DNA from: a virus
Lineage: Duplodnaviria; Heunggongvirae; Uroviricota; Caudoviricetes
Direction: 5' to 3' (one strand)
Virus record (IMG/VR): IMGVR_UViG_2698536559_000013
Length of the DNA: 10,585 nucleotides
Part shown: positions 1 through 10,585 of the stretch, piece after piece
How positions within the stretch are numbered: the first letter of the stretch is position 1
Layout: each line of letters opens with the position of its first letter
Notes under the pieces: model-generated
What the model was told of the DNA's origin: nothing
Databases searched by the model: none
What the model saw: only the letters and a program-made list of their open reading frames with translations
Translations under genes and position numbers: made by a program

Positions 1-21
1 AATACGGTGCTCCGTTGACGC

Positions 22-3000
22 TTACGTTTTATCAACCACCAACGCACCATATTTAGACGGCCCAGATGTCTTAACATTCAATGCTCGACCACTTAATGCT
101 TCGCCTGACTTACTTTTCAACAGTAACGTAAATACCAGATTGTTGGTATCGCTCACTACAGCCGAAGATGCAGATGATGTGATCTCCAACACAGCCCCCT
201 TCACATCCGTTACGGCATCAATATTCTGGCTTGCGGTTATGCGTTTCCCATCCAGAACATACTCGGCCTGAATTGTGTACTGGCCTGATTTCGTTGCAGT
301 GAACTGCGTTGTTGCCTGTCCATGAGCATCCAGTTGCAGATTACTACTGGTCAATGATGCTCCCGTCGATGGTGTAATCGTTAAATCCACCTCGCCTGTA
401 AACGCATTGTTATTCGCATCAACCAACTGAATGTTTACTGTTGCGTTTTCACTGCCATCGGCCACAATCTCCTGTTTTGATACACTCATAGTAAGTTCTG
501 CAGAAGCAACATCGGGCACAAAAGTTAACTTAACGCTGCCAGATTCCACGCTATGGGAACCGTCAGTCACCCGTGCAGTCACCGTGTACTCACCAGCTTT
601 CACCGTTGTAAGCGGAACAGAAACATGCCCTGTTGAATCAGTCACGATATTTGTTGGTACAGATAATCCTTCAGATGAGGTGATGAGCTGAATCTTTTGC
701 CCATTGACCGACGCATTCGTATTTGTCAGCTGCACATCTAATACCGCTGCATCCTTACCATTAGCAGGAATATTGGAAATTAAACTACTGCTTTCAGGCG
801 TCAGTGACAGTGAAGCTCCGGTCATATTTGATGCAAAGGTCACTGTTAACTCAGTAGACATCTGAGAACCAGCATGAGCTGTAATCACGTAAGACCCCGG
901 AGTGGAGCTTATTAACGCAAAAATAGCATTACCATTTTCGTCAGTTGAAACAGCATGTTCACCACCAACTTGAGTTATCCCTGCTGGTAAAGACAATGTG
1001 ACAGCATAACCAGGAACAACATTGCCGAAACGGTCCGCAAGGCTTACAGTTACCATATTTCTCTGTTTTCCATCAGCCAATGCATTATTTTGGCTGGCTT
1101 CAAACTGAGAGAATGTAACCTGCTGCCGGTCCTCAATAAAGGTGATTTCTTTCTTAACACCTGAGAAATCATGACTATCAGATTTAACACCGATAGTAAT
1201 CTTACCAGCTCGTTTTGAAGTTACTGTCGCGCTATAGACACCGTCTTTTTCCGTTACAGTCCCAAACTCGACTCCTTCTGCCTGGTTAAGAGCATAAAAG
1301 CTCAGAGTGTTATCACCAGTGATTGCATTTCCTTGTGAATCCTTCACTGCCAGTTGTAGATTGATATTGTAACCAACTACCTGTTCTGCTGGTGCAGCGG
1401 TTAAAACAGCACTGACCTCAGAATCAGGTTCTGTTGCTGCTGTTTGCTTAATACTGAGAGTAAATGTTTTTCCCTGAACTTTTGCAGTTACACGTACCGT
1501 ACCAGCCTGCGAACCAGCAGTCAGAACAGAGTGATATACCCCAGCAGAGATTTCCTCTACCGCGCCTAATGACGGAGCAGTTACCGTTTCACGCTGTCGA
1601 GCACTATTGCTATCTGCTGTAAATTCCACTGACATTTCAATGTCATCAGCCAGTCCGGTTAATGCCTTACCGTTACTATCTTTCAGGCTTAATACTATCG
1701 GATAAGTGGATTGGCTATCAGCAGAGATCGTCGGCGACGAATCTCCATCCAGTGTAAAAGATGAATCCGCTGTCGAGACACCACTATTATTAACGCTGAT
1801 ATTCATAACGGCATAGTTGGAAACATTGCCTCTGTTATCCTGGACTGTGGCTCCAACATTCCACGAATTTACATCTCCGCTTTTATAAGCCGGTAAAGTG
1901 ATCTGCCATGATGTGCCATTTCCACTGATCTTACCGCCAGCCGCAGTGAATGCACTATCATTCCACTGTACAGACTTGATACCACCACTAGCATTGTTGA
2001 TTGTCAGTGTTACAGGGATGATTGATTCCCCCTCCCCCTGAACAGACTCTGGTAAGCTGATTTTCAGTGCATGCTTCTTCTTGTACTCCAGAACAATGTT
2101 GTTATTTCGTTCAACAAAATCATAACGCCGGTTCTGGACTTCTCGCATAACAGCAACATTGTCACTGCTAAGCTGTTCAGCAAGGGAAACGCCCGGGCGA
2201 TAATTAAACTCAACACCAAAGGTTGTATCGTGAACGTTGCTCTGTCCTTGCTTATGCTGTGCAGAAAACTTAATCAGAGGAACTGGTGTATAAGAAATTC
2301 CCCCAGTAACTGCGTAAGGGTTTTCCTGAAGATTATCGCTTCCAAATAACCCGACATTTTTACCATAATATTTTTCAAACTGAATGGATGCCCCTAATTG
2401 CGGATAAGCAGGTAGCCATCCTTCAGCAGAAAAATCCCAGCCATTTGCGGGTCTTTCCAGATAATCATCAATATCCCGACTGTTCTTCCAGTCAGACAAA
2501 CCAAAATAGGTATTTACACCAAGCCTGAAATAATCTCTCCAGTACTCAACCCCAAAACCTGCACGAGAGTGACTGCGACTTAAATCGTAATCATAGAAAA
2601 CATTCGCACCCAACATTGCGTTATCAGGAGTGAAATGACGAATCCCCAAACCAATATTGGTCTGATTTCGGTCATCAGTACGATGTAGTGATGTCTGACT
2701 GAATAGCACATAATCCTGAGTATCCAGCCATGGATATAAAAAGTCGAATGATGAATCCTTCAAGGAAAAAGAATCATCGACATTAAGCTTGATGCGCGCA
2801 TTGCCATATTGTTGCAACCAGTCGACGACCTCTTTTGTCGCCTGAGTTGATAAAGTATTTACAGCAAAACTACTTGCATTATTATTTGCTAGGCTCTGAC
2901 CTGCACTTGCTGCAAATGAGGCCACTTTATTTGCATGCTCATCGCTGGCATAAGTTTGCGTAACATCTTTATTACCAGATGATGCAAAACTGTTTGCTGG

Positions 3001-3102
3001 GATCAAAGAAAGAGAAACTGGAGATAATATCTGGGTAACAATTACCGACCATGTAATCGCGCCAGATGCAGTTTTTTTTAACTTTTTATTCACAGTGGTC
3101 AT
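22..3102 (-). CDS. Inverse autotransporter adhesin (intimin/invasin family), 1026 aa, apparently full length
   Basis: Long uninterrupted minus-strand ORF (stop TAA at 22-24, ATG at 3100-3102). N-terminus is hydrophobic and signal-peptide-like, followed by a sequence typical of the inverse-autotransporter beta-barrel domain (e.g. YDYDLSRSHSRAGFGVEYWRDYFRLGVNTYF, FGVEFNYRPGV). The rest is Ser/Thr/Val/Gly-rich, consistent with bacterial Ig-like (Big) repeat passenger domains. Family call is from recalled sequence features; domain boundaries were not computed. Confidence 0.85.
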   Translation of the reverse strand: MTTVNKKLKKTASGAITWSVIVTQILSPVSLSLIPANSFASSGNKDVTQTYASDEHANKVASFAASAGQSLANNNASSFAVNTLSTQATKEVVDWLQQYGNARIKLNVDDSFSLKDSSFDFLYPWLDTQDYVLFSQTSLHRTDDRNQTNIGLGIRHFTPDNAMLGANVFYDYDLSRSHSRAGFGVEYWRDYFRLGVNTYFGLSDWKNSRDIDDYLERPANGWDFSAEGWLPAYPQLGASIQFEKYYGKNVGLFGSDNLQENPYAVTGGISYTPVPLIKFSAQHKQGQSNVHDTTFGVEFNYRPGVSLAEQLSSDNVAVMREVQNRRYDFVERNNNIVLEYKKKHALKISLPESVQGEGESIIPVTLTINNASGGIKSVQWNDSAFTAAGGKISGNGTSWQITLPAYKSGDVNSWNVGATVQDNRGNVSNYAVMNISVNNSGVSTADSSFTLDGDSSPTISADSQSTYPIVLSLKDSNGKALTGLADDIEMSVEFTADSNSARQRETVTAPSLGAVEEISAGVYHSVLTAGSQAGTVRVTAKVQGKTFTLSIKQTAATEPDSEVSAVLTAAPAEQVVGYNINLQLAVKDSQGNAITGDNTLSFYALNQAEGVEFGTVTEKDGVYSATVTSKRAGKITIGVKSDSHDFSGVKKEITFIEDRQQVTFSQFEASQNNALADGKQRNMVTVSLADRFGNVVPGYAVTLSLPAGITQVGGEHAVSTDENGNAIFALISSTPGSYVITAHAGSQMSTELTVTFASNMTGASLSLTPESSSLISNIPANGKDAAVLDVQLTNTNASVNGQKIQLITSSEGLSVPTNIVTDSTGHVSVPLTTVKAGEYTVTARVTDGSHSVESGSVKLTFVPDVASAELTMSVSKQEIVADGSENATVNIQLVDANNNAFTGEVDLTITPSTGASLTSSNLQLDAHGQATTQFTATKSGQYTIQAEYVLDGKRITASQNIDAVTDVKGAVLEITSSASSAVVSDTNNLVFTLLLKSKSGEALSGRALNVKTSGPSKYGALVVDKT

Positions 3103-3351
3103 AGTTCAATCAACGTTATGAATATAATGAAAAAAATAACTGGTATGACAAGAGGCGCGAAATATACAGCTCGTTACAAAAAAATCAACTCAAAAATAAA
3201 ATAAAATCTCTGCATAAACTTTATGGCTAAATGATTTCACAACAATGGAAGAAAAATTTTGTTGCTCACGCAATCAATCATTTCGGGCGTTACAACTAGT
3301 CCTAGATTATATTCGCTAGGTATACTTTATTTTTAAGCTAATACTTTAGCT
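3103..3351 (-). promoter_or_regulatory. AT-rich upstream region of the adhesin gene; putative promoter/regulatory region
   Basis: About 250 bp of strongly AT-rich non-coding sequence between the stop of the P fragment and the adhesin start codon. No specific -35/-10 elements were confidently identified. Confidence 0.3.
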
Positions 3352-3912
3352 CTATTTCATCGCTCCTTTCAGCCCGAACTTAGCTTTGATTTCTGCGATC
3401 TTCGCCAGAGCCTGTGCACGATTTAGAGGTCTACCGCCCATGACAGGAAGTTGTTTTACTGGTTCAGGTATAGCCTCACCACGGTTAATTCGTGCGGTCA
3501 TACAGGACAGTTCATCGGCAGCCTTGCGCCGTAATTCCGCGTCAGTCAACGCATTGGCCCGCATGTTCTGATACAGGTTGGTAACCAGCCAGTAGTGCGC
3601 GTTTGATTTCCACGGATAAGACTCTGCATCCAGATACAGCCCGCGCTTCCGGCAATACTCGTAAACCATATCAACCAGCTCGCTGGCGTTTGGCAGTCCG
3701 GCGGTAACGGATGCTTCTTCCCGGCACCAGGCAACAAACTGCCCGGGTGATGGCAGGAATGGTCGATTCTGCCGACGGGCGACACGCACTCCGGCGCTCA
3801 CCTGTTCCATTGTGGTGATCCCGTTTTCCCGGAAAGCCAGAACCCACTGGCGGCGGATTTCGTTCAGTTCGTTCTGGTCCCGGTTAGCCAGGCTCGCCGG
3901 GAAAGTTGCCAG
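3352..3912 (-). pseudogene. P: C-terminal fragment of lambda replication protein P (about residues 48-233); first in-frame Met is at 3810, giving a 152-aa ORF
   Basis: Minus-strand translation reads LATFPASLANRDQNELNEIRRQWVLAFRENGITTMEQVSAGVRVARRQNRPFLPSPGQFVAWCREEASVTAGLP...RAQALAKIAEIKAKFGLKGAMK, which I recognise as near-identical to the C-terminal part of lambda P. In-frame sequence above about 3913 (RANHGYKCVRCRDADI) no longer matches P. The extreme C-terminus (GAMK) and downstream sequence also differ from lambda, where ren would follow. Confidence 0.85.
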
Positions 3913-3997
3913 TATATCTGCATCGCGGCATCGAACGCACTTATACCCGTGATTTGCTCGTGGAAGTTTTTCTCGACGGACGCGGTAACGGCCTGAA
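3913..3997. other. Junction segment of unknown origin between the P fragment and the gam-proximal lambda-like sequence
   Basis: P homology ends near 3913, and sequence I recognise as the region just upstream of lambda gam (tcactaa...cctgttttcctaatcagcccggcatttcgcgggcgatattttcacagc) begins near 3998. The roughly 85 bp between matches neither as far as I can recall. Confidence 0.4.
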
Positions 3998-4079
3998 TCA
4001 CTAATCTCCTTTCCTGTTTTCCTAATCAGCCCGGCATTTCGCGGGCGATATTTTCACAGCCATTTTCAGGAGTTCAGCC

Positions 4080-4376
4080 ATGAACGCTTATTACATTCAG
4101 GATCGTCTTGAGGCTCAGAGCTGGGCGCGTCACTACCAGCAGATCGCCCGTGAAGAGAAAGAGGCAGAACTGGCAGACGACATGGAAAAAGGCCTGCCCC
4201 AGCACCTGTTTGAATCGCTATGCATCGATCATTTGCAACGTCACGGGGCCAGCAAAAAAGCCATTACCCGTGCGTTTGATGACGATGTTGAGTTTCAGGA
4301 GCGCATGGCAGAACACATCCGGTACATGGTTGAAACCATTGCTCACCACCAGGTTGATATTGATTCAGAGGTATAA
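4080..4376 (+). CDS. gam: Gam (short GamS form, 98 aa), RecBCD inhibitor
   Basis: ORF translation [98 protein letters not shown] matches lambda Gam from its internal Met onward, with two substitutions relative to my recollection. Strong SD caggag sits 7 nt upstream of the ATG. Confidence 0.9.
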
Positions 4377-4381
4377 AACGA

Positions 4382-4911
4382 ATGAGTACTGCACTCGCAA
4401 CGCTGGCAGGGAAGCTGGCTGAACGTGTCGGCATGGATTCTGTCGACCCACAGGAACTGATCACCACTCTTCGCCAGACGGCATTTAAAGGTGATGCCAG
4501 CGATGCGCAGTTCATCGAAAAACCCGCGAAGGCAGAGAAATCACCGGACCGTGGCAGTCGCATCCCAAACGAATGTTGCGGCATAAAGCCATGATTCAGT
4601 GTGCCCGTCTGGCCTTCGGATTTGCTGGTATCTATGACAAGGATGAAGCCGAGCGCATTGTCGAAAATACTGCATACACTGCGGAACGTCAGCCGGAACG
4701 CGACATCACTCCGGTTAACGATGAAACCATGCAGGAGATTAACACTCTGCTGATCGCCCTGGATAAAACATGGGATGACGACTTATTGCCGCTCTGTTCC
4801 CAGATATTTCGCCGCGACATTCGCGCATCGTCAGAACTGACACAGGCCGAAGCAGTGAAAGCTCTTGGATTCCTGAAACAGAAAGCCACTGAGCAGAAGG
4901 TGGCAGCATGA
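4382..4911 (+). pseudogene. bet: bet (Red-beta single-strand annealing protein) disrupted by an internal out-of-frame deletion
   Basis: N-terminal 45 residues (MSTALATLAGKLAERVGMDSVDPQELITTLRQTAFKGDASDAQFI) match lambda Bet, then the frame reads non-Bet sequence to a stop at 4592-4594. The Bet C-terminal part (PKRMLRHKAMIQCARLAFGFAGIYDKDEAERIVENTAYTAERQPERD...[11 protein letters not shown]) continues in the +1 frame to 4911. The breakpoint lies near 4515-4520 (ttcatcg/aaaaacccgcgaagg). Confidence 0.85.
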
Positions 4912-5588
4912 CACCGGACATTATCCTGCAGCGTACCGGGATCGACGTGAGAGCTGTCGAACAGGGGGATGATGCATGGCACAAATTACGGCTCGGCGTC
5001 ATCACCGCTTCAGAAGTTCATAACGTGATAGCAAAGCCCCGATCAGGAAAGAAGTGGCCTGACATGAAAATGTCCTACTTCCACACCCTGCTGGCTGAGG
5101 TTTGCACCGGTGTGGCTCCGGAAGTTAATGCTAAGGCGCTGGCCTGGGGAAAACAGTACGAGAACGACGCCAGAACTCTGTTTGAATTCACTTCCGGCGT
5201 GAATGTTACTGAATCCCCGATCATCTATCGCGACGAAAGTATGCGCACCGCCTGCTCTCCCGATGGTTTATGCAGTGACGGCAATGGCCTTGAGCTGAAA
5301 TGCCCGTTTACCTCCCGGGATTTCATGAAGTTCCGGCTCGGTGGTTTCGAGGCCATAAAGTCGGCTTACATGGCCCAGGTGCAGTACAGCATGTGGGTGA
5401 CGCGAAAAGATGCCTGGTACTTTGCCAACTATGACCCGCGTATGAAGCGTGAAGGACTGCATTATGTCGTGGTTGAGCGGGATGAAAAGTACATGGCGAG
5501 TTTTGACGAGATGGTGCCGGAGTTCATCGAAAAAATGGACGAGGCACTGGCTGAAATTGGTTTTGTATTTGGGGAGCAATGGCGATGA
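4908..5588 (+). CDS. exo: Lambda-type exonuclease (Red-alpha, Exo), 226 aa
   Basis: Full-length ORF whose translation ([65 protein letters not shown]...[15 protein letters not shown]) matches lambda Exo with a few substitutions. ATGA start/stop overlap with bet, as in lambda. Confidence 0.95.
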
Positions 5589-5767
5589 AGCATCCTCACG
5601 ATAATATCCGGGTAGGCGCGATCACTTTCGTCTACTCCGTTACAAAGCGAGGCTGGGTATTTCCCGGCCTTTCTGTTATCCGAAATCCCCTGAAAGCACA
5701 GCGGCTGGCTGAGGAGATAAATAATAAACGGGGAGCTGTATGCACAAAGCATCTCCCGTTGAGTTAA
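5585..5767 (+). CDS. orf60a: Lambda orf60a-like small protein (60 aa from the ATG overlapping the exo stop; an upstream ATG at 5579 would give 62 aa)
   Basis: Translation [57 protein letters not shown]... matches my recollection of lambda orf60a. ATGA overlap with the exo stop. Confidence 0.7.
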
Positions 5768-5931
5768 GAACGAGTATCGAGATGGCACATAGCCTCGCTC
5801 AAATTGGAGTCAGGTTTGTGCCAATACCAGTAGAAACAGACGAAGAATTTCATACGTTAGCCGCATCCCTTTCACAAAAGCTGGAAATGATGGTGGCGAA
5901 AGCAGAAGCAGATGAGAGAGACCAGGTATGA
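5740..5931 (+). CDS. orf63: Lambda orf63-like small protein (63 aa)
   Basis: ORF of exactly 63 codons ([63 protein letters not shown]) in the position of orf63 of the lambda early-left operon. Overlaps the 3' end of orf60a in another frame. Confidence 0.7.
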   Translation: MHKASPVELRTSIEMAHSLAQIGVRFVPIPVETDEEFHTLAASLSQKLEMMVAKAEADERDQV

Positions 5932-6011
5932 CAACCACTGAATGCATTTTTCTGGCAGCGGTCTTCATATTCTGTGTGCTTATGCTTGCCGACATGGGAC
6001 TTGTTCAATGA
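5928..6011 (+). CDS. Candidate 27-aa hydrophobic small protein (MTTTECIFLAAVFIFCVLMLADMGLVQ)
   Basis: Below the ORF-track size cutoff. Its ATG overlaps the orf63 stop as ATGA (5928-5931) and its stop overlaps the orf61 start as ATGA (6008-6011). The core is strongly hydrophobic, consistent with a single transmembrane helix. Confidence 0.4.
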   Translation: MTTTECIFLAAVFIFCVLMLADMGLVQ

Positions 6012-6223
6012 CACCTCAGCAAGAAAACGCCCTTCGCAGCATTGCCCATCTGGCTAATTATGAAATCAAAAAAGCCAGACAGCAGTTTCCGGATAAAAAC
6101 GTCGATGACATTTGCCGTAGCGTACTGAAGAAGCACCGCGAAACGGTAACGCTGATGGGATTCACACCGACTCATTTAAGCCTGGCGATCGGCATGTTAA
6201 ACGGCGTCTTTAAGGAACGGTGA
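6008..6223 (+). CDS. orf61: Lambda orf61-like small protein (71 aa from this ATG)
   Basis: Translation MTPQQENALRSIAHLANYEIKKARQQFPDKNVDDICRSVLKKHRETVTLMGFTPTHLSLAIGMLNGVFKER; position and sequence are consistent with lambda orf61. The track ORF starts at an upstream ATG (5942), but the ATGA-coupled start at 6008 is more plausible. Confidence 0.65.
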   Translation: MTPQQENALRSIAHLANYEIKKARQQFPDKNVDDICRSVLKKHRETVTLMGFTPTHLSLAIGMLNGVFKER

Positions 6224-6225
6224 GC

Positions 6226-6315
6226 ATGAAAAACAAAATCATCATGGAGCTACAGGCTCCTTTTTTATTATTCGCATTCACCCTCAAGCGTATTAACCAA
6301 CAATTCAGGGATTAA
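6226..6315 (+). CDS. Candidate 29-aa small ORF (MKNKIIMELQAPFLLFAFTLKRINQQFRD)
   Basis: Short ORF filling the gap between orf61 and orf73, with aagga about 9 nt upstream of the ATG. No homology recognised; could be non-coding spacer. Confidence 0.2.
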   Translation: MKNKIIMELQAPFLLFAFTLKRINQQFRD

Positions 6316-6321
6316 TGAAAG

Positions 6322-6543
6322 ATGGCAGACATCATTGATTCAGCATCAGAAATTGAAGAATTACAGCGCAACACAGCAATAAAAATGCGCCGCCTGAACC
6401 ACCAGGCTATATCTGCCACTCATTGTTGTGAGTGTGGCGATCCGATAGATGAACGAAGACGTCTGGCCGTTCAGGGTTGTCGGACTTGTGCAAGTTGCCA
6501 GGAAGATCTGGAGCTTATCAGTAAACAGAGAGGTTCGAAGTGA
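6322..6543 (+). CDS. orf73: TraR/DksA-family C4 zinc-finger protein (lambda orf73-like), 73 aa
   Basis: 73-aa ORF with two Cys pairs (CCECGDP...CRTCASC) typical of the TraR/DksA zinc finger. Position matches lambda orf73. Confidence 0.8.
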   Translation: MADIIDSASEIEELQRNTAIKMRRLNHQAISATHCCECGDPIDERRRLAVQGCRTCASCQEDLELISKQRGSK

Positions 6544-7088
6544 GCGAAATTAACTCTCAGGCACTGCGTGAAGCGGCAGAGCAGGCAATGCATGACGACT
6601 GGGGATTTGATGCGGACCTTTTCCATGAGCTGGTAACACCATCGATTGTGCTGGCGCTGCTGGATGAACGGGAATCCCAAAACAAGCGTATTGCAGAACT
6701 GGAGAAAAGCGAAGAGCAACTCATTAACGAGCGTGACCATGCTGAGTCTGCTTTAGATGATATGTACTTTGCAGCAACCGGTAACAGGCCGGAGTGGAGC
6801 AACTGGTTCGGCTTTTCAGATGCTGTCGATGCCGTGGTTGACAGAATTGCTGATTTAGAAGCTAAACAATGCATTGAAGAGATGAGTAAACAAAGTTGCG
6901 AAGCTCGGGAGCGTGATTTGTTTGAATCATGGGTAATGCATTCAATTTGTATTTCCAAATCGACGCTTGAAGGATTGCGCACCGAAACTGGATACCGTAA
7001 CGCGACCTTATCAGGAACAGACTTCAACCGCATGTGGGAACAATGGAAATCTATCCGCGCTGCTGGTATTCGCATCAAAGGAGACTGA
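6540..7088 (+). CDS. ea22: Ea22-like protein, 182 aa (GTG start)
   Basis: 182-codon ORF whose N-terminus MSEINSQALREAAEQAMHDDWGFDADLFHELVTPSIVL matches my recollection of lambda Ea22. GTG start overlaps the orf73 stop (GTGA). Central region is coiled-coil-like and charged. Confidence 0.8.
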   Translation: MSEINSQALREAAEQAMHDDWGFDADLFHELVTPSIVLALLDERESQNKRIAELEKSEEQLINERDHAESALDDMYFAATGNRPEWSNWFGFSDAVDAVVDRIADLEAKQCIEEMSKQSCEARERDLFESWVMHSICISKSTLEGLRTETGYRNATLSGTDFNRMWEQWKSIRAAGIRIKGD

Positions 7089-7089
7089 T

Positions 7090-7299
7090 ATGGCTATTGC
7101 CGCAAGTTATACCATGCATCTCTATTGTGATTGTCGCCAGTGTACGGAAGGTGTATATCCAGTGCCAGACTTCGGTGAGTATATCGGTACGTCATGGTCT
7201 GGTTGTGCAAAAGAGGCCCGTAAAGATGGGTGGCGAATAAGCAAAGACAAAACACGTACTTTTGCGCCCGGGCATAAAGTTTTGAGGATTAACACATGA
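7090..7299 (+). CDS. ea8.5: Ea8.5-like Cys-rich small protein (69 aa from the ATG at 7090)
   Basis: ORF with the Cys motif HLYCDCRQCTEG...SGCAKEARKDGW in the position of lambda ea8.5. SD aaggag immediately upstream of the 7090 ATG. The track's longer version (from 6967) overlaps ea22 out of frame and is less likely. Confidence 0.7.
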   Translation: MAIAASYTMHLYCDCRQCTEGVYPVPDFGEYIGTSWSGCAKEARKDGWRISKDKTRTFAPGHKVLRINT

Positions 7300-8078
7300 C
7301 CACTATTACCAAAGAACGTATTGAATTGTTCATTAAAAATCCGCTTGAAAACGGGCTTACTCGTGGCGAACAAATGGAACTGGCACGAATTGCACTGGCA
7401 TCACTGGAACGCGAACAGATTCGCCACGAGCATGCCAAATGGTCTGACTCCACATTTGGCTGCGTTGGCCCCATTGGTCCACTGAAACACCTCTCAAAAG
7501 AGGCACTGGAAGCCGCAGCCGAACCAGACGATCTTAGCGAGTGGGCTGATATGCAGTTTCTGTTGTGGGATGCACAACGCCGTGCTGGCATCAGCGATGC
7601 TGAAATTAACGTTGCTATGGAAGATAAATTGAAGATCAACATGGAGCGCCAGTGGCCTGAGCCAAAAGATGGTGAGCCTCGCTTGCACATTAAAGAACCC
7701 GGCAACTCTCCGGTAATTCCGGATGGTTTATCCACGGTATGCGCTGAGGCTTATCAGGTTGTAGGAGTTATGGCAGATGCGCTTGGTGTATTCGGTGATG
7801 CAGCAGTACAGAAAGTTCTGGATAACCTGTCACAGCAAAAACTTGTTCACAGAGATGTGCTGCCGTTCTCGCTTCCGGTAACTCCGGATAGTTGGATAAG
7901 CTGTAGTGAGCGAATGCCGAACGACGCGCAGTGGTGCGTAGTGAACACAGAATACGGGTATTACGCGCAATGCTGGTCTGAAGGTCAAGGGTGGCTTGGT
8001 GATGATATCAGCATCCCTGAATGCGATGTAATCAATTGGATGCCACTACCAGAACCGCCGCAGGAGGTGAATCAATGA
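7296..8078 (+). CDS. Phage accessory protein with an N-terminal MazG-like (DUF550, dATP/dGTP pyrophosphohydrolase-type) domain and a C-terminal DUF551-like Cys/Trp-rich domain, 260 aa
   Basis: ATGA overlap with the ea8.5 stop; SD gagga 7 nt upstream. The N-terminal half carries acidic helix motifs (KEALEAAAEPDDLSEWADMQFLLWDAQRRAG) resembling all-alpha NTP pyrophosphohydrolases. The C-terminal half (WISCSERMPNDAQWCVVNTEYGYYAQCWSEGQGWLGDDISIPECDVINWMPLPEPP) resembles DUF551. Domain calls are from memory of motifs, not a profile search. Confidence 0.75.
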   Translation: MTTITKERIELFIKNPLENGLTRGEQMELARIALASLEREQIRHEHAKWSDSTFGCVGPIGPLKHLSKEALEAAAEPDDLSEWADMQFLLWDAQRRAGISDAEINVAMEDKLKINMERQWPEPKDGEPRLHIKEPGNSPVIPDGLSTVCAEAYQVVGVMADALGVFGDAAVQKVLDNLSQQKLVHRDVLPFSLPVTPDSWISCSERMPNDAQWCVVNTEYGYYAQCWSEGQGWLGDDISIPECDVINWMPLPEPPQEVNQ

Positions 8079-8158
8079 GCTGGCCTGAAGCATTCGCAAC
8101 GGTAGGAATTGCAATGGCGGTAGCACTGGTTTTGTATTCAATTTGTCGCTGGGGATAA
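8075..8158 (+). CDS. Candidate 27-aa membrane peptide (MSWPEAFATVGIAMAVALVLYSICRWG)
   Basis: ATGA overlap with the stop of the 260-aa gene; SD-like caggaggtga 5-14 nt upstream. Hydrophobic core consistent with one transmembrane helix. Below the ORF-track cutoff. Confidence 0.4.
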   Translation: MSWPEAFATVGIAMAVALVLYSICRWG

Positions 8159-8279
8159 CGATGATGCTCATGCGGAAATCATCAAAAAAATGGAACTGCT
8201 AACATGATTTAGGTGGGAGCCTGGAAGATGGCTCCACATATCAACATAGATTATTTCAGGATTCCATATTTTAACTAAT

Positions 8280-9164
8280 CTAAGTTCGACTATTTGGGGC
8301 ATTGATATGCTGTAAATGATGCTTAAGCCAATTTCCAGCCGCGCCTGGTGGCGATTTTTTATTCCAAAGCAGATCGATAGAAATTGCCTTTGGCCAGCCA
8401 GGTACGTCGAGCTGAACCAGCGGTTTTTCTGTTGCAAACTCCTCAACCAGAGCACAGGGCAGAGAGCACCAGCCAAATCCCTGTACGGCCATACTGAGTA
8501 ACAACAAATAGTTAGGTGCAGACCAAACCGGTCCACGGGCAATCATCTCCCGGTTATCGATATAAGTATTAAGACGAAGTTCTCGCCATGAATGAAGTTG
8601 TTCCCGCTGGATTGTTTTTTCTGCAGACAGTGGATGTGACGCCGAAACATAAATGCCCATCCACGCTTGCATCGGTAAACGGGTTGAGCCAATATCGGTG
8701 GGGTAGTGTTCCCGAGACTCAATTAAGCCGATCTGCGCTCGTTCTTTTTGCAAAAGATCGATGACATCGACATCCTCACCAATTAAAACCTCTAACTCAG
8801 TATGTGGAAACTGACTATCAAACTGCACCATGATGTCTTCTAATAAGTCAGGGTGTAGGGTATCGGAAAGCACAAACGTCAGACGAGCTTCAGTCTCTCC
8901 GGCAAGCGAAACCGCCACCTCCTCAAGACGTTCACTGGCTGACAAAATCGCATGAACGTAACTCAATACTTTCTTTCCTTCCTCTGTCAGCACAGGTTCT
9001 CGCGAAGAGCGATCGAATAATGATATACCAAGATCGACCTCAAGATTGGCAATTGACGTACTGACTGCGGACTGACTTTTGCGTAATCTTCGTGCCGCAG
9101 CAGAAAAGGAGCCACAGGAAACCGCTTCAACAAATGTACTTAACGCTTCAAGTGAGTAACGCAT
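8280..9164 (-). CDS. LysR-family transcriptional regulator, 294 aa
   Basis: N-terminal HTH typical of LysR-type regulators (LEALSTFVEAVSCGSFSAAARRLRKSQSAVSTSIANLEVDLGISLFDRSSREPVLTEEG) followed by a co-inducer-binding-type domain. Transcribed divergently from the adjacent transporter gene. Confidence 0.9.
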   Translation of the reverse strand: MRYSLEALSTFVEAVSCGSFSAAARRLRKSQSAVSTSIANLEVDLGISLFDRSSREPVLTEEGKKVLSYVHAILSASERLEEVAVSLAGETEARLTFVLSDTLHPDLLEDIMVQFDSQFPHTELEVLIGEDVDVIDLLQKERAQIGLIESREHYPTDIGSTRLPMQAWMGIYVSASHPLSAEKTIQREQLHSWRELRLNTYIDNREMIARGPVWSAPNYLLLLSMAVQGFGWCSLPCALVEEFATEKPLVQLDVPGWPKAISIDLLWNKKSPPGAAGNWLKHHLQHINAPNSRT

Positions 9165-9267
9165 AATCTATCAATTTTTTCGATGGTATCTATCTTTTAT
9201 ATATCACATAAATCGATAAAAATCTCACAACTCCATAACGCGGTCGAAACTGTAAGAAAGGTAAGTT
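9165..9267. promoter_or_regulatory. Divergent intergenic control region between the LysR gene and the PACE transporter gene
   Basis: 103-bp AT-rich spacer between divergent start codons. Contains an imperfect inverted repeat, tttttcgat (9176-9184) and atcgataaaaa (9213-9223), as might serve a LysR-type operator. No promoter elements were verified. Confidence 0.4.
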
Positions 9268-9726
9268 ATGCAACATAATGCGATTCAACGCAGATCGTTA
9301 CTTGAGCGTATTTTTCACGCTATTTGCTTTGAAGGAATTGCCACTGCGATTCTGGCCCCCACCACAGCATGGTTAATGCAGCGAACTATACTCGAAATGG
9401 GCGGGATGACTATCTTGTTGGCTTCAACTGCAATGATCTGGAATATCATCTATAACATGCTATTTGATCGCTACTGGCCTGCTCATCAGGTAAAACGAAC
9501 TGCAAAAGTTCGTGCATTCCATGCTTTGGGCTTTGAAAGTGGATTTATCGCGATCGGCGTCATTATGGTGTCCTGGATTCTGAGCGTCAGTCTGTTACAG
9601 GCTTTTACACTAGAGATAGGATTCTTCCTTTTCTTTCTACCATATACCATGTTCTACAATTGGGCCTATGACAGCTTACGTTTACGTGTTGTGAAACAGC
9701 ATCAACAACGTATGCTTGCCAGATAA
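9268..9726 (+). CDS. PACE-family (AceI-like) small efflux transporter, 152 aa
   Basis: Two tandem repeats each beginning with the R-x-x-h-A-x-x-F-E motif (ERIFHAICFEG and VRAFHALGFESG), plus WNxxYNxxFD-like motifs (MIWNIIYNMLFD, MFYNWAYD) and four predicted hydrophobic helices. Divergent LysR partner, as in aceR-aceI. Confidence 0.8.
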   Translation: MQHNAIQRRSLLERIFHAICFEGIATAILAPTTAWLMQRTILEMGGMTILLASTAMIWNIIYNMLFDRYWPAHQVKRTAKVRAFHALGFESGFIAIGVIMVSWILSVSLLQAFTLEIGFFLFFLPYTMFYNWAYDSLRLRVVKQHQQRMLAR

Positions 9727-9800
9727 TGTTTTCCCAGGGGAGTAATGAAAATCGCGCAATAATTTTCGATATCCATACTGTACCCCCACCGACTTAACAT

Positions 9801-9827
9801 CCCCGCCCTCGCGGGGATTTCTTTTAT
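9801..9827 (+). terminator. Rho-independent terminator downstream of the PACE gene
   Basis: GC-rich hairpin ccccgc-cctc-gcgggg (9801-9816) followed by a T-rich tract atttcttttat. Confidence 0.6.
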
Positions 9828-9830
9828 CTG

Positions 9831-9857
9831 AACTCGCTACGGCGAGTTTTGTTTTAT
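9831..9857 (+). terminator. Second tandem hairpin plus T-tract; possible back-up terminator
   Basis: aactcgc-tacg-gcgagtt stem-loop (9831-9848) followed by ttgttttat. Confidence 0.4.
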
Positions 9858-9868
9858 GGGGATGATAA

Positions 9869-10036
9869 ATGCACTTCCGAGTCACAGGAGAATGGAATGG
9901 AGAGCCATTCAACAGGGTTATCGAAACAGAGAACATCAACGACTGCTATGACCACTGGATAATATGGGCGCAGATAGCACATGCAGACATAACCAATATT
10001 CGAATTGAAGAACTGAAAGAACACCAAGCCGCCTGA
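9869..10036 (+). CDS. Candidate 55-aa protein of unknown function (MHFRVTGEWNGEPFNRVIETENINDCYDHWIIWAQIAHADITNIRIEELKEHQAA)
   Basis: Below the track cutoff. SD gggga 6 nt upstream of the ATG; in-frame stop immediately upstream; followed directly by a terminator hairpin. No family recognised. Confidence 0.45.
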   Translation: MHFRVTGEWNGEPFNRVIETENINDCYDHWIIWAQIAHADITNIRIEELKEHQAA

Positions 10037-10049
10037 TGGCGGTTTTTTT
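10028..10049 (+). terminator. Rho-independent terminator/attenuator overlapping the stop of the 55-aa ORF
   Basis: gccgcc-tgat-ggcgg hairpin followed by ttttttt (10043-10049). Confidence 0.55.
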
Positions 10050-10063
10050 ATTGGAGACAAGAA

Positions 10064-10408
10064 ATGTCAGATTTGGCTATGAAGGTTTTGAAATGGCAAT
10101 CGACTGGCGATGTTGGCATCAGTAGCGCAACTCTTGCCTCAATCGCATGTGGACTGAAAAAGAATATCTATGGTCATAGCTTCGGTGCTCCACATGACGC
10201 AGCCGATTTCAGACGATGCGTTGCACTTGTTGAGCAGATTCCAGAAATCAGAGATTCATTCGACAAGGTTGCAAAGCGCGTTCCGGCATTCAAAGGCATC
10301 CTCAACGAATGGGATTCCCTCGTTGCTCTGTTGAAGTCAGAAATGAAGATACACGGAAACAAAGCACCAGAGACTTACAGAAGAATCAGCGAGCTACGCA
10401 AGGACTAA
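10064..10408 (+). CDS. Hypothetical protein, 114 aa, unknown function
   Basis: ORF with SD ggaga 6 nt upstream of the ATG. Soluble-looking, mixed-charge protein (MSDLAMKVLKWQSTGDVGISSATLASIACGLKKNIYGHSFGAPHDAADFRRCVALVEQIPEIRDSFDKVAKRV...). No family recognised. Confidence 0.6.
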   Translation: MSDLAMKVLKWQSTGDVGISSATLASIACGLKKNIYGHSFGAPHDAADFRRCVALVEQIPEIRDSFDKVAKRVPAFKGILNEWDSLVALLKSEMKIHGNKAPETYRRISELRKD

Positions 10409-10585
10409 CCATGAAATAACACCGCCTCACACTCGATGAGGCCTGTTCATTGCTCAATGATATCCAGACCTACCGCAATAATACCAACTCAATAAATGGA
10501 GATTCCAGGTGGAAGAAGAAATCTTCACTCGTGAAGAGGCAGCATCGTATCTGAAGGTAGTGTAGTGGTCAACAAAAACTGGCCA

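Follow-up and report, generated by a model that had tools for sequence, protein, structure and literature searches.

A moron-like FdeC-type adhesin gene in a decayed lambdoid prophage, cut short by an IS66-family terminus

The window, by which we mean the whole 10,585-nt stretch of DNA that was analysed, carries at its left end an inverse-autotransporter (IAT) adhesin gene, joined on one side to the end of an insertion sequence (IS) and on the other to the remains of a lambda-type prophage. The features of this locus are as follows.

1..25, no strand: terminus of an IS66-family element (ISEc23-like), 25 bp; gene-strand reading GTAAGCGTCAACGGAGCACCGTATT
22..3102, minus strand: inverse-autotransporter adhesin ORF, a single long ORF of 1026 aa
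26..3102, minus strand: 5' 3077 bp of the adhesin gene, codons 1-1025 plus 2 nt of codon 1026
2983..3102, minus strand: putative signal peptide, about residues 1-40, from a by-eye reading of the translation
2101..2934, minus strand: IAT beta-barrel (translocator), residues 57-334, from Pfam PF11924 and PDB matches
1780..2079, minus strand: first passenger domain, a D00-like Ig domain, residues 342-441 (PDB 6tqd, E 9e-10)
25..1773, minus strand: array of Ig-like domains, residues 444-1026, from a segment-wise Pfam scan and the IS junction at codon 1026
3103..3351, minus strand: AT-rich spacer upstream of the adhesin, 249 bp, 30% GC
3188-3161 and 3151-3124, minus strand: sigma-70-like hexamer pairs in the spacer, from a consensus match
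3352..3914, minus strand: 3' 563 bp of replication gene P (lambda type), without the part coding for the N-terminus
3914..3915, no strand: deletion junction of the prophage relic, from alignment to the ST131 prophage locus L002
3915..4376, plus strand: kil 3' remnant and intergenic DNA, then gam, divergent from P and the adhesin gene
4080-4376, plus strand: gam, intact

The window ORF is an inverse autotransporter (type Ve) of the intimin/invasin family, in agreement with the preliminary description of this DNA. Both the beta-barrel and the Ig-like repeats for which that description had asked a domain annotation were found: Pfam IAT_beta (PF11924) matches residues 57-334 over the full model (positions 3-279 of 279, E 3.3e-101), and Big_1 or Invasin_D3 is matched in 4-5 stretches of the ORF. 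Among PDB sequences, the barrel matches invasin (4e1t, 9e-74) and intimin (4e1s, 7e-63), and further matches of the adhesin are to intimin D00-D0 (6tqd) and invasin (1cwv). The putative signal peptide, as read by eye, has a Lys-rich n-region, a hydrophobic core AITWSVIVTQILSPVSLSLIP of about 20 residues and a likely cleavage site SFA/SS, and this N-terminus can be aligned with that of FdeC. In the segment-wise Pfam scan the D00-like segment (residues 342-441) had no match, and every segment of about 100 aa from residue 444 to 1058 matched Invasin_D3 or Big_1. Five Ig-like domains are complete in the window ORF (approximately residues 444-555, 560-655, 665-756, 776-862 and 870-960), and the sixth after D00, which spans residues 974-1058 in the intact protein, is cut mid-domain. 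Neither LysM nor lectin-like domains were found in the adhesin by Pfam, including the C-terminal part of the intact protein. The RefSeq label of the adhesin is already generic, "inverse autotransporter beta domain-containing protein".

The gene had been described as complete; however, its stop codon lies inside the IS66-family terminus, and 157 residues are absent. The TAA at window positions 22-24 is bases 2-4 of the IS, whose terminal inverted repeat, starting GTAAGCG, is placed exactly at the adhesin junction. Read from 25 to 1, the window is identical to the outer end of an annotated ISEc23 at L002 5934-5958, an element with annotated tnpA, tnpB and transposase genes and an 8-bp target duplication CAAAACCC. 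This exact match rules out that bases 1-25 are a divergent Big-repeat allele in another frame. In 5426 complete E. coli genomes all matches have window base 26 as their first base and none reaches base 1, and bases 1-25 joined to base 26 onward have no match there. The DNA of E. coli 377323_2f (NZ_CP039404), a strain that carries the same relic, is 100% identical over window positions 26-4517, and the window protein shows 0 mismatches to the 1183-aa protein of that strain over residues 1-1026, and then stops. Intact homologues extend 157-514 aa beyond the window ORF (1183-1540 aa in total), and the copy number of a 119-aa Ig unit varies among them. Relative to the 1183-aa form, the last 157 residues are lost, namely half of the sixth Ig-like domain and a unique tip; thus, the copy is not complete because the IS has cut off its outer tip. 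This tip, of about 110 aa and found in the intact protein only, is family-specific: it has no Pfam match above noise and no PDB sequence match, a search for homologues brought up nothing but E. coli fragments of this very protein, and its single-sequence AF2 model was unusable (pLDDT 39).

Could the junction at 25/26 be a short-read assembly artefact ending in repeat k-mers, with the gene intact in the source genome? Each end of the window is exactly 25 nt of an IS terminus, of IS66 type on the left and of the IS3 family on the right (TGTAGTGGTCAACAAAAACTGGCCA), a usual sign of contigs broken at repeats, and the Logan contigs with the adhesin ORF likewise end about 30 nt into an IS. However, De Bruijn contigs hold only k-mers of reads, and the same IS junction recurs in at least 2 other sequencing runs among the three Logan contigs that carry the adhesin ORF, with the IS match lengthened to 29-30 nt in two contigs from other runs. 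Moreover, the break coincides with the first base of the inverted repeat of the IS, just as it does in the ST131 insertion, which has an 8-bp duplication, and such an exact breakpoint fits a real transposition and not a random chimera. We therefore consider an artefact very improbable. The transposition itself may have been a simple insertion, with the distal part kept and an 8-bp duplication made, or an IS-mediated deletion, the other IS end lying outside the window. For a simple ISEc23 insertion the predicted 8-bp target duplication is GATAAAAC on the gene strand, and the distal part of the gene beyond the IS junction includes the stretch CACAGTAACGACTGATAAGAACGG. Neither the window junction nor the predicted second IS junction was present in an exact search of viral and metagenome collections. 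In practice, before an ORF that stops some 25 nt or less from the edge of a contig is taken as complete, one should look for an IS terminus there.

On its other side the adhesin gene has its own AT-rich upstream region, as had been noted, and in other prophages this 249-bp spacer is kept along with the gene, with 98-100% identity over 26-3351. A promoter of the adhesin would be expected in 3103-3351; the promoter-like matches there occur at chance frequency (3 found vs 1.9 expected in shuffles). The GC content is 43.7% in the adhesin ORF (GC3 36%), 30% in the spacer and 55% in the adjoining P fragment. The suggestion that the gene was horizontally acquired agrees with this low GC and with the occurrence of the gene in 561 of 5426 genomes. 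Silencing by H-NS had been proposed too, and the AT-richness of the spacer is the one feature that may point to it; the high-affinity H-NS motif TCGATAAATT is absent from the spacer and unenriched in the window. A strong intrinsic terminator lies immediately 3' of the intact adhesin gene in relatives, outside this window.

The spacer abuts the truncated P gene on the same strand, again as described. The P remnant covers only positions 46-162 of 162 of the Pfam model Phage_lambda_P (PF06992), its alignment to the intact ST131 P gene shows that the N-terminal part is gone, and the RefSeq annotation of this fragment reads "replication protein P, incomplete, missing N-terminus". Window positions 3801-3914 correspond to L002 13133-13246, and positions 3915-4198 to L002 16744-17027. 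Compared with the intact ST131 prophage, about 3.5 kb are missing, comprising the 5' end of P, O, a ydaT-like gene, cro-like and cI-like regulators and the 5' part of kil. In lambda-type phages the promoter pR lies in the stretch between P and kil. As the deletion took this stretch, early-operon read-through is not expected, and no promoter-like site was found on the adhesin/P strand between 3352 and 4300, so the proposal that transcription enters the adhesin gene from the relic was not borne out.

These results bear on the reading under which a complete, independently acquired chromosomal adhesin gene lies beside a prophage breakpoint, silenced by H-NS and maybe transcribed by read-through from the relic. 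The ORF is indeed open for 1026 codons with a barrel and Ig-like domains, its upstream DNA is of 30% GC, and it shares a strand with P. However, it stops within an IS terminus with 157 residues gone, the junction between P and the adhesin is native in intact prophages, and the true breakpoint, at 3914/3915, lies beyond P, so that the adhesin is not a neighbour of the relic at its breakpoint. The loss of the P-kil region, the lack of a promoter-like site upstream of P on that strand and a spacer devoid of the H-NS motif speak against the remainder of this reading, which we regard as highly unlikely as a whole.

The position of the gene in other prophages suggests a different relationship. Wherever the flanks are visible, both in the ST131 prophage and across some 30 proviral loci of IMG/VR, the gene order O-P-IAT-(hydrolase)-ybcN/ninE-Q is invariant, and two integrase types occur among the prophage or proviral loci carrying the adhesin. 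This invariant order P-IAT-ybcN/ninE argues for a lambdoid moron, and the gene has further features of one: it lies between conserved phage genes, it is missing from many related prophages, and its GC content is unlike that of the flanking phage genes. Thus, judged from its sequence context, the adhesin gene is cargo of a decayed lambda-like prophage and not its host-DNA neighbour. Of the 5426 complete E. coli genomes, 3688 have matches to the P/gam flank, against about 10% with the adhesin gene (the 561 above), and carriers of the intact gene include many pandemic ST131 strains. A tblastn search of the sequenced phages in INPHARED found no close homologue, the matches having only about 30% identity; since no sequenced free phage in that collection carries the gene, its mobility by active phages would follow from the prophage and proviral context only. 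In GTDB species representatives the only matches were an N-terminal fragment in E. albertii (80% identical) and a 357-bp contig labelled Moraxella osloensis, which is 91% identical to the adhesin gene and so possibly contamination. The E. albertii fragment is chromosomal, not in a prophage setting, and lies downstream of ydcR-ydcW-like genes; the adhesin family is thus not exclusively phage-borne. A full-text literature search found no paper on a prophage-borne adhesin gene of this kind: the family is undescribed in the inverse-autotransporter, prophage and ST131 literature searched, and neither the LF82 prophage-moron paper nor the EAEC 042 genome paper mentions the gene.

Taken together, we think it very probable that a moron cassette (26-3351) has been hit twice, by the deletion of about 3.5 kb in the relic and by insertion of an ISEc23-like element, leaving the gene for a crippled adhesin or a pseudogene. 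The cassette would consist of the AT-rich upstream region and an FdeC-type adhesin gene, placed in lambdoid E. coli prophages with P on one side and the nin region on the other. By analogy with its family, the intact form (1183-1540 aa) would enter the periplasm by its Sec signal peptide, its N-terminal 12-stranded barrel would be inserted into the outer membrane with the help of BAM and TAM, and its C-terminal chain would be threaded out through the barrel as D00, six more Ig-like domains (in the 1183-aa form) and the tip, which the resulting stalk might present for adhesion or biofilm formation. Likewise, it is by family membership that the intact protein is taken for an adhesin. The deletion would have fused the 3' two-thirds of P to kil/gam with loss of the immunity region and the early-promoter stretch; without these, the prophage would be a dead relic, and the adhesin could be transcribed from its own upstream region only. 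The ISEc23-like IS66-family element would have entered codon 1026, creating an immediate TAA at the cost of the last 157 residues.

What the truncated gene still makes is a separate matter. It is known that intimin scaffolds shortened at their C-terminal end are still exported and efficiently displayed, and receptor binding by intimin and invasin maps to the C-terminal domains. One may ask whether the 1026-aa protein still works at the cell surface, for instance in biofilm formation through its Ig-like stalk, with the IS merely changing its specificity. It keeps the putative signal peptide, the barrel, D00 and five complete Ig-like domains, and overexpression of other E. coli inverse autotransporters led to biofilm whether or not they had a lectin cap (PMC6714894). 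However, the truncation leaves the sixth Ig-like domain without part of its fold, which would make it unstable or sensitive to proteases, the binding end is the part that would be missing, and the allele is seldom seen, in 3 Logan contigs but in no complete genome among the 5426, which fits a recent, unselected disruption. We find a working protein rather unlikely; most likely, the truncated product could still be exported and displayed and would lack the distal binding module, that is, a crippled adhesin or a pseudogene.

The window copy is an ordinary accessory gene, probably crippled, and is of little import in itself, as an accessory adhesin gene decaying in a dead prophage. The intact allele, a phage cargo common in ST131, could, like FdeC before it, merit tests for a role as colonisation factor or as antigen. 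We suggest, tentatively, that the intact gene might act in lysogenic conversion, its product being an uncharacterised FdeC-type adhesin spread by prophages, with a tip of perhaps new receptor specificity; the window copy would be an IS-killed remnant of this gene.

Among known systems, FdeC (EaeH) shares with the window adhesin a signal peptide (putative in the latter), an IAT barrel, D00 and a chain of Big_1 Ig-like domains, with neither LysM nor a C-type lectin cap. An FdeC-type subfamily of inverse autotransporters has been defined by Heinz et al. (2016; PMC4943183), and by its architecture of a barrel and Big domains without LysM or lectin cap the window adhesin is an unnamed FdeC-type paralogue. 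An orthologue of FdeC was rejected, as the two are 42% identical over the first 664 residues and the reference strain also carries a separate 1415-aa fdeC at the usual chromosomal locus; the window type, in contrast, is prophage-borne and shorter. With intimin (Eae) and Yersinia invasin it has in common a homologous barrel (4e1s, 4e1t), D00, an Ig-like passenger and the inverse topology. However, identity with intimin was rejected, since the adhesin scores 333.7 bits against the cut-off of 1400 for NCBIfam intimin_all, has neither LysM nor a lectin-like C-terminal domain, and lies in a lambdoid prophage, with no LEE or Tir genes among the annotated genes around it. IatA-D, YeeJ and SinH belong to the same secretion family, and several of them are also accessory genes, but the window adhesin falls below the NCBIfam cut-offs for IatC (404 vs 2400), SinH (319 vs 999) and YchO/IatA (272 vs 508). 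The sizes reported for that group (465, 725, 2934, 1747 and 2359 aa) do not fit it either, and Goh et al. (2019; PMC6714894) place their six genes at conserved chromosomal positions and never use the words phage or prophage. In its location the gene resembles the morons of lambdoid phages, being a non-phage gene of deviating GC between phage modules (here P and ybcN/ninE), with a terminator of its own in relatives that have the intact gene and with an outer-membrane or surface product. Such morons include bor and lom of lambda and the emrE-ybcK-ybcL-ybcM insert between ren and ybcN in DLP12. It differs from them in that the cargo here is a gene for a type Ve adhesin, spanning at least 3.5 kb, which in this window is interrupted by an IS and lies in a prophage that is itself a deletion relic.

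The adhesin gene is a real inverse-autotransporter gene, carried as phage cargo in a deletion relic of a lambda-like prophage and truncated by an IS66-family insertion. The preliminary description had placed it in the intimin/invasin family, with an AT-rich leader and on the same strand as the truncated phage replication gene P. This core observation is correct, since Pfam searches of the window protein recovered the beta-barrel (PF11924, residues 57-334, E 3.3e-101, full model coverage) and Ig-like Big_1/Invasin_D3 matches in 4-5 stretches, the 249-bp spacer upstream of the adhesin ATG (3103-3351) has 30% GC, and the strand is shared with P. In sequence comparison with PDB entries, the barrel matched Yersinia invasin (4e1t, 9e-74) and intimin (4e1s, 7e-63), residues 342-441 matched intimin D00-D0 (6tqd), and the central Ig region matched invasin 1cwv. 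The ORF and the passenger layout, the latter from a Pfam scan by segment, are as follows.

22-3102, minus strand: adhesin ORF, 1026 codons, the sole long ORF there
Residues 342-441: D00, the first passenger domain after the beta-barrel
Residues about 444-555, 560-655, 665-756, 776-862, 870-960 and 974-1058: six Ig-like domains, the last of them whole only in the intact protein

In the same scan the final ~110 residues of the intact protein gave a marginal Big_1 score (E 0.065), and no LysM or C-type lectin domain was found in the adhesin. For the tip, no Pfam, PDB or database homologue was found beyond this E. coli adhesin family, and its single-sequence AlphaFold model was unusable (pLDDT 39).

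The gene had also been described as complete, which it is not. In a megablast search of 5426 complete E. coli genomes, matches start at window base 26, never at base 1. The closest match, strain 377323_2f (NZ_CP039404), shows 100% identity across 26-4517 and 4519-10585 and has an adhesin gene of 1183 codons, to residues 1-1026 of which the window protein aligns with 0 mismatches before it stops. Read along the gene strand, the junction is ...GTTGATAAAAC|GTAAGCGTCAACGGAGCACCGTATT, and the 25 bases past the bar match exactly positions 5934-5958 of the ST131 locus (L002), where an annotated ISEc23 of the IS66 family (tnpA, tnpB, transposase) has its outer end. This ST131 copy has an 8-bp target duplication, CAAAACCC, on both flanks, and its opposite end likewise starts GTAAGCGT. 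IS bases 2-4 supply the TAA that ends the window ORF, and the insertion cuts midway through the sixth of the Ig-like domains that follow D00, removing 157 residues including the entire distal tip.

We regard this junction as the product of genuine transposition, not as a chimera, because it coincides precisely with base 1 of the IS inverted repeat and occurs in several samples. An identical 1026-aa ORF is present on 3 contigs of the Logan sequencing-run assemblies, and the two that we read, both from other runs, continue for 29-30 nt into this IS sequence before they end, so that reads of several samples carry the junction. The predicted second IS junction was not found in viral or metagenome collections. 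ISEc23 has struck the adhesin cassette at least twice independently (L002 5934-8466 and window 25/26), just past the terminator of the adhesin gene in ST131 and at codon 1026 in the window lineage, roughly 530 bp apart. At the right end of the window, the last 25 nt (10561-10585) are precisely an IS3-family end similar to that of IS911, TGTAGTGGTCAACAAAAACTGGCCA, which in 377323_2f runs on into an annotated IS3-family transposase. With 25 nt of an IS terminus at each end, IS66 on the left and IS3 on the right, the window looks like a complete contig of a short-read assembly, delimited by repeats.

The adhesin gene had been thought to abut the prophage breakpoint, and this did not hold. Window 3801-3914 aligns with the ST131 P gene (L002 13133-13246) and window 3915-4198 with the kil 3' end and gam (L002 16744-17027); therefore, about 3.5 kb is absent from the relic, comprising, relative to the ST131 prophage, the P 5' end, O, a ydaT-like gene, both regulators and the kil start. 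The breakpoint lies on the far side of P, and the P 3' end and the P-adhesin junction are in their native arrangement. Within the P remnant, 3352-3810 is a 152-codon ORF from an internal ATG, covering the C-terminal two-thirds of P. At window 4517-4519, within the bet recombinase gene, a single base stands in place of positions 13493-13749 of the 377323_2f locus (L001), i.e., 256 bp fewer than in this otherwise 100%-identical strain, splitting the 261-codon bet into two short ORFs (4382-4594 and 4573-4911); this is the relic's second decay event specific to the lineage. Window 8280-9726, lying between the early-left phage genes and the IS3 element, holds a LysR-family regulator (minus, 294 aa) and, divergently oriented, a PACE-family multidrug/biocide efflux transporter (plus, 152 aa); the relic may carry this pair as additional cargo.

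Judging from the lambda map, the absent segment is where a lambda-type phage would have pR, pL and their operators, and with its loss the natural source of rightward transcription via P into the adhesin gene would be gone. Since, in addition, a promoter scan found no sigma-70-like site on the minus strand from 3352 to 4300, the suggested read-through from the relic into the adhesin gene is unsupported. The sole minus-strand candidates, 3188-3161 and 3151-3124, lie within the AT-rich spacer, in a scan that is overall at chance level (3 sites vs 1.9 expected). H-NS silencing is a reasonable guess from the 30% GC alone; the high-affinity H-NS motif does not occur in the spacer 3103-3351 and is not enriched in the window.

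The ST131 homologue (1302 aa) lies within a lambdoid prophage integrated beside icd, in the order int, xis, ..., exo, bet, gam, kil, cI-like repressor, cro-like regulator, ydaT-like gene, O, P, adhesin, (ISEc23), alpha/beta hydrolase, ybcN, ninE, ybcO, rusA, ylcG, Q and lysis genes. Scanning IMG/VR, we found 37 proviral loci with the adhesin gene, having at least two integrase types, and tblastn mapping showed O-P-adhesin-(hydrolase, opposite strand)-ybcN-ninE-Q to be kept wherever flanks are visible. The adhesin ORF has 43.7% GC (GC3 36%) vs 55% in the adjoining P fragment, and a 9-bp, GC-rich, bidirectional terminator lies directly 3' of the intact gene. Among the 5426 complete E. coli genomes, the P/gam flank occurs in 3688 and the adhesin gene in 561 (about 10%). 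Taken together, its place between conserved modules of the phage, its deviating GC, a terminator of its own and its patchy distribution fit the classical definition of a moron, a non-phage cargo gene within a prophage. DLP12 has cargo at what would be an equivalent position, with emrE-ybcM lying between ren and ybcN. A caveat is that none of the sequenced free phages in INPHARED has the adhesin gene.

In most prophages a 347-aa alpha/beta hydrolase gene (Pfam BD-FAE, E 1e-44) follows the adhesin gene, on the opposite strand; in 377323_2f it is at L001 7446-8489, outside the window and just past the IS. Since some loci are without it (L012, L013, L027, L028 and L036), it seems to be a second, independent item of cargo. 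In E. albertii NBRC 107761 (NZ_BBMY01000075, 10001-10711; L005), an 80%-identical adhesin N-terminal fragment at a contig end lies directly downstream of ydcR-, ydcS-T-U-V- and patD/ydcW-like genes. No phage genes were found around this fragment, and its ordinary chromosomal context may be a clue to where the moron came from.

Among the homologues (P0001-P0120), alleles of 1183, 1302, 1421 and 1540 aa differ in steps of whole 119-aa units, each unit being one Ig-like domain (residues about 440-560, window about 1420-1780), of which the window adhesin is the single-copy form. Many draft and proviral contigs break within this region, which fits near-identical tandem copies of the unit.

By inference from its family, the intact adhesin would first be exported by Sec, BAM/TAM would put its barrel into the membrane, and the Ig chain would be secreted as a hairpin, the tip then being displayed; by analogy with reports on FdeC and IatB-D, adhesion or biofilm formation would be the likely outcome. 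The truncated window product probably still gets to the surface and is most likely non-functional or weakly functional, since its distal module is absent and its chain ends in half a domain.

In architecture the window adhesin belongs to the FdeC type of Heinz et al. 2016 (PMC4943183), with 42% identity to FdeC across the first 664 residues of the window protein. It is not FdeC itself; in the reference strain a separate, normal fdeC of 1415 aa occupies the usual locus. IatC, intimin, SinH and YchO were rejected on NCBIfam scores far under the equivalog cut-offs. Databases label the adhesin only generically, as 'inverse autotransporter beta domain-containing protein', 'adhesin' or 'invasin', and RefSeq already has such a generic annotation for it; it is thus an FdeC-type paralogue without a name of its own. 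Goh et al. 2019 (PMC6714894) gave sizes and fixed chromosomal positions for seven E. coli groups, and the adhesin differs from these groups in both.

Follow-up and report, generated by a model that had tools for sequence, protein, structure and literature searches.

A fragment of the replication gene P (P') stands head-to-head with the gene row gam-bet-exo-orf60a-orf63-orf61-orf73-ea22 in the stretch of DNA analysed here (10,585 bp, called the window), while cI, cro, cII, O, N, cIII, ral, sieB and rex are all absent from the window. The initial annotation was therefore right that the immunity and early-left genes between P and gam are gone. This raises the question of what kind of element was left at this locus, and how P and gam became neighbours. 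The whole window is very probably prophage DNA, belonging to a defective (grounded) lambdoid element in the Escherichia coli chromosome at the tRNA-Thr gene thrW, an ordinary one of the DLP12-like kind. Its features are listed in Table 1.

Table 1. Features identified in the window.
Position	Strand	Feature	Evidence
1-25		ISEc23-like (IS66-family) element, terminal 25 bp, inserted in inverse-autotransporter gene; window starts inside IS	exact reverse-complement match to ISEc23 copy end, L002 8934-8958
22-3102	minus	inverse autotransporter (intimin/invasin family), cargo gene	Pfam IAT_beta 3e-101; Big_1 and Invasin_D3 repeats
3103-3351		AT-rich spacer between P and autotransporter, 30% GC	promoter-like sites 3188-3161 and 3151-3124 (minus, facing autotransporter) and 3173-3202 (plus); consensus matches only
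3352-3914	minus	P pseudogene, first 46 codons missing	Pfam Phage_lambda_P 1e-56; blastn 3362-3914 = lambda 40273-39721, 93.7%
3914-3915		deletion junction P'/kil'	window 1439-3914 = L002 13771-16246; 3915-4517 = L002 19744-20346
3915-4004	plus	kil 3' fragment, last 29 codons and stop; non-lambda KilR-type cell-division inhibitor allele	in frame with 68-aa kil-like gene of L002; PHROG phrog_294 'Kil protein' 2e-10
3947-3963	plus	second terminator-like hairpin upstream of gam	pattern scan, consensus match only
4029-4046	plus	terminator-like GC hairpin and T-run just upstream of gam (putative function)	pattern scan, consensus match only
4080-4376	plus	gam, 98-aa form, intact	Pfam Gam 3e-65, full length; 98.5% nt to lambda
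4382-4911	plus	bet pseudogene, internal deletion	L001 alignment, tblastn
4908-5588	plus	exo, intact, 226 aa	98.7% aa to lambda Exo; Pfam YqaJ
5585-5767	plus	orf60a homologue, DUF1317	Pfam, PHROG, lambda tblastn
5740-5931	plus	orf63 homologue, DUF1382	Pfam, PHROG, lambda tblastn
6008-6223	plus	orf61 homologue, phrog_303	PHROG, lambda tblastn
6322-6543	plus	TraR/DksA zinc-finger gene (orf73 of the initial annotation)	Pfam zf-dskA_traR 8e-9; inside 97% lambda alignment
6540-7088	plus	Ead/Ea22-like gene, lambda-like at 5' end only	Pfam Ead_Ea22
7090-7299	plus	phrog_926 gene	PHROG
7296-8078	plus	DUF550 (dATP/dGTP pyrophosphohydrolase) and DUF551 gene	Pfam, PHROG
8160-9794		cargo cassette, 44% GC	divergent LysR and PACE pair
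8280-9164	minus	LysR-family regulator	Pfam HTH_1, LysR_substrate
9268-9726	plus	PACE-family (AceI-like) efflux transporter	two BTP domains, 3e-44
9869-10036	plus	orf55 (lambda p35 homologue)	module 9795-10560, 95.3% to lambda 29360-29106
10064-10408	plus	orf114 (HK022p30 type)	att-proximal module; phrog_676 and phrog_1229 assigned in module
10509-10560	plus	mEp213-type xis, first 17 codons	cut by IS3-family element
10561-10585		IS3-family element, first 25 bp, in xis; TAG target duplication; window ends inside IS	mEp213 collinearity

The lambdoid character of the remnant, as initially proposed, is borne out by nucleotide matches of 93-98% and by Pfam families. Besides P, blastn against lambda (NC_001416) aligned 3998-4517 to 33193-32675 (gam and the 5' end of bet, 98.5%) and 4519-6674 to 32417-30261 (from the 3' end of bet to the 5' end of ea22, 97.0%). 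Using lambda proteins in tblastn, identities of 98.7% for Exo, 96.7% for orf60a, 95.2% for orf63, 89% for orf61 and 86% for Gam were obtained, and P was matched over residues ~47-231. The Pfam domains found were Phage_lambda_P, Gam, YqaJ, DUF1317, DUF1382, zf-dskA_traR and Ead_Ea22.

The extent of the element became clear from complete genomes. The window is 100% identical to a locus of E. coli 377323_2f (L001) over 26-4517 (L001 8001-12492) and 4519-10585 (L001 12750-18816). In complete genomes the element comprises ~16 kb and matches at 100% wherever aligned, the only gaps being the window's bet deletion and bases 1-25. The gene map of 377323_2f reads thrW, int, IS3, orf114, orf55, PACE, LysR, DUF550/551, ea genes, exo-bet-gam, P', autotransporter, hydrolase, ybcN-ninE-ybcO, IS3, int', yagU. 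Seven complete genomes with the same P/kil junction contain the element, which begins at thrW with an mEp213-type int and is cut off at its far side, after ybcN-ninE-ybcO-rusA', by another IS3-family element. Beyond both window ends, the map is thus that of other strains identical over the shared DNA. An alpha/beta hydrolase gene is also part of the ~16-kb element, as are the inverse autotransporter gene, orf55, orf114 and xis'.

The initial annotation had described a minimal 4.8-kb relic (3352-8158) left by two or more deletions, including one 3' of P, with reading frames still open through recent decay or selection. This reading is correct on P', on the early-left genes and on the loss of the immunity region, but as a whole it is improbable. 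It is contradicted on extent, since the element continues on both sides: lambdoid DNA resumes at 9795-10560, and a cargo gene of the prophage occupies 22-3102. Neither are P' and early-left genes all that was kept, as orf55, orf114, xis' and the autotransporter gene lie in the window and, in the complete genomes, nin genes and int lie outside it. Immunity, lysis and int genes had been considered as possible contiguous neighbours of the window; int and nin genes are present there in prophage order, but immunity, Q, lysis and structural genes are not.

The joint between P' and gam was mapped against two relatives which keep this region, the icd prophage of ST131 (L002) and the prophage of strain Rb-50. 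P' is collinear with L002 up to position 16246, which lies within an intact P gene (15684-16385), and PGAP called it 'replication protein P, incomplete, missing N-terminus'. On the other side, bases 3915-3997 (83 bp) gave no blastn alignment to lambda; this piece, formerly noted as about 85 bp of unrecognised sequence, was identified as part of the kil fragment. Compared to L002, the join is blunt and without microhomology, and 3,497 bp of the ST131-type relative are missing, from P codon 47 to kil codon 40. The P-kil interval of the two relatives contains an O-family replication gene, a ydaT-type gene at the cII position, cro-like and cI-like repressor genes and the 5' part of kil; the 5' end of P was lost with it, and the pL/pR region probably too. 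From these relatives, which are 96-98% identical on the flanks, it is inferred that pL, pR and the origin of the ancestor were located in the deleted interval. One deletion with both endpoints mapped accounts for the P-to-gam joint, instead of two or more rearrangements around P.

A 120-nt probe over this join matched without interruption in exactly 7 of 5,426 complete E. coli genomes, with human, dog, soil and water as sources. This bears on two further explanations. A gam-bet-exo row without an immunity region resembles recombineering constructs, and an engineered lambda Red insert of the defective or mini-lambda type, left in a laboratory strain, would have this appearance. However, the DNA differs from lambda by 1.5-6% throughout, a non-lambda kil allele precedes gam, no selectable marker, cI857 or vector sequence is present in the window, and the identical junction is embedded at thrW in seven wild isolates. 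An engineered insert was hence refuted and retains next to no probability. The odd joints might also be assembly artefacts of a short-read contig in which repeated lambdoid sequence was collapsed or mis-joined. Both window ends lie exactly 25 bp inside IS elements, as would be expected of a short-read contig, and several similar lambdoid prophages are usually present in one E. coli genome (median, 2 window-matching places). The contiguous P/kil junction in seven complete genomes nevertheless makes an artefact very unlikely, as does the recurrence of the IS/autotransporter junction in independent Logan contigs from SRR36257219 and SRR9969839.

For the 3' side of P, where divergence from lambda had been taken for a breakpoint, the same P-spacer-autotransporter joint was identified in 558 of the 5,426 genomes, including that of the ST131 icd prophage. 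It is therefore a normal mosaic boundary and not a deletion scar. The inverse autotransporter gene, which is placed between P and the nin genes in both L002 and L001, is a common lambdoid cargo gene; it gave no match in 50,697 phage records. Its C-terminus has been cut off by the ISEc23-like element, leaving 1026 aa in the window compared to 1183 aa (3,552 bp with stop) in L001. None of the seven complete genomes that carry the P/kil junction has this IS junction.

Within the Red operon, bet is not intact as had been assumed. Relative to L001, 257 bp are replaced by a single A at 4518, a net loss of 256 bp which shifts the frame, removes Bet residues 46-131 and leaves ORFs of 70 and 112 aa; tblastn matches in the window cover residues 1-45 and 132-261 only. 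By annotation, bet is intact in 377323_2f and in a second carrier (L008), which speaks for the relic reading, and the extra 256 bp are also present in the other carriers listed. The deletion junction is contiguous in no complete E. coli genome and was not found in genome_contigs or metagenome_contigs, and no 70-aa product is on record in the gene index. The deletion is private to the lineage of the source strain. While its absence elsewhere would also agree with an assembly error, a de Bruijn mis-join via a shared k-mer is implausible, because the two sides share at most 4 bp and are separated by a 1-nt filler. With Bet broken, the Red system would be non-functional in the source strain. That most frames are intact holds for gam, exo and the small ORFs. 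The proposed ATGA-type coupling was confirmed, with ATGA or GTGA start-stop overlaps at 4908-4911, 5585-5588, 6540-6543 and 7296-7299.

The gene order from gam to ea22 is as described, except that bet is broken and that Ea22 resembles lambda over its N-terminal 92 residues only (56%), nucleotide homology ending at 6674. An ea8.5 gene had been reported to follow, but lambda Ea8.5 gave no tblastn match in the window at E <= 1e-3; ea22 is followed by the phrog_926 and DUF550/DUF551 genes, and 7077-7895 is 99% identical to phage ev017.

AceI of Acinetobacter baumannii is under the control of the divergent LysR-type AceR. A pair of this kind, a small two-BTP transporter beside a divergent LysR gene, is present in the cargo cassette, here inside a lambdoid prophage, unlike the prototype. 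The cassette was identified in 14 of 5,426 E. coli genomes, among them that of strain Rb-50 with its near-complete prophage, and is covered by no phage record, HK022-type phages matching the flanking sequence only. Among species representatives, chromosomal genes of Citrobacter are closest (81-83% aa identity). The E. coli core genome is devoid of PACE genes (PMC6195760). A rare E. coli PACE efflux gene carried in a lambdoid early-left module, also in a near-complete prophage, is an only mildly interesting by-product of this analysis.

The att-proximal module (9795-10560) shows 95% identity to the phages mEp213 and mEp043. Contrary to the earlier view that int and xis are absent, 17 codons of xis are present in the window, and an intact mEp213-type int lies just outside it beside tRNA-Thr in the complete genomes. 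Both genes are 98.4% identical to those of mEp213, whose att site is annotated as thrW/CP4-6 type. L001 18026-18791 and 20042-21437 are collinear with mEp213 around a 1,250-bp insert at mEp213 4254-4256, for which PGAP annotates an IS3 family transposase.

A natural analogue is the cryptic prophage DLP12 of E. coli K-12, where a P pseudogene (peaD) likewise stands head-to-head with an early-left operon fragment after deletion of the immunity and replication-origin region, and where the ybcN-ninE-ybcO-rusA nin module, an IS3-family insertion and cargo genes after P are also found. Its P fragment shares 94% and its exo fragment 97% identity with the window. In DLP12, however, the exoD'/peaD' join connects exo (equivalent to window 5309) to P (equivalent to window 3663), and gam, bet and most of exo were lost too; because the breakpoints differ, the two deletions are independent events. 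DLP12 is located at argU with its own int, retains Q, lysis genes and nohD and carries emrE after P, whereas the element at thrW has an mEp213-type int, kept gam-(bet)-exo and the ea genes, lost everything beyond rusA and carries the autotransporter gene.

Compared to lambda, the order gam-bet-exo-orf60a-orf63-orf61-orf73-ea22 and, later, orf55 is shared (95-98.5% nt; P 93.7%). Missing are pL, N, nutL, cIII, ral, sieB, rex, cI, cro, cII, O and ori, and the kil allele is different; the 3' half of ea22, ea8.5, xis and int have been replaced by other modules, and ren and ninB-D by cargo genes and the DLP12-type nin module. The prophages of ST131 (at icd) and Rb-50 (next to torI/dsdC) are 96-99% identical beside the deletion and keep the 3.5-kb interval. 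ST131 shares the P-autotransporter-hydrolase-nin arm, and Rb-50 the DUF550/551-[LysR-PACE]-orf55-orf114 arm, with emrE in place of the autotransporter gene. Unlike the thrW element, both retain immunity genes, O, P, Q, lysis and terminase genes, with other integration sites and modules; in the 34.6-kb stretch read of the ST131 prophage, immunity, replication, nin, Q, lysis, terminase, xis and int genes are kept. With mEp213, mEp043 and the SfX-type integration module, orf55-orf114-xis-int-attP is shared at 95-98% identity. mEp213 itself is a viable phage with an uninterrupted xis and, in the stretch read, an early-left arm with abc2 and other non-lambda genes instead of Red.

The ancestor would have been a mosaic lambdoid phage in which an int-xis module of the mEp213/SfX type was combined with a Red/ea early-left arm resembling that of lambda, immunity and replication genes of the ST131 and Rb-50 type, a right arm P-[inverse autotransporter]-[hydrolase]-ybcN-ninE-ybcO-rusA, and the LysR-PACE cassette between the DUF550/551 gene and orf55. 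It was disabled by the single blunt ~3.5-kb deletion from P to kil, by the IS3-family insertion in xis and by truncation at rusA beside another IS3-family copy, which cost it Q, the lysis genes and every virion gene. The frameshifting 256-bp bet deletion and the ISEc23 insertion removing the autotransporter C-terminus are private to the lineage of the source strain.

Selection on the retained genes had been suggested but is not supported. Bet is broken in the source strain, and synonymous divergence between two remnant carriers is patchy, with 0.12 in bet versus 0.005 in the autotransporter gene. Since this 25-fold range among neighbouring genes points to allele import by recombination, low dN/dS is uninformative on selection in place, and allele exchange with other resident lambdoid prophages fits the pattern better than purifying selection in place. 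A consensus scan found no plus-strand promoter-like site between P' and gam; the site at 3173-3202, antisense on the P' side, is a weak candidate with a 9/12 match. Without a predicted promoter of its own and located behind terminator-like hairpins with no N protein for read-through, the gam-exo operon is probably silent.

The element would be incapable of induction, replication, self-excision, lysis or particle production. Genes with their own promoters may still act, namely the LysR-PACE pair, the hydrolase gene and, in strains that keep it intact, the adhesin gene, and the remnant DNA would remain a patch of homology for recombination with other lambdoid phages.

The window matches the complete genome of E. 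coli 377323_2f (NZ_CP039404.1; the locus is referred to as L001) at 100% over 26-4517 and 4519-10585. Three further complete genomes were also 100% identical, and another three, from soil and water, matched at 98.9%. Judging from these matches, the window is chromosomal DNA of E. coli. It stops 25 bp into an insertion sequence (IS) at each end and looks like a complete short-read contig which was halted at repeats. Since both ends are IS ends, the surroundings of the element were taken from complete genomes of other strains with identical sequence.

Features of the window at the two ends and in the LysR-PACE cassette
Feature	Position	Strand	Remark
ISEc23-like IS66-family terminus	1-25		exact match to the terminal sequence of the element
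LysR regulator	8280-9164	minus	cassette of 1.6 kb, 44% GC, following the DUF550/551 gene
PACE-family (AceI-like) predicted efflux transporter	9268-9726	plus	divergent from the LysR gene
xis'	10509-10560		interrupted by an IS3-family element
IS3-family element, first 25 bp	10561-10585		window stops inside the element

In the identical genomes, the gene order starting from the integrase side is thrW, int, xis::IS3, orf114, orf55, the PACE and LysR genes, the DUF550/551 gene, the phrog_926 gene, ea22, orf73, orf61, orf63, orf60a, exo, bet, gam, kil'/P', autotransporter, hydrolase, ybcN, ninE, ybcO, rusA', IS3, int' and yagU. The initial annotation had described a relic of 4.8 kb; this extent was too small, as the prophage continues on both sides, with the autotransporter arm on one side and orf55-orf114-xis' from 9795 on the other. 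At the far end, the nin remains in L001 consist of ybcN-ninE-ybcO and a short annotated gene fragment, followed by an IS3-family element. The similarity of L001 to L002, a near-complete prophage of an ST131 strain located at icd, ends within rusA, beside this second IS3-family copy. Comparison of the same locus thus recovered int, the interrupted xis and nin genes, but no complete prophage, and the L001 gene map of the remnant shows neither Q nor any lysis or virion genes. The element belongs to the well-known kind of grounded lambdoid prophages, of which it is an ordinary new example.

It had also been stated that int and xis are absent. Lambdoid DNA restarts at 9795, where orf55 is 95% identical to lambda 29360-29106, and orf114 together with the first 17 codons of xis is 95% identical to the phages mEp213 and mEp043. 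In L001, xis is split by an IS3-family element of 1,250 bp with a TAG target duplication, and an intact int, 98.4% identical to that of mEp213, adjoins a tRNA-Thr gene. As the window itself ends in the IS, the arrangement of int and xis at a tRNA gene was read from another strain whose DNA is identical. The attP of mEp213 is annotated as being of the thrW/CP4-6 type, and by the same annotation thrW is the site occupied by CP4-6 in K-12. The position of int beside tRNA-Thr and the mEp213 annotation together place the integration of the prophage at thrW. Outside the window and to the left of the remnant, L001 3346-3742 contains a second 3' fragment of int, an att-like site and a phage arm of about 140 bp, collinear with the mEp213 attP region at 83% identity. 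This suggests that an older tandem thrW-type element may lie beside the lambdoid remnant. In L008, a carrier from a soil isolate, another prophage with genes for a tyrosine recombinase, baseplate and capsid follows directly after the int of the remnant.

The lambda-like genes proposed from the sequence proved to be real. By blastn, identities to lambda were 93.7% for P (3362-3914), 98.5% for gam and the 5' end of bet (3998-4517) and 97.0% from the 3' end of bet to the 5' end of ea22 (4519-6674). The order gam-bet-exo-orf60a-orf63-orf61-orf73-ea22 is collinear with lambda 33193-30261 at 97-98.5%, so that the lambda-type early-left synteny is present, and the start-stop overlaps of the ATGA type were found as described. 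Searches with tblastn and Pfam identified P, Gam, Exo (YqaJ), orf60a (DUF1317), orf63 (DUF1382), orf61, a TraR/DksA-type orf73 and an Ea22-like gene, of which Ea22 is lambda-like only over its first 92 residues. No match to lambda Ea8.5 was found in the window by tblastn, and the label ea8.5 was abandoned; ea22 is followed by a phrog_926 gene and a gene for a DUF550 and DUF551 protein. Homology to phage ev017 extends to 7895. The stretch 7296-8078 forms a single open reading frame of 260 amino acids containing DUF550 (dATP/dGTP pyrophosphohydrolase) and DUF551, which PGAP divides into a 'partial' gene of 42 codons and a gene for 227 amino acids. The two parts may have been fused in frame long ago, at a mosaic joint near 7420. 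Rfam identified nothing in the whole window at the gathering threshold.

The joint between P and gam was resolved by comparison with L002, which is 97-99% identical on both flanks. Window 1439-3914 corresponds to L002 13771-16246 and window 3915-4517 to L002 19744-20346. The left breakpoint lies within P, which has lost its first 46 codons and remains as a pseudogene of codons 47-233. The right breakpoint lies within a kil-type gene of 68 codons, of which the last 29 codons and the stop codon are retained at 3915-4004 (phrog_294). The sequence of about 85 bp reported as unrecognised is indeed unaligned to lambda over 83 bp (3915-3997), but it is the tail of a non-lambda allele of kil. On inspection, the join was blunt, and no microhomology was seen. 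In L002 the missing interval comprises 3,497 bp, and it is about equal in size in the near-complete lambdoid prophage of E. coli strain Rb-50. In both, this interval begins with the 5' end of P and finishes with the 5' end of kil; an O-type replication gene, a ydaT-type gene and genes of the cro-like and cI-like (S24 peptidase) kinds lie between them. As read from these alignments, one deletion explains the whole loss between P and gam. A probe of 120 nt spanning the P/kil join matched without a break in exactly 7 of the 5,426 complete genomes of E. coli.

The loss of the immunity region had been recognised correctly: the repressor, cro, the operators and the circuits of N/pL and pR are absent from both the window and the identical complete genome, having been deleted between 3914 and 3915. 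The absence of this region makes the element a defective member of the lambdoid group. An O/P-type replication module is also missing from it, since O and the origin are absent and P is only a pseudogene.

A comparable deletion is known from DLP12, the defective lambdoid prophage at argU in K-12, with the order intD-xisD'-exoD'/peaD'-renD::IS3-emrE...ybcN-ninE-ybcO-rusA-ylcG-quuD. Both elements contain a P pseudogene fused to an early-left fragment and have lost the immunity and origin region, the joint being kil'/P' here and exoD'/peaD' in DLP12. The exo and P fragments of DLP12 align to window 5309-5614 and 3362-3663, and the breakpoints differ. That the central deletions are alike in kind but have other endpoints implies independent events in the two prophages. 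Unlike DLP12 with its intD at argU, the element described here is located at thrW and has an int of the mEp213 type. By this comparison, it is an analogue of DLP12 and not the same prophage. The parallel central deletions suggest that the interval from P to the early-left genes is lost repeatedly.

On the other side of P, homology to lambda stops at the P stop codon and is followed by a spacer of 30% GC and a gene of the inverse-autotransporter (intimin/invasin) family. The divergence 3' of P had been attributed to decay. It is instead a mosaic boundary: using a probe of 401 nt, the same P-spacer-autotransporter joint was found to be contiguous in 558 of 5,426 genomes, about 10% of complete E. 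coli including ST131. In L002 the order is P, autotransporter, (IS66), alpha/beta hydrolase, ybcN, ninE, ybcO, rusA, ylcG and Q, and in the prophage with this arrangement the genes for immunity, lysis and terminase are retained, as are O, P, nin and Q. From its position, the autotransporter gene occupies a usual site for cargo, which in lambda is taken by ren and ninB. Divergence from lambda beside P is usually a sign of a mosaic cargo site and not of decay. The autotransporter gene had no match among 50,697 deposited phage genomes and is known from prophages only. In the lineage of the window, an ISEc23 insertion shortens the protein to 1026 amino acids, compared to 1183 in L001, and the ISEc23/autotransporter junction was seen again in independent sequencing runs. 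A naming scheme for inverse autotransporters has been published, in which the names IatA-D, YeeJ and FdeC appear (Goh et al. 2019, PMC6714894); an attempt to place the gene in it yielded no name.

The reading frames had been described as mostly intact, which holds for Gam and Exo but not for bet. Of the L001 sequence, 257 bp (L001 12493-12749) are missing from the window, where only one A stands at 4518 instead; the net deletion of 256 bp removes Bet residues 46-131 and shifts the frame, and an intact set of Gam, Bet and Exo is therefore absent from the window. In L001 and L008, bet is annotated as intact (786 bp), and the additional 256 bp are also present in the other carriers listed. The bet junction was contiguous in none of the 5,426 complete E. 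coli genomes, every match to the junction probe being split by 256 bp. Exact-pattern scans did not find it in species-representative genomes or metagenome contigs, and the truncated Bet product of 70 amino acids was not indexed in an exact-protein look-up. Such a junction could stem from a k-mer mis-join in assembly. This is unlikely, since no more than 4 bp are common to both sides, with a filler of 1 nt and no microhomology found. The bet deletion is taken as a real lesion, apparently private to the source strain; an engineered Red cassette was considered and rejected.

The C-terminal Bet open reading frame of 112 amino acids was evaluated as a marker and discarded as not diagnostic, because the look-up led to many unrelated prophages whose bet genes are divided in other ways. 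In the collection, 146 blocks list this frame as a gene of its own. Ten of the loci were shown (L009-L018); bet is divided into frames of about 142 and 112 amino acids in several of them, among these a lambda-like prophage that carries rexAB (L012), and in L009 an IS interrupts it. It seems that bet is a frequent casualty in resident prophages.

The preservation of the retained genes had been ascribed to either recent decay or selection. Between L001 and L008, two carriers of the same junction, synonymous divergence was 0.12 for bet, 0.11 for orf60a and 0.12 for orf73, compared to 0.005 for the autotransporter, 0.01 for LysR and 0.008 for int, while P' had no synonymous differences; the values thus vary about 25-fold between adjacent genes (bet and autotransporter). 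L008 has an additional deletion in ea22. The median number of matching places per genome was 2. This patchy divergence fits allele replacement or gene conversion, presumably with other resident lambdoid prophages, so that a low dN/dS in bet reflects alleles imported from working phages. The dN/dS values that had been computed were for this reason discarded as a test for selection. With patchy divergence and a broken bet, there is no support for selection on the Red genes; recent decay is the simpler explanation.

Concerning expression, pL, N and nutL are gone from the element. In a consensus scan, no plus-strand sigma-70-like site was found between P' and gam (3352-4080), and the promoter-like sites that were detected point toward the autotransporter gene. 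The same kind of scan identified terminator-like hairpins with T-runs on the plus strand upstream of gam, at 3947-3963 in the kil fragment and at 4029-4046 in the spacer between kil and gam. Without N and nutL, these predicted hairpins would block read-through into the Red genes. The gam-exo operon is probably silent, comparable to the recET genes of the Rac prophage, which are silent until activated.

The PACE protein of the cassette consists of 152 amino acids, the length of about 150 residues expected for the family, with two tandem BTP domains (PF05232; Pfam, 2.8e-44). Phages of the HK022 type match the sequence on both flanks, with no match to the cassette in between. It was identified in 14 of 5,426 complete E. 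coli genomes, half of which (7) carry the thrW remnant. Two carriers without this remnant were examined, and both contain the module DUF551-[LysR-PACE]-orf55-orf114 next to torI. One of them (L007) is a remnant riddled with IS elements, and the other is the near-complete prophage of Rb-50, where portal, terminase and lysis genes are found together with Q, nin, P, O, immunity and Red genes. The conserved lambdoid early-left module DUF550/551-[LysR-PACE]-orf55-orf114-xis is hence found at two chromosomal sites, thrW and torI/dsdC. Among species-representative genomes, the closest homologues are chromosomal, with 81-83% amino acid identity in Citrobacter and 80% in Salmonella diarizonae. A plasmid origin of the pair was rejected, since the matches in large records labelled as plasmids were only 66-73% identical.

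A review on PACE proteins states that core genes of this kind are lacking in E. coli, which contains four accessory homologues, each in at most 0.2% of strains, and that no strong evidence for the route of their mobilisation was seen (PMC6195760). As a side result, the present data point to lambdoid phage cargo as one possible route for PACE genes in E. coli. It can be proposed, with even odds in our view, that a Citrobacter-like PACE pair reached E. coli through lambdoid phages, which also move it around, and that prophage grounding fixed the pair in a small lineage.

For the scanning of viral sequences, the lesson is that a lone contig with IS ends can disguise a 16-kb element as a 4.8-kb relic. 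The element itself illustrates prophage grounding: one deletion and IS hits have taken away the core for induction, killing and replication, and cargo genes survive. A LysR-PACE pair carried by phages is a small lead on how a rare member of a predicted biocide-efflux family entered E. coli.

Follow-up and report, generated by a model that had tools for sequence, protein, structure and literature searches.

A probable pseudogene remnant of the lambdoid helicase-loader gene P at a deletion breakpoint in a thrW-linked Escherichia coli prophage

The DNA analysed here (the window) is a stretch of 10,585 nucleotides from the virus record IMGVR_UViG_2698536559_000013. Two local differences aside, it is 100% identical to complete genomes of E. 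coli such as NZ_CP039404 and NZ_CP027550, in which it forms part of a ~17 kb remnant of a lambdoid, DLP12-like prophage adjoining the thrW tRNA-Thr gene beside proA. The genes of this remnant are, in order, integrase, IS3, a PACE transporter, a LysR regulator, early-left genes, exo, bet, gam, a fragment of the replication gene P (termed P' below), an adhesin, an alpha/beta hydrolase, ybcN, ninE, ybcO and a second IS3. No immunity, replication, lysis or structural genes were found in the remnant; IS elements are present. The features surrounding P' are collected in Table 1.

Table 1. Position and identification of P' and of the features around it in the window.
Feature	Position	Strand	Basis
Inverse-autotransporter (intimin/invasin-type) adhesin	22-3102	-	Pfam: IAT_beta (E 3.3e-101), Big_1, Invasin_D3
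Spacer, AT-rich (28-36% G+C)	3103-3351	-	P stop to adhesin start; G+C profile
P', 3' remnant of P gene	3352-3914	-	Second base of codon 47 to stop; PF06992, 8V9T, DNA identity to intact P
152-aa ORF	3352-3810	-	First in-frame canonical start, ATG = Met82
Deletion junction	3914-3915	.	BLAST of the window against L002 and L003; junction sequences inspected
kil'	3915-4004	+	Last 29 codons and stop, no start; translation equals C-terminus of L003 kil product
gam, intact, 98 aa	4080-4376	+	Pfam Gam (E 3.4e-65), full length; first complete gene beyond the junction

P' encodes the C-terminal four-fifths (residues ~47/48-233) of the lambda replication protein P. The Pfam family Phage_lambda_P (PF06992) was matched with an E-value of 4.7e-43 and a score of 147 bits (cut-off 26), the match covering only positions 46-162 of the 162 in the profile, and the 189 codons of 3352-3921 aligned with residues 46-231 of the lambda P chain in PDB 8V9T (233 aa; E 3.4e-118). 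A preliminary description of this DNA had reported an orphan C-terminal P fragment at 3352-3912; Pfam, the structure and DNA homology all agree with this identification, and the upper limit was right to within 2 nt, DNA homology to intact P ending exactly at 3914. The internal methionine at 3810, described as opening a 152-aa ORF, was recovered both in the ORF listing and in the alignment. Upstream of this codon the P frame runs on without a stop until about 4056, and no ATG, GTG or TTG occurs in it, so that no fusion protein is expected across the junction. The adhesin gene was said to follow about 250 bp downstream on the same strand, and the distance from the end of the ORF to the adhesin start at 3102 was measured as 249 bp. 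In public genomes the fragment is already annotated as a pseudogene: RefSeq/PGAP labels 3352-3921 'replication protein P, incomplete, missing N-terminus' in L001, L005 and L006. The finding is thus real but ordinary.

Intact sister prophages, found in many E. coli genomes, carry the adhesin, a P gene of 233 aa, an O-like replication protein, YdaT, a Cro-like regulator, a repressor, in some cases a hypothetical gene, then kil, gam, bet and exo. When the window was compared with two of these relatives (L002 and L003), it was found to be 97.8-98.1% identical in DNA to their P genes up to 3914, and identity resumed at 3915. The O-like gene, ydaT/cII, cro and the repressor, present in both L002 and L003, are absent from the window, and the sequence missing at the junction amounts to 3496 bp when L003 is the reference and to 4307 bp when it is L002. 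The preliminary description had proposed alignment to lambda P as the means of fixing the breakpoint; homology starts at codon 47, and the breakpoint lies at 3914|3915, where P nt 139/140 are joined to kil nt 117/118. The join is blunt: on inspection, the sequences at the junction showed no IS scar and 0 bp of microhomology. As would be expected of a remnant, P' has a defined breakpoint, is truncated in comparison with intact homologues, and lies in a prophage stripped of essential modules.

On the other side of the junction lies the end of kil, a phage cell-division inhibitor gene. The two pieces, kil' and P', stand back to back, each deprived of promoter and 5' end. The preliminary description did not list kil', the second gene fragment orphaned here. 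A 45-aa ORF also runs over the junction (3864-4001, - strand), antisense to kil' and then out of frame in P'; it has a GTG start with AGGAG 4 nt upstream, no promoter-like site was found upstream of it, and it is most likely a chance ORF.

Other genes of the remnant are damaged as well. In the window, bet (4382-4911) has suffered a 257-bp internal deletion at 4517-4519, leaving an odd single base at 4518 and splitting the gene into ORFs of 70 and 112 aa; this deletion was seen in no complete genome sharing the P'/kil' junction, and no direct repeat was found flanking it. In L005 it is exo that is frameshifted. The adhesin ORF of the window ends at 1026 aa, as compared with 1183-1421 aa in relatives, and is cut by an IS66-family end: window positions 1-25 are foreign to the adhesin gene and equal the reverse complement of L001 3187-3211, an IS66-family end next to tnpC. 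The IS66 sites in the adhesins of the window and of L001 are 232 bp apart and are therefore independent insertions. The genes around P' decay independently, lineage by lineage.

The adhesin belongs to an AT-rich cargo block (window 22-3351; L002 3655-9000), which carries it together with a divergent alpha/beta hydrolase gene between P and ybcN/ninE, at the position where lambda has ren and ninA-D. The block is widespread in E. coli prophages, and both it and the spacer are absent from the sequenced phage records searched, which match only 3362-3914; the cargo boundary accordingly falls at ~3361/3362, within the last codons of P. These codons are replaced by the block, the protein ending in GAMK instead of GASV. 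Two divergently oriented genes located between the early-left genes and the integrase (8280-9726), one for a LysR-family regulator and one for an efflux transporter of the PACE family (BTP), are probably further cargo.

In comparison with the intact P gene of L002, the fragment displays 13 synonymous and 4 non-synonymous differences (N86S, M89V, P141L and A183S). The synonymous excess would reflect divergence of the alleles before the deletion. In 90 full-length P representatives collected by a protein search, position 89 is methionine in 85 and valine in none, while position 141 is proline in 83 and leucine, again, in 0/90; P141 lies within a segment (131-141) that contacts DnaB. A second sublineage carrying the junction (L005, ~0.3% diverged) has acquired a single further change, which is non-synonymous (M129I); these events are too few for dN/dS. 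The ORF is open in both the window type and the L005 type, and as only ~1-2 substitutions are expected in 459 nt, an open frame is predicted by neutrality and is uninformative. The replacements M89V, P141L and M129I may point to relaxed constraint, although they are too few to be tested formally. Of the 17 positions at which the fragment departs from its nearest intact P, six fall at 3785-3798, within the seven P codons 85-91 (V85, N86S, A87, M89V, R90 and V91); this cluster seems to reflect a short stretch recombined from a different P allele and not a series of separate mutations. The M89V change, in addition, introduces a GTG in frame.

The start at 3810 had been called usable, a description which the expression signals did not bear out. 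Promoter and terminator scans were run at consensus level over 3000-8400, and at this level weak or read-through antisense transcription could still pass undetected. Promoter prediction over the fragment, as had been proposed, yielded no sigma-70-like site on the - strand between 3811 and 5460, and the counts of promoter-like sites (3 against 1.8, and 3 against 4.5, in shuffled sequence) were taken as being at shuffle expectation. There is no co-directional gene upstream of P' until the LysR gene at 8280-9164 (-), the genes between being on the + strand. In the 20 nt before the ATG at 3810 the anti-Shine-Dalgarno pairing energy was -4.1 kcal/mol, a value matched or bettered at 24% of the positions in the region, as compared with -6.9 to -7.3 kcal/mol for gam, bet and exo. 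The fragment also lacks the operon context of a functional loader, namely an O-type initiator and origin adjacent upstream and transcription from pR, and, by the consensus-level tests, expression signals of its own for the retained ORF. The promoter and Shine-Dalgarno results thus argue against dedicated expression of P', with weak read-through as the remaining route.

The functional potential of the fragment was considered in the light of the domain structure of lambda P, which comprises domain I (1-29, the N-terminal lasso), domain II (~30-119), domain III (~120-192) and domain IV (193-233, the C-terminal lasso) (PMC12661323). Domain II builds the pentameric P ensemble, whereas domains III and IV bind DnaB, occupying its subunit interfaces and the DH-LH nexus; repeated contacts are made by the domain III segments 131-141, 145-162 and 169-174 and by the helix 211-227 (PMC12661323). 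Domain I and the first half of domain II (codons 1-46) are lost from the DNA, and residues 1-81 from the ORF, since homology sets in at codon 47 and no start in frame precedes Met82; a functional loader would need these parts. The 152-aa ORF contains the last 38 residues of domain II and the complete domains III and IV, differing from lambda P at 8 positions over residues 82-233 (~95% identity), and the solved lambda P structures, at this identity, already span it. It had been claimed that the O-interacting N-terminus is missing and that the DnaB-binding part is retained, and both statements hold: the part of P to which O binding is assigned (PMC6022878) is gone, and residues 120-233 are kept with all of the contact segments. 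Three of these (145-162, 169-174 and 211-227) are identical to lambda, and 131-141 differs only by P141L. An alignment lacking the DnaB-interacting region, which had been named as grounds for abandoning the proposal, was therefore not what was obtained.

One possible meaning of this retained region is that the Met82 fragment is produced in small amounts and, by binding DnaB, works as a decoy which excludes superinfecting lambdoid phages or modulates host replication. Its domains III and IV would sit at the DnaB interfaces, but without the lasso and most of domain II it could not open or load the helicase. We consider this highly improbable. The preserved contact segments and the presence of an intact ORF on 47 contigs speak for it, as does the behaviour of lambda P 103-233, which is N-terminally truncated like the fragment and yet interacts robustly with DnaB in co-expression pull-downs (Chase et al. 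2018, PMC6391071); that protein was over-expressed together with DnaB from T7 vectors, so the experiment shows binding capacity and not an in vivo effect at native levels. Against a decoy stand the absence of expression signals described above, the replacement by M89V and P141L of residues at conserved positions, and the probable behaviour of the protein itself. Lambda P on its own is reported to dissolve poorly, the soluble constructs being ones that start at residues 105-110; as a start at Met82 leaves a broken domain II, the fragment may fold poorly. All copies of the fragment are, moreover, clonal, and there is therefore no sign of selection.

The only functional test bearing on the question is, in our assessment, that of P-delta76, an in-frame loss of residues 9-86, which displayed no P-lethality, ColE1 curing or replication complementation (Hayes et al. 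2013, PMC3640518). P-delta76 loses almost exactly what the Met82 ORF lacks, and domains III and IV are kept in both; it differs in retaining residues 1-8 and in having been expressed from pR on a plasmid. The 2025 structure paper reads the 9-86 deletion as disrupting the complex through a lost contact of the N-terminal lasso (PMC12661323). With this analogue negative, the suggested effect of the fragment on replication or on phage exclusion is not supported. A narrower version, in which Met82-233 produced by read-through or cryptic transcription would be a non-toxic DnaB decoy weakening helicase capture by the P protein of an incoming lambdoid or Stx phage, appears more doubtful still by a small margin. 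For the decoy and exclusion idea as a whole we found no positive evidence and one negative experimental analogue, and would give it very little credence. If true, it would make of the fragment a domesticated prophage remnant acting as a superinfection-exclusion factor.

A different role, for the DNA rather than for a protein, would be that P' has been retained to serve the adhesin as a 5' leader or as part of its upstream regulatory region. All of the intact relatives examined have the adhesin directly downstream of P and in the same orientation, and the deletion spared the spacer entirely, along with the 563 bp upstream. Promoter-like sites facing the adhesin, however, were confined to the spacer, downstream of P' (two sigma-70-like sites, 3188-3161 and 3151-3124), and a search of 2900-4500 against Rfam at a permissive E-value gave no match. 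In the window and in L001 the adhesin gene is broken, which makes it doubtful that its regulation is under selection in such strains. Retention of P' as a leader therefore seems to us hardly more than a long shot.

The junction was found in 7 of 5426 complete genomes, those of human, dog, soil and water isolates, and on contigs of several sequencing projects, strains 2015C-4136CT1, 377323_2f and SC477 being among its carriers; the exact 152-aa product is recorded on the 47 contigs mentioned above, and all 8 of the places listed have the context gam-P'-adhesin. This distribution points to one event, clonally inherited. That the junction might be an artefact of assembly or sequencing is refuted by its identical occurrence in 7 independently finished E. 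coli genomes and on these contigs, and has next to no probability.

Other truncated P proteins are common: in the protein collection, many entries named 'replication protein P, partial' measure 87-195 aa. Other 152-aa Met82 ORFs are also on record (e.g. P0122, on 109 contigs), and these are either P genes with a frameshifted 5' third in otherwise intact early regions, or partials at contig edges. Convergent retention of Met82 ORFs was rejected on this ground, and such copies therefore offer no evidence of function. A closer parallel is peaD (b4508) of the DLP12 prophage of E. coli K-12, likewise a C-terminal remnant of P, where an internal deletion joined the recombination-gene side to P and, as in the thrW element, also removed the immunity and replication region. 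In DLP12 the genes exoD', peaD and renD follow in order, and all three are annotated pseudogenes. The two cases differ in that peaD retains only P residues 131-233, and in that its left partner is exo as against kil; DLP12 lies at argU and has ren downstream of P, whereas this element lies at thrW and has the adhesin cargo after P. No paper dealing with peaD together with DLP12 was found in the literature searched. Set against lambda gpP itself (DnaB helicase loader; PF06992; PDB 6BBM, 8V9T and 9OA1), P' has domains III and IV in common, is without the O partner, the origin, pR and the native start, and carries M89V and P141L.

Taken together, these comparisons lead us to regard P' as very probably an inert pseudogene remnant of the helicase-loader gene in a decaying, thrW-linked lambdoid prophage. 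It would have arisen by a single illegitimate, blunt-ended deletion (~3.5-4.3 kb) of the prophage control and replication region, which would have taken P codons 1-46, the O-like initiator and the origin, ydaT/cII, cro, the repressor, a further gene and the 5' 117 nt of kil. As the promoter pR would have gone with it, together with the start codon and ribosome-binding site of P, nothing would drive P', and the Met82 ORF would be merely the first ATG remaining in an otherwise open frame. The fragment would survive because it is located between the deletion endpoint and the adhesin cargo, and not through use. The loss of kil, of O and the origin, and of a functional P would remove toxic and replicative-killing functions (the concepts are those of PMC3640518, the step being ours), and since a particle-less prophage would be rid of such functions, the deletion may have been tolerated or favoured. 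The evidence favours the fallback offered in the preliminary description, namely that the fragment is no more than a pseudogene at the breakpoint of a deletion.

Were the fragment expressed, it would provide a natural test of whether loader domains III and IV alone modulate DnaB in vivo, and P-delta76 argues against any such effect. Under the name 'replication protein P', the Met82 ORF (152 aa) is often listed by gene callers, as happens whenever the front of P is broken; it is better labelled a pseudogene, and beyond such annotation hygiene the fragment matters little. It very probably fixes the right-hand breakpoint of the deletion by which the thrW-linked prophage was inactivated, and would exemplify a recurrent route of prophage decay, in which the immunity and replication block is lost and the recombination and cargo genes are kept, as in DLP12 of K-12.

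Follow-up and report, generated by a model that had tools for sequence, protein, structure and literature searches.

The closest described counterpart of the locus studied here is the Red operon of phage lambda (NC_001416, nt 31348-33232), in which gam, bet and exo stand in this order and the stop codon of bet overlaps the start codon of exo. The cryptic lambdoid prophages of E. coli K-12 (DLP12, Rac and Qin) have lost lytic and immunity functions through deletions and insertion sequences (IS), while scattered intact genes and cargo have been kept. Defective prophages of this kind are recombination partners for incoming phages (PMC3945230). In the Bet protein (Red-beta), residues 1-177 form the DNA-binding and oligomerisation domain (PMC6393309, PMC9512822), and Exo and SSB are bound by a three-helix bundle made up of residues 183-261 (PMC6393309). 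F66 is near-universally conserved, and F66 and W143 are conserved residues of the DNA pocket, W143 being among the two most conserved (PMC9512822).

The window, that is, the whole stretch of 10,585 nt analysed here, carries an operon with the gene order and the bet/exo overlap of lambda, and the region upstream of gam is also kept (98.3% over 403 nt). It differs from lambda in lacking Bet codons 46-131, pL, N/nutL and everything between kil and P; moreover, lambda is a phage, whereas the window operon sits in a non-inducible relic. Compared with the K-12 cryptic prophages, the relic lies at the thrW/proA site, has a different cargo (an inverse autotransporter, an alpha/beta hydrolase, a LysR regulator and a PACE transporter) and carries lambda-type Red genes, whereas Rac carries RecET. 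Its nearest relatives are relics that share the window architecture and the relic-forming junction and that all encode a 261-aa Bet, namely E. coli 377323_2f, Z1323PEC0014, 2015C-4136CT1 and Z1323HEC0355 (100% identity), the SC455-type isolates (LR7781xx; 98.9%), L016 and L019; the 257-nt loss described below occurs in the window alone, and the left end of the window differs as well. The features to which the text refers are as follows.

22-3102, minus strand: inverse-autotransporter (IAT; intimin/invasin-like) gene, prophage cargo downstream of P, with Pfam domains IAT_beta, Big_1 and Invasin_D3
3352-3914, minus strand: C-terminal fragment of the lambda replication protein P gene (pseudogene), annotated in identical relics as 'replication protein P, missing N-terminus'
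3915-4004, plus strand: 3' remnant of a kilR-like gene; window 3915-4400 corresponds to 5087-5572 of the full-length prophage L008
4029-4046, plus strand: putative terminator-like GC hairpin with a T-rich tail, from a consensus scan only
4080-4376, plus strand: gam, 98 aa, an intact ORF of the GamS form that agrees with lambda Gam residues 41-138 at 96 of 98 positions
4382-4594, plus strand: 5' remnant of bet, 70 aa, with codons 1-45 native, followed by 25 out-of-frame codons (EKPAKAEKSPDRGSRIPNECCGIKP) and a TAA stop
4517-4519, plus strand: deletion junction, with bet nt 136 at 4517 and bet nt 394 at 4519 on either side of an A (4518) that is either non-templated or a substitution
4573-4911, plus strand: 3' remnant of bet, a 112-aa ORF in the native frame corresponding to Bet residues 150-261, its TGA overlapping the exo ATG
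4908-5588, plus strand: exo, intact, 226 aa, 223/226 identical to full-length lambda Exo

The lesion in bet

The lesion was read by direct comparison with the intact relic copies of bet in E. coli 2015C-4136CT1 (L001) and 377323_2f (L014; NZ_CP039404.1), and chance is of no concern in a direct comparison with a reference. In L014 the intact gene occupies 8357-9142. Window positions 4382-4517 were 100% identical to bet nt 1-136, and positions 4519-4911 were 100% identical to bet nt 394-786. The 257 nt between them (bet nt 137-393, CATTGTTG...GAACCATTC) were replaced by a single A at window position 4518, giving the junction ...TTCATCGAAAAACCCGCG... in the window. The net loss was 256 bp, with codons 46-131 (86 codons) missing and the frame shifted, and the native frame restarts at K132, out of register with the start codon. 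The first-pass annotation had proposed an internal out-of-frame deletion of about 256 bp or 86 codons around position 4516, which agrees with the exact event of 257 nt lost and one A gained at 4518. When phages and 5,426 complete E. coli genomes were searched with megablast, the query always aligned in two pieces, with 256 extra bases between them.

The endpoints of the deletion in bet are TCATCG/CATTG and CCATTC/AAAACC. Comparison of the endpoints with the intact copy revealed no microhomology, so that the flanking microhomology for which an alignment to bet had been proposed was absent, and no direct or inverted repeat spans the endpoints in intact bet. As neither microhomology nor a spanning repeat is present, the lesion amounts to an illegitimate deletion in which one base fills the join; the loss of 256 bp together with a C-to-A change describes it equally well.

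Two other origins of the difference were considered. Slipped misalignment between direct repeats was rejected, since the endpoints have neither microhomology nor secondary structure. The reverse event, in which the 257-nt segment would be a mobile insertion in the intact copies, was rejected as well, since lambda bet has the segment, which encodes essential residues of the N-terminal domain.

The two remnants of bet (4382-4594 and 4573-4911) lie in different frames, and comparison with lambda upheld the earlier reading that a 45-residue N-terminus and a C-terminal part are both present out of register: residues 1-45 of the 70-aa ORF were identical to lambda Bet 1-45 (45/45), and the 112-aa ORF matched lambda Bet 150-261 at 111 of 112 positions. 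Descent from bet is evident from the remnants being 100% identical to the bet of 377323_2f, from their position between gam and exo and from the stop codon overlapping the exo start. The Bet of an intact relative scored 115.6 bits with the Pfam RecT model over residues 24-183. By comparison, the 70-aa product had no Pfam match, and the 112-aa ORF matched only the tail of the RecT model, at 16.5 bits and thus below the cut-off of 24, indicating that the contiguous, above-threshold N-terminal domain of the Red-beta/RecT family (PF03837) is present in neither remnant. F66 lies inside the deleted segment, and the W143 codon lies 3' of the junction, out of frame with the start codon and upstream of the restart at M150, so that no polypeptide of the window combines the two residues. 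The open frame 4573-4911 comprises the end of the N-terminal domain, the linker and the whole C-terminal domain for Exo and SSB binding (residues 183-261; domain limits from PMC6393309). By its sequence, this stretch is a bet pseudogene and not a functional member of the Red-beta/RecT family.

Because only 45 native residues are left and most of the DNA-binding and oligomerisation domain is gone, it can safely be predicted that the truncated Bet product would be unable to anneal DNA. The loss of single-strand annealing predicted from the first reading is thus in keeping with the domain comparison, most of residues 1-177, including F66, being deleted.

The prophage relic and the expression context of gam and exo

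Many genomes, including ST131 and L008, carry full-length prophages with the same IAT-P arrangement, in which the order is IAT, P, O, ydaT/ydaS-like genes, repressor, kilR, gam, bet, exo and so on to xis and int. Against this arrangement, the window has a relic-forming junction at 3914/3915: window 3100-3914 corresponds to L008 775-1589, and window 3915 onward corresponds to L008 5087 onward. The relic-forming deletion is therefore 3.5 kb (L008 1589/5087) and removed the N-terminus of P, O, the ydaT/ydaS-like genes, the repressor/immunity region and most of kilR (KilR is called at L008 4886-5176). Since everything between kilR and the middle of P was deleted, pL and N are gone too.

In E. coli 377323_2f, the identical locus contains proA, tRNA-Thr, an integrase, IS3, two small ORFs, the PACE transporter, the LysR regulator, a dATP/dGTP pyrophosphohydrolase, Ea22-like, TraR/DksA, DUF1382 and DUF1317 genes, exo, bet, gam, the P fragment, the inverse autotransporter, an alpha/beta hydrolase, ybcN-ninE-ybcO and IS3. 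The relic is thus integrated at the thrW/proA site, with IS3 elements on both flanks. No repressor, O or late genes were found among the window ORFs or in the 377323_2f locus. The tRNA integration site, the missing immunity, replication and morphogenesis modules, the IS elements and the pseudogenes together characterise a defective (cryptic) prophage relic.

Several further observations concern the cargo and the ends of the window. LysR, the PACE/BTP transporter and two small ORFs (window 8280-10408) are prophage cargo and form a PACE-family efflux module. The exact LysR protein occurred in 1,945 index blocks, mostly adjoining sucrose (csc) genes, and at most of the places shown for the LysR-PACE blocks the phage genes were cut down to a 92-95 aa stub of the pyrophosphohydrolase. 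The LysR-PACE cargo outlives the phage, and the deletion in bet fits into this decay gradient. The pyrophosphohydrolase ORF of the window (7296-8078, plus strand) encodes 260 aa from the first ATG, with dATP-dGTP_PPHyd and DUF551 domains; for the identical sequence, RefSeq gives a 227-aa product and a small upstream pseudogene fragment.

The IAT gene of the window encodes 1026 aa, compared with 1183 aa for the allele in relatives, because window positions 1-25 diverge. Near its 5' end, an 8-T tract (window 3072-3079; A8 on the coding strand, minus-strand codons KKLKK) was observed. In E. coli 2015C-4136CT1 the tract has only 6 nt and the gene carries a frameshift annotation; the tract may act as a slipped-strand on/off switch. 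Positions 1-25 differ from every complete E. coli genome, and the left-end junction also occurred in 3.1-3.5 kb Logan contigs of SRR36257219 and SRR9969839, which end short of bet. The foreign 25-30 nt at this end contain a 7-nt inverted repeat (GCGTCAA...TTGACGC) and match inside the IAT genes of other strains, 200-450 nt away, as well as many other places. At the right end, positions 10569-10585 run 17 nt into the IS3-family element of the 377323_2f locus. With repeats at both ends, the window probably represents one complete short-read contig.

Both neighbours of bet are intact, as had been proposed. Gam (PF06064, host-nuclease/RecBCD inhibitor) scored 216.8 bits over residues 1-98 of 98, and Exo (YqaJ, PF09588) scored 105.4 bits over 2-149 of 150, indicating full-length domains above threshold in uninterrupted ORFs. 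Furthermore, exo has its own Shine-Dalgarno-like motif, AAGGTGG, 6 nt upstream of its ATG. The pL transcription and N antitermination of a functional lambda Red operon are both missing from the window. No sigma-70-like site was detected on the plus strand between window position 3202 and the gam ATG (4080), and the total number of hits did not exceed the shuffled expectation, although in a consensus scan a missing match does not prove silence, and read-through or weak promoters are possible. The loss of pL and N, together with the missing sigma-70-like site upstream of gam, makes expression of gam and exo in the relic doubtful, as far as can be judged from sequence.

The putative hairpin at 4029-4046 lies 34 nt upstream of the gam start and is kept from lambda (about nt 33145-33162), probably near the lambda tL2 terminator cluster. 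If it acts as a terminator, it would further limit read-through into gam where N antitermination is missing.

Age and origin of the deletion

Apart from the lesion in bet, window 26-10585 showed 0 differences from E. coli 377323_2f over 10,559 aligned bases (100.000%), and three further complete genomes were approximately 100% identical to the window relic. A 261-aa bet was present in 7/7 complete E. coli genomes with the relic architecture and also in L016 and L019. The comparison with other isolates carrying the relic, proposed in the first-pass annotation, therefore divided: the relic is shared, and the deletion is not, bet being intact in all nine other carriers examined. A junction 100-mer had no single-piece match in the 5,426 complete E. 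coli genomes, and a junction 36-mer was found neither in the GTDB species genomes nor in the JGI metagenomes. Likewise, the exact 70-aa product was absent from the gene-position index and from a collection of 15 billion proteins. The deletion allele thus appears to be lineage-private, in the sense that it occurs in no other searchable genome, and very young.

We consider it highly probable that the allele represents a recent, lineage-private, neutral illegitimate deletion in an already crippled, probably silent lambdoid relic. The earlier 3.5-kb deletion would first have crippled the prophage at thrW/proA, with loss of the immunity and replication genes, pL and N. Later, 257 nt would have been lost from bet, with one A left at the join, turning the gene into a pseudogene. 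The absence of microhomology would fit end-joining or replication-associated illegitimate recombination as the mechanism. Judged from its context, the event would be one neutral step in the progressive erosion of the prophage, and not a selected state with Gam and Exo only. In this sequence of events, the 10.5-kb locus has acquired no further mutation after the deletion, which is why gam and exo are still intact.

A different account would be that the junction arose as an artefact during sequencing or assembly, or belongs to a minority variant of the culture, and that the chromosome has an intact bet. The allele is unique among everything searchable, its locus is otherwise identical to genomes with intact bet, and the 70-aa product is on record nowhere, including the SRA runs that share the left-end junction. 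In addition, the window ends at repeats (IS3 on the right and repeated sequence on the left), suggesting a short-read contig, and the closest relative has two places that match the gam-bet-exo query, so that multi-copy confusion is conceivable. However, no repeat is shared across the junction, at which one additional, non-templated base is present. From the way assemblers work, collapse of a de Bruijn graph would need a repeat of at least k and could not invent junction k-mers, and the contig passes through the junction cleanly with perfect flanks. We therefore regard an artefact as unlikely.

Broken bet in other prophages and the question of selection

The state in which Exo and Gam are encoded beside a broken bet had been described as unusual in the first-pass annotation, and this view did not hold, since independent lesions have produced the same state again and again in other prophages. 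The exact 112-aa C-terminal ORF was called as a separate gene in 80 contigs (146 index blocks). Broken bet beside intact gam and exo was found in other E. coli and Shigella lambdoid prophages, which have kept the gam and exo ORFs and the 112-aa C-terminal ORF as the window has, and which differ from it in their lesions, at least seven of them independent.

Stop at W143 (TAG): L006, L009
Stop at W143 (TGA): L007, L008 (bet of L008 at 5554-6339)
Stop at S145 (TAG): L003
-1 frameshift at about codon 142, with almost the same out-of-frame tail: P0020, Shigella flexneri 1a
Insertion of an IS3-family element after nt 453: L002
Deletion reaching from the gam 3' end into bet: L005
Rearrangement at nt 448: L004

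Full-length bet greatly outnumbered the broken forms, each of the top two alleles occurring on at least 1,000 contigs, so that broken bet is a recurrent minority state. Many of the broken-bet loci sit in otherwise complete prophages, in which the repressor, O/P and integrase are present. The nonsense and frameshift lesions fall just upstream of M150. The lesions were found with a bet fragment starting at M150 as the query, with no matching test for lesions in gam or exo, and their clustering near codons 140-150 is largely a search effect, because the query ORF starts at M150.

Constraint was assessed between two lineages of the relic. The SC455-type relic (L026) has the identical relic-forming junction, and the relic therefore arose once. 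Between 377323_2f (L014 8357-10774) and the SC455 type (L026 7357-9774), Bet, DUF1317 and TraR had a pS of 0.11-0.12, compared with at most 0.01 in the flanking IAT, LysR and PACE genes, indicating a synonymous divergence in the bet..TraR stretch 10-25-fold above that of the flanks. In bet, 21/23 changes were synonymous, and pN/pS for gam, bet and exo together was approximately 0.11. The elevated synonymous divergence indicates that the bet..TraR patches were probably imported by recombination with other lambdoid phages; recombination of lambda with defective prophages has been documented experimentally (PMC3945230). The reading of the pN/pS of 0.11 as constraint within the relic was rejected, since with imported alleles the low value reflects constraint that acted in functional phages and not in the relic.

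These comparisons bear on the suggestion that the loss of bet was adaptive, with Bet removed to abolish Red recombination and Gam and Exo kept for the benefit of the host, through RecBCD modulation or defence of DNA ends. In its favour, gam and exo are uninterrupted and closely resemble their lambda counterparts, exo has a Shine-Dalgarno-like motif of its own, independent lesions of bet beside intact gam and exo recur, and pN/pS is low. However, the low pN/pS comes with imported phage alleles, and the recurring lesions were found by a bet-fragment query that had no gam or exo counterpart, by which no bet-specific excess is shown. Since the locus has no other divergence, the intact gam and exo carry no information on selection. 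Moreover, no promoter was detected, pL and N are deleted, the terminator-like hairpin lies just upstream of gam, and bet is retained in the other relic carriers examined. Selection against Red, or for a function of Gam and Exo, as had been put forward in the first-pass annotation, is thus very unlikely to explain an allele with zero other divergence, no detected promoter and nine other carriers with bet, and neutral deletion in a probably silent relic is the better description of this locus.

Termination-reinitiation is a translation mechanism for a stop and a start that are closely placed. Re-initiation at ATG 4573 would accordingly be conceivable here, though it is unsupported, and a 112-aa fragment made in this way and modulating Exo or SSB is very improbable: the ORF is in the native frame, its ATG precedes the stop of the frameshifted ORF (4592-4594) by 20 nt in fitting geometry, the C-terminal domain (183-261) alone binds Exo (PMC6393309), and several other natural lesions leave the same ORF, but no Shine-Dalgarno motif occurs in the 15 nt before ATG 4573, the operon has no detected promoter and has lost pL and N, and since this very ORF served as the query, its survival in other alleles reflects ascertainment. 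The window deletion, both W143 stops, the S145 stop, the frameshift and the IS insertion all spare the 150-261 ORF and exo, a recurrence owed largely to the choice of query. It is similarly hard to credit, from ORF geometry only, that E. coli prophages would recurrently turn Bet into a free Exo/SSB-binding C-terminal fragment by re-initiation; if true, annealing would be switched off while a module of Gam, Exo and the C-terminal domain was kept for the benefit of the host.

The locus is a caution against taking an intact neighbouring ORF for evidence of selection where divergence is zero. Beyond the single allele, the wider questions are whether bet is lost preferentially over gam and exo, and whether the Red genes of relics serve as a recombination reservoir. 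The deletion itself would add a further step to the gradual decay of a cryptic lambdoid prophage, and it could mark the lineage of the strain.

Follow-up and report, generated by a model that had tools for sequence, protein, structure and literature searches.

The 10,585-nt stretch of DNA analyzed here (the window) is a defective lambdoid prophage of E. coli and carries the pL-distal exo-xis operon on its plus strand. Its genes from exo to ea22 are best read as a coupled chain of cistrons in which two micro-ORFs, denoted ORF1 and ORF2, are links; the peptide of ORF1 would be maintained by selection and that of ORF2 only weakly constrained. To this reading as a whole, which is drawn from sequence comparison, a probability of about 0.55 is assigned. 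ORF1 itself is probably an overlooked gene for a hydrophobic peptide of 27 amino acids, which appears to be undescribed in the literature searched and unannotated in the phage and RefSeq records sampled. The features concerned are compiled in Table 1.

Table 1. Features of the exo-ea22 interval, in coordinates of the window.
Feature	Position	Strand	Remarks
exo	4908-5588	+	start overlaps bet at 4908 by 4 nt
orf60a (DUF1317)	5585-5767	+	ATG overlaps exo stop as ATGA; PGAP CDS at equivalent position
predicted terminator t1	5649-5681	+	inside orf60a CDS; hairpin scan; Bloch 2014, Table 4
orf63 (DUF1382)	5740-5931	+	upstream partner of ORF1; stop 5929-5931
ORF1	5928-6011	+	27-codon hydrophobic micro-ORF; ATGA overlap at each end
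orf61 homologue, full length, 71 aa	6008-6223	+	start ATG/GTG at 6008
ORF2	6220-6315	+	29 codons from ATG 6226, or 31 from GTG/ATG 6220
predicted terminator t2	6246-6266	+	hairpin GGAGCTACAGGCTCC + T6; within ORF2, codons 7-14
orf73 (TraR/DksA-like zinc finger)	6322-6543	+	downstream partner of ORF2, 6 nt past ORF2 stop
ea22	6540-7088	+	start overlaps orf73 by 4 nt (6540)

Overlaps of 4 nt join bet to exo, exo to orf60a, orf63 to ORF1, ORF1 to orf61, orf61 to ORF2 and orf73 to ea22, so that the segment from exo to ea22 forms a chain of cistrons nearly without gaps. From this anatomy and from established knowledge of such junctions, ribosomes would be expected to pass between the cistrons by termination-reinitiation at the overlaps. 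Those ending at the UGA of orf63 would restart at the overlapping AUG 5928 and synthesize the 27-residue hydrophobic peptide; having reached the UGA of ORF1, which overlaps the AUG or GUG of the 71-aa orf61, they would end and restart there once more. ORF1 would then serve a double role, as a ribosome relay from orf63 to orf61 and as the template of a selected hydrophobic peptide, which would most likely enter the inner membrane and act on a membrane component of the host or the phage. Translation of ORF2 would be coupled as well, either through the [A/G]UGA lying over the orf61 stop or by a start at AUG 6226 with its AAGGA, and would relay ribosomes towards orf73 and cover the t2 hairpin.

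The exo-xis block is 97-99% identical to that of phages lambda, 434, 21 and many Stx phages and is found in 57% of complete E. coli genomes. Its genes have been reported in the published literature to affect the lysis-lysogeny decision and prophage induction, and their gene-by-gene dissection is ongoing. Positions 4519-9849 of the window are 100% identical to E. coli 2015C-4136CT1, in which the region is a prophage remnant. The replication P gene on the minus strand is truncated, N and pL are missing, and an inverse-autotransporter pseudogene lies at 22-3102. Relative to the otherwise identical NZ_CP027550.1, bet (4382-4911) harbors an internal deletion of 257 bp with its junction near 4517-4519, by which the gene is split into ORFs of 70 and 112 aa.

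For comparison, 357 loci were gathered from phage records, IMG/VR and metagenomes. The interval 5928-6324 is spanned by 309 of them, and 305 loci (143 haplotypes) were left once low-quality assemblies had been dropped. A scan of genome contigs was discarded as a source of more loci, the matches being mostly lambda contamination in unrelated genomes. Seemingly divergent 71-aa proteins (48-76% identity) proved to derive from low-coverage assemblies with indels, their DNA being otherwise ~95% identical, and thus contribute no added divergence. In the polymorphism test each variant allele was counted once, as synonymous (S) or non-synonymous (N), using alleles present in at least 2 loci of the 305.

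ORF1 extends from ATG 5928-5930 to TGA 6009-6011 and encodes the peptide MTTTECIFLAAVFIFCVLMLADMGLVQ. The tetranucleotide ATGA at 5928-5931 contains the stop codon of orf63, and a second ATGA at 6008-6011 contains the ATG of the next gene. As estimated by shuffling, the chance of an open frame that connects two genes through an ATGA on either side is ~0.008. The initial annotation of this DNA had proposed a 27-codon hydrophobic ORF at exactly this place, bracketed by ATGA overlaps with orf63 and orf61 and coupled in the same manner as the known genes of the operon. Its coordinates and both overlaps were confirmed, the same 4-nt arrangement recurs at bet/exo, exo/orf60a and orf73/ea22, and orf63 is indeed the upstream partner; the downstream partner, however, is the full-length 71-aa form and not the 61-aa orf61 of lambda. 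Fusion of orf63 to ORF1 through -1 frameshifting was considered and rejected, as the in-frame TGA 5913-5915 leaves only 12 nt and a slippery site is absent.

ORF1 carries no annotation in any of 40 sampled RefSeq E. coli rows or 40 sampled phage rows, and no description was found in the literature searched; a few GenBank WGS records do call it, as a hypothetical protein. With 84 nt it falls under the 90-nt minimum of Prodigal, and gene callers miss it. Its counterpart in phage lambda (31008-30925) lies under the annotated orf61, hence ribosome footprints in this region would not be credited to ORF1. Neither the ORF1 nor the ORF2 peptide is contained in the small-ORF supplements for EHEC Sakai.

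The second micro-ORF, proposed initially as a 29-codon frame at 6226-6315 filling the gap before orf73, is present as described, ends with TAA 6313-6315 and possesses an additional upstream start at 6220. This codon is GTG in the window and ATG in lambda and 126 of the 309 loci, yields a 31-aa form and overlaps the orf61 stop as [G/A]TGA. ORF2 was initially regarded as unannotated like ORF1, which does not hold: it is an annotated CDS in 434, 21, lambda PV340536, 4A7 (RefSeq), 2E9 and SfI and is abundant in protein collections, with no PGAP call in 40 sampled E. coli genomes. ORF2 is thus already known as a gene and adds nothing new in that respect. According to a review (PMC8614690), ribosome profiling of lambda (Liu et al. 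2013) reported ORFs of 7 and 31 aa in the region. Since no free-standing ATG-ORF of 31 aa other than the long form of ORF2, MNMKSKIIRELQAPFLLFAFTLKRINQQFRD, lies between exo and ea22 in lambda, this form matches the "orf2313" of that account in length and location and would be identical with it in position and sequence; ORF2 of the window differs by its GTG upstream start and the N3/M7 allele. A 7-codon ORF, MTFAVAY (6105-6128), located ~10 nt past the stop of the frameshifted lambda orf61, could be the 7-aa "orf2311" reported from the same ribosome profiling; an alternative candidate is MKDGRHH, starting from the equivalent of window position 6315.

ORF2 is probably translated, and its peptide weakly constrained. 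The polymorphism test gave S = 7 and N = 10 with one stop-related change (P = 0.18), and common alleles alter residues (S3N, R7M, T19I). The peptide has no family or structure match in Pfam, NCBIfam, PHROGs or PDB and does not resemble a transmembrane segment, its best 19-residue Kyte-Doolittle values being 0.97-1.31 and its Hessa sums +8 to +11.

A somewhat unlikely alternative is that ORF2 is incidental, the orf61-orf73 spacer carrying terminator t2 and possibly a weak promoter of orf73, with the open frame and the PFLLF stretch, which is a translated T-run, as by-products. The hairpin consists of a 6-bp stem with four G-C pairs and a 3-nt loop and is followed by T6, that is, it has both the hairpin and the U-tract of an intrinsic terminator. 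Hairpin and T6 are identical in 303 of the 309 loci and the four-fold degenerate sites in the hairpin never vary, which makes the terminator the best-supported selected element of the ORF2 interval; folding of the region overall is unexceptional (z = -1.0), and only the hairpin stands out. Both t2 (ARNold, -8.3 kcal/mol) and a promoter p1 were predicted in this interval by Bloch 2014, where lower levels of orf73, ea22 and ea8.5 mRNA were measured downstream of t2 in lambda. Together with the non-significant synonymous excess and the lack of transmembrane character, these observations speak for a plain spacer. Several points speak against it: by shuffling, an ATG-ORF that has 29 codons or more and closes within the 98-nt gap has a chance of ~0.003, ATG 6226 is invariant with an AAGGA Shine-Dalgarno sequence 9 nt upstream, 307 of 309 loci show the overlap of the upstream [A/G]TG with the stop of orf61, and the frame is still open in a divergent copy (L008, see below). 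The 31-aa ORF reported from ribosome profiling, as relayed in the review, points in the same direction.

The identification of t2 with the classical terminator tL3 was rejected on the basis of the insert of pKD46 (lambda 31088-33241); tL3 more likely corresponds to the orf60a hairpin. The latter, t1, comprises a 9-bp stem and a T-rich tail and is presumably the tL3 present in pKD46 and CRIM vectors.

Returning to ORF1 as a link of the coupled chain, its frame is intact as a 27-codon ATG-ORF in ~301 of 309 loci and its peptide identical in 255; of 5426 complete E. coli genomes, 3077 contain the ORF, and the copies in such genomes number ~4100. In two loci the ATG is replaced by ATA through a change at 5930 that leaves orf63 with TAA as its stop, and in three others Q27 is changed to a stop, whereby the last codon is lost and a TAATG junction is kept. 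In L008, a decayed prophage of Escherichia sp. E1V33, the region is 14 nt shorter, ORF1 is cut to at most 17 codons and the ATGA start enters the frame of the 93-aa Orf61 discussed below. Synonymous changes are in clear excess in the ORF1 frame and not in the two other sense frames (Table 2), with similar results for ORF1 at thresholds of 1 and 4 loci.

Table 2. Polymorphism test by reading frame; P-values are approximate, since the homologues are all at least 90% identical and linked by descent and recombination.
Frame	S	N	Stop-related	Expected synonymous fraction	P
ORF1	12	8	1	0.26	0.0024
ORF1 region, 93-aa frame (5931-6007)	5	14	2	0.26	0.69
ORF1 region, third sense frame	5	16	0	0.26	0.69
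ORF1 region, antisense frame sharing third positions	10	11	0	0.23	0.011
Adjacent 71-aa gene (positive control)	20	15	0	0.27	0.00015

ORF1 has a crude omega of ~0.26, the 71-aa gene one of 0.28. Among the variants of ORF1, the five most frequent (in 96, 74, 18, 16 and 14 loci) are without exception synonymous. At each of two sites, 5939 and 5957, three or four alleles occur: T, G and A at 5939 all specify Thr in ORF1 and give TGA, GGA and AGA (stop, Gly, Arg) in the 93-aa frame, and the alleles at 5957 are all synonymous in ORF1 and encode Ser, Cys, Gly or Arg in the other frame. The antisense frame shares third codon positions with ORF1, so that an echo of the sense signal is expected there. 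A 61-codon antisense ORF (5810-5995, minus strand), which overlaps the 3' end of orf63 as well as ORF1, displays nothing beyond a weaker echo of the synonymous excess and is therefore probably not a gene. Judged by these patterns the ORF1 frame looks to be under purifying selection, and selection on the peptide sequence would mark it as a gene product beyond a mere relay. Comparison of synonymous and non-synonymous changes, which the initial annotation had suggested for both micro-ORFs, hence favors coding for ORF1 (P = 0.0024) and leaves the constraint on ORF2 short of significance (P = 0.18); the frames, whose conservation was likewise to be compared, are kept in both (~304 of 309 loci for ORF2).

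These data also bear on the unlikely case that ORF1 is translated merely as a coupling relay from orf63 to orf61 over the 76-nt gap, its peptide being functionless. The ATGA overlap at each end is what such a relay would look like, the peptide is without homologues or family beyond this block, and phages of the SfI type express the 71-aa gene without ORF1, using a GAGG Shine-Dalgarno sequence of their own. A relay, however, needs only an open frame; the synonymous excess with an omega equal to that of the adjacent gene, the purely synonymous nature of the commonest variants and the invariance of the hydrophobic core in 255 of 309 loci go beyond this need and are accounted for by the reading in which the peptide is selected.

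The ORF1 peptide is predicted to be transmembrane-like with a single helix. Its best 19-residue Kyte-Doolittle window scores 2.33-2.57, within the top ~1% of the short open segments of the window, and its 19-residue Hessa sum lies between -0.75 and +0.3; by both scales the hydrophobic segment is long enough to span a bilayer. Small membrane peptides, which might act as inhibitors of host targets, had been anticipated initially for both ORFs; membrane character agrees with the strong hydrophobicity of ORF1 and does not apply to ORF2. Flanking basic residues as expected from the positive-inside rule are absent, as ORF1 contains no Lys or Arg and its charged residues are just E5 and D21. No match to the peptide was obtained in PDB, Pfam, NCBIfam or PHROGs, and tblastn against 50,697 phage records returned only copies at least 90% identical and no distant homologues. 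At the RNA level, Rfam gave no match in 5400-6900, and folding of the ORF1 region is not more stable than that of shuffled controls (z = +1.06).

The junction upstream of ORF1 is kept when the neighboring gene is exchanged. In 35 loci a gene for a 185-aa Dam-like DNA methyltransferase takes the place of orf63; the ATGA is exactly the point from which these loci are homologous to the window, the TGA of the Dam-like gene overlaps the ORF1 ATG, and a GGGAGG Shine-Dalgarno sequence is located 5 nt upstream of this ATG. The end of the Dam-like gene (...EAA) and its GGAGGC(N)GC ATGACA junction are similar to their counterparts in a third module, that of L008, suggesting that a boundary sequence is conserved at these module junctions. 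Behind divergent orf63 homologues (76-83% identity) lie Ea22-like genes or an unrelated 71-aa gene, whose start always shares a GTGA or ATGA with the stop of orf63; the ORF1 start codon thus occupies the regular start site of the gene following orf63. These divergent homologues reside on contigs of 50-100 kb from E. coli, Shigella and Salmonella and adjoin DUF968, Ea22-like and DNA polymerase III theta-like genes. The 71-aa gene of SfI and L115 directly follows a gene of 251 aa, homology starts near 6026 and the same ATG is used; ORF1 is accordingly dispensable for the 71-aa gene.

The gene downstream of ORF1 requires reassessment as well. Compared with the window, lambda contains an extra A in the A-run 6061-6067, found in 19 of 309 loci, all of them lambda-like, and a T-to-G exchange at 5939 that abolishes an in-frame TGA. 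As a consequence of both changes, the annotated orf61 of lambda is a 61-aa frame whose start lies within orf63; by comparison with its wild relatives, it is a frameshifted and mis-started version of the 71-aa gene. In the relatives the product has 71 aa when read from ATG 6008 and would have 93 aa if the frame were extended up to ATG 5942, and as the 93-aa frame overlaps ORF1 out of frame, the two readings compete. The 71-aa form is called by PGAP, CPT and RefSeq; a 93-aa Orf61 is annotated in 933W, phi24B and VT1-Sakai. The start at 6008 alternates between ATG and GTG among loci, and this alternation, along with the use of the same ATG in SfI and L115, supports 6008 as the true orf61 start. 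In all likelihood, then, orf61 starts at the ATG or GTG of 6008, and the 93-aa form is probably over-extended by 22 untranslated N-terminal residues. Many 71-aa copies bear the PGAP label "cell division protein ZapA"; the Pfam ZapA match (E = 0.18, 12.5 bits) stays below the cut-off of 23.8 and NCBIfam gives no match, so that the name looks unsupported.

That the ORF1 interval is no separate gene but encodes the N-terminal 22 residues of a 93-aa Orf61, or is an untranslated leader, is very doubtful: the frame starting with ATG 5942 is open, has been annotated in numerous records and is the basis of published models, the ATGA start of L008 with its GGAGG Shine-Dalgarno sequence sits in this frame and PHROG 303 contains the extension, yet the frame is neutral over 5931-6007 and its extension 5942-6007 does not behave as coding sequence, the annotation pipelines and the start codon alternation favor 6008, SfI and L115 use the 6008 ATG after an unrelated gene, and the published AlphaFold fold of Orf61 covers residues 24-93 only.

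If ORF1 is a selected link of the chain, the exo-xis literature needs re-reading with respect to its gene map, the models of Orf61 and the phenotypes of orf61 deletions. Published Orf61 models and orf61 deletions are based on the 93-aa ORF; the deletions probably remove ORF1 too, and phenotypes credited to orf61 may therefore be confounded. The overlap of ORF2 with a conserved terminator at the border between pro-lytic and pro-lysogenic genes offers a testable regulatory idea. A bolder version, to which we give little credence, combines both points into two functional elements so far hidden in the best-studied phage, an ORF1 membrane peptide behind part of the orf61 pro-lytic phenotype and a translation-dependent switch formed by ORF2 and t2. 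In that event, part of the pro-lytic phenotype of the published deletions would stem from the loss of ORF1; tight ribosome coupling on ORF2 would permit readthrough into the pro-lysogenic orf73 and ea22, and uncoupling would let transcription end after the pro-lytic orf60a, orf63 and orf61.

Small hydrophobic proteins encoded inside operons are well known from KdpF (29 aa), CydX (37 aa) and AcrZ (49 aa). Like these, ORF1 encodes fewer than 50 aa with one hydrophobic helix, is embedded in an operon, is predicted to be co-translated and is missed by gene callers. In contrast to them, it shows no sequence similarity to the three proteins, lacks flanking basic residues and has no neighbor that is a membrane-complex partner, Orf63 and Orf61 being described in the literature as small soluble helical proteins. 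In size and hydrophobicity ORF1 is also comparable to the type I toxins Ibs, ShoB, DinQ and TisB. Unlike these it has no promoter of its own, antisense RNA or Rfam match, forms part of a coupled polycistronic series, and occurs in 57% of E. coli genomes with no partner antitoxin in sight. ORF2 recalls the leader-ORF attenuators of the pyrBI/pyrE type, in which an ORF runs through a terminator hairpin: its codons 7-14 encode the t2 hairpin and U-tract, hence a closely trailing ribosome would block hairpin formation. It differs from the attenuators in its mid-operon position instead of the 5' end, and no regulatory codons or pause signal were identified. The closest parallel for the chain as a whole is termination-reinitiation coupling at AUGA/GUGA overlaps, which is established in bacterial operons and with which the 4-nt overlaps along the entire bet-ea22 chain would agree.

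Follow-up and report, generated by a model that had tools for sequence, protein, structure and literature searches.

Does a TraR/DksA-type regulator that is stranded in a prophage remnant act on its host? This question is raised by orf73, a small gene in the 10,585-nucleotide stretch of viral DNA analyzed here (IMG/VR record IMGVR_UViG_2698536559_000013; hereafter, the window). More generally, the question is whether the copies of orf73 left in defective lambdoid prophages can be expressed without the phage promoter pL, for example from the predicted promoter p1, and whether they affect ribosome synthesis or stress tolerance. If such stranded copies were expressed and had these effects, many E. 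coli strains would possess an extra, ppGpp-independent layer of growth control. An earlier note on this DNA had raised the possibility that the gene was retained through co-option by the host. Our assessment is different. With a probability of about 0.78, the orf73 gene of the window is the orthologue of lambda orf73 and a silent or weakly expressed passenger in a decaying lambdoid remnant, with no use to the host.

The gene occupies positions 6322..6543 on the plus strand. Its reading frame is uninterrupted, with 73 codons from the ATG at 6322 to the TGA at 6541-6543 and neither a frameshift nor an internal stop codon, and its translation is MADIIDSASEIEELQRNTAIKMRRLNHQAISATHCCECGDPIDERRRLAVQGCRTCASCQEDLELISKQRGSK. 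The earlier note had described this product as a 73-residue TraR/DksA zinc-finger protein and had pointed to a profile search for the C4 domain as the check. This search returned a significant match: Pfam PF01258 (zf-dskA_traR) scores 35.8 bits over residues 33-64 and so clears its gathering score (24.9), with E = 7.7e-09. PHROG 54, 'DksA-like zinc-finger protein', covers residues 1-71 with E = 2e-25. The zinc ligands are arranged as C35-x2-C38-x17-C56-x2-C59, i.e., with the canonical DksA/TraR spacing, and align with C37/C40/C58/C61 of TraR. That is, the description of the protein as a four-Cys zinc finger is right for the ligands but not for the total, which is six (Cys 35, 36, 38, 53, 56 and 59), as in lambda Orf73. 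When PDB sequences were searched with phmmer, the best match was YbiI (2kgo, 2.9e-05, residues 29-65); F-plasmid TraR was also matched (5w1s, 8.4e-05, and 6n57, ~1e-04), and its alignment spans residues 1-64, which is near full length.

The alignment to TraR also locates the elements through which proteins of this type contact RNA polymerase (RNAP). Codons 3-8 (6328..6345, plus strand) encode DIIDSA, a DxxDxA motif aligned to TraR D3/D6/A8, which would reach the region of the RNAP active site. Codons 35-59 (6424..6498, plus strand) encode the predicted CxxC-N17-CxxC zinc finger, which encloses the residues E44..R46R47L48. These are the counterpart of E46..R48R49K50 in TraR, with R46/R47 corresponding to TraR R48/R49. 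The C-terminal segment is acidic (E61, D62 and E64); in the TraR subfamily, an acidic residue of the C-terminal helix contacts betaSi1. A single-sequence AlphaFold2 model, whose confidence is low (pLDDT 58.5), has a helix/globule/helix layout, with an N-terminal helix at residues 5-30 and a C-terminal helix at 56-70. The NCBIfam model TIGR02419 (C4_traR_proteo) gives window Orf73 55.7 bits, under its cutoff of 59.7; for comparison, F TraR scores 80.5 and lambda Orf73 54.7. Because the experimentally validated lambda protein also falls short, and indeed scores lower still, the shortfall is a property of the model threshold, and we rejected it as an argument against membership. Judged by its sequence, window Orf73 is a member of the DksA/TraR C4 zinc-finger family and of its TraR subfamily. 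The antisense ORF at 6471-6740 (minus strand) and the other mechanically called ORFs that overlap orf73 have no family support and were set aside; the plus-strand reading explains the region. An Rfam scan of the whole window found no known RNA family, and there is therefore no alternative, non-coding reading of the region.

Window Orf73 and phage lambda Orf73 are identical at 72 of 73 residues, the exception being position 49, which is Ala here and Val in lambda; at the DNA level, the two genes are 97.7% identical. The lambda gene lies at NC_001416 complement(30392..30613), an interval that is without annotation in RefSeq lambda and yet holds the 73-residue ORF. The gene order exo-orf60a-orf63-orf61-orf73-ea22 is common to both. 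By homology, then, orf73 of the window is the orthologue of lambda orf73. The A49 and V49 proteins each occur on at least 1000 public contigs, so V49A is a common natural allele, and RefSeq already lists the exact window protein, encoded at the identical locus of E. coli 377323_2f, under the accession WP_000763363.1 and the name 'TraR/DksA family transcriptional regulator'. Among 5426 complete E. coli genomes, orf73 is matched in 3308 (at 80% coverage or more) to 3316, or ~61%; the copy number per genome has a median of 1 and reaches 6. It is also present in 181 phage records, including those of lambda-like and Stx phages. The family, the way it works and the very same protein have thus already been described and annotated, most E. 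coli genomes carry a copy, and nothing sets the orf73 of the window apart from thousands of annotated copies.

The likely activity of the protein can be read from the experiments of Gopalkrishnan et al. (mBio 2022, PMC9239242) on lambda Orf73 (the V49 allele). The purified protein binds RNAP and inhibits rRNA and r-protein promoters without ppGpp, and lambda Orf73 complements a dksA null on minimal medium. Activation of the host promoters tested was weak or absent, possibly owing to the two extra Cys residues, and the substitutions D3A/D6A lowered activity. Phage yield rose ~4-fold with Orf73 and host growth was slowed; with Orf73 supplied through pL by a defective prophage in single copy, plating efficiency was reduced ~10^4-fold. 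In TraR, contacts with the rim helices and beta'Si3 involve R48 and R49 (PMC9239242), and an ExxRL variant of this motif has been described (PMC8614690). The mechanism that the earlier note had named, binding in the RNAP secondary channel with reprogramming of transcription, is borne out by these published experiments on a protein that differs by one residue.

Window Orf73 keeps D3/D6/A8, the four ligand Cys, the two extra Cys, R46/R47 within E44..R47L48, and the acidic C-terminal segment. From these intact motifs and the 72/73 identity, we infer that it works as lambda Orf73 and F TraR do. Residue A49 adjoins E44..R46R47L48, the beta'Si3-contact motif; the V49A change is conservative, and the two alleles may be equivalent in function. 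The protein, ~73 residues long and presumably built as a small Zn(Cys4) globule between two terminal helices, would enter the secondary channel of E. coli RNAP. There, the DxxDxA tip would reach the active-site region and R46/R47 would touch the rim helices and beta'Si3, and the kinetics of the open complex would be altered allosterically. In an active phage, pL drives transcription of orf73 early in the lytic cycle, and the gene raises burst size.

Comparison with known systems places the window gene closest to lambda, with a different genomic setting. Lambda Orf73 has the same length, the same six Cys, DxxDxA and ExxRL, and lambda also has the GTGA overlap between orf73 and ea22 and an upstream hairpin with a T-run. 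Unlike its lambda counterpart, window orf73 belongs to a remnant from which pL and the remaining control region have gone, and it adjoins an ea22 with a different C-terminus. F-plasmid TraR (PDB 5W1S, 6N57) resembles window Orf73 in size and architecture, with 34% identity over 62 residues, and shares DxxDxA at 3-8, CxxC-N17-CxxC, and the RR pair at the rim-helix/beta'Si3 contact; it acts without ppGpp, as does lambda Orf73. Window Orf73, unlike F TraR, has two extra Cys (at TraR positions 38 and 55), and it is encoded by a phage gene rather than a gene of a conjugative plasmid. The two characterized proteins also differ in activation: F TraR activates tra and amino-acid promoters, whereas lambda Orf73 gave weak activation, or none, of the host promoters tested and no activation of lambda promoters. 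E. coli DksA and YbiI share the C4 zinc-finger domain PF01258. In contrast to DksA (151 residues), window Orf73 has only 73 residues, and neither the coiled coil nor the ppGpp-binding residues; and in contrast to both, which are core-genome genes, window orf73 lies in prophage DNA, in a relic found in 7 of 5426 genomes. Another phage homologue, TraR_VP882 of vibriophage VP882 (Beggs & Bassler preprint 2026), has an RNAP-binding motif that is needed for host growth arrest, and this arrest is reversible; TraR_VP882 acts together with QisA, to which it is complexed, and is countered by an inhibitor of its own, QtiQ, whereas no such partners of window Orf73 were noticed.

Around orf73 lies a lambdoid leftward (pL) operon, with all of its genes on the plus strand: gam (4080-4376), bet (4382-4911), exo (4908-5588), orf60a (DUF1317; 5579-5767), orf63 (DUF1382; 5740-5931), orf61 (5942-6223; 93 residues in its long form, matching PHROG 303 over its full length), orf73, and an ea22-like gene (6540..7088; PF13935, 49 bits). 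Window positions 3998-4517 correspond to lambda 33193-32675 at 98.5% identity, and 4519-6674 to lambda 32417-30261 at 97.0%. The GTG start of the ea22-like gene overlaps the orf73 stop codon (GTGA), and by this arrangement the gene is translationally coupled to orf73, as in lambda; its N-terminal ~55 codons match lambda ea22, and the remainder is mosaic. As for orf61, laboratory lambda has an extra A in the A-run near window position 6069, which cuts its orf61 to 61 residues and leaves a 60-residue ORF downstream; this difference agrees with the report that lambda Orf61 appears truncated relative to Stx phages (PMC8614690).

Upstream of this operon, the control region is gone. A junction at 3914..3915 joins a 5'-truncated replication gene P, on the minus strand, to a 5'-truncated kil, and was defined by alignment to a fuller relative, the prophage L005 integrated at icd in strain A3 (CP028771). 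Window 3300-3914 matches L005 15632-16246 (P, minus strand), and window 3915-4400 matches L005 19743-20228, from inside kil into gam. Relative to L005, 3.5 kb are missing, comprising the P N-terminus, the O-like, ydaT-like, cro-like and XRE repressor genes, and the pL region; the first 39 codons of kil are also missing. Consistently, the Pfam Phage_lambda_P match in the window begins at profile position 46, and lambda 33194 to 39720 has no counterpart in the relic. The view that the gene lies in a prophage remnant deprived of its own regulatory circuitry is thus upheld, as the deletion took the pL region along with the repressor genes and the O-like gene, and also the N-terminus of P and the 5' end of kil.

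In E. coli 377323_2f (CP039404), the relic (locus L001) lies between yagU and thrW-proA, with IS3 copies and an integrase at its flanks, and its annotation lacks repressor, N, Q, lysis and structural genes altogether. Among the 5426 complete E. coli genomes, only 7 share this exact P'/kil' junction, and they fall into two sublineages. In all seven, gam, bet and exo are intact. In the window, a frameshifting deletion of 257 bp at 4517/4519 (lambda 32418-32674; L001 16493-16749) leaves bet as two ORFs. None of the seven complete relic genomes shares this deletion, and the window therefore represents a slightly more decayed relative. The relic is still decaying: bet is deleted in the window, and ea22 is truncated in the relic locus L004.

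How, then, might orf73 be transcribed? Its normal promoter, pL, has been deleted, no antiterminator is left, and two terminator-like hairpins remain upstream on the plus strand. One of these, t1 (5640..5681; -18.5 kcal/mol, z = -2.5), is a strong hairpin inside orf60a, with a 9-bp stem at 5649-5671 that is identical to lambda. We take the hairpin at 5649-5671 to be, probably, lambda tL3; pKD46 carries lambda 31088-33241, 'including tL3'. In the literature, tL3 is a lambda terminator that is used as an insulator. The other hairpin, t2 (6246..6271; centroid -8.6 kcal/mol), reads GGAGCU-ACA-GGCUCC followed by U6AUUAUU. Its 6-bp GC stem (6246-6260) lies 50 nt 5' of orf73 and is kept in lambda. At the base of this stem, the window has T at 6248 where lambda has G, possibly reducing a 7-bp stem to 6 bp. 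Both hairpins were predicted, as t1 and t2, by Bloch et al. 2014 (PMC4195576), who saw t2 as the cause of the reduced orf73/ea22 mRNA levels in lambda after mitomycin induction.

The same study predicted with BPROM a sigma-70 promoter, p1, which in the window would occupy 6239..6271 on the plus strand: -35 TCATCA, 18 nt, and -10 TTTTATTAT (PMC4195576). This pattern is found exactly, and once, in the window, with both boxes intact. The hexamers are weak, scoring below 9/12 in a consensus scan. The predicted promoter p1 and the terminator-like hairpin t2 overlap within the same 33 bp, 6239-6271 (plus strand). A consensus promoter scan of the plus strand from 3300 to 8300 yielded no candidate at 9/12 or better, and a relaxed scan of the plus strand over the 2.5 kb from the deletion junction to orf73 yielded eight 8/12 matches, no better than background. 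In phage Phi24B, orf73 and ea22 mRNA stood above that of the other exo-xis genes after H2O2 induction (PMC4195576), a response that hints at pL-independent transcription of the two genes. With pL deleted, and with t1 and t2 standing between any upstream transcription and orf73, the gene is most probably silent or weakly expressed in the relic. Moreover, strong constitutive expression of Orf73 would be counter-selected, because expression from pL cuts plating efficiency ~10^4-fold. The survival of orf73 beside a truncated kil fits a gene without strong expression, since strong Orf73 expression inhibits growth.

The persistence of an intact orf73 in the relic may be explained in part by recombination. 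The two sublineages were compared over L001 16000-18900 and L004 10000-12900 (window ~4000-6700). Across P' and the inverse-autotransporter gene, they show ~7 differences in 4.5 kb (~0.1%); across gam-orf73, they diverge by 2.5-3%, i.e., ~20-30 times as much as in the flanking relic DNA. This contrast suggests that the gam-orf73 segment was replaced through recombination with another lambdoid prophage. Within orf73, seven nucleotide changes separate the sublineages, six of them synonymous and one altering an amino acid. This pattern fits purifying selection, perhaps acting in the phage phase; because the segment appears to have been replaced, the changes can reflect selection in phages, not in the relic.

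Nor is orf73 distinguished from its neighbors: orf60a, orf63, orf61 and exo are as intact, and have no obvious host role. A domesticated gene would be fixed in the host lineage and better preserved than its neighbors, whereas the relic is confined to 7 of 5426 genomes and the neighbors are equally intact. A literature search for homologues of TraR/DksA in cryptic prophages that act on the host returned genome surveys only. The step from retention to co-option, as proposed in the earlier note, is therefore not borne out, given that the relic is rare and decaying, that the gam-orf73 patch is recombinational, that orf73 is no better kept than the genes beside it, and that the normal promoter and the antiterminator are gone with t1 and t2 lying upstream. 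Nothing in the window argues for expression of the stranded orf73 as a modulator of host growth.

We thus favor the following account. The gene would be a passenger in a recently formed and still-decaying lambdoid remnant at the thrW/proA site, in which a deletion took pL, the repressor and the surrounding control region. It would have been kept since there has been little time to lose it, and since it may have been refreshed by recombination with lambdoid prophages, rather than for any use to the host. The main rival holds that orf73 of the relic is transcribed from a promoter of its own (e.g., p1), perhaps under oxidative or other stress, and acts as a ppGpp-independent brake on ribosome synthesis that helps the host. 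The intact protein with all functional motifs, the conservation of both predicted p1 boxes, the preponderance of synonymous changes (6 of 7) between sublineages, the rise of Phi24B orf73/ea22 mRNA above that of upstream genes after H2O2, and the reversible growth arrest by the TraR-type protein of VP882 as a precedent are all in keeping with this idea. We nevertheless consider it unlikely: p1 is a software prediction with hexamers below 9/12 and overlaps a terminator hairpin, the relic is present in 7 of 5426 genomes only, the gam-orf73 segment looks recombinationally replaced, neighbors without a plausible host role are equally preserved, and in 2015C-4136CT1, the relic-bearing genome among the matches listed, a second orf73 match shows that the relic gene is not the sole copy. 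The fuller version, in which orf73 and the coupled ea22-like gene are transcribed together from the predicted p1, maybe upon stress, and constitute a domesticated ppGpp-independent growth brake that has outlived its phage, appears very unlikely.

Selection could instead act on the neighborhood, with the host keeping gam-bet-exo (Red) for recombination and orf73 hitch-hiking along. The integrity of the three genes in 7/7 complete relic genomes speaks for this scenario, to which we assign very little probability, as the frameshifting deletion of 257 bp has destroyed bet in the window, the promoter of the block is gone, and the relic is rare. Alternatively, orf73 might be functionless in situ and serve as a substrate for recombination, to be rescued into, or overwritten by, lambdoid phages. 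The excess divergence of gam-orf73 (~20-30 times that of the flanks), the 97-98% identity of this segment to lambda and many Stx phages, and the one to six copies of orf73 per genome (median 1) would all be expected for such a reservoir of alleles; this proposal, however, describes evolutionary dynamics without a selected function and is compatible with the passenger account, and as a separate explanation it receives little probability. Lastly, the notion of a chance ORF, or a pseudogene that merely resembles a zinc finger, has a negligible probability in view of the Pfam and PHROG matches (E = 7.7e-09 and 2e-25), the identity at 72 of 73 positions to an experimentally characterized protein, and the lack of any frameshift or stop.

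The window carries several other genes. On the minus strand, positions 1-3102 hold a large cargo gene for an inverse autotransporter (intimin/invasin-like), located between P and the nin region. Its ORF has a stop at 22-24 and encodes 1026 residues in the window, 1183 in L001 and 1302 in L005; window bases 1-25 are unmatched in L001, which marks a breakpoint or rearrangement at 25/26. At 8280-9726, where ea8.5 and xis normally lie, a LysR-family regulator (minus strand) diverges from a transporter of the PACE/BTP chlorhexidine-efflux type (plus strand), and the two look like a regulator-transporter cargo pair. A 260-residue ORF at 7296-8078 (plus strand) has a dATP/dGTP pyrophosphohydrolase domain (PF04447) and a C-terminal DUF551; RefSeq splits this region on L001 into a partial hypothetical protein and a shorter CDS. 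Finally, a 55-residue ORF at 9869-10036 (plus strand) matches PHROG 676, and because its segment is 95% identical to lambda 29106-29360, it is a homologue of lambda orf55 (lambdap35). Lambda Orf55 has been modelled as a possible T7 Gp2-like modulator of RNAP (PMC8614690); if it truly is one, the relic would encode, besides Orf73, another small protein putatively directed at RNAP.

Follow-up and report, generated by a model that had tools for sequence, protein, structure and literature searches.

A P22 EaA-family early gene with a putative MazZ-like pyrophosphohydrolase domain and a cassette-like DUF551 core, and the membrane-peptide gene behind it, in a lambdoid prophage remnant

The question raised by this locus is whether a 260-aa protein with two recognizable domains and the 27-aa membrane peptide encoded just behind it make up a functional system of their own. 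This had been proposed in a sequence-only reading of the window, by which we mean the whole stretch of DNA analysed (10,585 nucleotides, IMG/VR record IMGVR_UViG_2698536559_000013). Both of the ORFs that it described, overlapping as ATGA, are there, and the larger one could be divided into four modules. The features of this part of the window are the following:

7296..8078, plus strand: EaA-family ORF, 260 aa, four modules (ORF list; ATG start; P22 EaA as full-length homologue)
7296..7418, plus strand: N-terminal leader module, residues 1-41 (PHROG matches; alignment A1)
7419..7706, plus strand: PF04447 (formerly DUF550), predicted MazZ-like all-alpha purine (d)NTP pyrophosphohydrolase domain, residues 42-137 (Pfam; hhalign)
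7500..7550, plus strand: putative metal-binding motifs E69-x2-E72 ... E82-x2-D85 (alignment to MazZ E35/E38/E50/D53)
7707..7889, plus strand: linker, residues 138-198, predicted helical and different among relatives (AF2 secondary structure, low pLDDT)
7890..8063, plus strand: DUF551 domain (PF04448), residues 199-256, predicted small SH3/Tudor-like beta-barrel (Pfam)
7920..8027, plus strand: cassette-like hypervariable DUF551 core, residues 209-244, between the invariant flanks PDxWISCSERMP and WMPLPEPPQEV
8063..8067, plus strand: Shine-Dalgarno GGAGG of the peptide gene, inside the last DUF551 codons (QEV) (sequence)
8075..8158, plus strand: 27-aa single-pass membrane peptide gene, M-x-WPEAF, transmembrane stretch, CRWG (conserved ORF; MSWPEAFATVGIAMAVALVLYSICRWG)

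The ATG of the 260-aa ORF overlaps the stop codon of an upstream 69-aa ORF (7090..7299), also as ATGA, and has a Shine-Dalgarno sequence, GAGGA, on its 5′ side at 7284-7288. In the RefSeq annotation the ORF is divided into a pseudo-fragment (7296-7421) and a CDS that begins from an internal CTG at 7395, under the product name "dATP/dGTP pyrophosphohydrolase domain-containing protein". We discarded the idea that this split reflects a broken gene, since the 260-aa form has the Shine-Dalgarno sequence, the ATGA overlap and an N-terminus that is conserved family-wide. At least 90% of the sequences in alignment A1 have M1, and the majority consensus includes part of the leader segment. The leader, predicted to be helical in the AF2 model with low confidence, resembles the N-termini of several unrelated PHROGs (phrog_3323, 10451, and 660). 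NCBIfam had no model for EaA, the 69-aa ORF, the neighbouring Ea22-like protein or the peptide.

By homology, the 260-aa gene is a catalogued early accessory gene of lambda-like phages, already known as the family of EaA from Salmonella phage P22 (eaA, NP_059588.1). The P22 protein has the same layout of leader, PF04447, linker, and DUF551, with 45% identity over 98% of the length (tblastn, residues 1-255), and its gene occupies the same position in the early "ea" region, where eaG, eaC, xis, and int come after eaA. At 317 aa it is longer, with extra residues inserted ahead of the enzyme domain, after the leader; its DUF551 core also differs, and in the P22 locus retrieved the WPEAF peptide ORF was not found directly after eaA. 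The "Eaa/DUF550 domain-containing" proteins of lambdoid prophages were grouped with P22 EaA as the closest known relatives. In phage ev017 the orthologue precedes an ASCH gene, a small ORF, xis, and int; identity with the ev017 protein runs through residue 201 and then ends. The identical 260-aa protein was found on 408 public contigs. With this family described, this exact protein so widely deposited and the domain already named in RefSeq, the claim of an undescribed functional system is not supported; our literature searches do bear out the statement that what the gene does in lambdoid phages is uncharacterised.

The assignment of a MazG-like/DUF550 domain joined to a DUF551 domain was right, and the profile searches for both (PF04447 and PF04448) were positive. 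PF04447 (dATP-dGTP_PPHyd) matched with 140.1 bits against a cut-off of 23 (E=2.9e-41), covering model positions 1-96 of 97. The acidic motifs were confirmed too: in 249 unique sequences of the domain, E69, E72, E82, and D85 reach 99-100% conservation. Their loss had been named as evidence that would speak against the call; it was checked by alignment, in which the residues are intact and invariant. They align with E35, E38, E50, and D53 of MazZ from cyanophage S-2L, which the structural paper names, in discussing how the catalytic ions are coordinated, as four strictly conserved negatively charged residues (PMC8342488).

By profile comparison, the PF04447 domain is homologous to MazZ, an all-alpha pyrophosphohydrolase of MazG-HisE type. 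Alignment of the family with MazZ (PDB 7ODY) by hhalign gave a probability of 92% and E=6.6e-7 over 89 columns, the homology running over the whole of MazZ (105 residues), and the score of 41.3 stands about 13 sd above the 11.1±2.2 obtained over 100 shuffles (maximum 16). When the family HMMER profile was run against the PDB, 7ODY was the sole match, at E=0.12, and phmmer with the 260-aa protein against PDB sequences returned nothing relevant. MazZ is (d)GTP-specific. At about 30% identity, it has in common with the EaA domain the metal ligands, the C-terminal R-x-H segment and the K/N/R/W residues of the pocket. D92 corresponds to the Asp with which MazZ contacts the 2-amino group of guanine, and the pocket residues contributed by the second subunit are kept as K111, N115, R118, W120, R129, and H131. 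Taking the ligand and metal residues as given in PMC8342488, their equivalents are 97-100% conserved in the 249 unique sequences. MazZ N20, which contacts the guanine O6, aligns with F54 in the 260-aa protein. The substrate specificity proposed below is read off a single conserved Asp and a small number of residues of the pocket.

A second characterised relative is the DUF5664-DUF550 dATP/dGTP pyrophosphohydrolase of Acinetobacter phage SH-Ab 15497 (AUG85482.1), also a PF04447 protein, whose biochemical characterisation we take from its citation in PMC12884076. It aligns with the EaA domain by BLASTP (E=2e-6) and by hhalign (probability 95.5%, E=1.6e-8), and it keeps the ExxE...ExxD motifs together with the Asp seven residues beyond. 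It is from this distant member that the Pfam and RefSeq name was transferred to lambdoid EaA proteins, and it scores only 33 bits against the model, whereas the EaA protein scores 140. It carries an N-terminal DUF5664 in place of the leader, lacks DUF551 and adjoins purZ. A homologue search seeded with its domain, made to deepen the alignment, gave only 2 proteins. The PF04447-type family is very common, with 4249 representatives of 50%-identity clusters (E<=1e-3). The full-length AF2 monomer (56-sequence alignment) reached a pLDDT of 49, with the helices in the right places, and the Foldseek matches of this model were only noise; it gave no structural support to the predicted MazG fold.

MazZ stands alone, whereas the enzyme domain of EaA is fused to extra modules. 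The gene of MazZ lies between datZ and purZ and supplies dGMP for 2-aminoadenine DNA, while EaA loci belong to lambdoid phages related to P22 and lambda. Neither purZ nor datZ was present in the prophage remnant, the ev017 flank or the P22 ea region, and because of this absence EaA would not feed 2-aminoadenine synthesis.

The C-terminal part matched PF04448 (DUF551) with 42.8 bits against a cut-off of 22 (E=1e-10), along model positions 1-68 of 68. Its description as Cys/Trp-rich is true of this allele, which has 4 Cys and 5 Trp in 68 aa. Only C203, W200, and W248 are conserved; as a consequence, no conserved metal site is implied. A conserved zinc site was accordingly rejected, with a single Cys conserved in alignment A2. 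The core of the domain was much more variable than the rest: there were 63 unique cores among 164 family members, with a median pairwise identity of 0.20, against 0.19 for shuffled cores and 0.85 for the enzyme domain, and matches to E. coli genome DNA in the DUF551 region span the flanks only. The core thus looks like a swapped cassette between invariant flanks. No description of it was found in the papers searched or in the annotation. In other proteins of the exo-xis region, such as the Ea22 variant 2 of Stx phages and YfdS of E. coli CPS-53, DUF551 is also C-terminal, but the N-terminal partner there is the coiled coil of Ea22, or none, instead of an enzyme domain.

The surroundings of the gene were compared with those of intact phages. 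The neighbouring features are listed below:

6322..6543, plus strand: TraR/DksA-type zinc-finger gene, same operon (Pfam zf-dskA_traR, E=7.7e-9; RefSeq annotation)
6540..7088, plus strand: Ea22-like gene, same operon (Pfam Ead_Ea22)
7090..7299, plus strand: upstream 69-aa ORF, translationally coupled, not Ea8.5 (phrog_926, E=3.6e-36)
8159..8279, no strand: right end of the phage-derived DNA, junction with LysR/PACE cargo (match ends)
8280-9164, minus strand: LysR gene (ORF list; annotation)

The 69-aa ORF had been taken for ea8.5; it belongs to phrog_926, of unknown function, and BLASTP against lambda Ea8.5 gave E=3.1. The Ea22-like protein has the first 38 aa of lambda Ea22 and is divergent beyond. 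The gene order in the window is gam-bet-exo-...-ea22-like-EaA, and xis and int are absent. It was misleading to place the EaA gene where lambda carries xis and int, given that intact relatives have it upstream of xis-int and that the window represents a lambdoid remnant, truncated and lacking its integrase, which lies in the thrW/proA region of an E. coli chromosome. The remnant begins on its left side with a truncated P gene, and on its right side are the LysR regulator, a PACE transporter, an IS3 element and then an integrase beside tRNA-Thr about 4 kb downstream. Phage and E. coli prophage matches end at 8158-8159, a few at 8203. The remnant is devoid of pL, N, cI, kil, cIII, xis, and int, and bet is disrupted by a 256-bp deletion. 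Since pL, N, and cI are missing and the upstream bet is disrupted, expression at this locus is doubtful. In a consensus scan no sigma-70-like promoter was found on the plus strand at 3600-8400, a scan that weak or read-through promoters could escape. Promoter and terminator signals on the relevant strand were at or below background, the Rfam scan of the window gave no match, and the repeat scan around the junction gave nothing notable.

The peptide appears to be a separate and widespread small membrane protein gene, mostly left unannotated, PGAP being one annotation that omits it. It occurs in 93 phage records and in 1623 of 5426 complete E. coli genomes (about 30%), Stx phages included, and the junction ...GGAGGTGAATCAATGA was found again in other phages. 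Among 11 DNA variants the ORF is intact in all, and has exactly 27 codons in 10; the ATGA overlap with the upstream gene is kept in every case. The pN/pS was 0.37, on a small basis of 27 codons and 10 alleles. A type I toxin of Hok/Gef kind was considered, and no Rfam match in the window nor Pfam, NCBIfam, PHROG or PADLOC family was obtained; a type I toxin has its own transcript and an antisense RNA, whereas this small gene depends on translational coupling with the gene in front of it. One antisense frame is open beneath the peptide, with shared wobble positions, but in almost every variant this frame has no start codon before the region of the peptide, and an antisense gene was rejected.

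Taking these results together, we think it likely that EaA is a non-essential early accessory protein combining a MazZ-like purine pyrophosphohydrolase with a DUF551 adaptor, and that the peptide gene is separate. Genes of this family are found in the exo-xis or "ea" region of lambda-like phages, where they are promoter-distal in the leftward early operon, and transcription would be early, upon infection or induction. The enzyme domain, as a dimer or tetramer, may use Mg2+ or Mn2+ to convert a purine (deoxy)nucleoside triphosphate, most probably dGTP and possibly dATP, into the monophosphate and pyrophosphate, and in this way EaA would cause a transient drop in the purine dNTP pool or sanitise it for a time. 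The DUF551 barrel could act as an adaptor which binds a variable partner, or otherwise localises or regulates the enzyme. The 27-aa ORF would give a separate small inner-membrane protein, coupled through the Shine-Dalgarno sequence and the ATGA junction in the conserved 3′ end of DUF551. The role of a dGTP/dATP-type pyrophosphohydrolase in phages with ordinary DNA is a modest question. If EaA does lower purine dNTP pools early, it could bear on lysis-lysogeny decisions or on the induction of Stx prophages. The two features that were missing from the annotation and the papers searched are the cassette-like DUF551 core and the conserved 27-aa membrane-peptide gene. The alignment also offers a residue-level map of the putative active site for mutagenesis (E69, E72, E82, D85, D92, K111, N115, R118, and W120).

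Other roles of the enzyme have to be weighed against this explanation. It might be a house-cleaning enzyme that removes damaged or noncanonical purine nucleotides (8-oxo-dGTP, dITP, 2-oxo-dATP), rather than canonical dGTP or dATP, and protects replicating phage DNA during oxidative or SOS induction. Considering that genes of the exo-xis region influence H2O2-driven induction (PMC4699033), that cells without the DUF551 protein YfdS were reported to be H2O2-sensitive and that the active site is intact, this is conceivable; nevertheless, the oxidative-stress link is an indirect one made through other genes, canonical dGTP or dATP is the substrate of the two nearest characterised enzymes, MazZ and that of SH-Ab 15497, and no residue-level signature of damaged bases was identified, and we consider this role unlikely. 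An anti-defence enzyme, which would destroy an alarmone or immune messenger, or starve a nucleotide-dependent defence, with the DUF551 barrel in an arms race with a host target, is the role favoured in the sequence-only reading. Its one precedent is Atd1, like the predicted EaA enzyme a phage-encoded all-alpha NTP-PPase carried as an accessory gene. This MazG-like enzyme, a (p)ppGpp pyrophosphatase, depletes its substrate and confers protection from TIR-STING toxicity (bioRxiv 10.1101/2022.06.09.495361), but its proposed substrate differs from that of EaA. The eaA gene is early, accessory and highly mosaic, and the cassette-like variation lies beside a conserved enzyme; yet recombination at the conserved flanks can explain the variability of the core, the conserved pocket fits a guanine (d)NTP site, and the title of PMC6850273 states that cyanophage MazG does not hydrolyse magic-spot nucleotides. 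With PADLOC the sole match, and a marginal one, was the TraR/DksA-like ORF (E=0.0065), neither EaA nor the peptide nor the other neighbours giving any, and the literature search found no experimental or genomic-association data, so that an anti-defence role seems quite improbable to us. More speculative is a target-directed pyrophosphohydrolase, docked by a cassette-swapped Tudor/SH3-like DUF551 on host or defence proteins in an arms race and destroying locally purine dNTPs or a purine-nucleotide immune signal, with the WPEAF...CRWG peptide as an independent early effector on a host membrane protein; we regard this as a long shot.

A different kind of alternative concerns the locus itself, where the genes could be silent passengers of a decaying prophage fragment, of no use to the cell. 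The missing control and integration genes, the truncated P gene at the edge, the deletion in bet and the lack of a promoter signal are consistent with this, and the arrangement is common to only 7 genomes; on the other hand, the ORF is intact and identical to the copies on the 408 contigs, and weak or read-through promoters are compatible with the consensus scan. We hold this view of the locus to be a serious one, though a little short of an even chance. As for the enzyme and the peptide as a dedicated two-gene module, that is, a membrane-anchored or membrane-regulated pyrophosphohydrolase, the strict ATGA coupling and the position of the Shine-Dalgarno sequence within DUF551 codons would suit it, and the peptide is directly 3′ in 24 of 80 viral loci with this type of DUF551. 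In most of these 80 loci, however, the same DUF551 end precedes an ASCH gene or other genes, and in 933W, SJ46, Av-05, ArgO145, and two E. coli prophages the gene in front of the peptide lacks DUF550 or lacks DUF551. The dedicated pair of the sequence-only reading is already largely refuted by this distribution, and we consider it very improbable. An apparent fusion of the peptide to DUF551 in Shigella, seen in a mixed 90% cluster, proved to be a clustering artefact, as the 121-aa members are without the peptide.

The 260-residue protein encoded at 7296-8078 was compared with Pfam and two domains were found, PF04447 on residues 42-137 (140.1 bits, E=2.9e-41, cut-off 23) and PF04448, or DUF551, on residues 199-256 (42.8 bits, E=1e-10, cut-off 22). 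PF04447 is the former DUF550 and its present Pfam name is dATP/dGTP pyrophosphohydrolase. Because both profiles match, the core of the sequence-only reading, which had described a MazG-like/DUF551 fusion followed by a membrane peptide with an ATGA overlap, is correct, and both ORFs are present in the sequence:

7090-7299, plus strand, ORF of 69 aa, its TGA in ATGA overlap with the next ATG
7296-8078, plus strand, EaA-family ORF of 260 aa with ATG start (ORF list)
8075-8158, plus strand, peptide ORF of 27 aa (MSWPEAFATVGIAMAVALVLYSICRWG) with ATGA overlap at its start

RefSeq divides this locus into a pseudo-fragment (7296-7421) and a 'dATP/dGTP pyrophosphohydrolase domain-containing protein' read from an internal CTG (7395-8078). 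We consider the 260-aa reading to be correct, because a Shine-Dalgarno sequence (GAGGA at 7284-7288) precedes the ATG at 7296, which also lies in the ATGA overlap, the family alignment shows conservation of M1 and of much of the N-terminus, EaA of Salmonella phage P22 aligns from residue 1, and the exact 260-aa sequence was found on 408 contigs, there named 'DUF550 domain-containing protein'.

P22 EaA, detected by tblastn in phage genomes, is a full-length homologue (45% identity over residues 1-255) which shares both architecture and genomic position with the window protein. Phages of Escherichia, Salmonella, Shigella and Klebsiella gave many further tblastn matches, to proteins named 'Eaa', 'EaA' or 'DUF550'. 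The family comprises more than 8000 close sequences in a 90%-clustered collection; of the 50%-identity cluster representatives, 4249 matched at E<=1e-3, 548 of them with E<=1e-30. The signature ExxE...E[WF]AD is present in 141 of the 150 best representatives. Considering that its start varies between about residue 19 and residue 341, and that a regular-expression test recognised a complete DUF551 at the end of only 34 of these 150, the enzyme domain is a mobile module with many partners. DUF551 is likewise portable, being found in Ea22 variant 2 and YfdS. The locus had been proposed as an undescribed system; the exact protein is already public and carries a functional domain name, so the EaA gene is of an already known kind. 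No functional study of EaA was found in the literature on DUF550, DUF551, eaA and the exo-xis region.

In the PDB sequences, phmmer with the protein gave nothing relevant, and a profile of 56 family members matched a single chain, 7ODY_A (E=0.12), which is MazZ of cyanophage S-2L. The profile-to-sequence comparison by hhalign was much clearer than these searches, themselves weak: the family profile aligned with MazZ with a probability of 92% (E=6.6e-7, 89 columns of 105 MazZ residues, 30% identity), and the score was 41.3, whereas 100 shuffles of the MazZ sequence scored 11.1+/-2.2 (16.0 at most) and its reversal 12.5. The published description of MazZ (PMC8342488) names its ligands for the nucleotide and for the three catalytic Mn2+ ions, and these residues map onto the window protein as follows:

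MazZ E35, E38, E50, D53 to E69, E72, E82, D85: four strictly conserved acidic residues, from the passage on catalytic-ion coordination
MazZ D60 to D92: 3.0 Å from the guanine 2-amino group
MazZ W15 to W49: ligand contact
MazZ K76, N80, W85, R94, H95 to K111, N115, W120, R129, H131: second-chain pocket
MazZ R83 to R118: 2.8 Å from the β-phosphate

The expectation that the metal-binding acidic residues would be kept was borne out, and all mapped residues are 97-100% conserved in 249 unique domain sequences, most being invariant in the 56-sequence alignment. One difference is MazZ N20, an O6 contact unique to S-2L, which is F54 here. A second reference is the DUF5664-DUF550 fusion of Acinetobacter phage SH-Ab 15497, a biochemically characterised dATP/dGTP pyrophosphohydrolase (activity as cited in PMC12884076). 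It belongs to the same Pfam family but is distant (BLASTP E=2e-6, 34% identity over 71 aligned positions; hhalign probability 95.5%, E=1.6e-8). The functional name on the enterobacterial proteins is thus an annotation transfer from a distant member, since the PF04447 score of this enzyme is only 33 bits. AF2 modelling of the whole window protein gave a mean pLDDT of 49, with helices at 23-54, 62-73, 80-96 and 101-117, and Foldseek with that low-confidence model returned noise. On sequence evidence, the domain is homologous to the MazG-HisE all-alpha pyrophosphohydrolases with its active site intact, and it would be expected to have their fold and pyrophosphohydrolase activity.

The enzyme domain would convert a purine (d)NTP to monophosphate and pyrophosphate in a metal-dependent manner. 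dGTP is the first candidate substrate because D92 is present, and dATP is possible by analogy with the SH-Ab 15497 enzyme. The catalytic machinery is shared with MazZ and the context differs: purZ and datZ are absent from the remnant, the flank of phage ev017 and the P22 ea region, so the pathway context behind the known role of MazZ is absent there. DUF550 proteins of Z-genome phages form their own monophyletic group (PMC12884076). In lambdoid phages with ordinary DNA, the enzyme could cause an early, transient drop in purine dNTP pools, clear damaged purine nucleotides (house-cleaning) or remove a nucleotide signal. The last option has a precedent in Atd1, a MazG-like (p)ppGpp pyrophosphatase of a Pectobacterium phage and the sole anti-defence precedent found (bioRxiv 10.1101/2022.06.09.495361); a cyanophage MazG is reported not to hydrolyse magic-spot nucleotides (title of PMC6850273). 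PADLOC models gave no match to EaA or the peptide. A reading of EaA as a target-directed pyrophosphohydrolase whose adaptor evolves in an arms race, next to an independent membrane effector, seems to us improbable.

The DUF551 module varies in a different manner from the enzyme domain. Its flanks, P-D-x-W-I-S-C-S-E-R-M-P and (T-H-)W-M-P-L-P-E-P-P-Q-E-V, are nearly invariant, while the core of 35-62 residues between them is wholly different in sequence and length among members, with 63 unique cores in 164 family members. Median pairwise identity was 0.85 for the enzyme domain and 0.20 for the core, against 0.19 for shuffled cores; among pairs with enzyme domains at least 90% identical, 89% had cores less than 30% identical. 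Thousands of copies in E. coli prophage DNA match the flanks only (7880-7924 and 8037-8158). In the DUF551 family alignment (A2), the core (7920-8027) behaves like a cassette swapped between invariant flanks, a modest observation that may not have been described before. The flanks may be mere recombination junctions for this exchange; alternatively, diversifying pressure may act on the core as a binding surface. We favour, with low confidence, an adaptor. AF2 of DUF551 alone, with 32 diverse family sequences, gave a usable model (pLDDT 79.8) with strands at 8-9, 21-26, 31-37, 40-42, 47-48 and 53-58 in domain numbering. The description of the module as Cys/Trp-rich holds for the window allele (4 Cys, 5 Trp) and not for the family, in which only C203, W200 and W248 are conserved; a conserved zinc site is not implied, because C203 is the only conserved one of the four Cys.

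The peptide gene has GGAGG at 8063-8067, 7 nt upstream. A tblastn search detected the peptide, with amino-acid identities of 55-89%, in 93 phage records, among them Stx phages, 933W, YYZ-2008, BP-4795, the P1-like SJ46 and the virulent Av-05. Of 5426 complete E. coli genomes, 1623 contain it by blastn, some in several copies (7 at most). The ORF is intact in all 11 distinct DNA variants (27 codons in 10, 24 in one). The motifs M-x-W-P-E/D-A-F and (C)-R-W-G border a hydrophobic stretch of 17-19 residues (mean Kyte-Doolittle 2.2); E5 lies at its N-terminal and R25 at its C-terminal end, so the peptide probably spans the membrane once, N-out/C-in. Mean pN was 0.165 and mean pS 0.45 (ratio 0.37), with 12, 12 and 21 variable sites at codon positions 1, 2 and 3. 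One antisense frame, sharing wobble positions, is also open, and nearly all variants lack a start codon for it ahead of the peptide region. In Shigella phage POCJ13 (1506-1634 of its locus, minus strand) a hypothetical protein is annotated opposite the WPEAF peptide ORF, itself unannotated; the frames read in other variants, without the POCJ13 allele, suggest that the antisense strand there is not coding. The peptide has no PGAP annotation; in a few older GenBank records it appears as 'hypothetical protein' or 'bacteriophage protein'. How broadly this gene occurs and how well it is conserved may be, modestly, a point not described before.

Enzyme and peptide had been taken as a pair, which the distribution of both genes contradicts. 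The peptide lies downstream in 24 of 80 viral loci with this DUF551 type; among the others many have an ASCH gene and the rest unrelated genes, including two tiny hydrophobic ORFs. Conversely, in 933W, SJ46, Av-05, ArgO145 and two other prophage regions the gene ahead of the peptide lacks DUF550 or lacks DUF551. An apparent link to 121-aa DUF551 proteins was a clustering artefact. The peptide start overlaps the upstream gene by ATGA in every case, the usual junction being CAGGAGGTGAATCAATGA, with the Shine-Dalgarno sequence inside the last DUF551 codons, and homology between loci stops exactly at the peptide stop codon. A recurring 'small membrane peptide at operon end' slot is suggested. At this same junction, DUF551 genes are also followed by tiny hydrophobic ORFs that are unrelated to the peptide and overlap by ATGA or GTGA (for example MMPPVKVVIITLVMIVIARIMSGEVWWIW and MNKCNALLYAMVIGFGLAAGIRVYITWESLINLAWSAIRG), in fetched viral loci with their own coordinates:

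L064, L067 and L068, about 1695-1785, after DUF551 genes
L046, about 1692-1815, after a DUF551 gene

Positions 26-10585 are 100% identical to a few E. coli chromosomes (e.g. NZ_CP039404), one deletion excepted, and at least 80% of the window is covered in 7 genomes only. RefSeq annotation of the matching region places it in a decayed mosaic in the thrW/proA neighbourhood. Its order is an inverse-autotransporter gene, truncated P on the opposite strand, gam, bet, exo, DUF1317, DUF1382, a hypothetical gene, TraR/DksA-like, Ea22-like, the 69-aa ORF and the EaA-family gene, then a LysR regulator, a PACE efflux transporter, two hypothetical genes, an IS3 element, a site-specific integrase and tRNA-Thr:

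3352-3810, minus strand, truncated replication protein P remnant, abutting gam in opposite orientation
6540-7088, plus strand, Ea22-like gene
8280-9164, minus strand, LysR-family regulator, best NCBIfam match AceR, below cut-off
9268-9726, plus strand, PACE-family biocide efflux transporter (NF033665, 205.6 bits, cut-off 165)

The lambdoid fragment is broken on its left at the P remnant. That annotation has no pL, N, cI, kil, cIII or xis in the remnant, and no sigma-70-like promoter was found on the plus strand ahead of the operon. The gene had been placed where xis and int should lie; ev017, whose orthologue is 98.5% identical over residues 1-201, continues with an ASCH gene, a small ORF, xis and int, and P22 eaA with eaG, eaC, xis and int. 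The remnant is a piece of about 4 kb of a lambdoid leftward early operon, not a phage with xis-int replaced by an EaA gene. Nor is the 69-aa ORF Ea8.5, as had been supposed (BLASTP against lambda Ea8.5, E=3.1): it is a member of phrog_926, a PHROG without assigned function, and hypothetical in RefSeq. Its product has four Cys (C13, C15, C18, C39) and is translationally coupled on both sides.

Residues 1-38 of the Ea22-like protein are identical to lambda Ea22 and the remainder is unrelated, which is the same 'conserved end, swapped interior' mosaic pattern as in EaA. In bet (4382-4911), 256 bp are missing at 4517-4519 relative to all closest E. coli genomes, leaving two ORFs (4382-4594 and 4573-4911) with both flanks 100% identical to those genomes. 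Bases 1-25 do not match the genomes identical elsewhere, and a stop from them ends the inverse-autotransporter ORF at 22, the reference gene running about 450 nt further. The LysR and PACE genes form a divergent pair directly right of the phage remnant, which resembles an AceR/AceI-like module carried as island cargo.

What the first reader, a model, noticed from the sequence alone, without database searches (positions are those of the whole stretch)
8280..9726. Divergent LysR regulator / PACE-family efflux pump pair flanking the prophage relic
The 152-aa membrane protein carries the duplicated RxxhAxxFE and WN/YN-type motifs of PACE (AceI-like) transporters and is paired with a divergent LysR regulator, the same architecture as aceR-aceI. 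PACE pumps export biocides such as chlorhexidine and natural polyamines. To my recollection they are uncommon in Escherichia coli, so the locus may say something about the host taxon or be accessory itself.
Basis: partly seen in the sequence, partly recalled or inferred. Interest (0 to 1): 0.45.

Follow-up and report, generated by a model that had tools for sequence, protein, structure and literature searches.

The report
Phage-carried PACE efflux pump with regulator
This is an ordinary PACE-family small efflux pump gene with its LysR-type regulator, rare in E. coli (14 of 5,426 complete genomes), and it rides as cargo inside lambda-like prophages, which explains how it gets around.

Summary
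Window 9268-9726 (+) encodes a 152-aa PACE transporter: two BTP domains (E 2.8e-44), above the NCBIfam PACE cut-offs, four helices, both duplicated motifs, TM1 glutamate E22. Window 8280-9164 (-) encodes a divergent 294-aa LysR-type regulator whose best family match is AceR, far below the orthologue cut-off.

The pair does not flank the prophage relic. It is a ~1.6-kb cargo segment (about 8204-9797) inside it, between the dATP/dGTP-pyrophosphohydrolase/DUF551 gene and the pL-operon terminator t-L4 upstream of ORF55/ORF114/xis/int.

The same cargo, at most 5 nt different, occupies the same slot in lambdoid prophages at four attachment sites (thrW, argW, torS side, attLambda) in E. coli and E. 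albertii. Only 14 of 5,426 complete E. coli genomes carry it.

In Citrobacter, Salmonella and Enterobacter the pair is chromosomal between yqeF and yqeG; E. coli K-12 has an empty site there. The nearest relatives are about 80% identical, so no donor is identified.

Published work already records rare PACE genes in E. coli next to phage and transposase sequences, and tested one, probably this one, with about 2-fold effects. The defined phage slot and multi-site spread are the increment. Verdict: real, ordinary, essentially known.

The parts
8280..9164 (-). LysR-type transcriptional regulator gene (294 aa), divergent from the pump gene and antisense to phage pL transcription
   Evidence: ORF. 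Pfam HTH_1 and LysR_substrate. Best NCBIfam match is the AceR model NF052373 (126.9 bits, cut-off 500). Best PDB matches are 8j4n (1.4e-31) and the AceR DNA-binding domains 9iyz/8wpa. Intact in all 10 carrier loci compared.
9165..9267 (.). 103-bp divergent control region. The ~60 bp nearest the regulator gene are conserved across Enterobacteriaceae genera.
   Evidence: Alignment of 78 intergenic regions from different species.
9170..9184 (.). Dyad 1, ATCAATTTTTTCGAT (ATC-N9-GAT, the T-N11-A shape): candidate LysR recognition site overlapping the regulator's own leader
   Evidence: ATC..GAT is present at this aligned position in 78 of 78 loci. Only 6 such patterns occur in the whole window, two of them here.
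9203..9217 (.). Dyad 2, ATCACATAAATCGAT, centred 33 bp from dyad 1: candidate activation site next to the pump promoter
   Evidence: ATC..GAT in 59 of 78 loci, ATC..CAT in 18 and ATC..TAT in 1. The two-site layout parallels the AceR footprints (PMC5961012).
9268..9726 (+). PACE-family transporter gene (152 aa; 4 TM helices; E22, D67, H85, E90 and E116 invariant among 24 relatives), co-oriented with the phage pL operon
8204..9797 (.). Cargo segment with no homology to any phage record. Both ends carry the hexamer TAACAT (8200-8205, 9795-9800).
   Evidence: Phage homology ends at about 8203 and resumes at 9798/9799. No phage record covers the interior.
8216..8235 (-). GGAGCC-N8-GGCTCC hairpin about 45 nt downstream of the regulator's stop codon. 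It has no U-tract, so it is only a possible weak terminator or a remnant.
   Evidence: Fold of 8190-8290 (-): -24 kcal/mol, z = -2.6. Not reported by the terminator scan.
9799..9828 (+). Phage terminator t-L4 (stem-loop 9799-9818 plus T-tract), immediately after the cargo. It is the only terminator available to the pump transcript.
   Evidence: Terminator scan. Annotated as t-L4 in phage 434 M60848 and HK022 X51962, and homology starts exactly there.
9830..9859 (+). Second hairpin plus T-tract in the phage backbone
   Evidence: conserved in 434, HK022 and 720R6.
7296..8078 (+). Phage early-left gene (dATP/dGTP pyrophosphohydrolase + DUF551) bounding the cargo slot on the left
   Evidence: Pfam; the same gene is the left neighbour in all carrier prophages.
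9869..10408 (+). Phage ORF55 (9869-10036) and ORF114 (10064-10408), the right-hand backbone genes that precede xis/int in 434 and HK022
   Evidence: 93.6% nt identity to 434 and HK022; annotation in M60848.

Best explanation
The locus is a self-contained two-gene efflux module. One gene encodes a four-helix PACE-family transporter; the other encodes its divergently transcribed LysR-type regulator. The module is carried as non-phage cargo (a 'moron') in the early-left arm of lambdoid prophages.

Shown here:
- Family membership of both proteins.
- The cargo limits (about 8204-9797), with the right edge abutting the phage pL-operon terminator t-L4.
- Presence of the near-identical module in the same backbone slot at four attachment sites in E. 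coli and E. albertii.
- Its chromosomal home, between yqeF and yqeG, in other Enterobacteriaceae, and an empty site there in E. coli K-12.
- Two ATC-N9-GAT dyads in the spacer that are conserved across genera.

Inferred from characterised relatives:
- The pump works as a dimer and exchanges protons for a cationic substrate, using the membrane-embedded glutamate E22.
- The regulator sits on dyad 1, autoregulating its own gene. On binding the same class of cation it engages dyad 2 and activates a weak pump promoter, as AceR does for aceI.
- In a lysogen the module runs on its own control region, and pump transcripts stop at the phage's t-L4.
- During prophage induction, pL read-through would transcribe the pump gene in sense and the regulator gene in antisense.
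- The expected phenotype is modest: about 2-fold higher tolerance to acriflavine and chlorhexidine, as reported for an E. coli PACE gene that is probably this one. The natural substrate is unknown.

The module most likely entered a lambdoid phage once, from a Citrobacter-like chromosome. It then spread among prophages by recombination between shared flanks and by swapping of integrase modules.
For: Identity of the proteins.

Cargo status:
- Only the two ends of the 8150-9860 query match phages or plasmids.
- The left edge is at about 8203. The right edge, at 9798/9799, is the first base of the annotated t-L4.
- 'Empty' phages (HK022, 720R6, AH21A060 prophage) hold a 285-bp ASCH-type ORF in the same slot.

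Mobility:
- thrW in 7 genomes, argW in 6, torS side in 1.
- attLambda in OZ038756.1 and in E. albertii.
- The VCSW7 carrier is an almost complete lambda-like prophage.
- Alleles differ by at most 5 nt over 1,344 bp, and an identical allele occurs at both thrW and argW.

Retention: both genes are intact in every carrier, including argW stubs of under 3.5 kb and relics cut by IS3.

Native home and empty site.

Regulation: dyads conserved in 78/78 and 59/78 loci. AceR activates aceI from two sites upstream of a weak promoter (PMC5961012).

Function of relatives:
- E. coli TW07793 ECTW07793_0407 gave chlorhexidine 0.39-0.78 against 0.195-0.39 and acriflavine 6.25 against 3.125 ug/ml (PMC4337561).
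- PACE pumps are proton-coupled dimers (PMC9045395).
Against: - No expression or transport data exist for this locus.
- I could not confirm that the tested ECTW07793_0407 has this exact sequence.
- The Salmonella orthologue STY3166, from the species group about 83% identical to this protein, conferred no resistance in the same screen. The biocide phenotype may therefore be negligible.
- No consensus sigma-70 promoter was found in the spacer. The scan's hit count equals the shuffle expectation, so the promoter positions are guesses.
- The only near-complete carrier prophage (VCSW7) has its major capsid gene interrupted, so an infectious phage carrying the module has not been seen.
- No deposited phage genome carries any PACE gene.
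- No exact empty-site junction was found, so the capture event itself cannot be reconstructed.
- The NJ placement next to Citrobacter amalonaticus has no bootstrap support and sits on a long branch.
Confidence: 0.8

Rival explanations
1. The pump's real job is to export a metabolite, such as a short-chain diamine (cadaverine or putrescine) or another endogenous cation. The biocide effects would then be incidental, and the regulator would sense that metabolite.
For: The pair is a conserved chromosomal module at a fixed locus (yqeF-yqeG) in all 80 Enterobacteriaceae loci retrieved. That argues for an old physiological role that predates biocides. Short-chain diamines are reported as physiological AceI substrates (cited in PMC9045395). 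STY3166 gave no biocide resistance.
Against: PA2880, another PACE pump, gave no cadaverine resistance (PMC9045395), so the diamine role does not hold family-wide. This protein is not an AceI orthologue (93.8 bits against a cut-off of 180). There are no data for the enterobacterial clade.
Confidence: 0.35
2. The pair is a neutral hitch-hiker: functional-looking genes that persist only because the prophage relics are young. They would give the host no benefit.
For: Alleles are almost identical (at most 5 nt apart), so there has been little time for decay. Frequency is very low (0.26%). Reported phenotypes are about 2-fold at best.
Against: In the argW relics nearly every phage gene has been deleted or broken, while both cargo genes and their spacer remain intact in every genome examined. 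The exact protein is seen on about 1,000 contigs. All family-invariant residues are retained.
Confidence: 0.15
3. The cargo is the ancestral Escherichia copy of the yqeF-yqeG pair. On this view a phage picked it up before the chromosomal copy was deleted, and it was not imported from another genus.
For: E. coli K-12 has a clean empty site exactly where Citrobacter, Salmonella and Enterobacter have the pair. Across 68 species, the cargo's identity to each species tracks the identity of E. coli's own yqeF/yqeG to that species (r = 0.85). No sampled species is closer than about 79% nt.
Against: The NJ tree puts the cargo inside the Citrobacter amalonaticus group, whereas K-12 yqeF/yqeG branch next to Salmonella. 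The cargo is about 1.5 times more diverged than a vertically inherited copy should be: divergence ratio 2.3-2.8 against 1.4-1.9 in the Salmonella control. The cargo tails show no similarity to the yqeF-yqeG spacer of K-12 or of other genera.
Confidence: 0.12
4. The pair is ordinary chromosomal or genomic-island DNA lying next to the prophage relic.
For: In the window it lies near the int-proximal end of the relic, with an IS3 just beyond.
Against: Phage backbone genes lie on both sides (DUF551 gene on the left; t-L4, ORF55, ORF114, xis and int on the right). The pair travels with them to four different att sites.
Confidence: 0.02

Closest known systems
Enterobacterial chromosomal PACE pump with divergent LysR regulator (yqeF-yqeG locus; e.g. 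Salmonella Typhi STY3166 and Citrobacter orthologues; NCBIfam NF033665)
   Same: Same two-gene divergent layout, the same ~100-bp spacer with the same two dyads, and the same protein lengths. PACE is 79-84% and LysR 76-82% identical at the amino-acid level.
   Different: Here the module is not at yqeF-yqeG but inside lambdoid prophages. It lies on a long branch, and its native flanks are gone.
E. coli TW07793 ECTW07793_0407 (EII93401), tested by Hassan et al. 2015 (PMC4337561) and discussed by Slipski et al. 2017 (PMC5840245)
   Same: An E. coli PACE protein with the TM1 glutamate at position 22, described as flanked by transposase and phage sequences. It is listed next to STY3166 in the published table, as this protein would be expected to be. 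Probably the same gene.
   Different: Sequence identity could not be verified with the tools available. The papers do not define the phage slot, the attachment sites or the regulator.
AceI-AceR of Acinetobacter baumannii (prototype PACE pump and its LTTR activator)
   Same: Tandem BTP domains, four TM helices, the TM1 glutamate, a divergent LTTR, and two regulator sites upstream of a weak pump promoter.
   Different: Not orthologous: AceI equivalog 93.8 bits against 180, and AceR equivalog 126.9 bits against 500. AceI-AceR is core-genome in Acinetobacter. The dyad sequences differ.
emrE in the DLP12 lambdoid prophage of E. coli K-12 (an SMR pump as prophage cargo; placement from established knowledge)
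   Same: A small four-helix proton-coupled cation/biocide exporter carried as cargo by a defective lambdoid prophage. In strain Rb-50 one prophage carries both emrE and this pair.
   Different: A different transporter family, a different slot (next to the replication/nin region), and no dedicated regulator.

Membership tests
PACE (proteobacterial antimicrobial compound efflux) family | [quoted passage not shown] | tested here: met
   Two stretches, E 2.8e-44, 149.4 bits against a cut-off of 25.6.
PACE (proteobacterial antimicrobial compound efflux) family | Curated family thresholds (NCBIfam NF033664 PACE_transport; NF033665 PACE_efflu_PCE) | tested here: met
   169.8 bits against 80, and 205.6 bits against 165.
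PACE (proteobacterial antimicrobial compound efflux) family | About 150 aa with four transmembrane helices | tested here: met
   Four hydrophobic segments. AlphaFold helices 11-37, 41-69, 79-105, 109-151, mean pLDDT 81.6.
PACE (proteobacterial antimicrobial compound efflux) family | [quoted passage not shown] | tested here: met
   RIFHAICFE at 14, RAFHALGFE at 82, WNIIYN at 58, YNWAYD at 130; the halves align with a score of 64. E22, E90, D67, H85 and E116 are invariant in 24 relatives.
PACE (proteobacterial antimicrobial compound efflux) family | Proton-coupled efflux of cationic biocides, dyes or diamines | not testable with these tools
   Only literature on relatives: an E. coli TW07793 homologue gave about 2-fold changes for chlorhexidine and acriflavine (PMC4337561).
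AceI orthologue group (NCBIfam NF033663 equivalog) | Score above the equivalog cut-off | tested here: not met
   93.8 bits against a cut-off of 180. It is a PACE member but not an AceI orthologue.
LysR-type transcriptional regulators (LTTR) | N-terminal HTH_1 domain plus C-terminal LysR substrate-binding domain, about 300 aa | tested here: met
   PF00126 7.1e-20 (residues 5-64) and PF03466 9.7e-21 (residues 89-285).
LysR-type transcriptional regulators (LTTR) | Divergent from the target gene, with T-N11-A dyads in the shared spacer | tested here: met
   103-bp spacer. Two ATC-N9-GAT dyads 33 bp apart, conserved in 78/78 and 59/78 species loci. Binding itself was not tested.
AceR orthologue group (NCBIfam NF052373 equivalog) | Score above the equivalog cut-off | tested here: not met
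   AceR is the best-scoring LTTR model, but at 126.9 bits against a cut-off of 500. The PDB AceR DNA-binding domains match at only about 4e-13.
Lambdoid-phage cargo gene ('moron' / lysogenic-conversion module) | Lies between conserved phage backbone genes and is absent from otherwise homologous phages | tested here: met
   Backbone on both sides. HK022, 720R6, 434 and AH21A060 have a different small ORF, or nothing, in this slot. No phage record contains the segment.
Lambdoid-phage cargo gene ('moron' / lysogenic-conversion module) | Travels with the phage: same slot, different attachment sites and hosts | tested here: met
   thrW, argW, torS side and attLambda; E. coli and E. albertii.
Lambdoid-phage cargo gene ('moron' / lysogenic-conversion module) | Own promoter and terminator, allowing expression from the repressed prophage | tested here: inconclusive
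   The native control region is retained and conserved, but no consensus promoter was detected above chance. There is no terminator of its own, and the phage t-L4 follows at 9799.
Lambdoid-phage cargo gene ('moron' / lysogenic-conversion module) | Carried by an infectious phage and changes the phenotype of the lysogen | not testable with these tools
   The best candidate prophage (VCSW7) is nearly complete but its capsid gene is interrupted. No phage isolate carries it.

The most novel reading that the evidence does not exclude
The pair may be a true lysogenic-conversion module. On this reading, infectious lambda-like phages move a regulated PACE pump between Escherichia strains and species, and lysogeny itself measurably raises tolerance to cationic biocides or dyes, or changes diamine export. 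That would be the first documented phage vehicle for the PACE family. [quoted passage not shown]
Probability: 0.3. Interest if true: 0.5.

Novelty: already known. Interest (0 to 1): 0.3.

Why it matters
PACE pumps are usually core-genome genes, and how the rare accessory copies move has been an acknowledged gap. This locus gives a concrete answer for Escherichia: a regulated PACE module sits in a fixed slot of the lambdoid early-left operon, just upstream of terminator t-L4, and it has reached at least four chromosomal attachment sites and two species. That matters to people tracking biocide-tolerance determinants, because temperate phages are not usually screened for efflux genes. It is also a tidy example of a prophage decaying around cargo that stays intact. 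The effect on resistance is probably small, and both the gene and its rarity in E. coli are already in the literature and in RefSeq annotation.

Tried and rejected
1. PDB searches for a solved PACE structure. The sequence search gave nothing below E = 0.97. Foldseek with the model gave a best E of 0.94, to K2P channels, which is meaningless. No structural comparison is possible.

2. Confirming that the published ECTW07793_0407 is this protein. No supplementary sequences are held, and the library has only two papers that name it. Left unverified.

3. Finding an exact 'empty-site' junction (…GGAACTGCTAAC|ATCCCCGCC…). There were 0 exact hits in viral contigs. No E. coli genome covers at least 80% of the joined flanks. 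The partial hits (H180-184) turned out to be the end of the ASCH-type ORF, which merely resembles the left flank. A simple-insertion model is therefore not supported; a module swap is more likely.

4. Looking for remnants of the native yqeF/yqeG flanks in the cargo tails, and for remnants of the pair in the K-12 yqeF-yqeG spacer. Only chance-level matches were found.

5. dN/dS among E. coli alleles. There are too few substitutions (0-4 per gene) to be informative.

6. Promoter scan of the spacer. It gave no consensus match above shuffle expectation, so I do not assign -35/-10 boxes.

7. GC content as a marker of foreign origin. The cargo is 40-49% GC and its flanks 43-51%, which is not distinctive.

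8. Overlapping ORFs on other frames within 8280-9726 (for example 8168-8542 on the minus strand and 8316-8501 on the plus strand) were treated as spurious, because the LysR and PACE frames account for the whole region.
Full report

Yes. The window has an 885-nt ORF on the minus strand (8280-9164, 294 aa). It also has a 459-nt ORF on the plus strand (9268-9726, 152 aa), separated from the first by 103 bp.

- The 152-aa product matches Pfam BTP/PF05232 twice (E 2.8e-44). It passes two curated NCBIfam PACE models: NF033665 at 205.6 bits against a cut-off of 165, and NF033664 at 169.8 against 80.
The two halves align to each other, and the hydropathy profile shows four hydrophobic segments.
- An AlphaFold model built on 24 relatives has four long helices (mean pLDDT 81.6).
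- Among those relatives E22, D67, H85, E90 and E116 are invariant. At a constant offset of 16, these line up with the functionally probed PA2880 residues E38, D83, H101, E106 and D132 (PMC9045395). This is my inference, not an alignment to PA2880.
- The 294-aa product has HTH_1 and LysR_substrate domains. Its best family model is AceR, but at 126.9 bits against a cut-off of 500. Likewise the pump scores 93.8 against 180 on the AceI equivalog.

So this is a PACE pump with a PACE-type LTTR, but not the AceI/AceR orthologues.

**2. Where is it?**

The window is E. coli. It is 100% identical to strains 377323_2f and Z1323PEC0014, apart from a 257-bp deletion in bet and the first 25 nt. The annotated context is a degraded lambdoid prophage at tRNA-Thr (thrW) next to proA:

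int – IS3 – ORF114 – ORF55 – PACE – LysR – dATP/dGTP-pyrophosphohydrolase/DUF551 – ea22 … exo – bet – gam – truncated P – inverse autotransporter – hydrolase – nin genes – IS3.

The pair therefore lies inside the relic, not beside it.

- Only the ends of a query spanning 8150-9860 match phages or plasmids.
- Phage homology stops at about 8203. It resumes at 9798/9799, which is the first base of the terminator annotated as t-L4 in phage 434 (M60848) and HK022 (X51962). The terminator scan finds that hairpin at 9799-9818 and a second one at 9830-9849.
- ORFs 9869-10036 and 10064-10408 are ORF55 and ORF114 of 434.
- In phages without the cargo (HK022, 720R6, a prophage of AH21A060), the slot between the EaA/DUF551 gene and t-L4 holds a 285-bp ASCH-type ORF.
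- I found no exact empty-site junction, so this is best read as a module swap at a mosaic boundary. The hexamer TAACAT at both cargo ends is noted but may be chance.

**3. How common is it, and how does it move?**

Megablast and the more sensitive blastn both find the pair in exactly 14 of 5,426 complete E. coli genomes. All copies are chromosomal and at least 99% identical, and there is no second PACE lineage.

| Attachment site | Carriers | State of the prophage |
|---|---|---|
| thrW | 7 complete genomes | Relics like the window |
| argW (KplE1/CPS-53 site) | 6 complete genomes | Mostly stubs under 3.5 kb (intS', dATPase', LysR, PACE, ORF55, ORF114, torI); one larger prophage in Rb-50 that also carries emrE |
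| torS side | 1 complete genome (soil strain VCSW7) | Nearly complete lambda-like prophage, from N/cI/cro to tail fibre, but its capsid gene is interrupted |
| attLambda (int next to ybhC-ybhJ-ybhI-ybhH-ybhD-pgl) | OZ038756.1 and the E. albertii variant, found through wider assemblies | Lambda-type prophage in OZ038756.1 (N, cI, cro, cII, cIII, kil); lambda-type int and xis in the E. albertii contigs |

In every case the slot is the same. Alleles differ by at most 5 nt over the 1,344 coding bases, and an identical allele occurs at both thrW and argW. The exact protein is on roughly 1,000 contigs, all from Escherichia. No genuine phage record carries any PACE gene; the five hits in the phage collection are mis-filed bacterial contigs.

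**4. Where did it come from?**

A scan of one genome per species found the divergent pair, with the same ~100-bp spacer, in all 80 retained Enterobacteriaceae loci. These include Citrobacter, Salmonella, Enterobacter, Kluyvera, Leclercia and Klebsiella.

- Best identity to the window is 79-84% for the pump and 76-82% for the regulator at the amino-acid level, and 72-79% at the nucleotide level. Homology is confined to the two genes.
- In Citrobacter and Salmonella the neighbours are kduD-kduI-yqeF on one side and yqeG on the other.
- In K-12, yqeF and yqeG are adjacent with a 254-bp spacer. Homology to Citrobacter and Salmonella runs up to the regulator's stop codon and resumes about 54 bp before yqeG, which is a clean empty site.
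- An NJ tree puts the cargo on a long branch inside the Citrobacter amalonaticus group, whereas K-12 yqeF/yqeG branch next to Salmonella. The cargo is also about 1.5 times more diverged than a vertically inherited copy would be.

I therefore favour import from a Citrobacter-like but unsampled donor over a 'rescued ancestral Escherichia gene'. The tree has no support values, so this is tentative.

**5. How does it probably work?**

An alignment of 78 spacers shows that the ~60 bp next to the regulator gene are strongly conserved. That block contains two ATC-N9-GAT dyads (9170-9184 and 9203-9217), centred 33 bp apart. Dyad 1 is exact in 78 of 78 loci and dyad 2 in 59 of 78.

This mirrors AceR, which binds two sites upstream of a weak aceI promoter and activates it when the ligand is present (PMC5961012). 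I infer the following:

- Autoregulation of the regulator gene through dyad 1.
- Ligand-dependent activation of the pump promoter through dyad 2.
- A dimeric, proton-coupled cation exporter that uses E22.
- Termination of the pump transcript at the phage's t-L4, since the cargo has no terminator of its own.

The pump gene has the same orientation as pL transcription. Prophage induction should therefore read through it in sense and through the regulator gene in antisense. Promoter positions could not be assigned, because the scan was no better than chance.

**6. What is already known?**

[quoted passage not shown] - They cloned an E. coli TW07793 gene, ECTW07793_0407. Its MICs were chlorhexidine 0.39-0.78 against 0.195-0.39, acriflavine 6.25 against 3.125, and proflavine 6.25-12.5 against 6.25 ug/ml. 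The Salmonella orthologue STY3166 gave nothing (PMC4337561).
- Slipski et al. give E22 as the TM1 glutamate of that E. coli protein. They say the gene in TW07793 and KTE84 is flanked by transposase and phage sequences (PMC5840245).
- RefSeq already names the product 'multidrug/biocide efflux PACE transporter'.

The gene, its family, its rarity and its loose phage association are thus known. The additions here are the precise slot (upstream of t-L4), the four att sites in two species, the conserved regulatory dyads, the native yqeF-yqeG home and the empty site in K-12.

**7. Verdict**

The feature is a canonical, already annotated PACE/LTTR module. The mildly interesting part is its vehicle. 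Interest 0.3; novelty 'already known'.

The most novel reading still open is that infectious lambdoid phages convert lysogens to higher biocide tolerance through this module. I put that at about 0.3. It needs induction and transfer experiments plus MIC tests.

Noticed in passing
window 22-3102 (-), and window 1-25: A large inverse-autotransporter/invasin-like adhesin gene (IAT_beta plus Big_1/Invasin_D3 repeats) sits inside the same prophage relic, where the immunity and replication genes should be, next to a 5'-truncated P gene (3352-3810). It is 1,183 aa in the closest genomes but only 1,026 aa here, and the first 25 nt of the window do not match those genomes. This suggests a further breakpoint in the source strain.
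   Followed up: partly
window 4382-4911 (junction at 4517/4519): The phage recombinase gene bet is broken. The window lacks 257 bp that are present in otherwise 100%-identical strains (L001 16113-16369). This leaves two ORF fragments (4382-4594 and 4573-4911), while gam and exo stay intact.
   Followed up: partly
L008 (E. coli Rb-50, NZ_AP025682.1) 276-608 and 9131-10577: One argW prophage carries two unrelated small cation/biocide exporters: emrE (SMR family) beside the replication genes, and the LysR-PACE pair near torI.
   Followed up: no
L005 (E. coli VCSW7, NZ_CP082357.1) about 10436-22682: The major capsid gene of the lambda-like carrier prophage is split by an ~11-kb integrated element. 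That element has its own integrase, primase, major capsid and head-decoration genes. It looks like a capsid-forming satellite inserted into its helper's capsid gene.
   Followed up: no
phage collection records AGRM01000002.1 and CAKLQF020000001.1 / CAKLQF020000024.1 / CAKLQH020000020.1 / CAKLQH020000028.1: These records, filed as phage (a 691-kb Salmonella houtenae contig and 'Acinetobacter phage MD-2021a' contigs of 49-378 kb), look like bacterial contigs from their size and organism names. They are the only 'phage' hits for a PACE protein.
   Followed up: no
plasmids NZ_CP114989.1 (42216-42659) and NZ_CP126871.1 (57207-57650), Enterobacter hormaechei: Small plasmids of 51-58 kb carry a PACE gene 73% identical at the amino-acid level to this one. 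This is a second, plasmid-borne kind of vehicle for the enterobacterial PACE clade.
   Followed up: no
window 8075-8158 (+): A 27-codon hydrophobic ORF (MSWPEAFATVGIAMAVALVLYSICRWG) overlaps the stop codon of the DUF551 gene, just left of the cargo. It lies within the block shared by all carrier prophages examined (homology to the window starts at 8037).
   Followed up: no
window 8200-8205 and 9795-9800: The same hexamer, TAACAT, spans both cargo junctions. It could be microhomology used in the capture event or simply chance. No exact empty-site junction was found.
   Followed up: partly
L099 (GCA_032666265.1) 169-7245: A P4-like satellite module (primase, Psu, Ogr/Delta) lies directly next to the argW PACE relic in one assembly. 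This shows that the site is a busy integration hotspot.
   Followed up: no
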